NCBI GenBank assembly: GCA_965279525.1
Contig: CBDIIB010000005.1
Coordinates: forward strand, 1,312,001-1,376,000
Direction: 5' to 3'
DNA length: 64,000 nt
From: Tagaea sp.
GTDB lineage: Bacteria > Pseudomonadota > Alphaproteobacteria > CACIAM-22H2
This document shows positions 1 through 64,000 of the stretch, in pieces (position 1 is the first letter of the stretch; each line of letters begins with the position of its first letter). The notes under the pieces are model-generated. The model had not been told where the DNA came from. It saw only the letters and a program-made list of their open reading frames with translations, and made no database searches. Position numbers and translations under genes: made by a program.

Positions 1-123
1 GGGGGCGAGGGCGTCCTGCGGATCGCCGAGCGCCTTCATCAGCCCGACCACGCGGTCGAGCGACATGTCGATGGCCTTGGGGTGGAGCGTCTTCAGGCGC
101 TCCAGGATCGGATCGGCGCTCAC
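1..123 (-). CDS. folC: Folylpolyglutamate synthase/dihydrofolate synthase, N-terminal part (runs off window)
   Basis: GTG at 123 overlaps the accD stop; translates MSADPILERLKTLHPKAIDMSLDRVVGLMKALGDPQ, a typical FolC N-terminus; conserved accD-folC order. Confidence 0.85.
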   Translation of the reverse strand, partial: MSADPILERLKTLHPKAIDMSLDRVVGLMKALGDPQDALAP

Positions 124-1031
124 GCCTTGGCGGACGGGATCTCGAGCTGCGGCTGGGGCAGCTTGACAACGTCGGCGCGCGGCTGCGGCTCGGTCAGCAG
201 GCCGATCAGCCGCACCAGCATGGCGCGCAGCTCGTGGCGGTGGACGACCATGTCGACCATGCCGTGCTCGAGCAGGTACTCGGCCTTCTGGAATCCCGCC
301 GGCAGCTTCTCGCGCAGCGTCTCCTCGATGACGCGGGCCCCGGCGAACCCGATCGTGGCACCCGGCTCGGCGATCGCGATGTCGCCGAGCATCGCGAAGG
401 ATGCCGACACGCCGCCGGTCGTGGGATCCGTCAACACGACGATATAGGGCAGGCCCGCTTCCTTGACCTCCTCGGCCGCAATCACGCTGCGCGGCATCTG
501 CATCAGCGACAGGATGCCTTCCTGCATGCGCGCCCCGCCCGAGGCCGGAATGACGATCAGCGGCGACTGCTGGAGGACGGCGAGCTTGGCCGCCGCGACG
601 AGGCCTTCGCCCACCGCAAGCCCCATCGAGCCGCCCTGGAACTCGAAATCGAAGACGGCGACGACCGCACCCATGCCGCCGATGCGCCCGTGCGCCACCA
701 GGATCGCGTCCTGCTCGCCGGTCTTCTCGCGCGCGGCCTTGAGGCGATCCGTGTATTTCTTCTGGTCGCGGAACTTGAGCGGGTCGAGCGCCACCTTCGG
801 CAGCTCGATGCGCGCATAGGCCCCGTCGTCGAACAGCGTTTCGAGCCGGCGCTTGGCCGGCAGGCGCATGTGGTGGCCGCAATGCGGGCAGACGCGCTGG
901 TTGGCCTCCAGGTCGCGGTGGAAGATCATCTTGCTGCAGGCCGGGCACGTGTCCCACAGATTGTCCGGCACCTCGGTCTTGCGCACGAGGGAGCGCAGCT
1001 TCGGGCGGACGAAATTGGTAAGCCAGCTCAT
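120..1031 (-). CDS. accD: Acetyl-CoA carboxylase carboxyltransferase beta subunit
   Basis: MSWLTNFVRPK start; zinc finger CPAC..CPHC; GGSMG, SGGARMQEG, PTTGGVSAS motifs. Confidence 0.97.
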   Translation of the reverse strand: MSWLTNFVRPKLRSLVRKTEVPDNLWDTCPACSKMIFHRDLEANQRVCPHCGHHMRLPAKRRLETLFDDGAYARIELPKVALDPLKFRDQKKYTDRLKAAREKTGEQDAILVAHGRIGGMGAVVAVFDFEFQGGSMGLAVGEGLVAAAKLAVLQQSPLIVIPASGGARMQEGILSLMQMPRSVIAAEEVKEAGLPYIVVLTDPTTGGVSASFAMLGDIAIAEPGATIGFAGARVIEETLREKLPAGFQKAEYLLEHGMVDMVVHRHELRAMLVRLIGLLTEPQPRADVVKLPQPQLEIPSAKA

Positions 1032-1041
1032 CGTCCGGTCC

Positions 1042-1860
1042 TCACGCGCTCTGCTTCTGGCGGGCCGTGCGCACGGCCTTGGAAAGTTCGCGCACCAGGC
1101 CATGCACGCGCGATGCCGCATCGCCCGGCCCCGTCTCGACGACCTTCTGCACCAGCGCCGATCCGACGACGGCGGCATCCGCGTCGCGCGCGATCGCGGC
1201 GGCGTCGGCCGGCGTCTTGATGCCAAACCCGACTGCGACGGGAAGCTTCGTCGACCGGCGGATGTGCGCGACCGCTTCGGCCACCTTCGTACTGACGATC
1301 GCTTTGGTCCCCGTCACGCCCAGCACGGCGACGTAATAGAGGAAACCGGAGGCCCCATCGAGAACGATCGGCAAGCGCTTGTCGTCGGTCGTGGGCGTGG
1401 CGAGGCGCACGAGATCGAGACCGGAAGCCTTCGCGTAGGGACGAAGTTCGGCGTCCTCTTCGGGCGGCAGGTCGACGACGATCAGGCCGTCGGCACCGGC
1501 GGCCGCCGCGTCCTTGCAGAACTTCTCGGGTCCGTAGATGTAGATCGGGTTGTAGTAGCCCATCAGCACGACCGGCGTGGCGGTGTCCTTCGTGCGGAAC
1601 TTCTTGAGCTGGTCGAGCGCCTTGCGGGTCGAGGCGCCGGCCTTCAGCGCACGAAGTGCGGCGGCCTGGATCGCCGGGCCGTCCGCCATCGGGTCGGAAA
1701 AGGGCAGGCCAAGCTCGATCACGTCGGCGCCGGCGGCCGGCAGACCGTCGAGGATCGCCTGTGCGCCTGCCGCATCCGGGTCGCCGGCCATCACGTACGT
1801 GACGAGGCCGGCGCGGCCTTCCCTGGCAAGCTCGGCGAAACGTCCGGCGAGGCGGCTCAC
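1042..1860 (-). CDS. trpA: Tryptophan synthase alpha chain
   Basis: GTG start overlapping trpB stop; [35 protein letters not shown]. Confidence 0.97.
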
Positions 1861-3068
1861 AGCTTCACCCCGAGGCGTTCGCCGATCGTGAAGATGTCCT
1901 TGTCGCCGCGACCGCAGAGATTCATCACGATCAGATAGTCCTTGGGCAGTTTGGGCGCGATGCGCGCGACATGCGCCAGCGCGTGCGCCGGCTCGAGGGC
2001 CGGCAGGATGCCTTCGGTGCGCGACAGCAGCTTGAAGGCCTCGATGGCTTCGTCGTCGGTCGCGGCCACATAGTTCACGCGCTTGATGTCGTGCAGCCAC
2101 GAATGCTCGGGCCCGATGCCCGGATAGTCGAGGCCCGCCGAGATCGAGTGCGCCTCGTCGATCTGGCCATCGTCGTTCATCAGCAGGAAGGTGCGGTTGC
2201 CGTGGAGCACGCCCGGACGCCCGCCCTGCAGCGAGGCCGCATGCTTGCCGCTGTCGAGACCGAGGCCGGCCGCCTCGACCGCGTCCATCGCCACTTCCTT
2301 GTCGTCGAGGAACGGATGGAACAGGCCCATCGCGTTCGAGCCGCCGCCGATGCACGCGACCAGCAGGTCGGGCAGGCGGCCTTCGAAGCCCATGAACTGC
2401 TCGCGCGTCTCGCGGCCGATCACGCTCTGGAAGTCGCGCACCATCATCGGATAGGGATGCGGGCCTGCGACGGTGCCGATGATGTAGTAGGTGTCCTCGA
2501 CATTGGCGACCCAGTCGCGCAGCGCCTCGTTCATCGCGTCCTTGAGCGTGCCCGTGCCCGACGTGACCGGCTTCACTTCGGCACCCAGCAGCTTCATGCG
2601 GAACACGTTGGGTGCTTGCCGCTCGATGTCGGTCGCACCCATGTAGACGGTGCAGGGCATGCCGAACAGCGCGCAGACCGTTGCTGTCGCCACGCCATGC
2701 TGGCCGGCACCGGTCTCGGCGATGATGCGCTTCTTGCCCATGCGCTGGGCCAGCAGGATCTGGCCCATGCAGCTGTTGATCTTGTGGGCACCCGTGTGGT
2801 TGAGCTCGTCGCGCTTCAGATAGATCTTGGCCCCGCCCAGCACCTTGGTCAGCCGCTCGGCCAGCCACAGCGGCGACGGCCGGCCGACATAGTGCGCGAG
2901 GTAATAGTCGAGCTCCTTCTGGAAGGCCGGGTCCTTGCGGGCGGCCGTATAGGCGCGCTCGACCTCCAGGATGAGGGGCATCAGGGTTTCGGAGACGTAG
3001 CGGCCGCCGAAGATGCCGAAATGCCCGGTTTCGTCGGGTCCGGCGCGGAAGGAATTGAGCTGTTTCAT
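1857..3068 (-). CDS. trpB: Tryptophan synthase beta chain
   Basis: [12 protein letters not shown] start; [10 protein letters not shown] (PLP Lys), [22 protein letters not shown]. Confidence 0.98.
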
Positions 3069-3112
3069 GGCCGCGCGGTTATAGCCGAGCCGCTGGCCCG
3101 GGCCAAGCGACC

Positions 3113-3751
3113 TCAGACCGCCCGGACGGCCGCCAGAAACCGCCGGATCAGGCGCGGGGATTTGTGCCCGGGCCGGTCTTCCACGCCCGACGAGACGTCG
3201 ACGGCCGGTGCCCCGGCCGTGCGGATGGCGGCCGCGACATTCTGCGCTGTCAGGCCCCCGGCCAGCATCCACGGCCGGGTCCATTTCCGGCCGGCCAGCA
3301 GCGTCCAGTCGAAGCTGACGGCGTTGCCGCCGGGCAACGCGTCGTCGCGTTTGGGCGGCTTGGCGTCGAACAACAGCCGGTCGGCCACGTCGAGATACGC
3401 CGTGGCGCCGTCGAGATCGGCCGCTGTCGAGACGCCGAGTACCTTCATGACGGGCAGATTCGTCCGTGCGCGGATCTCGGCCGTGCGTGCCGGCGTCTCG
3501 TGCCCGTGAAGCTGCACGATGTCCGGCCGGAAGGCCGACAGGATCGCGTCGAGGGCGGAATCGTCGAGGTCGACGACGAGCGCCACGCGGCGCACGCGGG
3601 CCGGCAGGTGACCGGCAAGAAACCGCGCCTGTGCTGGCGTGACGCTGCGCGGGCTGCGCGGGAAAAAGTTGAATCCGGCGAAGGCCGCGCGCGCGGCGGC
3701 CTGTGCTGCCGGCACGGAATTGATGCCGCAGATCTTGGTTTCGACCGTCAC
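3113..3751 (-). CDS. trpF: Phosphoribosylanthranilate isomerase
   Basis: [32 protein letters not shown]; GTG start overlapping pyrF stop. Confidence 0.95.
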
Positions 3752-4461
3752 GCCGCGATTTCCGCAAGGATGCGCGACAGGGCCGCTTTCGGATCGGCCG
3801 CCTGGGTGATCGGCCGGCCGATCACCAGATGGTCGGCACCAAGCGAAACCGCCTCGCCTGGCGTCATCACGCGCTTCTGGTCGCCGGCGGCGGCCCATTC
3901 GGGCCGGATGCCCGGGACCACGAGCTTGAAGCCGGGGCCGACTTCCTTGCGCAGGCGCGCTATCTCGTGCGCCGAGCAGACCACGCCGTCGATACCCGCT
4001 TCGCGCGCGAGCATCGCGAGGCGCAGGGCCTGTTCGCCGGACGGCCCGCGCTGGCCGACCGCGTCGAGATCGGCGTCGTCGAGACTGGTCAGCACCGTGA
4101 TCGCGAGCAGCAGCGGCCGGTCGGGGCCGGTCTGGGCGGCCGCATCGCGCGCGGCAACCAGCATCGCGCGCCCGCCGCTTGCATGTACCGTCAAGAACCG
4201 CGGCCGGCACAGGGCGGCCGCCTTCACGCCGCCGGCCACGGTATTGGGGATGTCGTGAAGCTTGAGGTCGAGGAAGAGCGGGCGTGCACCGGCAACCTTT
4301 CGCACGCCGTCCGGCCCGTTCGCGACGAAGAACTCGAGCCCGAGCTTCAGCGCGAAGCCGTCCGCTCCCAAACGCACCAGATCGGCGGCGGCGTCGTCCG
4401 TGCGCATCCGGTCGATGGCGACGAAAACGCGCGGCAGGGGGGGGCTGGCCGGCTGGGACAT
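3748..4461 (-). CDS. pyrF: Orotidine-5'-phosphate decarboxylase
   Basis: [41 protein letters not shown]. Confidence 0.97.
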
Positions 4462-4541
4462 TGCGGTATCCTTGCTGTTGGGCGATAGAGGCGAAGGACC
4501 GGGCGACTCGATACCCGGCCGAGCGCAGGATTGCCCGCACC

Positions 4542-5738
4542 ATGACCCGATTCAAGACCCTCGGCGATTTCGATTTTTCCGGCAAGCGCGTGCTCGTGCG
4601 CGCCGATCTCAACGTTCCCATGCAGGATGGGGCGGTTAGCGATGCCACGCGCATCGAACGCTTCGCGCCCACGGCTGCGGAACTGGCCGGGAAGGGGGCC
4701 AGGGTTGTCGTGCTGTCGCACTTCGGGCGGCCCAAGGGCCGCGATGAAAGCCAATCTTTGCGCCCGCTCGTCGCCCCGCTCGCCAAGGCGATCGGCCGGC
4801 CGGTCGCCTTCGCGGAAGATTGCATCGGCCCGGCCGCCCGGGCCGCCGTCGAAGCGTTGAAGGACGGCGAGGTCGTGCTGCTCGAGAACCTGCGCTTCCA
4901 CGCAGGCGAGGAGAAAAACGACCCGGCGTTCGTCAAGGCTTTGGCCGGACTTGGCGACATCTACGTCAACGACGCGTTCTCCTGCGCGCACCGCGCGCAT
5001 GCATCGACCGAGGGGATCGCGCACGTCTTGCCGTGTGCGGCCGGCCTTTCCATGCAGGCCGAGCTCGAAGCGCTCGGCAAGGCGCTCGACCATCCGCGCC
5101 GACCCGTGGCGGCCGTGATCGGCGGCTCCAAGATTTCCACCAAGCTCGACCTGATCGGAAACCTCGTCGCACGCGTCGACATCCTGGCGATCGGCGGCGG
5201 CATGGCGAACACGTTCCTGCATGCCAAGGGCATTTCGGTCGGCCGGTCGCTGTGCGAATCGGAAATGGCCGAGACGGCGCGGCGCATCATGGCGGATGCC
5301 GAAACCTCGGGAAAACAGATCGTGCTGCCGGTCGATGCGGTCGTCGCGGGTGCATTGACGGATTCGGCCGGTGCCGAAACCGTGCCGATCGGCCGCATCC
5401 CGGCCGACAAGATGATCCTCGATATCGGTCCGTTATCGGTCGCCGAGACGCTGCGTATTTTCGACGGCGCGCATACGCTGGTCTGGAACGGGCCGGTGGG
5501 CGCTTTCGAGCATGCGCCGTTCGATGCGGGCACGACAGCCCTTGCAAGGGGCGTGGCCGAGCGCACGAAGGCCGGCCGGCTGCTTTCGGTCGCCGGCGGC
5601 GGCGATACGGTCGCGGCCCTGGCGAAGGCCGGTGCCGTCGATTCGTTCAGCTATGTCTCGACGGCCGGCGGGGCGTTCCTTGAATGGCTCGAAGGCAAGG
5701 AGCTGCCGGGCGTGGCGGCACTCGCGGTCCGGCCCTAG
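4542..5738 (+). CDS. pgk: Phosphoglycerate kinase
   Basis: [54 protein letters not shown]. Confidence 0.98.
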
Positions 5739-5739
5739 C

Positions 5740-6966
5740 TCAGTTCAGCCGCTTGAGCGGGCTGCGCCGCGGCGTTCCGCCCGCGTGCATCTTGCGCGTC
5801 GGTGCCGGGACCAGTGCCTCGCGGCGCGCTTCGCTGGCGACAATGCTGTCGTCGACTAGCGGTCCGCGCGTCTCGCCGCGCCGCCAGGCGGCGACGCGCG
5901 ATTCGGCGACGCTTTCCTCGACGACATCGAAGAACGACAGCGCGTCGAACAGCTCGCCCGGATTGACCAGGCCGCCCGTCGGTCCGCCGAGTTGGCGCAG
6001 GGCGATGAAAAATTCGGTGAACAGCGGCTTGTCGACATGGCAGCCCTTGCAGGCGACGGCAAGCGCCCGGCCGCCCTGCTCGTAGAGGCAGCGGCGCGCG
6101 GTGGCGACCGACACGCGCGCGAACTTGGCAAACAGCGTTTCCAGCAGCGAGCGTTCGCCCGCGCGCACGAGCGGCAGCAGCATCTGCAGGTCGTGGACAT
6201 CGTCCCGGTCGATCGCGGCGCGGATCTTGAGAAGGACCCCGTTCAGGGCCGCCGCGCGCGCGTGATCGGCGACAACTTCGGACAACGCATCGCCGATCGC
6301 CTTGTCGAGCAGGTAGTGGTCGATCTCGAAATTCTCGATGATGTGCCGGCGTAGCGCCTCGGAAACCCAGCCATACATCCGGCCGGCCAGGCGCGGATCG
6401 AGATCCTCGCGCTTCAGGATCATCTCCTGGAGATCGGCATCGGAGTGCGAGACTTCGACCAGCGTCTCGAACGTATCGGTCGCGATGGTGGCGCCCGTGT
6501 TCTCGAGGACGGCGCGCACGACGTCCTGCTCGCCGGGCCGCACGAGCGCGTCGCTGACCGGGGCCGAGATGTGCTCGCGCCGCGCGATAGCCAGGCGATG
6601 CTGGAACGTGCGCGTGCGGATGACGTTGAGCAGTTCGCCGTCGTCGAGCAGTTCGGATTTCAGCAGGACGGGCCAGGCGACCTCGATCCGGTCGTTGGCG
6701 AGCTGGACGATCAGGCGGCGAGGGGCGACGCCTTCGGCGGCAAGGCGCTCGGCAAGGGCGCGGCGGATCGGCATCTCGAGATCGTGGAGCAGGCGCTGGA
6801 GGATTTCCTCGGCAAGCTCGCGCTCGCGCGCCGACATCGAGCCAAGATCGGTGCCCAGGATCATGTCGCCCATCCGCACCGCCAGATGCGCGCGCGCATC
6901 CGGCCGCTTGTCCTGGGCGAGAATCAGGAGCCCGTGCAACTGCTCGCTGTCGAAAGGAATCGTCAT
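5740..6966 (-). CDS. DUF2336 domain-containing protein
   Basis: Helical repeat pattern RRALAERLA...LANDRIEVAWPVLLKSELL...HRLAIARR...VSDALV...VLENTGA characteristic of alphaproteobacterial DUF2336 proteins. Confidence 0.85.
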   Translation of the reverse strand: MTIPFDSEQLHGLLILAQDKRPDARAHLAVRMGDMILGTDLGSMSARERELAEEILQRLLHDLEMPIRRALAERLAAEGVAPRRLIVQLANDRIEVAWPVLLKSELLDDGELLNVIRTRTFQHRLAIARREHISAPVSDALVRPGEQDVVRAVLENTGATIATDTFETLVEVSHSDADLQEMILKREDLDPRLAGRMYGWVSEALRRHIIENFEIDHYLLDKAIGDALSEVVADHARAAALNGVLLKIRAAIDRDDVHDLQMLLPLVRAGERSLLETLFAKFARVSVATARRCLYEQGGRALAVACKGCHVDKPLFTEFFIALRQLGGPTGGLVNPGELFDALSFFDVVEESVAESRVAAWRRGETRGPLVDDSIVASEARREALVPAPTRKMHAGGTPRRSPLKRLN

Positions 6967-7114
6967 CTAGTCAACGCCACCGAAATTCTTCGACGCGCCG
7001 GATCCGCGTACGTTCTATTAGTAAGTCTAAGTCTGATCGTCATACGAATCCAGTTGGACGCAGTCGTTCCAGGACGAATTCGATTCCGAGCGTGACATCT
7101 TCGCGTGACGATTT

Positions 7115-7140
7115 GCAATTTGCCAAACCATACAAATTGC
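7115..7140. promoter_or_regulatory. Perfect 8-bp inverted repeat GCAATTTG-N10-CAAATTGC, candidate operator
   Basis: Seen directly in the AT-rich divergent intergenic region upstream of the DUF2336 gene; cognate regulator unknown. Confidence 0.4.
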
Positions 7141-7231
7141 GGGGCAATTCGACATGCTTCGCTCGCAATGCGCGTGGCATTTTCATCGCAACTGTTCGCC
7201 CAACAGGCATTCGCGAATGGCAAACTCGAAA

Positions 7232-7246
7232 TTAACGGAGAATTAA
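7232..7246. promoter_or_regulatory. CtrA-binding box TTAA-N7-TTAA
   Basis: TTAA-CGGAGAA-TTAA, exact match to the alphaproteobacterial CtrA consensus, 22 nt before the ATG at 7269. Confidence 0.7.
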
Positions 7247-7268
7247 ATCAAATTTGCTCTTATTGCGG

Positions 7269-7514
7269 ATGATGCAGATTCAAGCTGGCACATCTTCGAT
7301 TGCAAACGGCCTTCCGCGTCCCGATGGCGGGCGCGTCTCGGGTCGGCCCACCCTTTCCGGACGCGGCGGGCAGGCGGCGGATGTCGGTTTCGCGGTTCCG
7401 GCACGCGCCTTCGGCATTCCCGAAGCCCGCGAGGCGATCGCGGCCAACTTCGCCGAAGAAGCGATGCCCGCGCGCGCCTTGCCGCGTGGCTCGTTGGTCG
7501 ACCTGTTGATCTGA
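7269..7514 (+). CDS. Small hypothetical protein (81 aa) ending in PRGSLVDLLI
   Basis: Fills the gap between the CtrA box and the convergent desaturase; low-complexity body with a C-terminal RGSLVDL motif that recurs in small alphaproteobacterial proteins. Confidence 0.6.
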   Translation: MMQIQAGTSSIANGLPRPDGGRVSGRPTLSGRGGQAADVGFAVPARAFGIPEAREAIAANFAEEAMPARALPRGSLVDLLI

Positions 7515-7526
7515 CCGTTCCGACGG

Positions 7527-8318
7527 CTATCGAAGCCTGCGGAAGGGCTGTATCAGCAGGCGCCACAGGCTTTGGCTTGCGGCATCGCGGTACGTCGGCA
7601 GTCCGATCGTGAGGCCGAGCTGCCCGTCGGCAGGCTCGGCACGGTAGGTCCCGAACAGGCGGTCCCACCACGAGACCGAAAATCCGAAATTGCTGTCGGT
7701 CTCCTCGCGCCGCACCGAATGGTGGATGCGGTGCATGTCCGGCGTGACCAGGACCATCCGCACGCCCCTTTCCAGGGCCGCCGGCATCCGGATATTGGCG
7801 TGATTGAACAGCGAACTGGCGTTGAGTAGCACTTCGAAGGCGAAGACCGCCTCGGGCGGGGCGCCGGTCGCGGCGATCACGGCAAGCTTGATCGCCAGCG
7901 ACAAGCCGATCTCGACCGGATGGAAGCGCACGCCCGTCGTGGTGTCGAACATGGTGTCGGAATGGTGCATGCGGTGCAGTGCCCAGAAGGCGGGGACCGC
8001 GTGGAACACGCGATGCTGGAAATAGATCGCGAGGTCGAGTGCCACAAGCCCGGCGAGGAACGCGGCCCAGGCCGGCAGGCCGGACATTCCGATCAGGCCC
8101 CAACCCTGCGCCTGGGCGTAGACGGCAAACGCGGCCGCCCCGCCAGGGACGGCAACGCGGGCGACCAGACCGCCCAGGATCGCGAAGGCGAGATTCGCCG
8201 GCCAGCGCCGCGCGCGCGAAGGCGCGTCGGGGCGGCGGGGCGCCAGCGCTTCCCACAGCGCCATCAAGGCGAGCACGCCGACGAAGATGCCGAGCCGCAG
8301 GGACGCTTCGTCTTGCAT
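7527..8318 (-). CDS. Sterol desaturase / fatty acid hydroxylase family membrane di-iron enzyme
   Basis: His boxes QHRVFH, HRMHH, FNHAN, HRIHH and SNFG; hydrophobic N-terminus. Confidence 0.9.
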   Translation of the reverse strand: MQDEASLRLGIFVGVLALMALWEALAPRRPDAPSRARRWPANLAFAILGGLVARVAVPGGAAAFAVYAQAQGWGLIGMSGLPAWAAFLAGLVALDLAIYFQHRVFHAVPAFWALHRMHHSDTMFDTTTGVRFHPVEIGLSLAIKLAVIAATGAPPEAVFAFEVLLNASSLFNHANIRMPAALERGVRMVLVTPDMHRIHHSVRREETDSNFGFSVSWWDRLFGTYRAEPADGQLGLTIGLPTYRDAASQSLWRLLIQPFRRLR

Positions 8319-8323
8319 GTCTT

Positions 8324-9181
8324 TCAGCCGATCCTGAAGTTCATCGCGAGCAGGCCCGCGACCAGCACGAGTGCCGCGACGATCCGCAGCTTTCCGAATT
8401 TTTCGCCGAGCAGGAACGTGCCCATCAGCGTGGCGAACAGCACCGACGTCTCGCGCAGCGCCGAGACATGTGCGATGGCGCCAAGGCTCGACGCCCAGAT
8501 CGCGATGCCATAGCCGATCGTCGCGACGACGCCGCCGGCCGCGCCGCGCCACCAGTACTGGCGCATGTAAGGGTAGATCGAGGGGCCGCGCTTCCACATC
8601 GCGAACACGAAGATCCACGGACCCTCGAGGAGGTTGAGCCACACGATGTAGGACAGCGCGTTGCCCGACAGACGCGCACCCAGGCCATCGAGGACCGTGT
8701 AGGCCGCGATCGTGAAGCCCGTGCATATGGCAAGCCCGATCGCGCGCCGCTCGGCGAAATTCGGGATGCCGCGCGCGAAGGCAAGTCCCGCAATGCCGAG
8801 CGAAACAAGCACCACGCCGACCGATTCGCGGAAATCCAGGAACTCGCCGATCAGCGTGCCCGACATGATCGCGACGAGGGTGGGGCCGAGTCCCCGCGCG
8901 ATCGGGTAGACGAGCGACAGGTCGCCAAGCGCGTAGGCGCGCAGCAAAAACACGTAATAGAAAAGATGGACCGCGAGGGAGCCGAGCAGATAGGGCCAGG
9001 CGGCGGCGTCGGGAAACGGGACGAAAGGCGCCATCGCGAGGCCGATGATGCAGCCGACGAGCATCACGACGCCGAAAGAGGTGAGGCGATCGGGATCCGA
9101 CTTGACGACGGCGTTCCACGACGCGTGCATCAGGGCGGCGAGGAGGACGAGGGCCGCGACGGACGGATCGATCTTTTCCAA
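8324..9181 (-). CDS. EamA/DMT family transporter
   Basis: About 10 hydrophobic segments; AALMHASWN, GDLSLVYPIARG, SALRETSVLFA; TTG start uncertain. Confidence 0.9.
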   Translation of the reverse strand: MEKIDPSVAALVLLAALMHASWNAVVKSDPDRLTSFGVVMLVGCIIGLAMAPFVPFPDAAAWPYLLGSLAVHLFYYVFLLRAYALGDLSLVYPIARGLGPTLVAIMSGTLIGEFLDFRESVGVVLVSLGIAGLAFARGIPNFAERRAIGLAICTGFTIAAYTVLDGLGARLSGNALSYIVWLNLLEGPWIFVFAMWKRGPSIYPYMRQYWWRGAAGGVVATIGYGIAIWASSLGAIAHVSALRETSVLFATLMGTFLLGEKFGKLRIVAALVLVAGLLAMNFRIG

Positions 9182-9223
9182 CTGCTCCCGCTCCCGCGTG
9201 CCCGGAAGGCGGATTCTAGCCCC

Positions 9224-9263
9224 AAAACGCAGAAGGGGCGCGGGAGAAGAACCCCCGCGCCCC
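9224..9263 (-). terminator. Rho-independent terminator after the Lys-rich micro-ORF
   Basis: 10-bp stem GGGGCGCGGG/CCCGCGCCCC (9235-9263) followed on the minus strand by TTCTGCGTTTT. Confidence 0.7.
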
Positions 9264-9286
9264 CAAATGCACTGAGCGAAAACCGC

Positions 9287-9337
9287 TTACTTCTTCTTCT
9301 TAGCGGCCTTCTTCTTAGCCTTTTTCTTCGCAGCCAT
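9287..9337 (-). CDS. 16-aa Lys/Ala-only basic micro-protein MAAKKKAKKKAAKKKK (not in ORF track)
   Basis: ATG GCT GCG AAG AAA AAG GCT AAG AAG AAG GCC GCT AAG AAG AAG AAG TAA; SD AAGGAG 7 nt upstream; downstream terminator. Confidence 0.75.
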   Translation of the reverse strand: MAAKKKAKKKAAKKKK

Positions 9338-9476
9338 GATGTGACTCCTTGTTTCCGATGGTGTCGGACCGGGAAAGGCGCGCCGGAGATCTGAGCGGAG
9401 CTGGGTGTTTAATCCCTGCCCTTTTGACCTACGACGGAGTTGGAGCCCTCCCTGGAGACGATCCGACCGTCGCTAG

Positions 9477-9504
9477 AACATCATTTTGAACAAGGGCATG
9501 TCAA
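9477..9504 (-). promoter_or_regulatory. Candidate sigma70 promoter for the micro-ORF
   Basis: Perfect TTGACA (9504-9499), 16-nt spacer, weak -10 GATGTT. Confidence 0.4.
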
Positions 9505-9691
9505 GGAAATTCAATATGAGGGGGGTTGACATCGCCAACCCCACTATCGTTAGGGGGCATCGCATGCTGTTGCGGGAGTCGTCAAACCACCTTCTACAGC
9601 TAGTTAGAGACAGCAAGAAAACCCAAATAAAATCGAGACAATTTGCATGTCGGCATTTTGCGCGCGTGATGAAAATCAACGCGCGATTCCC

Positions 9692-10609
9692 TCACGTATC
9701 GAGGTCGAGAAGGCTCTTTGAAAAACTTTCCGCGTCGAACGATTTCAGGTCGTCGATTCCCTCGCCGACACCGATCAACACCGTCGGAGTCGCGAATCGA
9801 TTCGCGATCGCGACCAGAACGCCGCCCTTGGCGCTGCCGTCGAGCTTGGTGACGACCAGTGCATCGATGTCGACCATGCTCTTGAACGTCTCGACTTGCT
9901 GCAATGCGTTCTGTCCGATCGTCGCATCGAGGACGAGCATCGTGTCGTGCGGTGCAGATGCATCCAGCTTCTTGATCACGCGAACGATTTTCTTGAGCTC
10001 GTCCATCAGGTCGGCCTTGTTGTGGAGCCGGCCTGCGGTATCGACCAGCAGCACGTCGACATCCGCTGCGCGCGCCTTCTCAAGGGCTTCATAGGCGAGG
10101 GCCGCCGGATCGCCGCCCTCGCGCGCGGCGACGACTGTCACGCCGGCGCGTTCGCCCCAGATCTCGAGCTGGCGCACGGCGGCGGCGCGGAAGGTATCGC
10201 CGGCGGCGAGCATCACCGACTTGCCTTCGGCGCGCAGCGACGACGCGATCTTGCCGATCGTCGTCGTCTTGCCGCTGCCGTTGACGCCGACGACCAGCAC
10301 CACGTGCGGCCGACGCGACATATCGGGCGCCCAATTACGCGCGACCGGCGCGAGGATCGCCGCAATTTCGGCGGCGAGGATGCGCCGCACTTCGAGCGAG
10401 GGCGTGTCGCCCGGCAGCTTGCGGGCGCGCACGCGCTCGACCAGCCGGGCCGCGACCGTCGGGCCGAGATCGGCTTCGATCAGCGCTTCCTCGAGCGCAT
10501 CGAGCGATGCGGCGTCGAGCCGGCCGAGATTGAGCGCGCGCCCGATACCGTCGACGAGCTTGCCCGAGGATTTTTTAAGACCTTCCTTGAGGCGGTCGAG
10601 CCAGCTCAC
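9692..10609 (-). CDS. ftsY: SRP receptor FtsY (short NG-only form)
   Basis: GVNGSGKTTT, DTFRAAA, DTAGRL, TKLDGSAKGG. Confidence 0.97.
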   Translation of the reverse strand: MSWLDRLKEGLKKSSGKLVDGIGRALNLGRLDAASLDALEEALIEADLGPTVAARLVERVRARKLPGDTPSLEVRRILAAEIAAILAPVARNWAPDMSRRPHVVLVVGVNGSGKTTTIGKIASSLRAEGKSVMLAAGDTFRAAAVRQLEIWGERAGVTVVAAREGGDPAALAYEALEKARAADVDVLLVDTAGRLHNKADLMDELKKIVRVIKKLDASAPHDTMLVLDATIGQNALQQVETFKSMVDIDALVVTKLDGSAKGGVLVAIANRFATPTVLIGVGEGIDDLKSFDAESFSKSLLDLDT

Positions 10610-11844
10610 GCGGGCACCCCGACAAGACCGGCCGGTTCGTGCCCGACGACGCGCACGCGCAGCAGCGTGCCGCGCGGGTGCGCATCGGCAAGGCGCACGC
10701 GCGCCCCTTGCGCATCCAGTCCCTCGCGGCCCGACTTCTCGACCAGCACGTCCGCCTCGCCACCGACCCGGGCGGCCAGATAGCGCTGCCGGGCTGCGGC
10801 GGCAGTCTCGCGCAGCTGGCGCGCGCGGGCGCGCACCGTCGCTTCGGGCAACGGGCGCATGCGCGCGGCCGGCGTGCCGGGGCGGGGCGAATAGGCGAAA
10901 ACGTGCGCGTGGGCGAGACCCATCTCGTCGACGAGGGTGCGCGTGTTCTCGAACGCGGCTTCGCTTTCGGTGGGGAAGCCGGCGATCAGGTCGGCCGCGA
11001 CGGCAATGTCGGGCCGGGCCGCACGCGCGCGCGCGACTGCGGCAAGGACCTGCGCACGGCTGTGCCGGCGCTTCATGCGCTTCAGGATCAGATCGTCGCC
11101 GGCCTGCACGGAAAGGTGCAGGAACGGTGCGAAACGCTGCTCGTGCGCCATCAGATCGAACAGTCGGTCGTCCAGTTCGGCCGGATCGACCGACGACAGG
11201 CGCAGGCGCGCCAGATCCGGAGCGCCGGCAAGAATCGCGGCGCACAGGTCGCCGAGCCGCGGGCGGCCGGGCAAGTCGCCGCCCCATGCGGTGAGGTCGA
11301 CCCCGGTCAGCACGACCTCGCGCCGGCCGGCCGCGACCGCCCGGGCGACGCGCGCCCGCACCCCGTCGATTGCGAGAGAACGCGAGGGACCGCGCGCATA
11401 GGGGATGACGCAGAATGTGCAGCGATGGTCGCAGCCCTGTTGCACTTCGATGAAGGCGCGCGTGCGCCCCTGCGCGAGGCCGATGTCGCTGGCGACGAAG
11501 TCCTGGCGCGCCATGATGTCGGAGACCGCACTTGCGCGCGCGCGCCAGACGGCGGCATCGAGCTTGTCGCGGTTGCCGACCACGGCATCGACTTCGCCAA
11601 GCGCTTCATAGCGCGCCGGATCGAGCTGGGCGGCACAGCCGGTCACGACGATCCGCGCGTCCGGTTTCTCGCGCTTCAGCCGGCGGATGGCGACGAGCGC
11701 ATCGCGCTCGGCTTCCTGCGTCACCGCGCACGTGTTGACGACGAGCGTGTCGCGGTCGCCGGCCTCAGCCAGCAGCGCTTCGATCGTCGCGGCCTCCGCG
11801 GCATTGAGCCGGCAACCGAAATTGACGACGCGGGACGAATTCAT
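10606..11844 (-). CDS. mtaB: tRNA t6A37 methylthiotransferase (radical SAM)
   Basis: FGCRLN, NTCAVT, VTGCAAQ, CDHRCTFC; conserved dapF-mtaB-ftsY order. Confidence 0.92.
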   Translation of the reverse strand: MNSSRVVNFGCRLNAAEAATIEALLAEAGDRDTLVVNTCAVTQEAERDALVAIRRLKREKPDARIVVTGCAAQLDPARYEALGEVDAVVGNRDKLDAAVWRARASAVSDIMARQDFVASDIGLAQGRTRAFIEVQQGCDHRCTFCVIPYARGPSRSLAIDGVRARVARAVAAGRREVVLTGVDLTAWGGDLPGRPRLGDLCAAILAGAPDLARLRLSSVDPAELDDRLFDLMAHEQRFAPFLHLSVQAGDDLILKRMKRRHSRAQVLAAVARARAARPDIAVAADLIAGFPTESEAAFENTRTLVDEMGLAHAHVFAYSPRPGTPAARMRPLPEATVRARARQLRETAAAARQRYLAARVGGEADVLVEKSGREGLDAQGARVRLADAHPRGTLLRVRVVGHEPAGLVGVPA

Positions 11845-12680
11845 CCCGGCCAGACGCCCGAAAAGGAGAGGGCGACGGGTCCGGCCATCAGCACATGGCC
11901 GTCCGCGCGCCATTCGATCTCGAGCGCGCCGGCATCGCCTTCGCTGCCGTCGACGATCACGCGCGCACGCCGTCCGGCAAGCAGGCCGCGGCGCACGGCC
12001 GCGACGGTCGCAGCACACGCCCCCGATCCGCAGGCAAGCGTGATGCCGGCCCCGCGCTCCCACACGCGCAGGCGCAGCGTGGCGGGATCGAGGATCTGTG
12101 CCACGCCGATATTCGCGCGCTCGGGAAAGATGGCATGATTTTCAAGCTGTGGACCGAGCGCCGCAAGATCGACCGCGGCGGCATCCGGCACGAAGAAGGT
12201 CGCGTGCGGATTGCCCATGCTCGTCGCGACCGGATCGACGAGCACGCCGACCGCGAGCGGGACATGCAGCGTGTCGCAGGCTTGTGCCAGCGGGATCTCG
12301 CGCCAGTCCATGCGCGCCGGGCCCATGTCGACGCTGACGGTGCCGCCCGCTTCGCGCCGCGAGCGGAGCAGCCCTGCGCGCGTCTGGATCGTCAGGTCGG
12401 CGGAGTTCTTCTCGCGCATGACGAGATCGGCCACACAGCGCGTGCCATTGCCGCACGCACCGGCTTCCGAGCCGTCGGAATTGAGAAAGCGGAAGAACAC
12501 GTCGGCCGACTTGTCGGGTGCGGGCTCCAGCACGACGAGCTGGTCGAACCCGACGCCCTTGTGGCGGTCGGCGATGGCGCGCACGCGCTCCGCATCGAGG
12601 GCGAATTTTTGCGTGCGCGAATCGACCACGACGAAGTCGTTGCCGAGGCCGTGCATCTTCAGGAAGGGCAAACCGGACAT
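11841..12680 (-). CDS. dapF: Diaminopimelate epimerase
   Basis: KMHGLGNDF, CGNGTRC, MGNPH, ERGAGITLACGSG. Confidence 0.97.
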   Translation of the reverse strand: MSGLPFLKMHGLGNDFVVVDSRTQKFALDAERVRAIADRHKGVGFDQLVVLEPAPDKSADVFFRFLNSDGSEAGACGNGTRCVADLVMREKNSADLTIQTRAGLLRSRREAGGTVSVDMGPARMDWREIPLAQACDTLHVPLAVGVLVDPVATSMGNPHATFFVPDAAAVDLAALGPQLENHAIFPERANIGVAQILDPATLRLRVWERGAGITLACGSGACAATVAAVRRGLLAGRRARVIVDGSEGDAGALEIEWRADGHVLMAGPVALSFSGVWPG

Positions 12681-12859
12681 GGCCGGGGATATAGGACCCG
12701 GCCGCCGCCCTTGTCTAGCCAACGCGACATTGGCGGGTGAGATTTTAGGAAATTTAGCGGATTTCGACGCGGAATCCGTAAATACGTTATAAATCAACGC
12801 ACTAATCGGAATTTCCGGGCCGGTGCCGCACCCCTCTATATACGTGTCGCCCCGGCTTC

Positions 12860-12888
12860 TTGACGCCCCCGGCCTTTGGGCCTAGAAC
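12860..12888 (+). promoter_or_regulatory. Sigma70-type promoter of the ffh operon
   Basis: TTGACG-N17-TAGAAC. Confidence 0.55.
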
Positions 12889-12914
12889 CGCGGCCGTTCA
12901 GGGGAAATCTGCGC

Positions 12915-12975
12915 CCTTGGGCCTTCGGGTCTCCCGCCGTCCGCGAGTTTCGCGCACGGCGGCCGCTCCGTTTTG
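12915..12975 (+). ncRNA. Structured ffh 5' leader, probably the alphaproteobacterial ffh leader motif
   Basis: UUCG hairpin (12919-12932) and CCGCCGT..CGCGAGTTTCGCG..ACGGCGG stem (12934-12962) in the roughly 100-nt UTR of ffh. Confidence 0.5.
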
Positions 12976-13001
12976 TGCTTTCGGAAGGTTTTCGGGTCGG
13001 G

Positions 13002-14351
13002 ATGTTCGAGTCGCTATCCACCAAGCTGGGGTCTGTCTTCGACAAGCTGCGCGGGCGCGGTGCGCTTGGCGAAGCCGATGTCGACGCGGCCCTGCGCGAG
13101 GTGCGCGTGGCGCTGCTCGAGGCCGACGTCGCCCTTTCGGTCGTCAAGGATTTCGTCGCGGGCGTGAAGCTCGAGGCGATCGGCCAGCAGGTCGTGCGCT
13201 CGGTCACGCCGGGCCAGATGGTCGTCAAGATCGTCAACGACAAGCTGGTCGAAACGCTCGGCTCGACGACGAGCGAAATCAACCTGCGCGCCAATCCGCC
13301 GGTCGCGATCCTGATGCTCGGCCTGCAGGGCTCGGGCAAGACCACGACCTCGGCCAAGCTCGCCAAGCGCCTGGTCGAGAAGGAGCGCAAGAAGGTCCTG
13401 CTCGCTTCGCTCGACGTGCGCCGCCCGGCAGCGCAGGAACAGCTCGCCGTCCTGGGCACGCAAGTGTCGGTGCCCACGCTGCCCATCATCGCCGGCCAGG
13501 ATCCCGTCGCGATCGCGAAGCGCGCGATGGAGACCGGCCGCACCGAAGGTTACGACGTCGTCATCCTCGACACCGCCGGCCGCCTTTCGATCGACGACGA
13601 GTTGATGGAAGAAGCAGCATCCGTGCGCGACGCGGTCGGCCCGACCGAATCGCTGCTCGTGGTCGACGCGCTGACGGGCCAGGACGCCGTCAACACCGCC
13701 ACCCAGTTCAACACGCGCCTCGGCATCACCGGCATCGTGATGACGCGCGTGGACGGCGACCAGCGCGGCGGTGCCGCACTCTCGATGCGCGCCGTCACCG
13801 GCAAGCCGATCAAGTTCATCGGCCTTGGCGAAAAGATGGACGCCCTCGACGTCTTCCATCCCGACCGCATCGCCGGCCGCATCCTTGGCATGGGCGACAT
13901 CGTCGGCCTCGTCGAGAAGGCGCAGGAGAACGTCGAGGCCGAAGACGCCGAGAAGCTCGCCCGCAAGATCAAGACCGGCGATTTCGATTTCAACGACATG
14001 CTTTCGCAGCTCGAGCAGCTCAAGAAGATGGGCGGGCTGGGCGGCGTGATGAACATGCTGCCGGGCGTGCAGAAGATGAAGGCACAGCTCGCAAACGCGA
14101 ACGTGGACGAGAAGGTGGTCGGCCGCCAGTCGGCGATCATCCGCTCGATGACGAAGAAGGAACGGCGCGACGCCAAGCTGCTCAACGGCAGCCGCAAGCG
14201 GCGCATCGCGTCGGGATCTGGAACGACGGTCGAGGAGGTCAACCGCCTCGTGAAGCAGTTCATGGAGATGAGCCGCGTCATGAAGCAGATGGGCAAGCTC
14301 GGCCAAAAGGGAATGATGCGGACGGGGATCGGGAACCTCTTCCGCAGATAG
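13002..14351 (+). CDS. ffh: Signal recognition particle protein
   Basis: MFESLS start; [23 protein letters not shown], Met-rich M domain. Confidence 0.98.
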
Positions 14352-14397
14352 CGCAACCGAACAGAACGAAGACCTGAACGAAAGGATCGAACCGACA

Positions 14398-14766
14398 ATG
14401 TCCGTCAAGATTCGCATGAGCCGCGGCGGTGCCAAGAACCGCCCGCACTACAAGATCGTCGTCGCCGACAGCCGCATGGCCCGCGACGGCCGCTTCATCG
14501 AGAAGATCGGCTACTACGACCCGATGCTTCCCAAGGGCGACGCCAAGCGCGTCGTGATCGACGTCGAGCGCGCCAAGTACTGGCTGTCGAAGGGCGCCCA
14601 GCCGTCCGAGCGCGTCGCGCACTTCTTCTTCGCCCTGTCGCTGGGGCCGAAGCCGGAGATCCGCGAGACGCCGAAGAAGTCGGCGCCGAAGAAGAAGGCC
14701 CAGGAGCGCCTGAAGGCAGCCGAGGAAGCCGCGGCGAAGACCGCCGAGGCGGCACCGGCGGCCTGA
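14398..14766 (+). CDS. rpsP: 30S ribosomal protein S16
   Basis: [40 protein letters not shown]. Confidence 0.98.
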
Positions 14767-14770
14767 GGCC

Positions 14771-15325
14771 ATGACGTCCGGTGCCGAGGCGAAGCCGATC
14801 CTGGTCGGCGCCGTCGTGGGTCCCCACGGCGTGCGCGGCGAGGTCAAGATCAAGAGCTTCACCGAACGCGCGAAGGACGTCGCGGCCTACGGCCCCGTTT
14901 CGGACGAAAGCGGCAAGCGCCGCTTCACCGTCCGGGTGCGGGGCGAGGTCCGCGGGCTGGTCGTGGCCCGGCTCGAGGGAATCGAGGACCGGAACGCGGC
15001 CGAAGCGCTCAAGGGACTGCGGCTCTACGTCGAGCGCGCGGCCCTGGGAGCGAAGCCCAAGCGGACCAAGGGCAGCGAGACCTGGTTCCACGCCGACCTG
15101 ATCGGCCTTTCGGTCGAAGACACGAAGGGCGTCAGGCTCGGAACGGTAAAGGGGCTCGCGAACTACGGGGCGGGCGACATCGTCGAGGTCGATACGGGAA
15201 GCGGGCCAAGCCTGCTCTACCCGTTCACCAAGAAGGTGGTGCCGACAGTCGATATCGAAGGCGGGCGGATCGTGATCGATCCGCCGGTCGAGGTCGAGGC
15301 GAAGGAAGACGGTAAGGACGAATGA
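14771..15325 (+). CDS. rimM: Ribosome maturation factor RimM
   Basis: [34 protein letters not shown]. Confidence 0.96.
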
Positions 15326-16080
15326 GCGCAGTCGCGGACATGGCGGGGAACGGCGGGACGGACGGTGCGAAGGCGCCGTGGCGTGCCGTCGTGCTGACGC
15401 TGTATCCGGGCATGTTCCCGGGTCCGCTGGGCGCGTCCATTCCCGGGCGCGCCATCGCCGACGGCGCATGGTCGCTCGAGACCGTCGATATCCGCGACTT
15501 CGCCGCCGACAGGCATCGCACCGTCGACGACCTGCCGTTCGGCGGCGGGCCGGGAATGGTGATGAAGCCCGACGTGGTCGATGCCGCACTTGGCGTTGCC
15601 ATCGCGAAAGCGCCGGAAGGTGCCGTCGCGATCTGCCTTTCGCCCCGCGGCAAACCCTTCACGCAGGACCGGGCGCGCGAGCTTGCCGCCGGTCCCGGCG
15701 TGGTGCTGCTGTGCGGCCGCTTCGAAGGGATCGACGCGCGCGTGCTCGAGGCGCGCGAGCTGGAAGAGATCTCGATCGGCGATTTCGTGCTGTCGGGCGG
15801 CGAGCCCGCGGCGATGTGCCTGATCGACGCCTGCGTGCGGCTGCTGCCCGGCGTTCTGGGTGCGGCCGAATCGCTGGGCGAGGAGAGTTTCGAGGACGGA
15901 CTTCTGGAATATCCGCACTACACGCGGCCGGCCATCTGGCAGGACCGCGAAGTGCCGGCGGTGCTGACCTCCGGCAATCACGCGAAAATCCGCGCCTGGC
16001 GGCGGGAAGAGGCCGAGCGCCTCACCGCCGAGCGACGCCCCGACATGTGGGCCAAGCGCCAGGCACGTACCCAACACTGA
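15322..16080 (+). CDS. trmD: tRNA (guanine37-N1)-methyltransferase
   Basis: [43 protein letters not shown]. Confidence 0.98.
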
Positions 16081-16100
16081 AGATCGAAGAGGAGAAGACC

Positions 16101-16541
16101 ATGTCGCACATCATTGAAACGCTCGAGAAGGAGCAGATCGGCAAGCTCGTCGCCGCCCGCAAGGTGCCCGACTTCGCGCCCGGCGATACGCTGCGCGTGC
16201 AGGTGAAGGTGCTGGAAGGGACGCGCGAGCGCCTGCAGACCTTCGAAGGCGTGTGCATCGCGCGCAAGAACTCGGGCATCAGCTCGAACTTCACGGTGCG
16301 CAAGATCTCGTTCGGCGAAGGCGTCGAGCGCGTGTTCCCGCTCTACTCGCCGCGCCTGGGCGGCATCGAGGTGGTGCGCCGCGGCGACGTGCGCCGCGCC
16401 AAGCTCTATTACCTGCGTGGCCGCACGGGCAAGTCGGCCCGCATTCTCGAGAAGACGGGCGGCATGGCCGCCTCGGCCGCCGACCTGTCGGCAGCCGATC
16501 TCGAGGCCGCCGCGACGGAAACGCCGGCCGAAAAGAAGTAA
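16101..16541 (+). CDS. rplS: 50S ribosomal protein L19
   Basis: [35 protein letters not shown]; SD GAGGAG. Confidence 0.98.
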
Positions 16542-16617
16542 GCCGCCGGCAGCGGGCCGCACTGGGACAGCCCGGGCGGCCCGGCCGGAGGTCGACAAGC
16601 AGTCGGGAGGAGCATCG

Positions 16618-18027
16618 ATGACCAAGCCACGCACGTTGTTCGACAAGATCTGGGACAACCATGTCGTCCACCGCCAGGACGACGGCACCTGCGTGCTCTA
16701 CATCGACCGGCACCTCGTGCACGAGGTGACGAGCCCGCAGGCCTTCGAGGGCCTGCGCATGACTGGCCGCAAGGTCCGTCGCCCCGATGCGACCGTCGCG
16801 GTCGCCGACCACAACGTGCCGACGACGGATCGCTCGAAGGGCATCGCCGATCCGGAAAGCCGCATCCAGGTCGAAACGCTCGAGAAGAACGCGAAGGATT
16901 TCGGCGTCGTCTATTACGGCATGGACGATGTGCGCCAGGGCATCGTGCACATCATCGGGCCGGAGCAGGGCCTGACGCTGCCGGGCACCACGATCGTGTG
17001 CGGCGACAGCCACACCGCCACGCACGGTGCCTTCGGCGCCCTCGCCTTCGGCATCGGCACGTCGGAGGTCGAGCACGTGCTCGCCACCCAGACGCTCGTG
17101 CAGCGCCCGGCCAAGAATATGCGCGTCACGGTCGACGGCACCGTCGGCCCCGGCGTGACCGCCAAGGACGTGATCCTGGCGATCATCGGCAAGATCGGCA
17201 CGGCCGGCGGGACCGGCCACGTGATCGAGTTTGCCGGGTCGGTCATCCGCGAGCTGTCGATGGAAGGCCGCATGACGGTCTGCAACATGACGATCGAGGG
17301 CGGTGCGCGCGCCGGTCTCGTCGCCCCCGACGAGAAGACCTTCGAGTACGTGAAGGGCCGCCCGTCCGCACCCAAGGGTGCCGCATGGGAAGCGGCCGTC
17401 GCCTACTGGAAGACGCTGCCGTCGGACGAAGGCGCCAAGTACGACAAGGAGATCTTCCTCGACGCCAAGGACATCCCGCCGATGGTCACGTGGGGCACCT
17501 CGCCCGAAGACGTGCTGCCGATCGGCGCGGTCGTGCCGGATCCGGCCGACGTGGCGGACGAAGGCAAGCGTGCGGCCATCATCCGCTCGCTCGAATACAT
17601 GGGCCTCAAGCCCGGCATGAAGCTCGCCGAGGTCAAGATCGACAAGGTCTTCATCGGCAGCTGCACGAACGGCCGCATCGAGGACCTGCGCGCGGTCGCC
17701 GCCATCGCCAAGGGCCGCAAGGTCGCGGGCAACGTGCAGGCGATGGTCGTGCCGGGCTCGGGCCTGGTCAAGGAACAGGCCGAGCGCGAAGGCATCGACA
17801 AGGTGCTGATCGAGGCCGGCTTCGAATGGCGCGAGCCGGGCTGCTCGATGTGCCTTGCCATGAACGCCGACAAGCTGGAGCCGGGCGAGCGCTGTGCGTC
17901 CACCTCGAACCGCAACTTCGAGGGGCGCCAGGGCCGAGGCGGGCGCACGCACCTGCTGTCACCGGGCATGGCGGCCGCGGCCGCGGTGACCGGGCGACTG
18001 ACGGACGTGCGCGAGTTCGCGCGTTGA
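16618..18027 (+). CDS. leuC: 3-isopropylmalate dehydratase large subunit
   Basis: [46 protein letters not shown]. Confidence 0.98.
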
Positions 18028-18716
18028 ACTTCCTGCTGGCCGTGCAGCCGGCGCGGGCGACGGCCGACGTCGCCCCGTTCGGCCGCAGGCTGGCGGCATT
18101 GGGACTGGACGCCGCGATTCTCGCGGCCCTCGTCTTCGCGTTGATTTCGACCGCCAACAGCACGAGCCGTTCGAGCATGGGCGATTTCTTCTACCCTTTC
18201 TGGCGCGAAAGCCCGGTCGTCTCGATCGAGCGCACGCCGGCCGCGCGCGAGGACGAACGCCTCGTCGACGGCGGCGGGCATCGCATCATCGATCTGCTGC
18301 GCGAGACGCGCGTGCATGCCGACGGCTCGATCCGCGTCTGGGCGGTCGCCGCGGGCGAGATCCGGCACGACGACGGCCGCATCGAGCCGGTCCATTCCGA
18401 ACTTCTCGTCGCGCGCAACCTGCGCGGCCTCGTGCGGCTTGTGGCCACGCAAGGGCTCGTGGCGCTGCTGCCGTTCGTCTATTTCGCGCTGTTCGAAAGC
18501 TCGCGCTGGCAGGCCTCGCCCGGCAAGCGCGCCTTCGGCGTGCGCGTCGTCGATCTCGAGGGGCGGCGGATCGGCCTCGGCCGCTCGTTCGCGCGCCAGT
18601 TCCTGAAGGTCTGCGAGATCCTGTCGACGGGCATCGGCTACGCACTTGCCGCGATCAATGGCACGGGACAGGCCTTCCACGACATCCTCGTCGGCACGCG
18701 CTGCGTGCGGGCGTAA
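18024..18716 (+). CDS. RDD family membrane protein
   Basis: [13 protein letters not shown] ... [25 protein letters not shown] ... [10 protein letters not shown]; TTG start overlaps leuC stop (start uncertain). Confidence 0.8.
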
Positions 18717-18742
18717 ATCCGGGTTACGAAGGGGAGAACGAC

Positions 18743-19360
18743 ATGGACAAGTTCACGGTTCTCACGGGCGTCGCGGCTCCGCTGCCGATGATCAACATCG
18801 ATACCGACATGATCATCCCCAAGCAGCACCTCAAGACGATCAAGCGCACCGGGCTGGGCTCGGCGCTGTTCGAGGAGATGCGCTTCACGCCCGACGGCAA
18901 GGAACGTCCGGAATTCGTGCTCAACAAGCCGGCCTATCGCAAGGCGCAGGTGCTGGTCGCGGGCGACAATTTCGGCTGCGGCTCGTCGCGCGAACATGCT
19001 CCGTGGGCACTGCTCGATTTCGGCATCCGCTGCGTGATCAGCACGTCGTTCGCCGACATCTTCTACAACAACTGCTTCAAGAACGGCATCCTGCCCATCA
19101 AGGTGTCGAAGGAAGATCTCGACAAGCTGATGGACGACGCGCAGCGCGGCTCGAACGCCACGCTGACGGTCGACCTCGAAAAGCAGGAGATCAAGGGGCC
19201 AGACGGCGGTGCCGTGAAGTTCGAGATCGACCCGTTCCGCAAGCACTGCCTGCTCAATGGCCTCGACGACATCGCGCTGACCCTCGAGAAGGCCACGCAC
19301 ATCGACGCCTACGAAGCCAAGCAACGCACGTCGCAGCCCTGGCTCGCGGCTGCCCGCTGA
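18743..19360 (+). CDS. leuD: 3-isopropylmalate dehydratase small subunit
   Basis: [35 protein letters not shown]. Confidence 0.98.
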
Positions 19361-19382
19361 AATCAAGTACCGGAGAGACGAA

Positions 19383-20495
19383 ATGGCATCCAACCGCAAG
19401 CTCCTTGTCCTTCCCGGCGACGGCATCGGCCCCGAGGCGATGCACCAGGTGCGCCGCGTCGTCGACTGGTTCGACAAGCGCCGCACCGTGTCGTTCGACG
19501 TCAAGGAAGGGCTGGTTGGCGGCGCTTCGTACGAGAAGCACGGCACGCCGCTGACCGATGCGACGATGGAGCTGGCGCAGAACTGCGATGCCACGCTGTT
19601 CGGCGCCGTCGGCGGTCCGCAATGGGACAACCTGCCCTTCGACAAGAAGCCCGAGCGCGGCTTGCTGCGCCTGCGCAAGGAGATGGATCTCTTCGCCAAC
19701 CTGCGCCCGGCGATCGTGTTCGAAGCGCTTGCCGACGCCTCGTCGCTGAAGCGCGAGCTGGTCGCCGGTCTCGACATCCTGATCCTGCGCGAGCTGACGG
19801 GCGGGGTCTATTTCGGCGAACCGCGCGGCGTGACGACTTTGCCCGACGGCCAGAAGAAGGCGATCGACACGCAGGTCTATACGACCTCGGAGATCCAGCG
19901 CATCGCGCGCGTGGCCTTCGAACTGGCACGCAAGCGTTCCAACAAGGTGCATTCGGTCGAGAAGGCCAATGTCATGCACACCGGCGTGCTGTGGCGCGAG
20001 GTCGTGACGGCCCTGCACAAGGCCGAGTATCCCGACGTCAAGCTCGAGCACATGTACGCCGACAACTGCGCCATGCAGCTCGTCCGCCAGCCCAAGCAGT
20101 TCGACGTGATCGTCACCGACAACCTGTTCGGCGACATGCTGTCGGACTGTGCGGCGATGCTGACGGGCTCGCTCGGCATGCTGCCGTCGGCCTCGCTGGG
20201 GGCACCCGACCCGACCGGCCGGCGCAAGGCGCTCTACGAGCCCGTGCACGGTTCCGCACCCGACATCGCCGGCAAGGACATGGCCAACCCGCTGGCCACG
20301 CTGCTGTCGTTCGCGATGATGCTGCGCTATTCGTTCGACCTTGCGGCCGATGCCGATCTGGTCGAGCAGGCGGCCAAGAACGTGCTCGCCAAGGGCCTGC
20401 GCACGCGCGACATCGCGTCGCCGGGCAGCAATGTCGTGTCGACCACCCAGATGGGCGACGCGCTCCTCAAGGAACTCGACGCGCTGGCGGCCTGA
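19383..20495 (+). CDS. leuB: 3-isopropylmalate dehydrogenase
   Basis: [40 protein letters not shown]. Confidence 0.98.
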
Positions 20496-20498
20496 GAT

Positions 20499-21086
20499 TC
20501 AGGCCGCTTCGGGCAGATAGCTCCATACCCAGGCCGGCGGAAAGTTCAGCATCGCGATGCCCTTGCGCTGGCCTTTGAGGCCCAGCGGCTTCTCCTTGAT
20601 CGGCGAGGCCAGCGAATAGGTGTACTGCAGGATGTCGCCGCCCGGGGCCATCACCTCGAAAGCGGCGTCGATCAGTGCGCGCTGCACCTCGACCGGCAGC
20701 GGCAGCATCGGGATGCCGGAGATGACGCAGGCGACTTTGCCGACCCATTCTGCCGGCAGCAGATCCTTGAGACGCGTCGCGTCGCCCTGGATGACGTTGA
20801 CCGCGGGAAACTCGCGGCGCAGATGCGCGCACAGGGCCGCATCGATCTCGACGACGAACAGCCGGTCGGCCGGCACGCCGGCGGCGAGCAGCGCCTTCGT
20901 CACGGGGCCGGTTCCCGGCCCGAGTTCGACCACGCACTGGTCGGGACCCGCATGGACCTGGCGCGCGACCAGCCGGGCGAGCGCCGGCGACGACGGCAGC
21001 ACGGCGCCGACCTTCATCGGATTGGCAAGCCAGCGCCGGAAGAACAGGACTTCCTCGGCCGCGGGCTTATCTTCTGTTCGCTTCAT
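20499..21086 (-). CDS. pmtA: Phospholipid N-methyltransferase (Sinorhizobium PmtA type)
   Basis: FFRRWLANPMKVGAVLPSS, SAM motif VVELGPGTG, ISGIP, QYTY, NFPPA; alternative start 21098. Confidence 0.8.
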   Translation of the reverse strand: MKRTEDKPAAEEVLFFRRWLANPMKVGAVLPSSPALARLVARQVHAGPDQCVVELGPGTGPVTKALLAAGVPADRLFVVEIDAALCAHLRREFPAVNVIQGDATRLKDLLPAEWVGKVACVISGIPMLPLPVEVQRALIDAAFEVMAPGGDILQYTYSLASPIKEKPLGLKGQRKGIAMLNFPPAWVWSYLPEAA

Positions 21087-21243
21087 GGCATGCCTCATGT
21101 CGGATCGGTGACGCGGCCGGGCAAATTTAGGACGATGGTCGGGTGTTTCCAAGTCCTTGAGGAATATTAAAAATTTGTGACAAACATCCGCCACGCCGTC
21201 GTGGCATAAGGTTGCGGCGGCACGGCTGACAAGCGGGGAATAG

Positions 21244-22257
21244 ATGGCAAAGCGAATTGCGGTGGTGGGTGCGACCGGCACGATCGGGCGCGAGATCCTT
21301 CAGGAACTCGCCGCGCGCGGCGTGGACGCGGGCGAAGTGGCGGCCCTGGCTTCCGAACGCTCGGTCGGCGTGACGCTTTCCTTCGGCGAGAATGCCGACG
21401 TGAAGACCGACGAACTGGCGACATACGATTTCTCGGGCACCCAGGTCGCGATCTTCTGCACCGCACCCGCCGTCTCGGCCGCCAACGTGCCGCGTGCGGC
21501 CAAGGCGGGCGCCTGGGTCATCGACACGTCGTCGCATTTCCGCATGGATGTCGACGTGCCGCTGATCGTCGCCGGCGTGAACGACGACGCGGCCACGCTG
21601 GCACGCGCCAAGCGGCGCATCGTGTCGGTGCCCGGTGCGTGCGTGACGATGCTCACCCAGGTGCTGGCACCGCTACACCGGGCGGCGACGGCACGGCGCA
21701 TGATCGTCTCGACCTACCAGTGCGTCTCGGAAGCCGGGCGTGCCGCGATGGACGAGTTGTTCAGCCAGACGCGCAACGTCTATGTCAACCAGCCGCTCGA
21801 GCGGGCCAACTTCGCCAAGCAGATCGCGTTCAACGTGATCCCCCAGTGCGGCAGCTTCGAGGCCGACGGGCGGACGACCGAGGAGCGGGCGCTGGCGATG
21901 GAGCCACGCAAGATCCTTGCCGGCGACATCGGCACGATCGCCACGTGCGTACGCGTCCCGTCTTTCGTGGGCCACGGCATCGCGGCGGTCGTCGAGTTCG
22001 TCGAACCGATGGGAATAGCGCAGGCCCGCTCGATGCTGATGCGTACCGACGGGATCGCCGTTACCGACCATCGCGCCGAGGAAGCCTTCGTGACGCCGCT
22101 GGAAACGCAGGGCGAGCAGAAGGTCTATGTCAGCCGCCTTCGCGACGATCCGTCGGTGCCAAACGGCCTCGCCATGTGGATTGCCGCCGACAATCTTCGC
22201 ACTGCCTCGTCGGCGCCGATCGTGGTCCTTGCCCTGGCGCTTGCCGAGCAGGAATGA
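21244..22257 (+). CDS. asd: Aspartate-semialdehyde dehydrogenase homolog, divergent (catalytic Cys position is Ala)
   Basis: VVGATGTIG, LASERSVG, SSHFRM, STYQ, IAFNVIP, TCVRVP, GH, ADNLR; NPNC replaced by VPGA. Confidence 0.8.
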   Translation: MAKRIAVVGATGTIGREILQELAARGVDAGEVAALASERSVGVTLSFGENADVKTDELATYDFSGTQVAIFCTAPAVSAANVPRAAKAGAWVIDTSSHFRMDVDVPLIVAGVNDDAATLARAKRRIVSVPGACVTMLTQVLAPLHRAATARRMIVSTYQCVSEAGRAAMDELFSQTRNVYVNQPLERANFAKQIAFNVIPQCGSFEADGRTTEERALAMEPRKILAGDIGTIATCVRVPSFVGHGIAAVVEFVEPMGIAQARSMLMRTDGIAVTDHRAEEAFVTPLETQGEQKVYVSRLRDDPSVPNGLAMWIAADNLRTASSAPIVVLALALAEQE

Positions 22258-22973
22258 AGGCGCTCGTCGCCCTACTTCTCCTGTTGGCGTCGCCTGCCGG
22301 CGCGCAATCGCCGGCGCTTGCCGAGCTCGACCGGCTCTATGCCACCGGACAATATCGTGAAGTCACCCAGCGCATGTTCGCCGCACGCGACAACGCCGAA
22401 GCGCGCGCGATCCTCGGCTGGGCGCAGGCGCGCGTGCAGTCGGCCGCCCCGCACGTCATCGCGGTCGCCTATGCCGATCTTCTCTGGCAGATCGGCGAAG
22501 GGCAGGGGAGCGACGCATTGCGCGAGGAGTCCGGCCTTGTCCTGATCTATTCGGTCCTGGCCATCGGCGTGGACGGCGCCAAGTGTGCCGACGCGACTGC
22601 CCCTGATGCGCGCGTGCGCCAGATCCTGTCGACGCGACAGGCCTGGCTGGAGTTCGCGCGCGGCCGGCCGGCCGACCGGCGCGCCTACATGCGCAACTCC
22701 GCCGTGGCGCTGGAGCAGTCGACCGCCGCCCGCCGGCCCGAGGATCGCGACATCTGTGCGGCCGGCGACGACGAGATCGCCCGCCAGCTCGCCACACCCG
22801 GCACGGTCGCGCGCGAACAGCCGCTGAAGCCCGGCGAGGCCCGCCGCACGATCGACATCGAGCCGGGGCCGACCTATCGGCCGCGTTTCCTGGGTCCGGA
22901 AAGCTGGCATCCGCGCCAGGCGCAGGTGCGCGCGCGCTTCTGGCGGCTTCTCGACCAGCTGGTTCCGGCCTAA
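22254..22973 (+). CDS. Hypothetical exported protein
   Basis: Signal peptide MKALVALLLLLASPAGA-Q; ATGA overlap with the asd stop. Confidence 0.75.
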   Translation: MKALVALLLLLASPAGAQSPALAELDRLYATGQYREVTQRMFAARDNAEARAILGWAQARVQSAAPHVIAVAYADLLWQIGEGQGSDALREESGLVLIYSVLAIGVDGAKCADATAPDARVRQILSTRQAWLEFARGRPADRRAYMRNSAVALEQSTAARRPEDRDICAAGDDEIARQLATPGTVAREQPLKPGEARRTIDIEPGPTYRPRFLGPESWHPRQAQVRARFWRLLDQLVPA

Positions 22974-23605
22974 AGGATCTTGAAGACCCGCAGCACGGCT
23001 TCGCCGGCGACGGCCGCCGCGAAGACGAGGATGACGATCGCCGCGATCCGGTTGGCCCAGGTGAGCCCGGTCGTCGTGAAGCGGTCGCGGAACAGGCACA
23101 CGGCCTCGACGACGATGAGCCACCACGCCGAAGCGCCGGCCATCACGCCGGCCAGCAGCAGCCAGTCATCCATGCTGATCTGCCCGTCCGCCCGCACGCC
23201 GAAAGCGGCGAAGATCGCAAGGAAAGACAGGACCGTGATCGGGTTGGTCAGCGTCAAGAACAGCGTCGACGTGAAATCGGCGAACAGGCTGGTCGGATCC
23301 TGGCCCGCGGCGATCGTCGGCGCCGGCCGGCGGAGCAGCCGCACGCCCATCACGAGAAGGACGCCGGCGCCGACGAGCGACAGGATCTGGCGCTCCTGCT
23401 CGAGGAACGACTGCAGCATCGAGATGCCGAACGCGGCGATGGCGCCGAAGATCGTGTCGGCGACGGCTGCCCCGAGGCCGGAGGCGAATCCCGCCAGCCG
23501 TCCGTGAACAAGCGTGCGCCGGATCACCAGCACGTTGATCGGCCCGACGGGTGCCGCGATCAGCATGCCGACAATCGCACCCTTGAGGAAGATCCACTCG
23601 AACAT
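22970..23605 (-). CDS. LysE family translocator
   Basis: IAAPVGPIN, GLGAAVAD, LTLTNPIT, WW motif; about 6 hydrophobic segments. Confidence 0.9.
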   Translation of the reverse strand: MFEWIFLKGAIVGMLIAAPVGPINVLVIRRTLVHGRLAGFASGLGAAVADTIFGAIAAFGISMLQSFLEQERQILSLVGAGVLLVMGVRLLRRPAPTIAAGQDPTSLFADFTSTLFLTLTNPITVLSFLAIFAAFGVRADGQISMDDWLLLAGVMAGASAWWLIVVEAVCLFRDRFTTTGLTWANRIAAIVILVFAAAVAGEAVLRVFKIL

Positions 23606-23618
23606 GCAGACGGGTCCC

Positions 23619-24461
23619 TCAGCGCGCCAGGCGTTCGGCCGGGAAAACGGTCGGCGGGGCCGCCAGCGCCTGCTGGCACGCGACGAGGGCAAGATCGATG
23701 GCACCCTTCACGGCCGTCGCGGCGACGACGGCATGCACCGACGATGTCGCCATCGATAGGGCGCCGGCCACGTCGCGCGTGGCGAGATAGCGGGCCAGGA
23801 ACAGGGCGGCGAAGCTGTCACCGGCCCCGAAGGCAGGATGGTCGATCGGCGGGACGCGCACGATGAAGTCGCCGTCGCGATCGCAGGCCAGCGTCCCGAG
23901 CCGGCCGGAATCGGGAACCGACGTGACGATCACGATCCTGTCTGGCGTGCCGCCGGCGCGCAAGGTGTCGGCGGCGGCGCGCACCTCGGCGAGCGTGCCG
24001 GTCGGCCGGCCGGTCAGCAGCCCCAGCTCGAAGACGTTCGGGAACAGGATGTCGGCGAGCGGTGCCAGGGCGCGGATCGCGTCAACCACGTCCGGGCGCA
24101 CGAACACGCGGCCGCGATCGCCCATCACCGGATCGAGCGCATAGAGGCACCCTGTCCGGGCGCTTCGGGCACGCGCCACCGCGTCGGCGACGACCGCCCC
24201 CTGTTCGCCGGCTCCCAGATATCCCGACAGCACGCAGTCGGTTCCCGCGAGCAAGCCGCGCGCGTCGAGCCCCTCGACCAGCCGGGCAAGCTCGCCCGGC
24301 TCGGCCGGTCCGCCGACGAAGCCGCCATGGCCCGGATGGTTGGAGAAGCGCACGGTGTCGAGCCGCACGACGTCGATGCCGAGGCGCTGGAGGCAGAAGA
24401 CTGCCGCCGAATTGCCCACGGCACCGGCGGCGACGGAAGACTGGATCGACAGGACGCGCAT
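23619..24461 (-). CDS. pdxY: Pyridoxal kinase
   Basis: LSIQSSVAAGAVGNSAA, FSNHPG, LSGYLG, DPVMGD, PNVFEL, GAGD. Confidence 0.9.
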   Translation of the reverse strand: MRVLSIQSSVAAGAVGNSAAVFCLQRLGIDVVRLDTVRFSNHPGHGGFVGGPAEPGELARLVEGLDARGLLAGTDCVLSGYLGAGEQGAVVADAVARARSARTGCLYALDPVMGDRGRVFVRPDVVDAIRALAPLADILFPNVFELGLLTGRPTGTLAEVRAAADTLRAGGTPDRIVIVTSVPDSGRLGTLACDRDGDFIVRVPPIDHPAFGAGDSFAALFLARYLATRDVAGALSMATSSVHAVVAATAVKGAIDLALVACQQALAAPPTVFPAERLAR

Positions 24462-24588
24462 GCCGCCCCTCATATCGGGAATCGCCTTTTGGCGATAGGG
24501 CTTCGGGGGCGTTCGCGGCGCCGAATCCCTTGGCAAACCGCCCGGCAGGCTGACAGGATGGGCGGTCCAGGGGAGGCAGTCGAAACGA

Positions 24589-25476
24589 ATGGCCGAATTC
24601 CGTACCGTCGCGCGCCGCTCGGCGCTCTACATTCCGGGCTCGAACACGCGCGCGCTCGAAAAGGCGCGCACGCTCGACGCCGACGTGCTGATTTTCGACC
24701 TCGAGGACGCCGTCCATCCCGACCGCAAGGACGCCGCCCGCGACCAGACGATGGCGGCCCTGCGCCAGGGCGGCTATCGCGCCGAGACGGTCGTACGCAT
24801 CAACCCGCTGTCCGACAAGCTGGGCGCCGCCGATATCAAGGCCGCCGCGCGTTCGGGCTGCCAGGCGGTCCTGCTGCCCAAGGTCGAGAGCGCCAAGGAA
24901 GTGCGCGACGCGGCACTTCGCCTCGCGGCGGCCGGCGCGCCCGAGAACGTCATGCTGTGGGCGATGATCGAGACGCCGCTTGGCGTGCTGCGCGCCCAGG
25001 AAATCGCGCTGTCGAGCCCGCATCTGGGCTGCCTCGTGATGGGGACATCCGATCTCGTCAAGGATCTGCGCGCGCGCCATTCGGAAGCACGCCTGGCGAT
25101 CATGCCGTCGCTCGGCCTGTGCCTGCTGGCCGCGCGCGCGGCCGGCCTGCCGATCCTCGACGGCGTGCATCTCGACCTCAACGACGAGGCCGGCTTTCTG
25201 GCGGCCTGCCGGCAGGGTGCCGACATGGGGTTCGACGGCAAGACGCTGATCCATCCCAAGACGATTGCCGCCTGCAACGCCGCGTTCGGACCGTCGGCCG
25301 ACGACGTCGACTGGTCGCGCAAGGTGATCGCGGCGTTCGAAGTCGCGTCGGCGAAGAAGGAAGGCGTGATCGTCGTCGACGGCAAGCTCGTCGAGCAGCT
25401 CCATGTCGACAGCGCCAAGCGCACCGTCGCGATGGCCGAGGCCATCCTCAAGAAGGGTGCCGCGAAGGTCGCCTGA
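24589..25476 (+). CDS. CitE/HpcH family CoA ester lyase (malyl-CoA lyase/thioesterase-like)
   Basis: RRSALYIPGSN, DLEDAV, LPKVES, MIETP, GFDGKTLIHP. Confidence 0.9.
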   Translation: MAEFRTVARRSALYIPGSNTRALEKARTLDADVLIFDLEDAVHPDRKDAARDQTMAALRQGGYRAETVVRINPLSDKLGAADIKAAARSGCQAVLLPKVESAKEVRDAALRLAAAGAPENVMLWAMIETPLGVLRAQEIALSSPHLGCLVMGTSDLVKDLRARHSEARLAIMPSLGLCLLAARAAGLPILDGVHLDLNDEAGFLAACRQGADMGFDGKTLIHPKTIAACNAAFGPSADDVDWSRKVIAAFEVASAKKEGVIVVDGKLVEQLHVDSAKRTVAMAEAILKKGAAKVA

Positions 25477-25479
25477 CGC

Positions 25480-27003
25480 CTATTTGTCGGCGACGATCTT
25501 GACGCGGCGTCCCGGCGTCAGCGCCTCGCCCGGCTTCAGCCCGTTGTAGATCCGGAACCGGTCCAGATCGAGCCCGTCCTGCGTGGCCATGCGGCGTGCC
25601 ATCGATTCCTGCGTGTCGCCCGCGCGCACCTGGACGATGCGGATGCGCATCGGCTCGGCGCTGCGGGCCTCCGCTTCGGTCAGCGCGCGGAACGAATAGG
25701 TCGCGCGGCGGAATGCCTCGGTGTATTTCCCGGCGACTTGCGTGGGCGCGGCCAGCACCATCCGGTAGAACGTGCCGTCGGGATGGCGGATCACGACCAG
25801 ACGCAGATCGGCCGTGCCGCTCTGCCCGCGAAAGCGAGGCAACGCGCCAGTGGCGGCCTGCATGCCGTTGATCGTGATGCGCTCGACGTTCTGCAATGGC
25901 GCTCCCTTGGCCCAGACGCCGGTCAGATACGCCGACGGATCGGTCCCGGCCCTGGCCGGTGCGGAATCGAGCTTGATCGAAGCGCCCTCGGGCCCGATCG
26001 CGCGCACGGCATCCTCGCCGTTCGCGATGCGGAAGCCGGCCGGCGCCTCGAAGCGGATGCGCAGCTTGGGATGGACGAACGTGTTGGCGCGCGTGAACCC
26101 GGAATCCGCATCGCCGCCGTAAGCCATGCCGTCAATCGCGGCGAGATACTCGTTTTCGCCAAGGCGCGGGTTGGCGGCCACCTTCATGCCTTGGTCGCGC
26201 GCCGTGTCGGTCGCCGCGACGACACGGTCGGCGGTGCGCGGGTGGGACTGCAGGATGCTGAACTGGTCGGCCGCTTCCGCCGGCCGGCCGAGCGCCTTGG
26301 CCTCCAGCGTGGAAGCTTCGCCGAGCTTGGCGAGCATGTCGGCGGCTTCGCGCGGGTCGTAGCCCTCGGCCGCCATGTAGCGCACGCCGAGCTTGTCGGC
26401 CTCGAACTCCTGCTCGCGCGAGAAGCCGGCAAGCCAGACGGCCGACCCGCCTTCGCCGGCCTGCGTGGCGAGGTTGCCCGCATCCGCCGACCCGGTCAGC
26501 ACGGCCACGCCCATGCCCAGGATGCCGGTGAAGATGCTTGCCGCCTGCCCGCGGCTGACGCGCTCGGCCGTGTGGCGCGCGGTGACGTGGCCGATCTCGT
26601 GGCCGACCACCGAGGCGAACTCCGCCTCGTTCGACATCAGCGCCAACAGGCCCCGCGTGACGTAGACATAGCCGCCCGGCAGGGCGAAGGCGTTGTAGAT
26701 GTCGCTGTTGATGACCGTGAAGACGAAGGGCTGCCCGGCGTTCTCGCTGCGCGCCACGAGGGCTTCGCCGAGCTTCTGGACATAGGCCTTGAGCCGGGGA
26801 CTGTCGTAGGCGCCGCCGAACTCGGCCAGCACCTGCGGATGCTGCTCGCGGCCGATCTTGGCCTCTTCCTCGGGCGGGACGAAGGCGGTGAACTGGCTGC
26901 GGCCGGTTGCCGCGTTCTGGGCGCAGGCGGCAAGGCCGATCGCCGCGAACACGCCGACAAAAGCGGCAAAAAGACCAGCACGCAGACGGGGTTTTTCGAT
27001 CAT
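25480..27003 (-). CDS. M48 family zinc metalloprotease lipoprotein with C-terminal LysM-like domain
   Basis: Lipobox LAAC, NAFALPGG, HEIGH, EFEAD, SHP; C-terminal VRAGDT...NGL. Confidence 0.9.
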   Translation of the reverse strand: MIEKPRLRAGLFAAFVGVFAAIGLAACAQNAATGRSQFTAFVPPEEEAKIGREQHPQVLAEFGGAYDSPRLKAYVQKLGEALVARSENAGQPFVFTVINSDIYNAFALPGGYVYVTRGLLALMSNEAEFASVVGHEIGHVTARHTAERVSRGQAASIFTGILGMGVAVLTGSADAGNLATQAGEGGSAVWLAGFSREQEFEADKLGVRYMAAEGYDPREAADMLAKLGEASTLEAKALGRPAEAADQFSILQSHPRTADRVVAATDTARDQGMKVAANPRLGENEYLAAIDGMAYGGDADSGFTRANTFVHPKLRIRFEAPAGFRIANGEDAVRAIGPEGASIKLDSAPARAGTDPSAYLTGVWAKGAPLQNVERITINGMQAATGALPRFRGQSGTADLRLVVIRHPDGTFYRMVLAAPTQVAGKYTEAFRRATYSFRALTEAEARSAEPMRIRIVQVRAGDTQESMARRMATQDGLDLDRFRIYNGLKPGEALTPGRRVKIVADK

Positions 27004-27106
27004 GTCCGGACTCTTGCCCCCGCCGGGCGGGCCGGTCAAGATTCGGAATCTACCCGGTCCCAGCATGCCATTGACGGAACGCCCGGCGTTACGCGATTGT
27101 CCCGTC

Positions 27107-28072
27107 ATGCCCGCCCCCGATGCTGCCCCCCGCACCGACCTTTACCCGCCGATCGAGCCCTACGGCTCGGGCATGTTGACCCTGGACTCCGTCCACCGGA
27201 TGTACTGGGAGCAGAGCGGCAATCCGCGTGGTGCGCCGGTGGTGTTCCTGCACGGCGGTCCGGGTGCCGGCGCCACACCCGCACACCGGCGTTTCTTCGA
27301 TCCGCAGCACTATCGCATCGTGATTTTCGACCAGCGCGGCTCCGGCCGGTCGACGCCGCATGGCGAGACGCGCGACAACACCACGCCCCATCTTGTCGAC
27401 GACATGGAGCGGTTGCGCACCCATCTCGGGATCGACGCGTGGCACGTGTTCGGCGGGTCGTGGGGCTCCACGCTCGCCCTTGCCTATGCGCAGGCGTATC
27501 CGGCCCATGTGCGTTCGCTGGCGCTGCGCGGCATCTTCCTTGGCCGCAAGGTCGAGATCGACTGGTTCCTCTACGGAATCGCGCACGTCTTTCCGGAAGC
27601 CTGGCATGCGTTCTCCAGGTTCCTGCCGGAATCCGAGCGCGGTGACCTGCTTGCCAGCTACTGGCGCCGTCTCGTCGACCCGGACCCGGCCGTCCATCTG
27701 CCGGCCGCACGCGCCTGGAGTGCGTATGAAGGTTCGTGCTCGACCCTGATGCCGAGCCCGGAGACCGTTTCGGCCTTCTCGGAAGACCGCATGGCGCTGG
27801 GCCTCGCGCGCATCGAGGCGCACTATTTCAGGAACGCGATCTTCCTTGGCGAGAACCAGCTGCTCGACGGCGTCGAGCGCGTGCGCCACGTGCCGACGAC
27901 GATCGTGCAGGGGCGCTACGACATGGTGTGCCCGATCCTGACGGCCGACCGGCTGGCCGCGACGTGGCAGGAAGCCCGCTATGTCATCGTCCCCGATGCC
28001 GGCCATTCGGCGATGGAGCCGGGCATCCGCTCGCACCTCGTCGCGGCGATGGAACGCGCCAAGCGCCTCTAG
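27107..28072 (+). CDS. pip: Proline iminopeptidase
   Basis: LHGGPG, FDQRGSGRS, GGSWGSTL, GRYDMVC, AGHS. Confidence 0.95.
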   Translation: MPAPDAAPRTDLYPPIEPYGSGMLTLDSVHRMYWEQSGNPRGAPVVFLHGGPGAGATPAHRRFFDPQHYRIVIFDQRGSGRSTPHGETRDNTTPHLVDDMERLRTHLGIDAWHVFGGSWGSTLALAYAQAYPAHVRSLALRGIFLGRKVEIDWFLYGIAHVFPEAWHAFSRFLPESERGDLLASYWRRLVDPDPAVHLPAARAWSAYEGSCSTLMPSPETVSAFSEDRMALGLARIEAHYFRNAIFLGENQLLDGVERVRHVPTTIVQGRYDMVCPILTADRLAATWQEARYVIVPDAGHSAMEPGIRSHLVAAMERAKRL

Positions 28073-28105
28073 CGCGCCTTTCCGGCGCCAGTCAGGAATC
28101 CCGAG

Positions 28106-29371
28106 ATGGTCTCCGAGCAACACACGGCTGCCGCTGTCCCGCCGGACAGTCCCGATATCCGGCGGCGCGATACCGCCGTCATCGGTTCGATCGGGCTGGC
28201 GCATTCGACCAGCCACATTTTCCAGTATTGCCTGCCGCCGATGTTTCCGCTGCTGCAGGCCGAGTTCGGCATGGGCTTCGCGGCTCTCGGCAGCGTCGTG
28301 GCGGCATTCTTCCTCGCGTCGGGGATCGGCCAGACCTTCGTGGGCGTGGCGGTCGACCGTTGGGGCGGCCGGCGCGTGCTCGCGGCGGGGATGACGGCGC
28401 TGTCGCTGGCGACCGGCGCACTCGCCTTCGTGCCGGCCTTCTGGATGTTCCTGCCGCTTGCGATCGTCGCCGGGCTCGGGAACTCGGTGTTCCATCCGGC
28501 CGATTTCGCGATCCTGGCCACGCGCGTGCACCCCAGCCGCACGGGCCGCGCCTTCTCGATCCACGCCTTCGGCGGAACGCTCGGCTACGTCGTCTCGCCG
28601 CTGCTGCTGTCGCTGCTCGGCTTCACGATCGGCTGGCGGGCGGCTTTGATCGTCGCCGGGCTTTACGGGCTGATGCAGGCGGCGTTCGTGTTCCTCGCCC
28701 GGGATCTGCTGGGCGAAGGTGCCGCATCGGCCGCCGCCGCCAAGGAAGGTATCGGCGAGATCGTCTCGAGCTTCGCGAAGATGTTCGTCATGCCGTCGAT
28801 GCTGGCGGCGTTCGTCTATCTGACGATGACGGCGATGGCCGGTGCGGGCGTGCAGTCTTTCGCGGCCGCCAGCCTTTCCCTGATCCATGCGGTCGATTTC
28901 CGCGTCGCGACGCAGGTGGTGACGGCCTATCTGGTCGGCAACGCGATCGGCATCCTGGCGGGCGGCTTCGTCGCCGACGCGACCGACCGCCACGAACGGG
29001 TCGCCGCGGTAGGCCTGCTGGGCGGCGCCTTCCTGCTCGCGGCGTCGGTCGCCGCGTCGCCGCCCTTCGCGGTGGCGATGGCCCTGTTCGCGCTTGCCGG
29101 GATTTCGGTGGGCATCACGTCGGCCGCGCGCGACATCCTGATCAAGAAGCTGGCACCGCGCGGTGCGACGGGGCGCACGTTCGGCCTCGTCTATTCGGGT
29201 CTCGACATCGGCTCGATGCTCGCCCCGCTCGCCCTCGGCTGGTTCCTCGACCACGGCATGCCGGAAGGGACGATCTACGGCATCGCGCTGGTGCTCGCCT
29301 CGACCGTGCTGGCGCTGCGCTTCGTCAACGGCTACGCGCGCGCGAACACCGCCCGGCCGGTGCAGGCCTGA
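28106..29371 (+). CDS. MFS transporter
   Basis: About 12 hydrophobic segments; VDRWGGRR motif A, GLGNSVFHPA. Confidence 0.9.
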   Translation: MVSEQHTAAAVPPDSPDIRRRDTAVIGSIGLAHSTSHIFQYCLPPMFPLLQAEFGMGFAALGSVVAAFFLASGIGQTFVGVAVDRWGGRRVLAAGMTALSLATGALAFVPAFWMFLPLAIVAGLGNSVFHPADFAILATRVHPSRTGRAFSIHAFGGTLGYVVSPLLLSLLGFTIGWRAALIVAGLYGLMQAAFVFLARDLLGEGAASAAAAKEGIGEIVSSFAKMFVMPSMLAAFVYLTMTAMAGAGVQSFAAASLSLIHAVDFRVATQVVTAYLVGNAIGILAGGFVADATDRHERVAAVGLLGGAFLLAASVAASPPFAVAMALFALAGISVGITSAARDILIKKLAPRGATGRTFGLVYSGLDIGSMLAPLALGWFLDHGMPEGTIYGIALVLASTVLALRFVNGYARANTARPVQA

Positions 29372-29417
29372 GCGCGCTGGCAAGCCCGCCATCGCCCGGC
29401 TATTCTCCCTGAAACGC

Positions 29418-29494
29418 GTCCCCGTAGCTCAGCAGGATAGAGCGGCAGTTTCCTAAACTGTAGGTCGGAGGTTCGATTCCTCTCGGGGACGCCA
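29418..29494 (+). tRNA. tRNA-Arg (anticodon CCT)
   Basis: 77-nt cloverleaf GTCCCCG..CGGGGAC, D-loop AGCAGGATA, anticodon loop TT-CCT-AA, GTTCGATTC, encoded CCA. Confidence 0.97.
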
Positions 29495-29528
29495 ACAACT
29501 TCCAAAAAATCACCTGAAGGAAACCCCG

Positions 29529-30392
29529 ATGACGCCTCCCGAACGCATGCGTGCCCATCTTGCCGAACCCGGTCTCGTCGTCATGCCGGCGGTCTGGGAC
29601 GGGCTCAGCGCCAAGCTCTCCGCGAAAGCCGGCTTCAAGACCGCGTTCCTTTCCGGTTCGTGCGTGGCGGCTAGCCGGCTCGGCGGACCCGATCTCGATC
29701 TCGTGTCGTTCGGCGAGATGTTCGACTCGTTCACCATGGTCCACAACGCGGCGCCGGAAACGCTCGTGCTGGCCGACGGGGATCACGGGTACGGCAACCC
29801 GATGAACGTCCAGCGCACGGTGCGTGCCTATGGCCGTGCCGGTGCCGCCGCGATCCTGATCGAGGACAAGATCACGCCGCGCGCGATGACGGCTGCCGGC
29901 AAGCCCTGCCTGCCGCGCGACGAGGCGCGCATCAAGATCCGCGCGGCGATCGAGGCGGCGAAGGAATCGGGCATCCTCGTCCTCGCGCGGACCGACTGCC
30001 GGCCGACCCAGGGCATCGACGAGGCGGTCGCGCGCATCGAGATGTTCGTCGCCGAAGGTGCCGACATCCTGTTCCTCGATTCCCCGGCCGACGACGCCGA
30101 GATCCGCCGCGCCACGGCGGCGGCGAAGGGCCGGCCGTCCTTCACGGTGCTGTCGCCGGGTGCGGGGCGGGCCTACCCGTCGCAGGCCGATGCGCTTGCC
30201 GCCGGCTACAAGATCGGGACCTATCCCACCGGCATGCTGTCGCCGGCCGTCGCCGGCATGAAAGCCGGACTTGCCGCACTGGTCGCAGGCAAGGCTGAGG
30301 CGGCAAGTGCCCTGCCGGGGGCCGAGCTGCGCGAAACGCTCGGCTATGACGATTACGACCGCGAAGCGAAGCGCATCGCGCCTGGCGGCTGA
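29529..30392 (+). CDS. Isocitrate lyase / PEP mutase superfamily enzyme
   Basis: WDGLSAK, SG, PDL, ADGDHGYG, IED, ARTD; atypical catalytic loop. Confidence 0.9.
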   Translation: MTPPERMRAHLAEPGLVVMPAVWDGLSAKLSAKAGFKTAFLSGSCVAASRLGGPDLDLVSFGEMFDSFTMVHNAAPETLVLADGDHGYGNPMNVQRTVRAYGRAGAAAILIEDKITPRAMTAAGKPCLPRDEARIKIRAAIEAAKESGILVLARTDCRPTQGIDEAVARIEMFVAEGADILFLDSPADDAEIRRATAAAKGRPSFTVLSPGAGRAYPSQADALAAGYKIGTYPTGMLSPAVAGMKAGLAALVAGKAEAASALPGAELRETLGYDDYDREAKRIAPGG

Positions 30393-30402
30393 TCCCGGCG
30401 GT

Positions 30403-30849
30403 CTATTCGCGGCGCAGGAAGTCGACGACCGCAAACAGGATGTCGACTTCCTGCCCGTCGGACGACAGCGGCATGATCAGGTCCTGCACGCGCAGGAAAT
30501 CCTTGTGCGGTCCGACATAGGGCACGTTCGTCAGGATCGGCGTGCGCTCGCGCATCACCGTCTCGAAATTCGACCAGATGATGCTCGGTGCGCGCTGGTG
30601 CGGCACGTCACTCATGCGCAGGCCGGTATAGTAGCGCGTCATGTGCGCGTCGACGGCCGTGCCCATCAGGCGATAGTGGAAGTCGAGCGGTTCGCGCAGG
30701 ACGTCGAGCAGCACGATGTGCGACAGGAACGGGACCATCTCGACGGGATCGATGTCGGCGCGCGCCGGCATCTTCCGTCCGGCCCGCTTCAGGTCCCAAT
30801 ACCGGTAGGCCGATTGCAGCTTTGGCGTCGCCCGATCGAGATCCAGCAT
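30403..30849 (-). CDS. Stand-alone PAS (PAS_5-like) domain protein
   Basis: YWDLKRAGRKMPARADIDP, YRLMGT, LIMPLSSDG; SD GGAGG. Confidence 0.8.
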   Translation of the reverse strand: MLDLDRATPKLQSAYRYWDLKRAGRKMPARADIDPVEMVPFLSHIVLLDVLREPLDFHYRLMGTAVDAHMTRYYTGLRMSDVPHQRAPSIIWSNFETVMRERTPILTNVPYVGPHKDFLRVQDLIMPLSSDGQEVDILFAVVDFLRRE

Positions 30850-30961
30850 GCCCCTCCGGGGGCCCGGCGCGGTTGCCGAAGCTTCGGTTTTCCGAACTGG
30901 AGCATACTGCAATCGATAAATTGCGGCTACTGTCCCGCACGACATACAACTATATGACGTG

Positions 30962-31450
30962 TCAGACGCGCAGGTGTTTCAGTGCCGCTGCCGCGATGGC
31001 TTCGGGCGTATCGCCGACATCGACCGCGATCGCGTCCGCAGGCTCTTCCAGCGTGGCGAACTGGCTGGCGAGCAGCGAGGGCGGCATGAAATGGTCGCGC
31101 CGGCGGCCGATCCGGTCGGCGATCGTGGCTTGGCTGCCGCGCAGGAAGACGAAGCGCACGCCGGCCGACCCGCCGGCGAGGATGTCGCGGTAGTGCTGGC
31201 GCAATGCCGAGCAGGCCAGCACGGTCGGCTTGTCTTTCGTCTGCCATTCGCGGATCGCGTCGGCCATCGCCGCCAGCCACGGCATGCGGTCGGAATCGTC
31301 GAGCGGCTCGCCGCGGCTCATCTTCGCGACGTTCGCCGGCGGATGGAACATGTCGCCTTCGGCAAAGTCCGCGCCCAACGCCCGGGCGATGAGCGGACCG
31401 ACGGTGCTCTTGCCGCAGCCGGCCACGCCCATGACGACGACGACCATCAC
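30962..31450 (-). CDS. gntK: Gluconokinase
   Basis: MGVAGCGKST, EGDMFHP, LDDSDRMPW, ACSAL, HFMPPSLLASQFATLE. Confidence 0.93.
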   Translation of the reverse strand: MMVVVVMGVAGCGKSTVGPLIARALGADFAEGDMFHPPANVAKMSRGEPLDDSDRMPWLAAMADAIREWQTKDKPTVLACSALRQHYRDILAGGSAGVRFVFLRGSQATIADRIGRRRDHFMPPSLLASQFATLEEPADAIAVDVGDTPEAIAAAALKHLRV

Positions 31451-32850
31451 GATGCTGCCCAGTCCGCATGGTGCCGGCCGGGCCGGTCCATGCGTCCGAA
31501 GCCGTGCGCGCCGAACAGGTCGCGCTGGCCTTCGATCATGTTCGCCCATAGCCGACCTGTGCGGTACGCGTCGGCATAGGCAAGTGCCGACATCAAGGCC
31601 GGTGCCGGCGATCCGTGCGTGACGGCCGCGATTGCCACACGCCGCCACGCGCCATCGCGGTCGGCGACCAGCTTCCATATCTCGGGATCGCGCAGCAGGT
31701 TGCCGAGCGACGGGTCTCGTCCATAAGCGGCGGCAATTCCGGTCAACAGGCGCGAGCGGATGATGCACCCGCCGCGCCAGATACGCGCGATCGCGGCAAG
31801 GTCGAGCGGCCAGTTCTTTTCCTTCGCCGCCGCGGCCAACGTCGCGAAGCCCTGCGCGTGCACCGCGACGTTTGCCGCGAGCAAGGCCGCGCCCAGATCG
31901 GCGATGAATGCGGCGCGATCGCCGGCAAACGGCACCATCGGATGGCCGAGTGCGGACTGCGCCGAAACCCGCTCCGGCCTCAACGCCGACATGCAGCGCG
32001 CATGCACCGCCTCGGCGAGCGTGGGGGCTGCCACGCCATAATCGAGCGTGGCGTTCGCGGCCCAGCGCCCCGTGCCCTTCTGCCCGGCGCGATCCTCGAT
32101 CAGGTCGATCAGCGGCCGGCCGGATTCCGGATCGTCGGTCGCCAGCACGCGTGCCGCACACTCGATCAGGAAGCCGCCGAGGTCGCCGGCGGCCCAGCCG
32201 CGGAACACCGGCAGCATGTCGCGCGGCGTCATGCCGAGGGGGCCATGCATCAGCTGGTAGGCTTCCGCGATCAACTGCATCAGCGCGTACTCGATGCCGT
32301 TATGCAGCATCTTGACGAAATGGCCCGCCCCGCCGGGTCCGACATGCGCGAAGCAGGCTTCGCCATGGGCCTGTGCCGCGATCGCGCGGAACAGCGGGGC
32401 CACGCGCGCCACCCCCGGTCCGCCGCCGGCCATGATCGACGGGCCGCGACGGGCACCCTCAGATCCGCCGGACAAGCCGAAGCCGAAGAAATCGACTCGA
32501 TGGGGGGCGCAATGCGCCACGCGCCGCTCGGTATCCTCATAAAGCGAGTTGCCGCCGTCGATGATCGCGTCGTCGGGGCCAAGCAGGGGCAGGATGTCGG
32601 CGATGCTCTTGTCGACCGCTTCGCCGGCGGGAACCATCAGGAAGATCGCGCGCGGCCCCTTCAGCGCGCCGACAAGCTGCCTAAGGTCGGCCGCCGCCCG
32701 CCCGCGGGCACCAAGTTCGGTCGCGAGCCGTTCGGCGGTGCCGGCCGCCGGGTCGAACAAGGCCACGCGTGTCCCGTGGTCCGCGAGATTGCGCGCCAGG
32801 TTGGCGCCCATGGTGCCGAGGCCGACAAGTCCAAGATCGCAGTCGCTCAT
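31447..32850 (-). CDS. gnd: 6-phosphogluconate dehydrogenase (decarboxylating), full-length
   Basis: GLGTMG, DGGN, SGGSEGA, GHFVKMLHNGIEY, QKGTG, WRGGCIIR, QRDLFGAH. Confidence 0.95.
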   Translation of the reverse strand: MSDCDLGLVGLGTMGANLARNLADHGTRVALFDPAAGTAERLATELGARGRAAADLRQLVGALKGPRAIFLMVPAGEAVDKSIADILPLLGPDDAIIDGGNSLYEDTERRVAHCAPHRVDFFGFGLSGGSEGARRGPSIMAGGGPGVARVAPLFRAIAAQAHGEACFAHVGPGGAGHFVKMLHNGIEYALMQLIAEAYQLMHGPLGMTPRDMLPVFRGWAAGDLGGFLIECAARVLATDDPESGRPLIDLIEDRAGQKGTGRWAANATLDYGVAAPTLAEAVHARCMSALRPERVSAQSALGHPMVPFAGDRAAFIADLGAALLAANVAVHAQGFATLAAAAKEKNWPLDLAAIARIWRGGCIIRSRLLTGIAAAYGRDPSLGNLLRDPEIWKLVADRDGAWRRVAIAAVTHGSPAPALMSALAYADAYRTGRLWANMIEGQRDLFGAHGFGRMDRPGRHHADWAAS

Positions 32851-32881
32851 GCGCCCCTCTTACCCCGCCGCGTCGGCGCGC

Positions 32882-33550
32882 TCAACACTGGTGCTCGAGC
32901 CGGTAAAATCCGGTTTCCGGACTCCCGTCGAGGAGCGGTGCGAGCGCCGTGGCGATCGCCGACATGGCGGCGCGCACGGGGGCTTCGTTGCAGCCCTCGA
33001 CCAGCACGACCCAGTCGGGTGCCGAAAGGATGTCGGGCCGGCCGCGGCTCTCCGCGGTCTTCTCGGCGCTGGCTTCGCGGTTGGTGACGCACAGATGCGC
33101 ACCCGATATCTGCGGCATTGCGGCGGCGGCGGGCAAGGCCCGGGTCGAGACCAGGTCCGTCGCCTGCGCTTCGCGCCCCGCCGTCACGGCAAAGCGCAGC
33201 GTGCCGAGGATGCCGCCGGAACCTGGGCCGAGGCTCGTATGAACTCGCGTGAGCGCACGCGAGGTCTTGCGGAAGCCTTGCGTGGCCTTCTTCGTCCACG
33301 TGGTGGGCGCGTTGAGGCGCGCGAGATAGGCAGGACTGGTGAGCACGTCCGTGTCGGCGGTCTCGTAGAGCGTGAAGAATTCAGGCTGCGAGGCCGTGTC
33401 GAGTGCGATATAGCGACGGCCGCGCCGGAATCCCGGAACCGCGACCCGCTCGGGCATGTGCTCGGTCAGATGCCAGGCATAGAACTCGTCCCGACCTTCG
33501 TCGGTGATGTCGTTCCAGATGCAGATCGCCCCGCCGCCGGCCAGTGGCAT
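32882..33550 (-). CDS. Hypothetical protein, dimeric alpha-beta barrel (EthD/DUF4286-like)
   Basis: WHLTEHMPERVAVPGFRRGRRY, LYE, YLARLNAPT; SD GGAG. Confidence 0.7.
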   Translation of the reverse strand: MPLAGGGAICIWNDITDEGRDEFYAWHLTEHMPERVAVPGFRRGRRYIALDTASQPEFFTLYETADTDVLTSPAYLARLNAPTTWTKKATQGFRKTSRALTRVHTSLGPGSGGILGTLRFAVTAGREAQATDLVSTRALPAAAAMPQISGAHLCVTNREASAEKTAESRGRPDILSAPDWVVLVEGCNEAPVRAAMSAIATALAPLLDGSPETGFYRLEHQC

Positions 33551-33626
33551 TTCCCACTCCCTCTCGATTCTTGGCGACGACTGTAGCGCGGATCGCGCGA
33601 CGGCGTCACGGACGTCCGCCATCGAA

Positions 33627-33655
33627 TTGACAGTAACGACCGGCATCCGGACAAT
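33627..33655 (+). promoter_or_regulatory. Sigma70 promoter of the methyltransferase gene
   Basis: TTGACA-N17-GACAAT, followed by SD AAGGAG and TTG start. Confidence 0.6.
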
Positions 33656-33673
33656 GCGCGCGAAGGAGCTGCC

Positions 33674-34372
33674 TTGTCGAACGCCTGGCTTGAATTCTGG
33701 GATCGGCCCAACCGCATCTATGTCAACGGGCGGCATCTTGCGGCGCATTTCGCCATCGTCGCGGACGAGCTTGCCGAATTGCTGCCGGATCGGCCCAGTG
33801 CGCGTGTCGTCGATTTCGGCTGCGGCGAGGCACTTGACGCAGGCCGCGTGGCGGCCGGCGTCGGGCGCCTTTATCTCTACGATGCAGCACCCACGACGCG
33901 CGCGCGCCTTTCCGCCCGGTTCGCGGCCGATCCGAAGATCGAGATTCTCGACGAAGAAGACCTCGCGAAACTCGACGACCGATCGGTCGACCTCGTCTTC
34001 GCCAGTTCGGTCGTCCAGTATCTCGATCGCGACGGACTGGCCGTCCTTCTCGCGACGGCCCGGCGTCTTCTGGCACCCGGTGGCCGGCTCGTCGTCGCCG
34101 ACGTGATCCCGCCCGATATCCGCCTGGTCGACGACGTGAAGTCGTTGCTGGCGCTGGCGTGGCGGTACGGATTCGTGGCCGAAGCGCTGCTGGCCCTGCT
34201 CGCCACGCTGTTCTCGGACTATCGTCGCCTGCGCGCGCAGATCGGGCTTTCAACCTACGACGACGCGACGTTCCTCGGGCTGCTCGCGGCTTCCGGGTTT
34301 GCCGGCGAGGTCAGTTCCCGGAACTTCGGCGAGAATGCCGCGCGCCGCAGTTATGTCGCGCGCCCGGCATAA
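33674..34372 (+). CDS. Class I SAM-dependent methyltransferase
   Basis: VVDFGCGEA, DLVFASSVVQY, LAPGGRLVVAD. Confidence 0.85.
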   Translation: MSNAWLEFWDRPNRIYVNGRHLAAHFAIVADELAELLPDRPSARVVDFGCGEALDAGRVAAGVGRLYLYDAAPTTRARLSARFAADPKIEILDEEDLAKLDDRSVDLVFASSVVQYLDRDGLAVLLATARRLLAPGGRLVVADVIPPDIRLVDDVKSLLALAWRYGFVAEALLALLATLFSDYRRLRAQIGLSTYDDATFLGLLAASGFAGEVSSRNFGENAARRSYVARPA

Positions 34373-35136
34373 CGGGCGCGTAGGTCGGCGTACGCGTCAC
34401 TTTCAAAATACGCGCATTCGACGGCGCGCATGTCGACAAGCGTGTCGGCGGCCGCCAGCTCCGCGTCGACATCGCCGGGATGGCACATGACGACGGTTCG
34501 GCCGTTCGCCTGGGCGAGCATGCGTGCGAACAACTCGCCATAGGGCTGCCGGCCGGAAAAATCGTAGACGCCGGCAAAGCTGTCGTTCGTGCGGATGCCG
34601 GCGCGCCGAGCCGAATGCTTCATCGCGCGGCCCAGTGCGGCGATCGCCACGCTCTTGAGCGGTGCGGCACCCGCCCGCAGGATGGCGCCGATCCCGGCGT
34701 CGGTGACGCGAAGCCAGGTGCGCTGGCGGTCGAGCCGCCGGTCCCAGAGTGCAAGCACGGCGGCACGGATCGTCGGAAACTGGTGGACATGCTGGTGGCC
34801 GTCGATGAAGTCCGGCGGCGAACCCCAGACGCGCTCGAACGCGTCGATCTGGCGCGCGATGTCGGCTTCGACGGCTTCACGATCGAGCTGTCCCGAGAAG
34901 GCCGCGCGCGCCAGCCGGCCGAGCGAGTGGCCGCCTGGTCCTGTCAGTGCCAGATGCAGGCCGACCTCGATCGACGCGCCGGTCGCGCGCAACGCGCGCC
35001 CTTCGTCCGGCCAGAATGCGGTCGTCGACATACAACTGGTCGCGTCGATGCGGCCTGCCGCAGCCAGCCGGCGGATCGCCCGGCAGACGCCGGGGGCGAT
35101 CGCATAGTCGTCGGCACAGACGATGATCGTGTCCAC
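34351..35136 (-). CDS. YdjC/ChbG/HpnK family carbohydrate deacetylase (NaxD/LgmC-like)
   Basis: CADDYA, ATSCM, VGLHL, DGHQHVHQFP, MCHPG; GTG start approximate. Confidence 0.88.
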   Translation of the reverse strand: MDTIIVCADDYAIAPGVCRAIRRLAAAGRIDATSCMSTTAFWPDEGRALRATGASIEVGLHLALTGPGGHSLGRLARAAFSGQLDREAVEADIARQIDAFERVWGSPPDFIDGHQHVHQFPTIRAAVLALWDRRLDRQRTWLRVTDAGIGAILRAGAAPLKSVAIAALGRAMKHSARRAGIRTNDSFAGVYDFSGRQPYGELFARMLAQANGRTVVMCHPGDVDAELAAADTLVDMRAVECAYFESDAYADLRARYAGRAT

Positions 35137-35207
35137 GCGATTCCTGACGTCAAGGCCCGTACGCACCGACCTTGACGCTCGGACAAGGCAGGGCGAAGGA
35201 TAGACAG

Positions 35208-36212
35208 ATGTCCAATTCTGTCCCGGCCGCGATGCCCGATCTATCGGTAATTGTTCCCGTCCACGACGAAAGTCAGGGGCTTGGGGCGTTATTCGCGCGT
35301 CTGGGTGCCGTTCTCGACGCGACCGGTCTTGCCTGCGAGGTGATCTGCATCGACGACGGCAGCCGGGACGGTACCTGGGCCGCGTTGCGGGCCGCGCGCG
35401 CGGCCGACAGCCGGGTGAAGCTCGTGCGCCTGTCGCGCAATTTCGGCAAGGACGTAGCACTCACGGCGGGCTTGCGTCGCGCGCAAGGGCGCGCCGTCGT
35501 CCTGATGGATGCCGACCTCCAGCACCCGCCCGAACTGATCCCAGCACTGCTCGAACGGTGGCGGGAAGGGCTCGACATGGTCTATGCGGTGCGCACCTCG
35601 CGGGCCGGCGACTCGTTCCTGCGGCGCTGGTTCAGCAAGGTCTTTTACCTGCTGTTCTCGGGCCTTTCCGATGTCGCCATCCCGGCCGGTGCCGGCGATT
35701 TCCGCCTGCTCGACCGGCGTGTGGCCGACGTGCTGCGCGACATGCCCGAGCGCGCGCGGTTCATGAAGGGTCTCTATGCGTGGGTCGGCTTCCGCCATGG
35801 CGGCGTGCCGTTCGAGCCGCCGCCGCGCACGACCGGCCGCACGTCGTTCTCGCCGCACCGGCTGTTCCGCTTCGCGGTCGACGCGCTTGCGAGCTTCAGT
35901 ACCGTTCCGCTGGTCGCGAGCGGCTATATCGGCCTGTTCCTGGCGATCCCGTCGCTTGCCCTCAGCATCTATTTCATCGTGCGCACGCTCTTCCAGGGCG
36001 TCGACGTGCCGGGCTACGCGTCGGTGATCGTCGCCGTGCTGATGCTCGGCAGCATCCAGCTTCTCACGCTCGGCCTGTTCGGCGCCTATCTCGGCCGCGT
36101 GTTCGAGGAGGTGAAGGGGCGCCCCCTGTTCGTCGAAAGCGATACGCAAGGTTTCGCCGACGACCGCGACGTCGATTCGCGCAGGCGCCCAGAAGCCCCG
36201 CATGCAAGCTGA
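35208..36212 (+). CDS. GT2 polyprenyl-phosphate glycosyltransferase (GtrB/ArnC-like)
   Basis: IDDGSRD, LSRNFGK, MDADLQHPPE, GDFRLLDR, RFMKGL, two C-terminal TM helices, EVKGRP. Confidence 0.92.
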   Translation: MSNSVPAAMPDLSVIVPVHDESQGLGALFARLGAVLDATGLACEVICIDDGSRDGTWAALRAARAADSRVKLVRLSRNFGKDVALTAGLRRAQGRAVVLMDADLQHPPELIPALLERWREGLDMVYAVRTSRAGDSFLRRWFSKVFYLLFSGLSDVAIPAGAGDFRLLDRRVADVLRDMPERARFMKGLYAWVGFRHGGVPFEPPPRTTGRTSFSPHRLFRFAVDALASFSTVPLVASGYIGLFLAIPSLALSIYFIVRTLFQGVDVPGYASVIVAVLMLGSIQLLTLGLFGAYLGRVFEEVKGRPLFVESDTQGFADDRDVDSRRRPEAPHAS

Positions 36213-37614
36213 CACGCCGCTGCGCGTGCATGCCATCGGTGCCGGCATCGCGTTCGCGATCCTGTCGGTCGCGGTCGGGCTTTCGGCCGAACTCCAGATG
36301 TTCGGCGACGGATCGATCTTCGCCTATTCTGTCTCGGTCGCCGACGCGTGGTCGTTCCACTGGCGAAACATCTCGGGGCGCCTGTTCAGCTACGTCTTCA
36401 TCTATGTCCCGGCCGAGACGGTCGTGGCCGTCACGGGCAGCGCCCGGGCCGGCATCTTCGCGTACGGCCTTCTGCTGTTCGCGGCCCCGGGGCTGTCGCT
36501 GCTGGCGACCCGCGCGCTCGACCGCACGCAAGGGCGGATGATCTTCGCCTTCGCATGTCTGTCGACCGCCTGCCTCCTGCCCTTTGTCTTCGGCTTTCCG
36601 ACCGAGATGGCCATGGCGCATGCGGTCTTCTGGCCGGCCCTGGCGGCCAGTGTGTCGACGTCGGCGGGCCGTCGGGCAAACCTTGCGATCTTCGGCCTGC
36701 TGCTCGCCCTGGTCCTGACACACGAAGGTGGCGTCGTGCTCGCCGCAGCGATCGCGGGCACTGCTTCGCTCCACGGCCTGCGGACCGGGCCGTTCAGGCA
36801 GACGGCGCTCGCCCTCCTTGGTGCTATGGCGGTGTGGGTCGTCGTGAAAGCCCTTCTGCCGCCGGACGCGCACATCGCCGGCGTGCTGGGTGCCGCCGCG
36901 TTCAAGTTCATCGCACCGGGAAATCTCGCGGATCCGGCGTTTCTGCTGTGGACAGCAGCACTTGCGGCCTATCTGGCACTTGCAGCCTTTTCACGCCGAC
37001 CGGTTCTCGCGGCCGGCATTGTCGTCGGTGCACTCGCCGTCTTCTGGCTCGCCTTCGACCGATCTCTGCTGGCCGAGGCGCGCTATTCGCTGCGCACTGT
37101 CCTGCTGGTCGGGACGCCGATCCTCGGCGCACTCGCCGTCGTGATGGCGATGCAGGCCAAGAAGCTGCACGAATCGCCTTATGCCCGGATCGTCGTGCCG
37201 CTGCGCGGGCTTCTGGCACGCCTCGATCCGCGGATGCTTGTCGGCGCGCTGGCGATCTGCCTGCTTGTCCATGGCGTCGAGACGGCGAAGTTCGTCGCCG
37301 GCTGGATCGACTACAAGGCCGCAGTGCGCGCGCTTGCGACCGGTGCGGACTCCGATCCGGCGCTGGGCGATGCGCGCTTCGTTTCCGCCCGTCGGATCGC
37401 GGCGGGCCCGAACCGGCTCGCGTGGAACTCGACGACGCCCTTCCTGTCGGTGCTTGCGGCACCCGGGTTCGATCCGGCGCGTCTCGTCGTCGATCCGCAA
37501 GCCGGATATTTCTGGCTATCCTGCCCGACCGCCACGCGCAGTGCCGGGCGGGGAACGGCGCTGCCCGCAGACGCGCGCGAGCTTGTCCGCCGGCACGCCT
37601 GTCTCAACCGCTAG
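36202..37614 (+). CDS. Polytopic membrane protein, possible GT-C glycosyltransferase
   Basis: About 11-12 hydrophobic segments plus polar C-terminal domain; acidic residues in loops (GDG, PTE, THEG); overlaps the GT2 gene end. Confidence 0.6.
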   Translation: MQADTPLRVHAIGAGIAFAILSVAVGLSAELQMFGDGSIFAYSVSVADAWSFHWRNISGRLFSYVFIYVPAETVVAVTGSARAGIFAYGLLLFAAPGLSLLATRALDRTQGRMIFAFACLSTACLLPFVFGFPTEMAMAHAVFWPALAASVSTSAGRRANLAIFGLLLALVLTHEGGVVLAAAIAGTASLHGLRTGPFRQTALALLGAMAVWVVVKALLPPDAHIAGVLGAAAFKFIAPGNLADPAFLLWTAALAAYLALAAFSRRPVLAAGIVVGALAVFWLAFDRSLLAEARYSLRTVLLVGTPILGALAVVMAMQAKKLHESPYARIVVPLRGLLARLDPRMLVGALAICLLVHGVETAKFVAGWIDYKAAVRALATGADSDPALGDARFVSARRIAAGPNRLAWNSTTPFLSVLAAPGFDPARLVVDPQAGYFWLSCPTATRSAGRGTALPADARELVRRHACLNR

Positions 37615-38164
37615 GCGGCAGCATGCGGCGAAGCGTGCCGTCGCGGCGCACGAAATGGTGGAACAGCGCGGCACCGACATGCGCCAGCACGAGCCCGACC
37701 AGCGCGAATGCCGCGAACGCGTGCGCGATCAGGACCGGTTCCGACGCCGCCCGGTTCGGCGCCATCAAGGCCGGAAGCGGGATCGAGCCGAAGAGGTTCA
37801 ACGCGGGATAGAGCGAGACGCCGATCCAGCCGAGCACCGGCACGAGGATCAGCAGCAGGTAGATCCAGGCATGTACGAGCGTGGCGGCGGCACGCTGCCA
37901 GGGCGCGAGGGCCGGATCCTCCGGCGGCACGTCGCGCCGGATACGGTTCGCCAGCCGCAGCACGACAAGCCCGAGCAGCACGACGCCAAGCAGCTTGTGG
38001 AGATCGTAAAGGCCGAACGTGTCGGTCAGCGTGGCCCACAGGTTCGGCTCCGGCGCATCGACCGTCATGACGATGCCGAACGCGACCTGGAGGATGACCA
38101 GGGCGGCCATCAGCCAGTGAAGGAAGCGTGCGAGCGGACTGTAGGTGCGGACCGGATCGGGCAT
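37604..38164 (-). CDS. Cytochrome b561
   Basis: ARFLHWLMA, LHKLLG, LVHAWIY, AHVGAALFHHFVRRD heme-ligand His pattern. Confidence 0.9.
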   Translation of the reverse strand: MPDPVRTYSPLARFLHWLMAALVILQVAFGIVMTVDAPEPNLWATLTDTFGLYDLHKLLGVVLLGLVVLRLANRIRRDVPPEDPALAPWQRAAATLVHAWIYLLLILVPVLGWIGVSLYPALNLFGSIPLPALMAPNRAASEPVLIAHAFAAFALVGLVLAHVGAALFHHFVRRDGTLRRMLPPSG

Positions 38165-38270
38165 GGAGGCCTCCTGCGAATTGGAGCGTATCATACCCCT
38201 GATCGCGCAAGACCGGCTTGCTTGTGTACTAGTGTAGGACCTATCCGGCGAGCGAGGAGAGAAGGACCGC

Positions 38271-40835
38271 GTGACCCAAACCGACGAACCACAGGAACCG
38301 CTGCGCGGCCTCGATGCGGCGACCGTTGCGACCCGCCGACGCGAGGACGGCCCCAACGAGCTGCCGCAGCCGGACCGGCGGACACCGCTGCGGATCGTCC
38401 TCGAGGTCGTCCGCGAGCCGATGCTTGCCCTGCTTCTCGCCGGCGGGGGGATCTACCTGCTGCTCGGCAACCTGCACGAAGCGCTCATCCTGCTGGCCTT
38501 CGCCATCCTTTCCGTCTCGATCACCGTCGTGCAGGAAGCACGCACCGAACGCGTGCTCGAAGCGTTGCGCGATCTCACCAGCCCGCGCGCCCTCGTCATC
38601 CGCGATGGCGTGCGCGTGCGAGTAGCCGGGCGCGACGTGGTGCGCGGCGATCTGGTCGTCCTGGCCGAAGGCGATCGCGTGCCTGCCGACGCGGTGGTGC
38701 GTGCATGTCACGATCTGGAGACCGACGAGTCGCTGCTGACGGGCGAATCGGTGCCCGTGCGCAAGCGCGTGGCCGGCCCGGAAGCGATGCCGGAACGCCC
38801 GCGCCCGGGCGGCGACGATCTGCCCCACGTGTTCTCGGGCGCGCTCGTCGTCCGCGGCAGCGCCGTCTGCGAGGTGATCGCGACGGGTGCGCGCAGCGAG
38901 ATCGGCCGCATCGGCCAGTCGCTCGGCGCACTCGAAACCGAACCGCCGCGACTCCAGGCGCAGACGCGCCGGGCCGTCCGGCTCTTCGCCACGATCGGCG
39001 GTGCCGTCAGCATCCTTGCGGTCGTTCTCTACGGCACGCTGCGCGGCGGCTGGCTCGATGCGGTCCTCGCCGGCGTGGCGCTGGGCATGTCGATGCTGCC
39101 CGAGGAGTTTCCCGTCGTACTCACCGTCTTCATGGCGATGGGCGCCTGGCGCATTTCGCGCGCGCGCGTGCTCACTCGCCGTGCCGCCGCCATCGAGACC
39201 CTGGGCTCGGCGAGCGTCCTGTGCACCGACAAGACGGGCACATTGACCGAGAACCGGATGGCGATCGCCGAACTGCGCCTGCCGGACGGCGCCACGCACA
39301 GGCCGGACAAGACCGCCGGCGTGCCGGATGACGAACGGTTCCAAGCACTCGCCGCCATCGGCCGGCGCGCGAGTGCGCGCGAACCCAGCGACCCGATGGA
39401 AAAGGCCTTCCATGCATTCTCCCCAGCATCACAGGATGTCGGGGGCGAGATCGTGCGGACTTATGGCCTCCGGCCCGATCTTCTGGCGATGTCGAATGCC
39501 TGGAAAGATGCCGACGGCAGTGCCGGGTTCGCGGTCGCCGCCAAGGGTGCGCCCGAAGCGATCGCGGGCCTTTGCCGGATGGATGCCGCCGGCCTGTTGG
39601 CGGTGACGAAAGCAGTCGACGCGATGGCCGGCGAGGGCCTGCGTGTCCTCGGCGTTGCCCGCGCGGCACACGCCGCCGGCGAACTTCCCGAGTCCCAGCG
39701 TGAGTTCGCTTTCACATTCGTCGGGCTGGTCGGTCTTGCCGATCCGCTGCGCGCGAACGTGCCGGATGCGGTGCGAGAGTGCCGGTCGGCCGGCATCCGC
39801 GTGGCGATGATCACGGGCGACTATCCGCAGACGGCCCTCGCCATCGCCCGTCAGGCCGGCATCGCGGCGGACGCCGTGGTGACCGGGGACGAACTCTCGC
39901 GCATGGACGACAGCGAACTTGCGCGCCGCGTGGCCGGTGCCACCGTCTTCGCCCGCATCATGCCCGAGCAGAAGCTGCGCATCGTCGAGGCGTTCAAGGC
40001 GCGCGGCGACATCGTTGCGATGACGGGCGACGGAGTGAACGACGCGCCCTCGCTGAAGTCCGCCCATATCGGCATCGCCATGGGCGGGCGCGGCACCGAC
40101 GTGGCGCGCGAGGCATCCGCCATCGTGCTGCTCGACGACGACTTCGGCTCGATCGTCAAGGCCGTCCGGCTCGGACGGCGCATCTACGACAACCTGCGCA
40201 AGGCGATGGGTTTCATCATCTCGGTCCATGTGCCGATCGCCGGACTTGCCCTGCTGCCGCTGCTGTTCGGCCTGCCGACGCTGTTCGGGCCGGTGCATAT
40301 CGCGTTCCTGGAAATGGTCATCGACCCCGTCTGCTCGCTCGTCTTCGAGGCGGAAACGGAGGAAGATGACATCATGCGCCGCCCGCCGCGCGCGTCCGAC
40401 GAGCCATTGTTCACGGGCACTCTGGTGGGCTGGGGCGCCCTTCAGGGATTCTTCGCGTTCGCCATCGTCGCGACGATCTATCTGGTGGCGCTTTCGAGCG
40501 GCATGCCGGATGGCGAGGTCCGCGCGCTGGCGTTCTTCTCGCTCGTGATGACCATTCTGGCGCTGATCCTCGTCAACCGCTCGTTCGGCGCCTCGCTGTG
40601 GGGCGCGCTCCGACGGCCGAACCTGTCGCTTGTCTTCGTGCTCGCGGCTGTGGCGACGATCTCCGCCATCGTGCTGCTATGGCCGGCGGCGCGCGAGCTT
40701 TTCCGCTTCGGGCCGCTGCACGCCGACGATCTTGCCGTCACGCTGGGTGCCGGCGTGGCGATGATCACCATGCTCGAACTGGTAAAGTTCGCGTACCTGC
40801 GCCGCCACGCGGGTGCGAAGGAGCAACGCTTCTAG
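38271..40835 (+). CDS. P-type cation-transporting ATPase (P2-like)
   Basis: LTGES, PEEFP, CTDKTGTLT, KGAPE, MITGD, MTGDGVNDAP. Confidence 0.95.
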   Translation: MTQTDEPQEPLRGLDAATVATRRREDGPNELPQPDRRTPLRIVLEVVREPMLALLLAGGGIYLLLGNLHEALILLAFAILSVSITVVQEARTERVLEALRDLTSPRALVIRDGVRVRVAGRDVVRGDLVVLAEGDRVPADAVVRACHDLETDESLLTGESVPVRKRVAGPEAMPERPRPGGDDLPHVFSGALVVRGSAVCEVIATGARSEIGRIGQSLGALETEPPRLQAQTRRAVRLFATIGGAVSILAVVLYGTLRGGWLDAVLAGVALGMSMLPEEFPVVLTVFMAMGAWRISRARVLTRRAAAIETLGSASVLCTDKTGTLTENRMAIAELRLPDGATHRPDKTAGVPDDERFQALAAIGRRASAREPSDPMEKAFHAFSPASQDVGGEIVRTYGLRPDLLAMSNAWKDADGSAGFAVAAKGAPEAIAGLCRMDAAGLLAVTKAVDAMAGEGLRVLGVARAAHAAGELPESQREFAFTFVGLVGLADPLRANVPDAVRECRSAGIRVAMITGDYPQTALAIARQAGIAADAVVTGDELSRMDDSELARRVAGATVFARIMPEQKLRIVEAFKARGDIVAMTGDGVNDAPSLKSAHIGIAMGGRGTDVAREASAIVLLDDDFGSIVKAVRLGRRIYDNLRKAMGFIISVHVPIAGLALLPLLFGLPTLFGPVHIAFLEMVIDPVCSLVFEAETEEDDIMRRPPRASDEPLFTGTLVGWGALQGFFAFAIVATIYLVALSSGMPDGEVRALAFFSLVMTILALILVNRSFGASLWGALRRPNLSLVFVLAAVATISAIVLLWPAARELFRFGPLHADDLAVTLGAGVAMITMLELVKFAYLRRHAGAKEQRF

Positions 40836-40836
40836 C

Positions 40837-41634
40837 TCAGCTCCCGCCCGGTGCATCGCGACGCGGATCGGCTGGAACACCGATGCGCCCGATACCGGGC
40901 GCCTTCACGGCAAGACCCAGCGGATCGATGCCGAAGGTGAGGCCGGCAAGGTTGAGCTCGAACCCTTCCTGGGTCGCAAGCGACATGCCGAACAGGCCCC
41001 AGAGCGAGAACTGGTAGCCCGTCCCGCTCGGCATGGCGGCCGCGAATGTGCTCCCACCCAGATAGTCCTTGCCGATCGCCGTCGACGGCAGGTCGAGGCG
41101 CAGCTCGGGTGCCGCCCGCGCCACCATCGCGGTGAAGGTGTTCGAGTTCGGGCCGGGCCACAGCGTGTAGGTCCGGCGATAGGGATAGGCTTCCGCCGCC
41201 TGAACGATCCGCGCGATGACCGCATCCACGCCGTCGCCCTCGAGATGCGCGTAGAGCTCCGGCTCGGCGCCGAACCAGCGCCGGTCGGGCTGGCCACCCG
41301 AAATGGCGAGCGCGTCGCCACCGCGCAGCGCGCGCCAGCCGATGATCTGGTAGGTCGTCCAGTCCGGCGCGTTCGCCGGCTTGACCGCGACCCAGGTATG
41401 GACACCGAAGGCCCCGCGCCAGCTTACGGCGCGCGCACCATAGACCTGCACGACCGCCTGCGGCGTCGTGGCGGGATCGGGCGCAAGGCCGATTGGTTCG
41501 CGGCTTGCCATGCGCCAGTCCGCGCGTGCGGCCTGCCCGCATGCGGCGACGAGTGCGGGGCCGGCGAGCAGGACGCCAAGAACGAAGCCGGTGCGCTTGA
41601 CGTAACCGTAAAGGCGGTGGAGCAAGGGGGGCAT
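40837..41634 (-). CDS. DUF3750 family protein
   Basis: WRMASRE..GLAPDP, WRGAFGVHTW, WPGPNSNTF, AIGKDY; start uncertain. Confidence 0.75.
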   Translation of the reverse strand: MPPLLHRLYGYVKRTGFVLGVLLAGPALVAACGQAARADWRMASREPIGLAPDPATTPQAVVQVYGARAVSWRGAFGVHTWVAVKPANAPDWTTYQIIGWRALRGGDALAISGGQPDRRWFGAEPELYAHLEGDGVDAVIARIVQAAEAYPYRRTYTLWPGPNSNTFTAMVARAAPELRLDLPSTAIGKDYLGGSTFAAAMPSGTGYQFSLWGLFGMSLATQEGFELNLAGLTFGIDPLGLAVKAPGIGRIGVPADPRRDAPGGS

Positions 41635-41680
41635 ATCGAAGAGTTAGCGATCCGGCAGGGCCGGCGCAAGGTGCCGGCCG

Positions 41681-42376
41681 TCAGATTGTCATGTGGCGAC
41701 GGACGGCCTCGTGGTCGAGGTCGGCCGAAGCGCCCGCCATGACGACCTCACCGCGGTCGAGGACGACCATGTCGTCGGCAAGTTCGCGGGCAAAATCGAA
41801 ATACTGCTCGACCAGCACGATCGCCATGCCGCCGCGATCGCGCAGCAACGCGATCGTGCGGCCGATATCCTTGATGATCGAGGGCTGGATGCCCTCGGTC
41901 GGCTCGTCGAGCACCAGCAGGCGCGGGCGCATGACAAGGGCACGCGCGATGGCGAGCTGCTGCTGCTGGCCGCCCGAAAGGTCGCCGCCGCGCCGGCCGA
42001 GCATGTCCTTCAGCACAGGAAACAGGTCGTAGATCTCCGTGTTCATCGACCGGGACTTGCGCGGCAGGGCCGACAGGCCGGTGCGCAGGTTCTCCTCGAC
42101 CGTCAGCAGCGGAAAAATCTCGCGGCCCTGCGGCACATAGGCGATGCCCAGGCGCGCGCGCTCGAAGGCGGGCTGTGCGGCGATGTCGGTCCCGTCGAAC
42201 TCGACCTTGCCCTTCGCGACGGGACTGCGGCCCACGATCGCGCGCATCAGCGAGGTCTTGCCCACGCCGTTGCGCCCCAGCACGCAGGTGATGCGCCCGG
42301 GTCTGGCCGCCAGCGACACGCCGCGAAGTGCTTGCGAAGCGCCGTAGAAGAGATCGACCTTTTCGACGTTCAGCAT
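41681..42376 (-). CDS. urtE: Urea ABC transporter ATP-binding subunit
   Basis: GRNGVGKT, VPQGREIF, LSGGQQQQLAI, LDEPTEGIQP. Confidence 0.93.
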   Translation of the reverse strand: MLNVEKVDLFYGASQALRGVSLAARPGRITCVLGRNGVGKTSLMRAIVGRSPVAKGKVEFDGTDIAAQPAFERARLGIAYVPQGREIFPLLTVEENLRTGLSALPRKSRSMNTEIYDLFPVLKDMLGRRGGDLSGGQQQQLAIARALVMRPRLLVLDEPTEGIQPSIIKDIGRTIALLRDRGGMAIVLVEQYFDFARELADDMVVLDRGEVVMAGASADLDHEAVRRHMTI

Positions 42377-42380
42377 GGCA

Positions 42381-43139
42381 TCACCGTCCCAGATAGACTT
42401 CGACGACGCGTTCGTCGGCACTGACCTGGTCGATGGTGCCCTCCGCCAGCACCGATCCTTCGTGCAGGACCGTGACCTTGACGCCGAGCTCGCGCACGAA
42501 GGCCATGTCATGCTCGACGACCACGACCGAATGCGTACGGTTGATGCGCTTCAGGAGTTCGGCCGTCTCGAACGTCTCGGCATCGGTCATCCCGGCGACG
42601 GGCTCGTCGACAAGCAGCAGGGCCGGGTCCTGCGCCAGCAGCATGCCGATCTCCAGCCACTGCTTCTGGCCGTGCGACAGGCCACCGGCCGGCGACTTGC
42701 GCTGGGCGTCGAGCTTGACGGTGGCGAGCAGTTCGTCAATCTGCGCCTTTTCCTCGGCCGATCGGCGCGCGGTCAGCGTGGGCAGCACGCCGCGCGGCGC
42801 CTTCAGGGCCAGGCGCAGATTGTCCTCGACCGTATGGCTCTCGAACACGGTCGGCTTCTGGAACTTGCGCCCGATGCCCAGCTCCGCGATCGCCGCCTCG
42901 TCGAGCTTGGTAAGGTCGAACTCGCCGCCGTCGAACAGCACGTCGCCGCTGTCGGGCCGCGTCTTGCCGGTGATGACATCCATCATCGTCGTCTTGCCGG
43001 CCCCGTTGGGACCGACGATGGCCCGCATCTCGCCGGGGGCGATCAGCAGGGCAAGCTGGTTGAGCGCCTTGAACCCGTCGAACGAGACGTTGACGCCGTC
43101 GAGATAGAGCAGCGCGTCGGTCGTCTTCCGGCCGTTCAT
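42381..43139 (-). CDS. urtD: Urea ABC transporter ATP-binding subunit
   Basis: SFDGFKALN, GPNGAGKT, GRKFQKP, LSHGQKQWLEIGM. Confidence 0.93.
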   Translation of the reverse strand: MNGRKTTDALLYLDGVNVSFDGFKALNQLALLIAPGEMRAIVGPNGAGKTTMMDVITGKTRPDSGDVLFDGGEFDLTKLDEAAIAELGIGRKFQKPTVFESHTVEDNLRLALKAPRGVLPTLTARRSAEEKAQIDELLATVKLDAQRKSPAGGLSHGQKQWLEIGMLLAQDPALLLVDEPVAGMTDAETFETAELLKRINRTHSVVVVEHDMAFVRELGVKVTVLHEGSVLAEGTIDQVSADERVVEVYLGR

Positions 43140-44239
43140 GGCTTGCTCCGCCGGGCGGAGAACCAGGCGCCGAGCGTGCCGACGATGCCTTTGGGCAGGA
43201 ACAGCGTGACGAGGATGAAGAGTGCGCCCAGCGCGAACAGCCACAGCGTGGGCAGGGCACCGGTCAGCCACGTCTTCGACGCGTTGACGAGGACCGCACC
43301 CAGGGCCGCACCGGTCAGCGTGCCGCGCCCGCCGACCGCGACCCAGATGACCGCCTCGATCGAGTTGGCGGGCGAGAACTCGGACGGGTTGATGATGCCG
43401 ACCTGCGGCACGTACAAGGCACCCGCGATGCCGGCCATGACGGCCGAGACGACGAACACGAACAGCTTGAAACGTTCGACCCGGTAGCCCAGGAACCTCG
43501 TGCGCGTCTCGGCATCGCGCACCGCGATCAGCACGAGCCCCAGCTTCGACGTGACGATCGTCTTGGCGATCGCGAAGCCGCCCAGCAGGGCCAATGCGGA
43601 AAGCGAGAACAGCACGGCGCGCGTGGACTGCGCCTGGACGGAGAAGCCGAGCAGGTCCTTGAAATCGGTCAGGCCGTTGTTGCCGCCGAAGCCCATGTCG
43701 TTGCGGAAGAAGGCGAGCTGCAGCGCATAGGTCACGGCCTGCGTGATGATCGAGAGGTAGACGCCCGTGACGCGGCTGCGGAAGGCGAACCAGCCGAGCA
43801 CGAAGGCGAGCAGGCCCGGCACGAACATCGCCATCACCATGGCGTAGCCGAACCAGTCGAAGAAATACCAGGCGTAGGGGAGTTCCTTCCAGTTGAGGAA
43901 CACCATGAAATCGGGAAGCATCGCGTTGCCGTAGACGCCGCGCGAGCCGATCGTGCGCATCAGGTACATGCCCATCGCGTAGCCGCCCAGCGCGAAGAAG
44001 GCGCCGTGGCCCAGCGACAGGATCCCGCAATAGCCCCAGACGAGGTCGAGCGACAGCGCCAGCAGCGCGTAGGTCATCCACTTGCCGTAGAGCACGACGC
44101 TCGCGTTCGACACGTGGAAGACCGATCCCGGCGGGAAAGCGAGGTTGGCGAGCGGGACCAGAACGCACAACGCCACCACGACGGCGACGAAGATACGCTC
44201 GGAGACGCCGAGCCGGCCGGCGAGGCGCTGCACGATCAC
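43136..44239 (-). CDS. urtC: Urea ABC transporter permease
   Basis: WGYCGILSLGHG, LPDFM, GGNNGLTDF, VAVGGRGTL; GTG start overlaps urtB stop. Confidence 0.92.
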   Translation of the reverse strand: MIVQRLAGRLGVSERIFVAVVVALCVLVPLANLAFPPGSVFHVSNASVVLYGKWMTYALLALSLDLVWGYCGILSLGHGAFFALGGYAMGMYLMRTIGSRGVYGNAMLPDFMVFLNWKELPYAWYFFDWFGYAMVMAMFVPGLLAFVLGWFAFRSRVTGVYLSIITQAVTYALQLAFFRNDMGFGGNNGLTDFKDLLGFSVQAQSTRAVLFSLSALALLGGFAIAKTIVTSKLGLVLIAVRDAETRTRFLGYRVERFKLFVFVVSAVMAGIAGALYVPQVGIINPSEFSPANSIEAVIWVAVGGRGTLTGAALGAVLVNASKTWLTGALPTLWLFALGALFILVTLFLPKGIVGTLGAWFSARRSKP

Positions 44240-45849
44240 GATTCGGCCGTCCGGCCCTTTTGCGCGAACAGGCCGCGCGGGCGCTTCTGGATGAACAGGA
44301 TGATGAAAACGAGGATCGCGATCTTGCCCAGCACCGCACCGGCGACCGGCTCGAGCAGCTTGTTGGCGACACCCAGCGACAGGGCGGCGACGAGCGTGCC
44401 CCACAGACTGCCCACACCGCCGAACACGACGACCATGAAGCTGTCGATGATGTAGCCCTGCCCGAGATTGGGCGAGACGTTGTCGATCTGCGACAGCGCC
44501 ACGCCCGCGATCCCGGCGATCCCGGAACCCAGGCCGAAGGTCAGCGCGTCGATCCAGTTCGTCCGGATGCCAACCGAGCCCGCCATCGCGCGGTTCTGCA
44601 CGACCGCGCGCATGCGCAGGCCGAAATCGGTGTAGCGGATGACGAACAGCAGGATAGCGAAGACGGCGATCGTGAACACCACGATCCACAGCCGGCTCCA
44701 GGTCAGCGCGATGCCGAACAGGTCGAACGACCCGGTCATGAAGGAGGGGTTGCCGACTTCGCGGTTGGACGAGCCGAAGATCGTGCGGACCGCCTGCTGG
44801 AGGACGAGCGAGACGCCCCAGGTGGCGAGCAGTGTTTCGAGCGGGCGGCCGTAGAGATAGCGGATGATCGTGCGCTCGATGGCGATGCCCACGCTGCCCG
44901 AGACGATGAAGGCCAGCGGAAGCGCGAACAGCAGCGACCAGTCGAACAGCGAGGGCGCGTGGGCGCGCAGCACTTCCTGCACGGCGAAGGTCGTGTAGGC
45001 GCCGAGCATGACCATCTCGCCATGCGCCATGTTGATGATGCCCATCACGCCGAAGGTGATGGCAAGGCCGATCGCCGCTAGCAGCAGCACCGAGCCCAGC
45101 GACAGGCCGAAGAACAGGTTCTGGATGCCGCTCAGGATCGCGAGATGCTGCTCGACGCCGGCGGCCGCACGCTCGGCGCGCGCACGCAACGCCGCAGGCG
45201 CATCGGCGGGAATGGCGCGCAGCAGGACCAGCGCGTCGCGTCCGCCGCGCTCGGCCAGCGTGTCGATCGCCGCAAGGCGAACGGATTCGGGCTGGGTCGC
45301 GTCGACGATGCGCAGTGCGGCGAGGGCCGCGGTGATCGCGGTTGCCACGCGCGGATCGCGTTCGCGCCCCAATGCGGCTTCAAGGGCCGGTGCCTGCGTG
45401 GCGTCGCGCGACTGCATGATCGCCGCCGCGGCGGCACGTCGCTGGGCGGGATCGGCGGCGTTGAGGCGCAGCACGCCGAGGGCGGCCGCGATGGTCTGGC
45501 GGACCGGGTTGTTGACGCGCACGCGGCGCAGGCCGGCGGCATCCGAATCGGGCTCGGGCTTGCCGGTTTCGGCCGCGCGCGTGCTGCCGTCGGTGCCTAC
45601 GACGTATAGCCGCCGGTCGGACGGGCGCCAGGCGAGCTTGCCGTCGGCAAGGGCTTCGACGATCTCGAGCGACATCGGATGGCCGCTACGCGCGATCTCT
45701 TCGACGGCGCGTGCGGTATCAGGAAAGCGGTCGGTCGCGAAACGCGCGAGCGTCTCGTCGATCGCCTGGGCGCGGACCGAAGGCACGGCGCACAGGAAGG
45801 CGACCAGGACAAGGGCGATCGCCGCAATGAAATTCGGGAGTCTGTTCAC
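44236..45849 (-). CDS. urtB: Urea ABC transporter permease with N-terminal periplasmic domain
   Basis: GLAITFGVMGIINMAHGE, RPLETLLATWG, DSFMVVVFGG; start approximate. Confidence 0.92.
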   Translation of the reverse strand: MNRLPNFIAAIALVLVAFLCAVPSVRAQAIDETLARFATDRFPDTARAVEEIARSGHPMSLEIVEALADGKLAWRPSDRRLYVVGTDGSTRAAETGKPEPDSDAAGLRRVRVNNPVRQTIAAALGVLRLNAADPAQRRAAAAAIMQSRDATQAPALEAALGRERDPRVATAITAALAALRIVDATQPESVRLAAIDTLAERGGRDALVLLRAIPADAPAALRARAERAAAGVEQHLAILSGIQNLFFGLSLGSVLLLAAIGLAITFGVMGIINMAHGEMVMLGAYTTFAVQEVLRAHAPSLFDWSLLFALPLAFIVSGSVGIAIERTIIRYLYGRPLETLLATWGVSLVLQQAVRTIFGSSNREVGNPSFMTGSFDLFGIALTWSRLWIVVFTIAVFAILLFVIRYTDFGLRMRAVVQNRAMAGSVGIRTNWIDALTFGLGSGIAGIAGVALSQIDNVSPNLGQGYIIDSFMVVVFGGVGSLWGTLVAALSLGVANKLLEPVAGAVLGKIAILVFIILFIQKRPRGLFAQKGRTAES

Positions 45850-45858
45850 GCTGAGGGT

Positions 45859-45888
45859 CGACCGGATGCCCTGAAGGGCATCCGGTCG
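45859..45888. terminator. Perfect 14-bp inverted repeat between urtA and urtB (mRNA stabiliser or partial terminator)
   Basis: CGACCGGATGCCCT-GA-AGGGCATCCGGTCG. Confidence 0.65.
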
Positions 45889-45917
45889 CTCCATCTAGAC
45901 GGTCGGGATGTGACGGC

Positions 45918-47213
45918 TCAGACCTTGCCGCCGCACTTGCCGGCCTTGACGTTGAAGTTGCCGCACGACATCGGCTTGCGCCAGTCGGCGATCAGGTCCT
46001 TCGAGCCTTCGAGATAATCCGACCACTCGTCGCCGACCACGAGGCCCGAAGTCTGCCACACGGTGTTGATCTGGCCATCGGCCTGGATCTCGCCGATCAG
46101 CACGGGCTTGGTGATGTGGTGGTTGGGCATCATCGTCGAGAGGCCGCCGGTGAGGTTCGGCACCGAAACGCCGATCATCGCGTCGATCACGGCTTCGGCG
46201 TCGAACGTGCCGGCCTTCTCGACTGCCTTGACCCACATGTTGAAGCCGATGACGTGGGCTTCCATCGGGTCATTCGTGACGCGCTTCGGGTTCTTGATGA
46301 AGGTCTGCCACTTCTTGATGAATTCCTTGTTCTCGGGCGCGTCGACCGACATGAAGTAGTTCCAGGCGGCGAGGTGGCCGACCAGCGGCTTCGTGTCGAT
46401 GCCGGCGAGCTCTTCTTCACCGACCGAGAAGGCGACGACGGGGATGTCCTTGGCGGCAACGCCCTGGTTGCCCAGTTCCTTGTAGAACGGCACGTTCGCG
46501 TCGCCGTTGATCGTCGACACGACGGCCGTCTTCTTGCCCGCGCCGCCGAAGGCCTTGATCTGGCGGACGATCGTCTGCCAGTCGGAATGGCCGAACGGCG
46601 TGTAGTTGATCAGGATGTCTTCCTGCTTGACCCCCTTGAGCTTCAGGTAGGCCTCGAGGATGCGGTTGGTCGTGCGCGGATAGACATAGTCGGTGCCCGC
46701 GAGCACCCAGCGCTGCACCTTCTCCGACTCCATCAGGTAGTCGACGGCCGGGATCGCCTGCTGGTTGGGGGCGGCACCCGTGTAGAACACGTTCTTCGAG
46801 CTTTCCTCGCCCTCGTACTGGACGGGGTAGAAGAGGATCGAGTTCAGTTCCTCGAACACCGGCAGCACCGACTTGCGCGACACCGACGTCCAGCAGCCGA
46901 AGGTCGCGGCGCACTTCTGGGCGGTGATGAGCTCGCGCGCCTTTTCGGCGAACAGCGGCCAGTTCGAGGCCGGATCGACGACAGCGGCTTCGAGCTTGCG
47001 GCCCAGGATGCCGCCCTTCTTGTTCTGCTCCTCGATGAGCATCAGCATGACGTCCTTGAGCGTCGTCTCCGAGATCGCCATCGTGCCCGACAGCGAGTGG
47101 AGGATGCCGACCTTGACCGGCGCGCCCTGCGCGCGGATCGACGGTGCGGCGAGCGTCACGCCAGCGGCGACGGCGGCGGTGGTTCCAAGGAAGCGGCGAC
47201 GTGAAAACTGCAT
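45918..47213 (-). CDS. urtA: Urea ABC transporter substrate-binding protein (Tat signal)
   Basis: SRRRFL Tat motif; GILHSLSGTMAISE, WTSVSRK, YPVQYEG, GAAPNQQ, DYVYP. Confidence 0.95.
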   Translation of the reverse strand: MQFSRRRFLGTTAAVAAGVTLAAPSIRAQGAPVKVGILHSLSGTMAISETTLKDVMLMLIEEQNKKGGILGRKLEAAVVDPASNWPLFAEKARELITAQKCAATFGCWTSVSRKSVLPVFEELNSILFYPVQYEGEESSKNVFYTGAAPNQQAIPAVDYLMESEKVQRWVLAGTDYVYPRTTNRILEAYLKLKGVKQEDILINYTPFGHSDWQTIVRQIKAFGGAGKKTAVVSTINGDANVPFYKELGNQGVAAKDIPVVAFSVGEEELAGIDTKPLVGHLAAWNYFMSVDAPENKEFIKKWQTFIKNPKRVTNDPMEAHVIGFNMWVKAVEKAGTFDAEAVIDAMIGVSVPNLTGGLSTMMPNHHITKPVLIGEIQADGQINTVWQTSGLVVGDEWSDYLEGSKDLIADWRKPMSCGNFNVKAGKCGGKV

Positions 47214-47273
47214 ATAAACCCCCCACTTAAGCGTATCGCGGGTCGCGATCGCGGTTGATCCCGCACCTGCGAA

Positions 47274-47289
47274 TGCAAGTTCAAGGCCG
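47274..47289 (-). promoter_or_regulatory. Sigma54 (-24/-12) promoter of the urt operon
   Basis: Minus strand CGGCCT-TGAAC-TTGCA (GG-N10-GC), about 60 nt before urtA. Confidence 0.6.
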
Positions 47290-47376
47290 AGCGATGCAGG
47301 TCTCCGGCCGGCCGGGCGATTCGTCCGACTTCGCGCCCGGATTGCATGCAGGAAGGCGTGCGGCGGCGAGCAATCC

Positions 47377-47391
47377 GCCTAATAAACAGGC
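47377..47391. promoter_or_regulatory. NtrC-like enhancer site
   Basis: Palindrome GCCT-AATAAAC-AGGC (GC-N11-GC with AT-rich core) about 90 nt upstream of the sigma54 site. Confidence 0.5.
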
Positions 47392-47502
47392 TGAACGGAC
47401 TCGAATTAGCCAATGCGTACCGGCCGCCGGCTTTCCGGATCGCGCGATTCGGCTATGTTGGGCCTATCGACGATGCGAAGCACGAGCCTTGGGAGCGAAA
47501 CG

Positions 47503-48993
47503 ATGCCGGCGACCGTCCTGACCGCGATGGTGATGCACGAAACGAACACGTTCAGCGTCCGCAGGACGCCGATCGAGGCCTTCGAGGCCTATATGCTGAC
47601 GCGCGACAACGGGGTCGCCGCGTCGTTCAAGGGGACGCGCACGGGGCTAGGGGCATCGTTCGACGCGGCAGCCCGCTACGGCTGGACGCTGCGCCACCCG
47701 ATCGCCGCGTCGGCCACGCCGTCGGGCGTGGTCACGCGCGCGGCATTCGAGACGATCCTCGCACCCATCCTTGCCGCCGCCGCCGGGTGCGACGGGGCGC
47801 TGCTGTTCCTGCATGGCGCGATGGTGCTCGAGGACGAGGACGACGGCGAAGGCGAACTGCTCGAACGCCTGCGCGCGAAGATCGGCCTCGCACCCGTCGT
47901 CGCGATCCTCGACCTGCACGCCAATCTCACCGACCGCATGGCCGACAACGCGAATTCGCTGATCTCGTTCCGTACCTATCCGCATGTCGATGCGTACGAG
48001 CGCATGACGCAAGGGGCCGGCCTCCTCGACCGCGCGATGCGCGGCGAGATAAAGCCGGTGTGCGTGCGCGTCCAGCATCCGCAGCTCGAAGGCATCGACC
48101 ACGGCCGCACGGCCGGCGTGCCGGCCGACAGCCCGATGCTGAAGCTGCTTGCCGAGGCCGACGCGGCCGAAGCGGCCGGCGAAGCGCTGGTCGTGTCGCT
48201 GCAGGCCGGCTTCAGCATGGCCGACATCAAGGACGTGGGCCCGTCGGTCGCGGTCACGGCCGACGGCGACAGGGCCGCGGGCCTCAAGGTCGCCGCACGC
48301 TTCGCGCAAGGCGTGTGGGACACGCGCGAATACGATTCGCTGAAGAAGCTGCTGATGCCGGTCGGTGAAGCGGTCGCGCGCGCGAAGGCGGGCGAAGGTG
48401 CCGCAAAGCAGCCCGTCGTGATCGCCGACTATGCCGACAATCCCGGCGGCGGCGCCTACATGGACTCGACCGTGCTGCTGCGCGCGATGCTCGATGCCGG
48501 GCTGTCGGACGCGGCCTATCACGCGATCCTCGATCCGAAAGCCGTGCAGGCGGGACTGGCGGCGGGTCCCGGCAAGGAAATCACGATCGAACTTGGCGGG
48601 CACACCGATGCCGCGCGCGGCGGCCCGCCGCTGCGCGTGACCGGCCGCGTGACGTGCCTGACGGACGGCGGCTTCGTCGCGCGCGGGCCGATGGGCGGCG
48701 GCGTGCGCTACAGCCATGGCCCGTCGATGGTGCTGCGCGTCGGCGGTCTCGACGTCGTCGTCGTCAGCAACCCCACGCAGAGCAAGGAGCTCGAGCAGTT
48801 CGGCGCCATGGGCATCGATCCGCGCGCGATGAAGACGCTGGCCGTGAAATCGATGCAGCATTTCCGCGCGGCATTCGCGCCCATCGCGCGCGAGATTCTT
48901 GTCGTCGACAGCGGCGCGCTGTGCTCGCCGCTGCGCAAGTCGGCCGATTTCAATCAGGTACGCCGGCCGATGTGGCCGTTCGATCCGGTCTAG
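47503..48993 (+). CDS. M81 family metallopeptidase (MlrC-like)
   Basis: HETNTF, LHGAM, DLHAN, YPHVD, DNPGGG, KSMQHFRA. Confidence 0.9.
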   Translation: MPATVLTAMVMHETNTFSVRRTPIEAFEAYMLTRDNGVAASFKGTRTGLGASFDAAARYGWTLRHPIAASATPSGVVTRAAFETILAPILAAAAGCDGALLFLHGAMVLEDEDDGEGELLERLRAKIGLAPVVAILDLHANLTDRMADNANSLISFRTYPHVDAYERMTQGAGLLDRAMRGEIKPVCVRVQHPQLEGIDHGRTAGVPADSPMLKLLAEADAAEAAGEALVVSLQAGFSMADIKDVGPSVAVTADGDRAAGLKVAARFAQGVWDTREYDSLKKLLMPVGEAVARAKAGEGAAKQPVVIADYADNPGGGAYMDSTVLLRAMLDAGLSDAAYHAILDPKAVQAGLAAGPGKEITIELGGHTDAARGGPPLRVTGRVTCLTDGGFVARGPMGGGVRYSHGPSMVLRVGGLDVVVVSNPTQSKELEQFGAMGIDPRAMKTLAVKSMQHFRAAFAPIAREILVVDSGALCSPLRKSADFNQVRRPMWPFDPV

Positions 48994-50084
48994 CGCAGGA
49001 CCTTGTCGGCGAAGTCGAGATAGCGGTCCCAGTCGTATGCGGTCACGCCGTGGCCGCCGTCGCGCAGGTGATAGCCGGGCAGCGGCGTGCCGCGGCCGTA
49101 GAGCTCATATATAGGTGCTGCCGCCAGGGCCGCCTGGTGTTCGCCGGCCGGGCCGGCCCAGGAATCTTCGCGCGCACTCGCGACATAGACCGCACGCGGC
49201 GCACAGAGCCCGATCAGCAGATGCTGGTCGAAGGGCAGTTCGCTTTCGCGACCCGCGAAGGCGCGCAGCGGTTCGGCGAACCAATGCGGGAAGCGCTGGA
49301 ACAGGTCGCCGATCGTCTCGCCCGAAGCATGGCGGAACAGCTTCGCCCCGCCGGCTCCCGAGTTGTTGGCGACGACGAGGGCGATCCGCGGATCGAGGGC
49401 ACCCGCCCACAGCGCGGCCTTGCCGTGACGCGAATGTCCGATCGCGGCCGCGCGCGTCGGATCGATCAGTTCGAGGTCGGCAAGCCCGTCGAGCACGCGC
49501 GAGAAGGCCCAGGCCCACGCGGCGATGGCCCCGCCGAATCCGGCGGCACGCACCGGCCGGCTCAGCTCCGGATCGTCCGTGCAAAAGCTTCCGTCGTGCC
49601 AAGTCGCGACCCCATAGCCGCGCGCCAGGATCGTCGCCAGCGGCCAGCGCCCGGCATGCACGCCGCGCGTCCCATCCGTCGCGCGATTGGCGACCACGCC
49701 CCAGTCGGGCTCGGGGCGCATCCAGCCGGCATCCAGCGGAATGGCCGGATCCGGATCGACCGAAACGTTGCCGGCATAGTTCGGTCCGAAGAACAGTGGC
49801 GGGGGGCGGCGGGACGGCGGCGGCAGATAGAGGGAAACGGCGATCTCCTGCGGCAGGCCCGCGATTCCGGTCCTGAGCGCGATCTCGAAACGGGCCGACC
49901 GGGCGTCGAAGGCGGCAGCATGTCGCGCGCGGATTGCGGCCTGCACCTGCACCGTCTGCGGTACCGGACCATACATCGTCTGCCGGTAGATCGCGACGAG
50001 CGCCGGCCGGATGCGGTCTTCCCACGCTTCGCGCCCCGCACCAGCCAGCGGATCGGGCAGCACCGGAGTCGGCTGTATGCTCAT
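48990..50084 (-). CDS. CE15 glucuronoyl-esterase-like alpha/beta hydrolase, no signal peptide
   Basis: GAIAAWAWAFSR, nucleophile motif GHSRHGK, NNSGAGG, FPHWF, LPFDQH, GGHGVTAYDW. Confidence 0.85.
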   Translation of the reverse strand: MSIQPTPVLPDPLAGAGREAWEDRIRPALVAIYRQTMYGPVPQTVQVQAAIRARHAAAFDARSARFEIALRTGIAGLPQEIAVSLYLPPPSRRPPPLFFGPNYAGNVSVDPDPAIPLDAGWMRPEPDWGVVANRATDGTRGVHAGRWPLATILARGYGVATWHDGSFCTDDPELSRPVRAAGFGGAIAAWAWAFSRVLDGLADLELIDPTRAAAIGHSRHGKAALWAGALDPRIALVVANNSGAGGAKLFRHASGETIGDLFQRFPHWFAEPLRAFAGRESELPFDQHLLIGLCAPRAVYVASAREDSWAGPAGEHQAALAAAPIYELYGRGTPLPGYHLRDGGHGVTAYDWDRYLDFADKVLR

Positions 50085-50120
50085 GTTACGCGTGACATGC
50101 GGATTTTTCGGGCCCTGCGA

Positions 50121-50170
50121 TTGACAGCCTGAGGTCGCCTGTATCAGATACCGACACCTTATCAGAGGTG
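50121..50170 (+). promoter_or_regulatory. Promoter (TTGACA -35) overlapped by two palindromic TATCAGA-centred operator-like sites
   Basis: TTGACA at 50121; GTATC-A-GATAC at 50141-50151; CACCT-TATCAG-AGGTG at 50155-50170. Confidence 0.5.
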
Positions 50171-50214
50171 CCCGGGCGAACGCCCGCACCGCCAAGAATA
50201 GAACGGGGGAAACA

Positions 50215-51480
50215 ATGCGATTCAATGGAACATTTGCGGCAGCGTGCGCGCTGTCGGTCTGGGCCGGCGCCGCGATGGCCCAGGCACCGGTCGAGTTGCG
50301 TTACATGTGCTATGCCGACGCCAACGAATGCGAAGTGTCGCGCGAACTGCTCGACCGCTTCGAGAAGGCCAACGCCGGCATCAAGGTCGTCATCGACAAG
50401 GTCGGCTTCAACGTCATCCGCGAACAGCTTGAAACGCGCCTCGAGGCCGGCCAGGGCCCCGACATGGCGCGCGTCACCAATCTTGGCGGCCTCAACAAGT
50501 ACTATCTGGATCTGACGCCGCACGTTCAGGCGGCCTACTGGAACGACAATTTCGGCCAGACGCTGAACTGGATGCGCGTCGGCCCGAACGACAAGGGCAT
50601 CTACGGCTTCCTCACCCAGCTCACGATCACCGGACCGTTCGTCAACAAGACGATGTTCGCCGAAGCGGGCGTGCCTCTTCCCGGTGCGACCGCCACGTGG
50701 GACGACTGGGCGGCCGCGATCGCGCAGGTCCAGAAGAAGCTCAACGTCTATTCCGGCATCGAGATGGACCGCACGGGCCACCGCTTCGCGGGTCCCGCGA
50801 TGTCGTATGGCGCCAAGTACTTCGATGCCAACGGCCGTCCGGCCGTGACCGATGCCGGCTTCAAGGCGTTCTCCGAACGCATGGTGCGCTGGCACAAGGA
50901 AGGCCTGATGAAGGAGATCTGGCCGAGCTCTTCCGGGGCCCGCTGGAAGAACGCGGCCGACCAGTTCATCAACAAGGACACGGTCATGCATGTCGGCGGA
51001 TCGTGGATGATCCAGCGCTATTCCGAGACGATCGGCGACCGCTTCGACTGGGCCGCGATCCCGCAGCCCTGCGGTCCCGCAGGCTGTGCGGCGATGCCGG
51101 GCGGTGCGGCGATGGTCGGCTTCAAGGCGACCAAGAATCCGCAGGCCGTCGCCAAGGTGATGGAGTTCATGGCGTCGGAACCGGTGCTCAAGGAATATTA
51201 CGAGCGCACGCTCCAGATCCCGGCGCACAAGGGTCTGGCGCAGAAGGGCCTCGACTACGGCAAGAACGTCTCGCCGCAGGCGATCGCGGCGCTGAAGGTG
51301 TTCACCGCCAACTACGACAAGATCCCGGCGCAGGCCCACCAGCTGCAGGGCTACCAGCGCAATGTGGCGATCTTCAACGCGACGGCCAACAATATCTCGC
51401 AGGCGATCACCGGCGGCCTCTCGCTCGACGAGGCCTACAAGAAGGTCGACGAGGAGATCAAGCAGGCCGTCGGCAACTGA
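50215..51480 (+). CDS. Carbohydrate ABC transporter substrate-binding protein
   Basis: Signal peptide (AMA-Q), GPDMARVT, FVNKTMF, TWDDW, GSW, MPGG; CUT1-type SBP. Confidence 0.92.
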   Translation: MRFNGTFAAACALSVWAGAAMAQAPVELRYMCYADANECEVSRELLDRFEKANAGIKVVIDKVGFNVIREQLETRLEAGQGPDMARVTNLGGLNKYYLDLTPHVQAAYWNDNFGQTLNWMRVGPNDKGIYGFLTQLTITGPFVNKTMFAEAGVPLPGATATWDDWAAAIAQVQKKLNVYSGIEMDRTGHRFAGPAMSYGAKYFDANGRPAVTDAGFKAFSERMVRWHKEGLMKEIWPSSSGARWKNAADQFINKDTVMHVGGSWMIQRYSETIGDRFDWAAIPQPCGPAGCAAMPGGAAMVGFKATKNPQAVAKVMEFMASEPVLKEYYERTLQIPAHKGLAQKGLDYGKNVSPQAIAALKVFTANYDKIPAQAHQLQGYQRNVAIFNATANNISQAITGGLSLDEAYKKVDEEIKQAVGN

Positions 51481-51500
51481 CTTGAGTACGACGCACGACA

Positions 51501-51539
51501 CCGGCTCCCCCTCGGCCTTCGGTGCCGACGGGGGGCCGG
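51501..51539 (+). terminator. GC-rich hairpin with UUCG loop after the SBP gene (mRNA stabiliser)
   Basis: CCGGCTCCCC..TCGGC-CTTCGG..GCCGA..GGGGGGCCGG. Confidence 0.55.
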
Positions 51540-51541
51540 CA

Positions 51542-52576
51542 ATGCGCTGGATCGTGCTGCCGGCGCTGGCCGCACTGGATCCGCCGATGCGGTGGATACA
51601 GCGACGGATCGGGATCGCACGACTTCCCTACGTGTTCCTGCTGCCGACGATGCTGATCTTCGGCATGTTCAGCTTCCTGCCGGCCGTCCTCAACATCTGG
51701 ATCTCGTTCACCGGCGGCAGTTCCACGCTTGTGGCCGCGCGCCCGTTTGTCGGCCTGCAGAATTACGAAGCACTGCTCGCGTGCGAATCGATCTTCGTGC
51801 CGAAAAGCTGCCCGGTCTCCGGCTTCGCCTTCTGGACCGGCATGTGGAACACGCTCGCGTTCGCGGTCATCCAGGTCCCGGTCATGATCGTCGTGGCGCT
51901 GGCGACCGCCATCGTCCTCAACCGCAAGATCCGCGCGCGCGGCTTCTGGCGCGCGATGTTCTTCTATCCGGTCATGCTTTCGCCCGTCGTCGTCGCAATC
52001 GTGTGGGACTGGGTGCTGAAGCGTCGCGGCATCCTCAACGCGCTGCTGACCGACCTGACGGCACACTACAACGCGGCTGTCGCATCATTGCCCTTCGACA
52101 TCGCGGTGGCCCCGTTCCGAGCGATCAACTGGCTCGGGGATGCGAGCACAAGCTGGCCGTTCTTCTGGATCGTCTTCGTCTATTCGTGGTCGCATCTGGG
52201 CTTCTACATGCTGATCCTGCTGGCCGGCCTCCAGGCGATCCCCAAGGATCTCTACGAGGCGGCCGAGATGGACGGCACGCCCGCGTGGCGCGCGTTCGCG
52301 CGCATCACGCTGCCTTTGCTGATGCCCACGCTGCTCGTCGCCCTCGTGCTTTCGCTGATCCGCGCCTTCCAGGTCTTCGACGAGGTCTACGTGCTGACCG
52401 GCGGCGGGCCCGGCACGGCCACGCGCATGGTCATCCAGCATATCTACGAGACCGCCTTCGTCAGCGATGCCAAGCTCTACGGCATTGCCGCGGCTTCCTC
52501 GGTGCTGCTCGCCGGGATCATCCTCGTGCTCACGCTCGTCCAGCTGGCGCTGTCGCGCCGCCAAGCAGGGGGCTGA
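51542..52576 (+). CDS. Carbohydrate ABC transporter permease
   Basis: FVGLQNY, EAA loop LQAIPKDLYEAAEMDG, LTGGGP. Confidence 0.93.
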   Translation: MRWIVLPALAALDPPMRWIQRRIGIARLPYVFLLPTMLIFGMFSFLPAVLNIWISFTGGSSTLVAARPFVGLQNYEALLACESIFVPKSCPVSGFAFWTGMWNTLAFAVIQVPVMIVVALATAIVLNRKIRARGFWRAMFFYPVMLSPVVVAIVWDWVLKRRGILNALLTDLTAHYNAAVASLPFDIAVAPFRAINWLGDASTSWPFFWIVFVYSWSHLGFYMLILLAGLQAIPKDLYEAAEMDGTPAWRAFARITLPLLMPTLLVALVLSLIRAFQVFDEVYVLTGGGPGTATRMVIQHIYETAFVSDAKLYGIAAASSVLLAGIILVLTLVQLALSRRQAGG

Positions 52577-52577
52577 G

Positions 52578-53648
52578 ATGGGCCGGGTCCTGACCTTCCT
52601 CACGCGCACGCGCCGGCCCGGCCGCTTCGACTGGACCGACGCGCTCGCCTACGCCTATCTGGCATTGGGCGTCGTGCTGATCCTTGCCCCGGTTGTGTGG
52701 CTGTTCGTCTCATCGCTGAAGACGCAGCGTGCGCTGGTCGAAAGCGATCCGCGCTTCCTGCCCTACGAACAGGTGATGGTGACGCTGCCCGGTTCGACAA
52801 GGCCCGTGGGTCTCGTCGAGTGGACGGCGCCGGACGGGACAAAGCGCATCGTGGCGCAGATCCGCCCGTCGGGCGCCGATCTCGTCGTCGCCGATCCCGA
52901 AAAGCCGGACGCCACCTTCACCGTGCCGCGGCGGGAGACGAAGACGCACGAGCAGGTCCGCGCGCGCACCGAGAACTACACCGAGCCCACGTTGCAGGGC
53001 GGGCGGATGGGCACGTTCTATTTCCCGCGCTATTTCGTCAATTCGGCCTTCGTCACGGCCGTCGCGACGCTGATCACGCTCGCGATCAGTTCGATGGCGG
53101 CGTTCGCGCTCTCCAAATACCGGTTCGCCGGGCGCGACACGTTCATGTTCCTGATCGTCGCCACGCTGCTGATGCCGGCGACGGTCATCCTGGTGCCGCT
53201 GTTCGTCGTGGTGATGAATTTCGGCATGCTCGATTCGTTGTGGGGCGTCATCATCCCGGGTGCCGCCACGCCGACCGGCGTGTTCCTGCTGCGCCAGTAC
53301 ATGCTGACGATCCCCGACGAGCTGATCGAGGCGGCGCGCATGGATTCGGCCTCGGAATGGAAGATCTACTACCGGATCATCCTGCCGTTGGCGCTGCCCG
53401 CACTCGCGGTGCTGGCGATCCTGTCGATCATCTGGCGCTGGAACGACTTCCTGTGGCCGCTCGTCGTGCTGACGCGCTCGGAGAGTTTCACGCTCCAGCT
53501 CGGCCTTTCCTCGTTCAAGGGCGAGATGAACGACGCCACGCACTACCTGCTGGCGATGACGGTGCTGACGCTGCTGCCCGTCACGTTCGTCTTCGCCTTC
53601 CTGCAGAAATACATCACGACCGGCATCGCAAACACGGGCATGAAATAG
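52578..53648 (+). CDS. Carbohydrate ABC transporter permease
   Basis: IPDELIEAARMD, WNDFLWP; periplasmic insertion after TM1. Confidence 0.93.
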   Translation: MGRVLTFLTRTRRPGRFDWTDALAYAYLALGVVLILAPVVWLFVSSLKTQRALVESDPRFLPYEQVMVTLPGSTRPVGLVEWTAPDGTKRIVAQIRPSGADLVVADPEKPDATFTVPRRETKTHEQVRARTENYTEPTLQGGRMGTFYFPRYFVNSAFVTAVATLITLAISSMAAFALSKYRFAGRDTFMFLIVATLLMPATVILVPLFVVVMNFGMLDSLWGVIIPGAATPTGVFLLRQYMLTIPDELIEAARMDSASEWKIYYRIILPLALPALAVLAILSIIWRWNDFLWPLVVLTRSESFTLQLGLSSFKGEMNDATHYLLAMTVLTLLPVTFVFAFLQKYITTGIANTGMK

Positions 53649-53652
53649 CGCC

Positions 53653-54755
<1,103 letters not shown>

Positions 54756-54759
<4 letters not shown>

Positions 54760-57104
54760 TCGAGTTCAAGCGCATCGCGTCGGCGCGTCTGGCCGGCAAC
54801 GCGGCCGAATTCGCGCTCGAGGACGGGTACACGCTGCGCGTGGCGATCCTTTCGGGCGATCTGGCGCGCGTCACGCTGCTGCCGGCATCTGGCTTTCCGG
54901 TCGACCGCACCTGGATGGTGGCGCCGGAGGGCGACACGCCGCGCGAGGGCCGGTCGCGGATCGGCGATGCCGGCTTCGCGTGCCCGACGGCCGCGCTTGA
55001 AAGCGCCGAAGGCGGGCATCGAGTGGCAAGCGGCGACATCCGCGTGCGCGTGCTGGCGGATCCGCTGCGGCTGGTCTTCGAGCGCCGCACCGCCGACGGA
55101 AAGTTCCAGACCGTGCTCGCCGACCGCGAGAGTGCCGCCTATGTGCGGGCCGACGAGGGGCGGCGTGTGCGCCACTACCAGGCGCGCGACACGGCCGAGC
55201 GCTATTACGGCCTTGGCGACAAGACCGGACCGCTCGACCGCGCCGGCAGGCGTTTCCGCTGCCTGCAGCTCGATGCATTGGGCTACGACGCCGAGCAGGG
55301 CGATCCGCTCTACAAGCACGTGCCATTCTTCGTCGTGCGCAATCCCGACGCCGGCGTCGCAGGGCTCTTCTACGACACGCTGGCACCCGTCACGGTGGAT
55401 CTGGGCTGCGAGCGGTCGAACTATCACGGCATCTACCGGCATGTGGAAGTCGAGGAACCTGCTCTCGATTATTACGTGCTGTTCGGCGGGCGCATTGCGG
55501 ACATCGTGGAAGGCTTCGCACGGTTGACCGGCATGCCCTATCTGCCGCCGCGCTGGAGCTTCGGCTTCGCCTTCACGACGATGCATCATGCCGATGCGCC
55601 GAATGCGCAGGCGGTGATCGGGGGCTTTGCCGACCGCTGCCGGGCCGAAGGCATCCCGATCAGCGCCGTCCATTTCGGCTCGGGCTATTCCAGTCGCGGC
55701 AAGCGGCGCTACGTGTTCACGTGGAACCGCGACAAGTTCCCCGATCCCAAGGCGCTGTTCGCCAAGCTCAGGGGCATGGAGCTGAAGACCGTCGCGAACC
55801 TGAAGCCCGTGCTGATCGACGACCATCCGGCCTATGCCGGGCTCGCGGCGGCGCAAGGCTTCCTCAGCGCGCCCGATGGCAAGCCTGTCGTCGAGCAGTT
55901 CTGGGACGGACACGGCAGCTTCCTCGATTTCACGAATGCCGCGACCACCGACTGGTGGCAGAAGAACTTCGCCGCCCAGGTGCTCGATGTCGGGTTCGAC
56001 GCCGGCTGGAACGACAACAACGAGTACGAGGCATGGCGCGATGGCTCGCGCTCGCACGGCTTCGGGCGCAGCCTGCCGGTTTCGGCCTCGCGTCCGCTGC
56101 ATGCGCTGCTGATGACCCGGGCGACCTTCGAGGAAACGAAGCGCCGCACGCCCGACAAGCGGCCCTTCACGATCACGCGCGCCGGCCCGCCGGGCATCCA
56201 GCGCTATGCCGAGACGTGGTCGGGCGACAACTACACGTCCTGGCATACGCTGAAGTGGAACATCCGAAACGGCCTGTCGATGGCGCTTTCGGGCATGGGC
56301 AAGGTCGGCCACGATATCGGCGGCTTCGCGGGGCCGCAGCCGGACCCCGAACTGCTGTGCCGCTGGGTCGAGATGATGGCGCTGCATCCGCGCGCCGTGA
56401 TGAATTCGTGGAAGCCTGCGGTCGGTGCCGCGACCGAGCCATGGACGCATCCCTCGGTGCTCGATGCGGTGCGTGCCGCTCTCGAACTGCGCTACAGGCT
56501 GCTGCCGGTGATGTACACGCAAGCCTGGCTTGCCCACACGCGCGGCACGCCGCCGATCGCGCCACTCTTCTATCACTATGACGGCGACCCGGACTGCTTT
56601 GCCGAGCACGATGCCTTTTTGATAGGTCCGGACCTGCTTGCCGCCCCGGTCGTGGCGCCGGGCGAGCGCATGCGACGTGTCTATCTTCCGGCCGGCCCCG
56701 AGGGCTGGGTCGATTTCCATACCGGCCGGCGCCATGCCGCCGGCGCGCACACGCAAGTCGAAGCGCCGCTCGGCCGGCCGCCGCTGTTCGTGCGCGTGGG
56801 TGCCGCTCTGCTACTCGCGGCGCGCGACATCCCGCGCGTGCGGCCGCACGATGCGCCCGCCCGCACGCTCTATGCCGTACCGGGCTCGACGGATGGCAGC
56901 GGTGCAAGCCCGCACTTCGAGGATGACGGCGAAGGCTGGAGCCTTGCAAACGGCGATCACTTCGCCGGCGACGTGCGGATCGACTGGAGCGCCAGGGAAC
57001 TCCGCGTTTCGGTCAAGCACCGGACGGGCAAGCGTGCCGTTCCGGCAACGGACTTCTCGGTCGAAGTGCCGACCGTGGATGGTCGGCGCATCGTTATAGC
57101 TTAA
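54756..57104 (+). CDS. Glycoside hydrolase family 31, no signal peptide
   Basis: YGLGDK, DPLYKHVPF, PPRWSFG, nucleophile WNDNNE, acid/base WSGDN, GHDIGGF. Confidence 0.92.
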
Positions 57105-57289
57105 TTACCTAGGCTAATTTACATCCAGCATACCATGCGCATCTCGCAAATCGCGAATCACTCAATAGTTTCCGATTGTTCGAGGGCGTTTCCCGGCTGA
57201 CCGCGGTTGACGGCCCCGCCGGCCCCGCTGAAAATGCATGAGGCCGCCGGGATCGTCCGTGGTGCGCTTCGCGTGCAGAAGGAGTCGTC

Positions 57290-58126
57290 ATGTCGGTGCG
57301 GCACAGCCTGGCGGTCCTGGCGCTCGCGGCCGCCTTTGCCGGCGCCGCACCCGGTGCCGTCGCCGCCCAGGATCTCCAGTTCGGCGTGCTGCCCAACGTC
57401 AGCGCGCGGGTCATCCTCACCAACTACCGGCCGTTCCGCGAATATCTTGCCGCGGCACTTGGCCAGCCGGTCGAGGTGACGACGGCGCCCGATTTCCGCG
57501 AATTCCATGCGCGAACGATGGCCGGCGCCTATGATCTCGTCGTGACGGCCTCCAATCTCGGCCGTCTCGCGCAGGTCGACGCGAAGCTCGAACTCATCGC
57601 CGGCTTCGATCCGCCGATCCCGGCACTGCTCGTCATGCGCAAGGCGGCACCGGTCACGGCGATCGAATCACTTCGCGGCAAGTCGCTGGCGGTCGCCAAT
57701 CCGCAGTCGCTGGTCGTCCTTCGCGGCAAGAACTGGCTCAAGGAGCAGGGGCTTGTCTTCGACGTCGACTACAAGACGACCTGGGCGCGCAACGAAGACA
57801 GTCTCGCGCAGGTCCTCGTGTCGGGCGAAGCGCCGCTGGCGATGATGAGCATGGGCGAGTTCCGCACGATCCGCGAGGAGATCCGCCAGACTCTCGATGT
57901 CCATCGCGAATTCGCGCGCGTGCCCAACTTCTTCGTGCTGCGCGGCAGGGAGATGCCGGCCGCGCGCGCGGCGGCCCTGCGCGACGCGATCGCCCGGTTT
58001 CCGTCGACCGATCTTGGCCGTGAGTTCCTGACACTGACGAACGTGCAGAACATCCGGCCGGTTCCGGGCGCGGATCTCGCGGTTCTCGATGGTGTCGTCG
58101 ACGAAACGCGAAATCTCTTGCGCTGA
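57290..58126 (+). CDS. PhnD/phosphonate-type periplasmic binding protein
   Basis: Signal peptide; FGVLP..SAR....YRPFREYL....GQPVEVTTAPDFREF; LRGKSLA; SD AAGGAG. Confidence 0.8.
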   Translation: MSVRHSLAVLALAAAFAGAAPGAVAAQDLQFGVLPNVSARVILTNYRPFREYLAAALGQPVEVTTAPDFREFHARTMAGAYDLVVTASNLGRLAQVDAKLELIAGFDPPIPALLVMRKAAPVTAIESLRGKSLAVANPQSLVVLRGKNWLKEQGLVFDVDYKTTWARNEDSLAQVLVSGEAPLAMMSMGEFRTIREEIRQTLDVHREFARVPNFFVLRGREMPAARAAALRDAIARFPSTDLGREFLTLTNVQNIRPVPGADLAVLDGVVDETRNLLR

Positions 58127-58152
58127 GGAAGGACGACCCCCGGGGTCCCCCG

Positions 58153-60099
58153 ATGTTCCAGCGCATTCCCTTCCGGTTCAAGCTTTTCGCCGCCGGTGCT
58201 CTGGCCCTGCTGGCCGTCACGGGCGTGCACACCTATATCCAGGCCGCCCTCGTCGAGGAGGCCCTGACGCGTCAGGTCGTGGAGCGCGCCGAGGCCGAAC
58301 GCCCGTTCTTCCGCGCTTCCATCGCCAGCCTGCTGGTCACGCGCGACTACGCGACGATCGCCGACGTGTTCCGCGAAAGTGCCGCGACCAACGGCCTCGC
58401 GCATCTGGCGCTCGTCGACGCGCGCGGCAATACGGTGGCGTGCGAGGGCTGGGATCCGGCATTGCACGGCCTTCCGGTCGAATCGGCCGACCCTGTCCGC
58501 GGCCCGGACGGCACGTTGCGCCTGCCCTTCGCGATCCCGATCGAATATGCCGGCCAGAATCTCGGCACGCTCTACTACGGCGTGTCGTGGGCGCCGATCG
58601 AGGCGGCGCACGCCGAGATCCTCCGGCGGGGCCTGATCATCGGCGCCGTCAGCCTCGTCGTGGCGCTGATGATGATGGAGTGGCTCCACGCGCTGATCAT
58701 GCGCCCGTTGACGCGCCTGCGCGAGGCGAGCGAGGCGATCCGCAAGGGCGAGTTCGATGTCGGCCTGCCGCCGACCGGCGGCAACGACATCGGACGGCTG
58801 ACCGAGAGCTTCCGCTTCATGGCGTCCGAGATCGCCACGCGCATCCGGGCCCTCGAGGCGAGCGAGGCAGCACAGCGCGATTTGCTCGAGGAAGCGCGGC
58901 TGCGCGAAATCCAGCTTGCCGAGGCGCGCGACAAGGCGGAAGAAGCCGCGCGCACCAAGGCCCGCTTCCTCGCGACGATGAGCCACGAGATCCGCACGCC
59001 GCTAAACGGCGTGCTGGGCCTGTCGAGCGTGCTGCTCGACCAGCGTTTCGATCCCGAGCAGCGCCGGCTCGTCCAGCTCATCCAGGATTCGGGCGAGCAG
59101 CTTCTCGGCATCGTCAACGACGTGCTCGACTATTCCAAGCTCGACGCCGACAAGCTGGTGCTCGAGCGCACGGAGTTCGCGCCCGCGCGCCTGACGCACG
59201 ACACGGTCGAAGGATTCAAGGGCAGGGCTGCGGCCAAGGGTCTCGAGTTCGGATGCGACGTGGCGCCAGGCGTGGCCGAACGCTTCGCCGGCGACGCGAT
59301 CCGCGTGCGCCAGATCCTCGATAACCTGGTCGCCAACGCGATCAAGTTCACGACGCACGGGCGTGTCGACGTTTCGCTGCGCATGCTCGACGATGCGCGC
59401 GCCTCGCTCGAGTGGCGCATCACCGATACCGGCATCGGGATCCCGCCCGAGCGGCGTGGCGAACTTTTCCAGGATTTCATGCAGGTCGATTCGACGACCG
59501 CGCGCCGCTTCGGCGGGACGGGGCTGGGCCTTGCGATCTGCCGCCGCCTGATCAAGCTGATGGACGGCGAGATCTCGGTCGAATCGCAGGTCGGCAAAGG
59601 ATCGGCATTCACGTTCCGCCTGCCGACGCGGTCGCTCGAACCGGCCGCTGCACCCGCGTCCTTGCCGGCCGTACGCGCGGTCCCGGCACCGGTGCGCCGC
59701 GGGTCGGGCCTGTACGTCCTTGCCGCCGAGGACAACGAGATCAACCGCTACGTGATCGAGAAGCTGCTCGAGGGAATGGGCCACGACGTCGTGTTCGCCG
59801 CCGACGGCGCCGAGGCCATCGAGCTCGCTGGACGGCTGCGCTTTGACGTGGTGCTGATGGACATCCAGATGCCGATGGTCGACGGCATCACGGCTGCCGG
59901 CCGCATCCGGGCGATGGAAGGTGCGGGCGCGCATGTGCCGATCATCGCGCTGACCGCGCATGCGATGGCGGGCGATCGGGAAAGCTACCTGAAGGCCGGC
60001 ATGGACGATTACGTCGCCAAGCCGATCGATCCCGATGCCCTGGCACGCGCGCTGGCCCGGGTGACCGGACGAGGACACGGTTTAAGATTGTTATCTTAG
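58153..60099 (+). CDS. Hybrid sensor histidine kinase (2 TM, HAMP, HisKA, HATPase, receiver)
   Basis: FLATMSHEIRTPLNG, NLVANAIKFT, DTGIGI, GGTGLGL, AEDN, VLMDIQMP, KP. Confidence 0.95.
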   Translation: MFQRIPFRFKLFAAGALALLAVTGVHTYIQAALVEEALTRQVVERAEAERPFFRASIASLLVTRDYATIADVFRESAATNGLAHLALVDARGNTVACEGWDPALHGLPVESADPVRGPDGTLRLPFAIPIEYAGQNLGTLYYGVSWAPIEAAHAEILRRGLIIGAVSLVVALMMMEWLHALIMRPLTRLREASEAIRKGEFDVGLPPTGGNDIGRLTESFRFMASEIATRIRALEASEAAQRDLLEEARLREIQLAEARDKAEEAARTKARFLATMSHEIRTPLNGVLGLSSVLLDQRFDPEQRRLVQLIQDSGEQLLGIVNDVLDYSKLDADKLVLERTEFAPARLTHDTVEGFKGRAAAKGLEFGCDVAPGVAERFAGDAIRVRQILDNLVANAIKFTTHGRVDVSLRMLDDARASLEWRITDTGIGIPPERRGELFQDFMQVDSTTARRFGGTGLGLAICRRLIKLMDGEISVESQVGKGSAFTFRLPTRSLEPAAAPASLPAVRAVPAPVRRGSGLYVLAAEDNEINRYVIEKLLEGMGHDVVFAADGAEAIELAGRLRFDVVLMDIQMPMVDGITAAGRIRAMEGAGAHVPIIALTAHAMAGDRESYLKAGMDDYVAKPIDPDALARALARVTGRGHGLRLLS

Positions 60100-60111
60100 A
60101 TAATTTTGGAC

Positions 60112-60140
60112 TTCAGGATATATGATATATTACCTATAAT
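60112..60140 (+). promoter_or_regulatory. Candidate sigma70 promoter in the AT-rich region upstream of the TpsA gene
   Basis: TTCAGG-N17-TATAAT; palindrome TAAGAT-TGTT-ATCTTA just upstream at 60083-60098. Confidence 0.45.
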
Positions 60141-60289
60141 TTTCAGCGATGCCCGCCCATTTTTTATTGAAATTCGACGCATCTGAGTTTGGCAAAGAAT
60201 GCGTTAACGATTAGAATTTCTGCTCTTGGATGTTCGCAAGTTCCGTCGCCGGGACCCCCTCCGGCGGCGTCATGTAAGTCCGGCGGCCC

Positions 60290-63200
60290 ATGCCCGAGGC
60301 GACGACACCCCCTGACCGGCACACGACACGACGCGCGGCATCGCGTCGTTCGGCGCGCTGGGGTCGTCGACGCTTGCAGCGCGCCCATCTCGGATGGCCC
60401 CTTGCACTGGCACTCGGCAGTTCGCTCGCCGGTCCTGCGTTCGCGCAGAACCTGCCGCAGGGCGGCACCGTCACGGGCGGATCGGGCACGATCCAGCAGA
60501 TCGACGCGAACCTGCTGCAGATCCAGCAGAACACGCAGAACATGTCGATCGACTGGCAGAGCTTCAATGTCGGTCCGTCGGGCATCGTGCGCTTCCTGCA
60601 GCCCAGTTCGAGTTCCATCGCGCTCAACCGCGTCATCGGCAACGACCCTTCCGCGATCTACGGCCAGATCCAGGCGAACGGGCAGGTCATCCTGCTCAAT
60701 CCCAAAGGCATCTATTTCGGACCCAACAGCAGCGTCGACGTCAACGCGCTGGTCGCGACGACGGCGAACATCCGCAACGACGATTTCATGGCCGGGCGGC
60801 TGCACTTCGAGCAGGGCTCGGGCGATCCCGACGCGCGCGTGGTCAACGCGGGCCTCGTCTCGGTGGCGCAGGGCGGATTCGCGATTCTCGCGGCCGCCGG
60901 CGTGCAGAACACCGGCCGCATCGTCGCGAACGGCGGCACGGTCGTGCTCGCAGGCACGAAGACGTTCACGGTCGACTTCCACGGCGACGGGCTGCTGAGC
61001 TTCGCGGCGACCGGCACGGTCGAACAGGCGCCGTCGGGCGCATCGGCACTCGTCGACAATTCGGGCATCGTCGAGGCGGCGGGCGGGCGCGTGCTGATGA
61101 CCGCACGCGCCGCGCGCGACGTGCTGGCCAACGTCATCAACACGACCGGCATCGTCGTGGCGCACACGGCGCAGATGGTCAACGGCGAGATCGTCATCGA
61201 CGGCGGCGACAACGGCATCGTCAATGTCGGCGGCACGCTCGACGCGTCGGGCCGGGGTGCGGGCGAGACCGGCGGCACGGTCAAGGTGCTGGGCGAATCC
61301 GTGCGGCTTGCCGCGGGTGCCGCCATCGATGCGGCCGGCGATGCCGGCGGCGGCACGGTGCTGGTCGGCGGCAACTACCAGGGACAGGGGCCCGAGCGCA
61401 CCGCGCGGATCGCCTACATGGACGCGGCCGCGGTGATCGACGCGAGCGCGCTGACGTCGGGCAACGGCGGCAAGGTCATCCTGTGGGCCGACGACACGGC
61501 CAGCATGGCCGGCACGATCTCGGCGCGCGGCGGCGCGCTGTCGGGCAATGGCGGCTTCGTCGAGACATCCGGCAAGAACCGGATCTCCATCGCCGACACG
61601 ACGCGCGTCTACACGACGGGCGCCACCGGCAACGCCGGCAACTGGCTGATCGATCCGACCGACTTCACGATCGCCTTCTCCGGCGGCGACATGACCGGTG
61701 CGGCACTCATCATCAATCTGGGGCTCGGAAACGTCACGATCCAGTCGAATTCGGGCGGCAGCGGCACGAGCGGCACGATCTTCGTCAACGACGCGATCAT
61801 CAATACGGCACTCGGTGCGCGCACGCTGACCCTCGACGCGGTTGGCGGGATCGAGATCAACAGCGCGATCAGTTCGACCCTCAATCCGCTGAACCTCAAC
61901 CTGTGGGCCGGCAGCGACATCGTCATCGCCGCCAACATCTCGACGAATGGCGGCAATGTCACGACGAACGGCACGGGCGGTGCGGGTCAGGCGGGCGGCG
62001 TCTTCTCGAACAGCTACGCCCTCGATGTCGGGTCGGGCAACATCACGCTCAACCAGGCGTTCGGCATCTCGATGCCCGGCTCGATCCTGACATCGACGGG
62101 AACGGTCACGTTCAACTCGGACGGCAACGTGACGAACGCCGCCGGCGGCTACATCACCGGCCCCGCCAATCTCGTCGTCGCCGGCACCGGTAACGTCACG
62201 CTCAATTCGGCAAGCAACGCGATCTCGAACATCACGCTCAACCGGACGGGCACGGCCGGCAACATCTCGATCGTCAGTTCGATCTCGCCCAACATCCAGA
62301 CCTCCACGCTCGGCACCGGCACCTTCAGCATCACCGGCGTGGGCTTCGTGCAGTCGGGCACGATCACGCAGGATGGCGGCGGCGGTGCCGTCACGATCAA
62401 CGGCGGCACGGGCAGCGTCACGCTGGGCCAGGCCAACACGTTCACCGGTGCTCTCACCGTCACCAGCGACTTGATCTCGGCGACGGCCGCGCAGACTCTG
62501 TCTTCGGCGCTCACGCTGCAGCCGTACACGGCCAGCACGAACGTCATCTTCAACGGCTCCGGCGGCGGATTGCAGCTGACCGCGGCGACTCTCGGGAACT
62601 TCTCCGGCTACACGTCGCTGACGGCGGGATCGAGCACCGCCGGCACGCTCACCGTTTCAAGCGCCTTCGCGGCACCCGCCAACGTCGATGTGAACCTGCT
62701 GTCGGGCGGCGCCATGTCGGTCTCCGGCAACCTGACAACGTCGGGCACGGGCAGCATCGATCTGCGGTCGGCGGCGAACGTCGTCGTCTCGGGCGATCTT
62801 ACGACTGGCGGCGGCGACATCTACGTCACTGGCAATGTCGCGTCCTGGGCCGGGCCGTTCGACAGCAATACGCCGGTCTACGGCAGCACCGCGGGCGCGT
62901 TCAACGGCGTCAGCATCACTGGCGGCGTCACCCTCGACGCCGGCGGCGGCGACATCTCCATCGCCGGCAAAGGTGGCGACTCGGGAGCGAACCTGCATGG
63001 CGTGCTGCAGGCGGCCAGCTCGGTCATCGGGACGTCGGGTGCCGGCAAGATCACGATCGCCGGCCTGGGCGGCTCGCCGGCCGGCGGCAACAACCATATA
63101 GGCATCGAGATCGGCGGTTCTATCACCGCGGCCGGGACGGGCGGCATCAAGCTGACCGGAACCGGCGGTGCCGCGACCGGCGCCAGCAACCAGTCCCATG

Positions 63201-64000
63201 GCATCTACGTCCTCGCGACAGGTTTCGTGAGCGGCGGTGCTGCCGACGTGACGATGACCGGCGTCGGCGGCAGCATGGCCGGCTCGGGCAATACCAATTA
63301 CGGCATCCAGATGCTCGGCCAGGTGCAGACGACCACCGGCAACATCACGATGACCGGCACGGGCAGCGGCTCGTCGGGCGGCACCAATTTCGGCGTCGCG
63401 ATCTCCGGCGGCGCCGACGTACAGACCACCGGGACGGGCTCGATCACCCTCACCGGCTATGGCGGCAGTGCGGCTGGCGGTCTGGACCACGGCGTGGCGA
63501 TCTCGGGCACCGGCACCAATGTCGGCAAGACCGGAACGGGTGCCGGAACGGTCTCCATCACCGGCGTCGGCGGCATGGCCGGCGGCACGAACGCGGGCAT
63601 CTATCTCGACAACAACGCGTCGATCGCGTCGTATGACGGCGCGCTCACGCTCGACGGCTCGGGCGGCGGCGACGGCACGTCGACCACGAATCACGGCACG
63701 ATCATCGACACGGGCGCCACGCTCCTCTCGACGTCGGGTGCGATCACGGTCGTCGGCATCGGCGGCGGAAGCTCGGGCAACGGAAACCACGGCATCATCC
63801 TGTCGGCGGGCGGGGACATCGTCTCGGCCAACGGCAACATCTCGCTGGCGGCCAACGCGAGCGGGACCGGCAACAACGACGCGATCCACATCGACAATTC
63901 GTCGATCCGCTCGACCGCTGCCGCCAACATCACGCTGCGCGCCGCGACCTACGGCACGGCGGGAACAGGCATCCGGTTCGCGGGCGCGCTCGCCCAGCTC
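60290..64000 (+). CDS. Large TpsA / filamentous hemagglutinin-family exoprotein (more than 1237 aa, runs off window; absent from ORF track)
   Basis: Long signal peptide ending PAFA-QNLPQGG; TPS domain IDWQSFNV, ALNRV, ANGQVILLNPKGI; GGFVETSG; WLIDP; Gly/Thr/Ser/Asn beta-helix repeats; frame consistent at start, middle and end (spot-checked). Confidence 0.9.
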   Translation, partial: MPEATTPPDRHTTRRAASRRSARWGRRRLQRAHLGWPLALALGSSLAGPAFAQNLPQGGTVTGGSGTIQQIDANLLQIQQNTQNMSIDWQSFNVGPSGIVRFLQPSSSSIALNRVIGNDPSAIYGQIQANGQVILLNPKGIYFGPNSSVDVNALVATTANIRNDDFMAGRLHFEQGSGDPDARVVNAGLVSVAQGGFAILAAAGVQNTGRIVANGGTVVLAGTKTFTVDFHGDGLLSFAATGTVEQAPSGASALVDNSGIVEAAGGRVLMTARAARDVLANVINTTGIVVAHTAQMVNGEIVIDGGDNGIVNVGGTLDASGRGAGETGGTVKVLGESVRLAAGAAIDAAGDAGGGTVLVGGNYQGQGPERTARIAYMDAAAVIDASALTSGNGGKVILWADDTASMAGTISARGGALSGNGGFVETSGKNRISIADTTRVYTTGATGNAGNWLIDPTDFTIAFSGGDMTGAALIINLGLGNVTIQSNSGGSGTSGTIFVNDAIINTALGARTLTLDAVGGIEINSAISSTLNPLNLNLWAGSDIVIAANISTNGGNVTTNGTGGAGQAGGVFSNSYALDVGSGNITLNQAFGISMPGSILTSTGTVTFNSDGNVTNAAGGYITGPANLVVAGTGNVTLNSASNAISNITLNRTGTAGNISIVSSISPNIQTSTLGTGTFSITGVGFVQSGTITQDGGGGAVTINGGTGSVTLGQANTFTGALTVTSDLISATAAQTLSSALTLQPYTASTNVIFNGSGGGLQLTAATLGNFSGYTSLTAGSSTAGTLTVSSAFAAPANVDVNLLSGGAMSVSGNLTTSGTGSIDLRSAANVVVSGDLTTGGGDIYVTGNVASWAGPFDSNTPVYGSTAGAFNGVSITGGVTLDAGGGDISIAGKGGDSGANLHGVLQAASSVIGTSGAGKITIAGLGGSPAGGNNHIGIEIGGSITAAGTGGIKLTGTGGAATGASNQSHGIYVLATGFVSGGAADVTMTGVGGSMAGSGNTNYGIQMLGQVQTTTGNITMTGTGSGSSGGTNFGVAISGGADVQTTGTGSITLTGYGGSAAGGLDHGVAISGTGTNVGKTGTGAGTVSITGVGGMAGGTNAGIYLDNNASIASYDGALTLDGSGGGDGTSTTNHGTIIDTGATLLSTSGAITVVGIGGGSSGNGNHGIILSAGGDIVSANGNISLAANASGTGNNDAIHIDNSSIRSTAAANITLRAATYGTAGTGIRFAGALAQL

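What the first reader, a model, noticed from the sequence alone, without database searches (positions are those of the whole stretch)
9224..9504. Unannotated micro-gene encoding a 16-aa Lys/Ala-only peptide with its own expression signals
Seen: on the minus strand between ftsY and the EamA gene, 9337-9287 reads MAAKKKAKKKAAKKKK-stop (10 Lys, 5 Ala). It has an AAGGAG SD at 7 nt, a perfect TTGACA -35 at 9504-9499 (weak -10), and a 10-bp GC terminator 23 nt after the stop. Nine of 10 Lys codons are AAG and 3 of 5 Ala codons are GCT, unlike the GCC/GCG-dominated neighbours. It is below the ORF-track cutoff. Established: AAKK-rich repeats are the DNA-binding tails of histone H1-like bacterial proteins (HctB, AlgP, mycobacterial HupB). 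Inference: a highly expressed minimal polycationic peptide binding nucleoid, ribosome or polyphosphate, i.e. a free-standing H1-tail/protamine-like protein that pipelines would routinely miss.
Basis: partly seen in the sequence, partly recalled or inferred. Interest (0 to 1): 0.78.

Follow-up and report, generated by a model that had tools for sequence, protein, structure and literature searches.

The report
Conserved 16-residue lysine-alanine micro-gene
A 16-codon gene for a peptide made only of lysine and alanine, with its own promoter, folded leader and terminator, is real and conserved, and similar tiny genes that gene finders miss occur in many bacterial phyla; what the peptide does is still unknown.

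Summary
Window 9337-9287 (-) reads MAAKKKAKKKAAKKKK-stop, with AAGGAG 7 nt upstream, TTGACA at 9504-9499 and a 13-bp GC hairpin plus T-run after the stop.

It is not a chance ORF:
- All 20 genus loci encode the identical peptide, and all 4 variable sites are third codon positions.
- At least 46 of 50 genomes of the order carry it. Lengths are 12-17 aa, every indel is in frame, and all three stop codons occur.
- A ~130-nt leader closed by long-range helices precedes an unpaired ribosome-binding site.
- RNA-library contigs of 189-198 nt from four studies lie wholly on 9260-9460.

Similar 11-45-aa Lys/Ala micro-ORFs appear in 90 of 120 pattern hits from many phyla. In Betaproteobacteria, 52 loci were retrieved by promoter motif alone. 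Forty-nine hold an intact micro-ORF and 3 are cut by contig ends. These ORFs have 331 AAR codons, no AAY and no AGR.

Pfam, NCBIfam, Rfam, PDB, a 15-billion-protein collection and the paper searches returned nothing that matches.

Best reading: a stand-alone, translated micro-gene whose product is a soluble polycation. The peptide's binding target is untested. A Lys-sensing attenuator for the downstream EamA gene is unlikely.

The parts
9526..9531 (-). TGTCAA, the inverted partner of the -35 TTGACA. Possible operator half-site; role unexplained.
   Evidence: Read. Present at this place in 14 of 25 aligned order sequences (counted by eye).
9507..9518 (-). Conserved A+T-rich block CATATTGAATTT directly upstream of the -35. 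Its position resembles an UP element (inference).
   Evidence: consensus CATATTGAATTT.CTTGACA across the order. Unique in the genome at up to 4 substitutions, apart from one weak match.
9499..9504 (-). -35 hexamer TTGACA
   Evidence: Nearly invariant in alignment A2.
9475..9483 (-). Probable extended -10, TGaTGTTCT (18-nt spacer). Weak hexamer.
   Evidence: The block TGATGTTCTA is conserved. The consensus scan did not call it, so the assignment is inferred.
9338..9468 (-). 5' leader of about 125-130 nt. Transcript start estimated at 9460-9468.
   Evidence: RNA-library contigs end at 9448-9460. Position relative to the -10 is inferred. Leader conserved.
9459..9467 (-). Leader helix P1, 5' strand (GUCGGAUCG)
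   Evidence: MFE fold. Order-wide pairing is 94% for P1, with G-U and compensatory changes.
9363..9371 (-). Leader helix P1, 3' strand (CGGUCCGAC)
9445..9452 (-). Leader helix P2, 5' strand (GGGAGGGC)
   Evidence: 97% of cells paired
9372..9379 (-). Leader helix P2, 3' strand (GCCUUUCC)
9345..9360 (-). Ribosome-binding block CATCGGAAACAAGGAG. Shine-Dalgarno AAGGAG at 9350-9345. Largely unpaired in the fold.
   Evidence: CATCGGAAA.AAGGAG is nearly invariant across the order. Mostly unpaired: only the AGGAG 3' end is drawn into a weak 5-bp hairpin with the start-codon region.
9287..9337 (-). Micro-ORF of 16 codons plus TAA: MAAKKKAKKKAAKKKK
9265..9286 (-). Spacer after the stop. GCGGUUUU can pair with ORF codons 10-12. 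The motif GCTC(A/G)GTGC is conserved across genera.
9234..9264 (-). Intrinsic terminator hairpin, 13 pairs (11 GC)
9224..9233 (-). T-rich tail TCTGCGTTTT

Best explanation
This is a stand-alone, monocistronic micro-gene.

How the gene is built:
- A sigma-70-type promoter (A+T-rich block, TTGACA, weak extended -10) starts an RNA of about 240 nt near 9460-9468.
- The first ~105 nt fold into a domain closed by two long-range helices that begin 2 nt from the 5' end. I infer that this stabilises the RNA.
- The A-rich AUCGGAAACAAGGAG ribosome-binding site stays largely single-stranded.
- Ribosomes translate 16 codons.
- A GC hairpin with a T-run ends the RNA 22 nt after the stop.

The product: Met removal before Ala is expected from recalled knowledge. 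That would leave a 15-residue AAKKKAKKKAAKKKK peptide with about ten net positive charges and no hydrophobic residue.

Inferred function: it acts in the cytoplasm as a small soluble polycation on a polyanion. Candidates are ribosomal or other RNA, DNA or polyphosphate. It would work like a free histone-H1-type tail or like the tiny basic ribosomal proteins.

Shown: the anatomy, the conservation, the coding-type variation and the presence in RNA libraries.
Inferred: translation itself, Met removal, leader function and the binding target.
For: 1. Coding signature without selection bias, in this genus. Twenty of 20 genus loci found by BLAST of the whole intergenic region encode the identical peptide. 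All 4 variable sites are third codon positions.

2. Coding signature without selection bias, in Betaproteobacteria. Fifty-two loci were fetched by a promoter motif alone. Forty-nine hold an intact Lys/Ala micro-ORF, and the other 3 are cut by a contig end. In their 30 distinct ORF sequences there are 331 AAR codons (186 AAG, 145 AAA), 0 AAY and 0 AGR. All four GCN codons are used.

3. Order-wide conservation. The strict pattern matches 43 of 50 genomes, and the reversed control matches 0. All 43 loci fetched from the matching genomes have ORFs of 12, 15, 16 or 17 aa. Indels are multiples of 3 and stops are TAA, TAG or TGA. Five of the 7 non-matching genomes were re-searched with a looser pattern, and 3 have A-to-T, A-to-S or MAKKKK variants.

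4. The SD-to-ATG spacer varies in sequence and length, while the ATG and GGAG do not.

5. It has its own signals. The promoter block is conserved and a terminator is present.

6. The transcript folds well: -99.1 kcal/mol, z -3.3, and 0 of 200 shuffles fold as well. The ribosome-binding site is largely unpaired.

7. The leader helices are 95.4% paired across 24 sequences, against 27-60% when slid.

8. RNA libraries. Whole contigs of 189-198 nt from 4 RNA-library runs of 4 studies lie at 9260/9270 to 9448/9460, with 0 differences and no loose end. The tool rates this as a weak hint of a discrete RNA.

9. The gene persists where the downstream gene differs.
Against: - There is no direct evidence of translation: no Ribo-seq and no peptide detection.
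- Contigs show neither strand, ends nor level, and DNA can be present in RNA libraries.
- Outside the genus, the order loci were selected with a pattern that permits only synonymous change in the first 10 codons, so the tally is partly circular.
- Covariation in the order-wide leader is modest: 16-43 of 500 shuffles reach the observed values.
- The binding target is pure inference. Neighbours are not ribosomal or nucleoid genes, and there is no PDB match.
- Distribution is patchy: 8 of 301 evenly drawn genomes of the class match a looser pattern. Look-alikes in other phyla may therefore be convergent low-complexity sequences rather than homologues.
Confidence: 0.5

Rival explanations
1. The act of translating matters, not the peptide. 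The Lys-dense ORF would serve as a sensor of lysine or Lys-tRNA supply, or of ribosome capacity. Ribosome speed on 10 Lys codons would change the fate or activity of the RNA's 3' part, or of neighbouring transcripts.
For: - Ten of 16 codons are Lys.
- In 13 betaproteobacterial loci the micro-gene follows lysA on the same strand. The one lysA scanned against NCBIfam (L056) scores 523 bits on TIGR01048.
- In this window dapF (PF01678) and a MiaB/MtaB-type methylthiotransferase lie just upstream of ftsY.
- One locus lies next to a class-I lysyl-tRNA synthetase.
- The sequence right after the stop is conserved across genera (GCTCGGTGCGTT), and ORF codons 10-12 can pair with the spacer.
Against: - The micro-gene has its own promoter in both lineages, so it is not part of the lysA or ftsY message.
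- Most lineages have neighbours unrelated to lysine: RmuC, DsbD_TM, SecA, a Pol-beta nucleotidyltransferase.
- No alternative structure overlaps the terminator.
- The lysine link was noticed after the fact.
Confidence: 0.12
2. It is mainly a small regulatory RNA, or a dual-function RNA. The structured 5' domain, the AAG-repeat tract and the conserved 3' region would act at RNA level. For example, the tract could be an (A-R-N)n site for the distal face of Hfq (motif recalled from memory, from no call), or the 3' region could be a base-pairing seed.
For: - The transcript is of sRNA size and folds well.
- Short stand-alone contigs occur in RNA libraries.
- The terminator sequence itself is conserved in most genera of the order (ATGCGTTGGACGG...CCGTCCAACGCATTTTT), as is a 3' motif.
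- AAG repeats fit A-R-N.
Against: - The variation follows the genetic code, not A-R-N. In the promoter-retrieved set there are 331 AAR codons, 0 AAY and 0 AGR. GCN uses all four bases.
- ATG, SD and an in-frame stop are kept in 43 of 43 and 49 of 49 usable loci.
- All indels are in frame.
- No Rfam family matches the transcript in the window, in 17 loci of the order or in 18 loci of other phyla.
- A dual role is not excluded.
Confidence: 0.15
3. It is a Lys-codon leader peptide of a transcription attenuator that controls the downstream EamA-family transporter gene.
For: A Lys-rich short ORF, then a terminator, then the EamA start about 50 nt further on the same strand. EamA follows the micro-ORF in most loci of the genus and in two other genera.
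Against: - The terminator begins 22 nt after the stop and no antiterminator overlaps it in the fold.
- In L011-L015 (genus), and in the same-peptide MAG loci L052 and L100 from the contig scan, the downstream gene is instead a 264-aa OlsE-like protein, while the micro-gene, leader and terminator are kept.
- Other phyla have unrelated downstream genes, often on the opposite strand.
- An exporter-type family is not an expected target of starvation-induced read-through (inference).
Confidence: 0.04
4. It is a chance ORF in a purine-rich intergenic stretch, with no function.
For: Very short, low-complexity sequence.
Against: It is unique in the genome. Conservation with synonymous-only change holds across a genus and an order. 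The signals are conserved.
Confidence: 0.01

Closest known systems
Histone-H1-like Lys/Ala-rich bacterial proteins (Chlamydia Hc2/HctB, Pseudomonas AlgP, the mycobacterial HupB tail). Names recalled from memory. PMC2848022 and PMC9239181 were seen only as search listings with abstract starts.
   Same: Composition: runs of K interrupted by A. The same MAAKKKAKKK N-terminus heads long Lys/Ala-repeat and HU-like proteins in some of the 30 pattern hits that are not micro-ORFs. The expected action is as a polycation on polyanions (inference).
   Different: Those proteins are 70 to over 200 aa, or are tails fused to a folded domain. This one is 16 aa, free-standing, and held at 12-17 aa across an order. 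It has a dedicated promoter, folded leader and terminator. No DNA or polyphosphate binding was tested.
Tiny basic ribosomal proteins (bL37, bS22, bTHX, eL41). bL37 and bS22 papers were seen as listings with abstract starts. bTHX and eL41 are recalled.
   Same: Peptides of fewer than 40 residues that are mostly basic and easily missed in annotation. A folded 5' leader is reminiscent of ribosomal-protein mRNAs (inference).
   Different: - No NCBIfam or Pfam model matches six relatives of 20-37 aa, and no PDB chain matches.
- It is not in ribosomal-protein operons.
- It contains only K and A, whereas those proteins carry R, aromatic and hydrophobic residues (recalled).
- Distribution is patchy: 8 of 301 genomes of the class.
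Leader peptides of ribosome-dependent attenuators, such as trpL/peTrpL. PMC7298713 was seen as a listing with abstract start.
   Same: A short ORF of about 14-16 codons, enriched in one amino acid, followed by a terminator. The released small RNA and peptide could act in trans.
   Different: No antiterminator alternative, no conserved downstream operon, and a long folded leader upstream of the ORF rather than around it.
Rfam RF02225 sX6 (the only Rfam match with E below 1)
   Same: Weak match of 15.1 bits against a gathering score of 40, over 9217-9339. It is carried by a purine-rich stretch and the terminator.
   Different: sX6 is the mRNA of an 80-aa protein with a signal peptide (passages of PMC3300014; PMC5559785). 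The consensus reads GAAGAG-type codons, not this ORF. The match is spurious.

Membership tests
H1-like Lys/Ala-rich nucleoid proteins (Hc2, AlgP type) | Lys/Ala(/Pro)-rich low-complexity composition | tested here: met
   10 K and 5 A of 16 residues
H1-like Lys/Ala-rich nucleoid proteins (Hc2, AlgP type) | Long repeat array (tens to hundreds of residues) or a tail fused to a folded domain | tested here: not met
   16 aa, and 12-17 aa in 43 order loci. No in-frame start upstream.
H1-like Lys/Ala-rich nucleoid proteins (Hc2, AlgP type) | Binds DNA or polyphosphate | not testable with these tools
   Needs EMSA or polyP binding with synthetic peptide
Tiny basic ribosomal proteins (bL37, bS22, bTHX) | Match to the curated family model | tested here: not met
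   0 families in NCBIfam and Pfam for six relatives of 20-37 aa at E up to 10. The 16-aa peptide itself is below the tools' 20-aa minimum.
Tiny basic ribosomal proteins (bL37, bS22, bTHX) | Seen in a solved ribosome structure | tested here: inconclusive
   phmmer against PDB chains gave 0 matches for a 37-aa and a 20-aa relative. Low-complexity filtering and the lack of ribosome structures from these lineages limit the test.
Tiny basic ribosomal proteins (bL37, bS22, bTHX) | Encoded with ribosomal or translation genes | tested here: not met
   The Pfam tally of 84 downstream and 82 upstream neighbour ORFs lists no ribosomal-protein family among the 25 commonest families of each call
Ribosome-dependent transcription attenuator leader peptide | Short ORF enriched in codons of the regulating amino acid | tested here: met
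   10 Lys codons of 16
Ribosome-dependent transcription attenuator leader peptide | Mutually exclusive terminator and antiterminator overlapping the ORF end | tested here: not met
   The fold shows a separate terminator 22 nt after the stop, and no competing helix uses its arms
Ribosome-dependent transcription attenuator leader peptide | Conserved downstream operon tied to that amino acid | tested here: not met
   The downstream gene is EamA-type in most loci and OlsE-like in L011-L015, L052 and L100. It is unrelated in other phyla.
Described RNA families (Rfam 15) | Score at or above a family's gathering threshold | tested here: not met
   Nothing reaches threshold on the transcript in the window, in 17 order loci or in 18 loci of other phyla

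The most novel reading that the evidence does not exclude
Many bacterial phyla encode, from dedicated sRNA-sized transcripts with folded leaders, free oligolysine/alanine peptides of 11-30 residues. These would form a previously unrecognised class of gene-encoded polycations. They would act either as the smallest nucleic-acid- or ribosome-binding proteins known in bacteria, or as protein counterparts of polyamines. Gene callers and tryptic proteomics systematically miss them.
Probability: 0.3. Interest if true: 0.9.

Novelty: new variant of a known kind. Interest (0 to 1): 0.75.

Why it matters
If the peptide is made, it would be among the shortest conserved stand-alone protein genes in bacteria. 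It would also represent a whole set of similar micro-genes in Acidobacteriota, Nitrospirota, Binatia, Burkholderiales, Patescibacteria and others (labels as deposited). None of these appear in the protein collections, Pfam, NCBIfam or Rfam checked here.

A cell-made oligolysine would bear on several questions:
- how bacteria neutralise RNA, DNA or polyphosphate charge;
- what unassigned densities in ribosome maps may be;
- how much coding capacity lies below annotation cut-offs.

The finding is directly testable with a start-codon mutant, a recoded allele and top-down mass spectrometry.

Tried and rejected
1. Rfam. The only match with E below 1 is sX6, at 15.1 bits against a gathering score of 40. 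I rejected it: passages of PMC3300014 and PMC5559785 show that sX6 encodes an 80-aa signal-peptide protein.

2. Attenuator for EamA. Rejected; see the rival explanations.

3. Promoter, leader or ribosome-binding-site copies elsewhere in the genome. No second copy was found: the full promoter block and the leader-5' motif match only here, and the other hits are weak partial matches, the closest a 1-substitution match to the ribosome-binding block at C5:378708. There is no sign of a regulon.

4. Universal neighbour genes. None.

5. Phage origin. In viral contigs the same 30-nt pattern gave 26 hits. Twenty-three head ordinary proteins of 48-451 aa and only 3 are short. The micro-ORF is therefore not a by-product of the pattern and not typically viral.

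6. PDB sequence search. Zero matches. This is uninformative for low-complexity queries.

7. Uncovered flanks in RNA libraries. The ftsY and EamA flanks had no contig cover in the four RNA-library runs. Shares of 0.28-0.33 in the runs I did not lay are likewise not used.

8. Literature.
- 'MAAKKK' searched anywhere in the text: 0 papers.
- Searches on lysine-rich small proteins, ribosome profiling, bS22/bL37, polylysine/leader peptide/lysA, unannotated ribosomal peptides, and H1-like/sORF listed nothing that describes such a gene.
- I saw only listings and abstract starts of those papers.

10. The count of 8 of 301 includes one match in G089, a genome flagged unpublished. No other claim rests on it, and I give none of its sequence.
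Full report
OBSERVATION. On the minus strand the window reads AAGGAG (9350-9345), 7 nt, then ATG GCT GCG AAG AAA AAG GCT AAG AAG AAG GCC GCT AAG AAG AAG AAG TAA (9337-9287), which is MAAKKKAKKKAAKKKK. TTGACA lies at 9504-9499. A 13-pair hairpin with 11 GC pairs lies at 9264-9234, followed by TCTGCGTTTT. No start codon lies in frame upstream. The flanking genes are FtsY (TIGR00064) and an EamA-family protein (PF00892). A MiaB/MtaB-type enzyme and DapF lie further upstream. The description is correct in all essentials.

CHANCE. The genome has 4.35 Mb at 66-67% GC, and Lys is 3.2% of codons. Only one other stop-delimited frame ends in a comparably Lys-dense tail, and that is the tail of a long protein on contig C3. 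GCT is 3.5% of Ala codons, so 3 of 5 GCT is unusual.

CONSERVATION AND CODING SIGNATURE, GENUS AND ORDER. BLAST of the whole intergenic region matched all 20 other genomes of the genus. The 20 loci fetched (G000 and 19 of these) encode the identical peptide. The ORF has 4 variable sites, all at third codon positions.

A strict pattern (GGAG, 5-10 nt, then the first ten codons with only synonymous freedom) matches 43 of 50 genomes of the family. The reversed control gives 0 matches. The GTDB order holds the same 50 genomes. The 43 loci fetched from the matching genomes carry ORFs of 12, 15, 16 or 17 aa, so every length difference is a multiple of three. Stops are TAA, TAG or TGA, and the last residue is K, V, I or Q. 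In the first ten codons, 9 third positions, 1 second position and 0 first positions vary. Outside the genus this tally is partly circular, because the pattern allows no other change.

Five of the 7 non-matching genomes were searched again with a looser pattern. Three have variants (MAAKKKT.., MAAKKKS.., MAKKKKA..) and 2 have nothing. At least 46 of 50 genomes therefore carry the gene. One genome of the order has two longer paralogues of 20 and 29 aa with the same TCGGAAAA.AGGAG context.

SIGNALS AND RNA STRUCTURE. Across 25 sequences of the order, the following blocks are conserved:
- CATATTGAATTT.CTTGACA;
- TGATGTTCTA about 18 nt further on;
- GTTCGGATCG;
- AGGGAGGG;
- CGGTCCG...CATCGGAAA.AAGGAG;
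- the ORF;
- GCTCGGTGCGTT after the stop.

In most genera a sequence-conserved terminator also follows (ATGCGTTGGACGG-loop-CCGTCCAACGCATTTTT). I read TTGACA, an 18-nt spacer and TGaTGTTCT as a -35 and a weak extended -10. The consensus scan did not call this site, so it is an inference.

The 243-nt RNA 9468-9226 folds at -99.1 kcal/mol, with z -3.3, and 0 of 200 shuffles fold as well. Nucleotides 2-106 form one domain closed by P1 (9467-9459 with 9371-9363) and P2 (9452-9445 with 9379-9372). The ribosome-binding block is largely unpaired. ORF codons 10-12 can pair with GCGGUUUU after the stop. The terminator stands apart.

Within the genus, 7 of 40 predicted pairs show compensatory change (the first of the five rows was mis-cut by a coordinate slip and ran into the ORF). 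Order-wide, P1 and P2 are paired in 95.4% of cells, against 27-60% when slid. Three of 9 pairs show compensatory change, and 16-43 of 500 shuffles reach the observed measures. This is moderate support.

RNA EVIDENCE. Eleven runs recorded as RNA, from 7 studies, hold part of 9100-9700. I laid four runs from four studies. Each has a contig of 189-198 nt that lies with its whole length on 9260/9270 to 9448/9460, with no differences and no loose end. One run also holds a 188-nt contig whose loose end matches the ribosome-binding context of another genus of the order. Other contigs in these runs have loose ends that read as SD-ATG-GCA-AAG-AAA in reverse complement, so they are look-alikes from other organisms. 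Contigs show neither strand, true ends nor level, and DNA may be present in such libraries. The tool rates coincident contig ends across studies as a weak hint. With the promoter and terminator, they fit a discrete RNA of about 240 nt.

BEYOND THE ORDER. In 90 of these 120 loci it heads a Lys-rich ORF of at most 45 aa (at least 40% Lys; almost all are Lys/Ala-rich throughout). Each lineage has its own conserved upstream context. Examples, with labels as deposited:
- MAAKKKAKKKR in Acidobacteriota;
- MAAKKKAKKKAKKKKK in Binatia;
- MAAKKKAKKKATKKKATKKK in Nitrospirota, sometimes as tandem pairs;
- 24-37-aa forms in Patescibacteria.

The other 30 hits include long Lys/Ala-repeat and HU-like proteins alongside unrelated ones. 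In viral contigs the same pattern heads ordinary longer proteins in 23 of 26 hits.

In Betaproteobacteria the micro-gene has its own promoter (TTGCAT, 18 nt, TAGAAT), a leader of 110-160 nt and a terminator. Fetching by the promoter motif alone gave 52 loci. Forty-nine have an intact micro-ORF and 3 are cut by contig ends. Their 30 distinct ORFs contain 331 AAR, 0 AAY and 0 AGR codons, and all four GCN codons. This is what the genetic code predicts for Lys and Ala. It is not what an A-R-N RNA motif predicts. Their leader again starts with a long-range helix that has clear compensatory pairs (for example CG 13 / UA 12, and GC 15 / CG 10 / UA 3).

The distribution is patchy. A looser pattern matches only 8 of 301 evenly drawn genomes of the class, with 0 control matches. 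One of the 8 is the unpublished G089. Whether the lineages share ancestry or converged cannot be decided for such low-complexity sequence.

CONTEXT. Neighbours are lineage-specific:
- lysA upstream in 13 betaproteobacterial loci;
- RmuC in Acidobacteriota;
- DsbD_TM in Binatia;
- a Pol-beta-type nucleotidyltransferase in Nitrospirota;
- 16S rRNA, RNase P RNA, micro-ORF, SecA in Patescibacteria;
- ftsY upstream here.

Within the genus, EamA follows in most loci. An OlsE-like gene replaces it in L011-L015, and likewise in two MAG loci with the same peptide (L052, L100), with the micro-gene unchanged. The fold shows no antiterminator. Together these argue against an attenuator for EamA. The nearness of lysA (Beta) and dapF (here) is a post-hoc hint of a lysine link and nothing more.

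KNOWN FAMILIES. The following checks all came back empty:
- Pfam and NCBIfam: no model matches six relatives of 20-37 aa.
- Protein collection: ten relatives are absent from the 15-billion-protein collection.
- Rfam: no family reaches threshold.
- PDB: no chain matches.
- Literature: 'MAAKKK' occurs in no held paper, and five further searches listed nothing pertinent.

The peptide works most like an H1-type Lys/Ala tail or like the tiny basic ribosomal proteins. It fails the membership tests for both, and also for attenuator leader peptides.

MECHANISM AND ODDS. I put about 0.85 on a real, translated micro-gene. I put about 0.5 on the full statement that its product acts as a free cytoplasmic polycation on RNA, ribosomes, DNA or polyphosphate. 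The target is inferred from composition alone. The rivals are:
- translation as a lysine or ribosome sensor (0.12);
- a mainly RNA-level or dual role (0.15);
- an EamA attenuator (0.04);
- chance (0.01).

LIMITS.
- There is no translation or peptide data.
- Expression level is unknown.
- The homology of the look-alikes is unproven.
- Tool minimum lengths kept the 16-aa peptide itself out of the family, cluster and homology searches.
- Paper supplements are closed.

Noticed in passing
window 9526-9531 and 9499-9504 (-): TGTCAA and TTGACA form an inverted pair 21 nt apart around the A+T-rich block. TGTCAA is kept in 14 of 25 order sequences. It could be an operator for a dimeric regulator. Unexplained.
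   Followed up: partly
L041, L055, L056, L060, L078, L079, L085, L087, L091, L104, L118, L134, L150: In Betaproteobacteria the micro-gene sits 240-350 nt downstream of lysA (diaminopimelate decarboxylase) on the same strand (distance measured in 11 of these 13 loci). In this window dapF lies three genes upstream. This may be a link between a Lys-dense ORF and lysine biosynthesis, or a coincidence.
   Followed up: partly
L075 1-176, 2337-2681, 2949-3041; L103 1-1085, 1958-2303, 2681-2773: In two Patescibacteria-labelled contigs the order is 16S rRNA, RNase P RNA, micro-ORF (30 aa), then SecA.
   Followed up: no
L094 5552-5611 and 5755-5814; L098 (two copies); L042 (two copies): Tandem pairs of Lys/Ala micro-ORFs about 200 nt apart in Nitrospirota-labelled contigs and in one alphaproteobacterial MAG contig.
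   Followed up: no
L027 1526-1552 (G019:C1, about 2,375,700): A second place in a genome of the same genus carries a short ORF, MKAATKKK-stop. The same post-stop spacer as the window's gene and its own hairpin follow it. It looks like a partial duplicate of the 3' end.
   Followed up: no
L160 2616-2663 (-); L021 1004-1051 (+): Guanidine-II (mini-ykkC) riboswitch matches above gathering score (48.3 and 47.1 bits against 32), within about 1 kb of the micro-gene, in two genomes of another genus of the order.
   Followed up: no
G000:C3 about 333,900-334,104 (+), outside the window: A longer protein ends in a Lys/Ala/Pro-rich H1-like tail (...KKPVAKKAKPVAKKKPAIKKVAVKK...). It is the only other strongly Lys-dense tail in the genome.
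   Followed up: no
window 9692-11287 (-): The longest ftsY ORF (531 aa) has an Arg/Ala-rich N-terminal extension of about 210 aa before the SRP-receptor domain. The true start is uncertain.
   Followed up: no
window 9251-9245 (-) and relatives' post-stop spacers: A pyrimidine run complementary to the ORF's GAAGAAG lies in the terminator loop here (UUCUUCU). In several other genera it lies directly after the stop codon (for example TAA-CTTCTTC), so the ORF end may pair with it.
   Followed up: no
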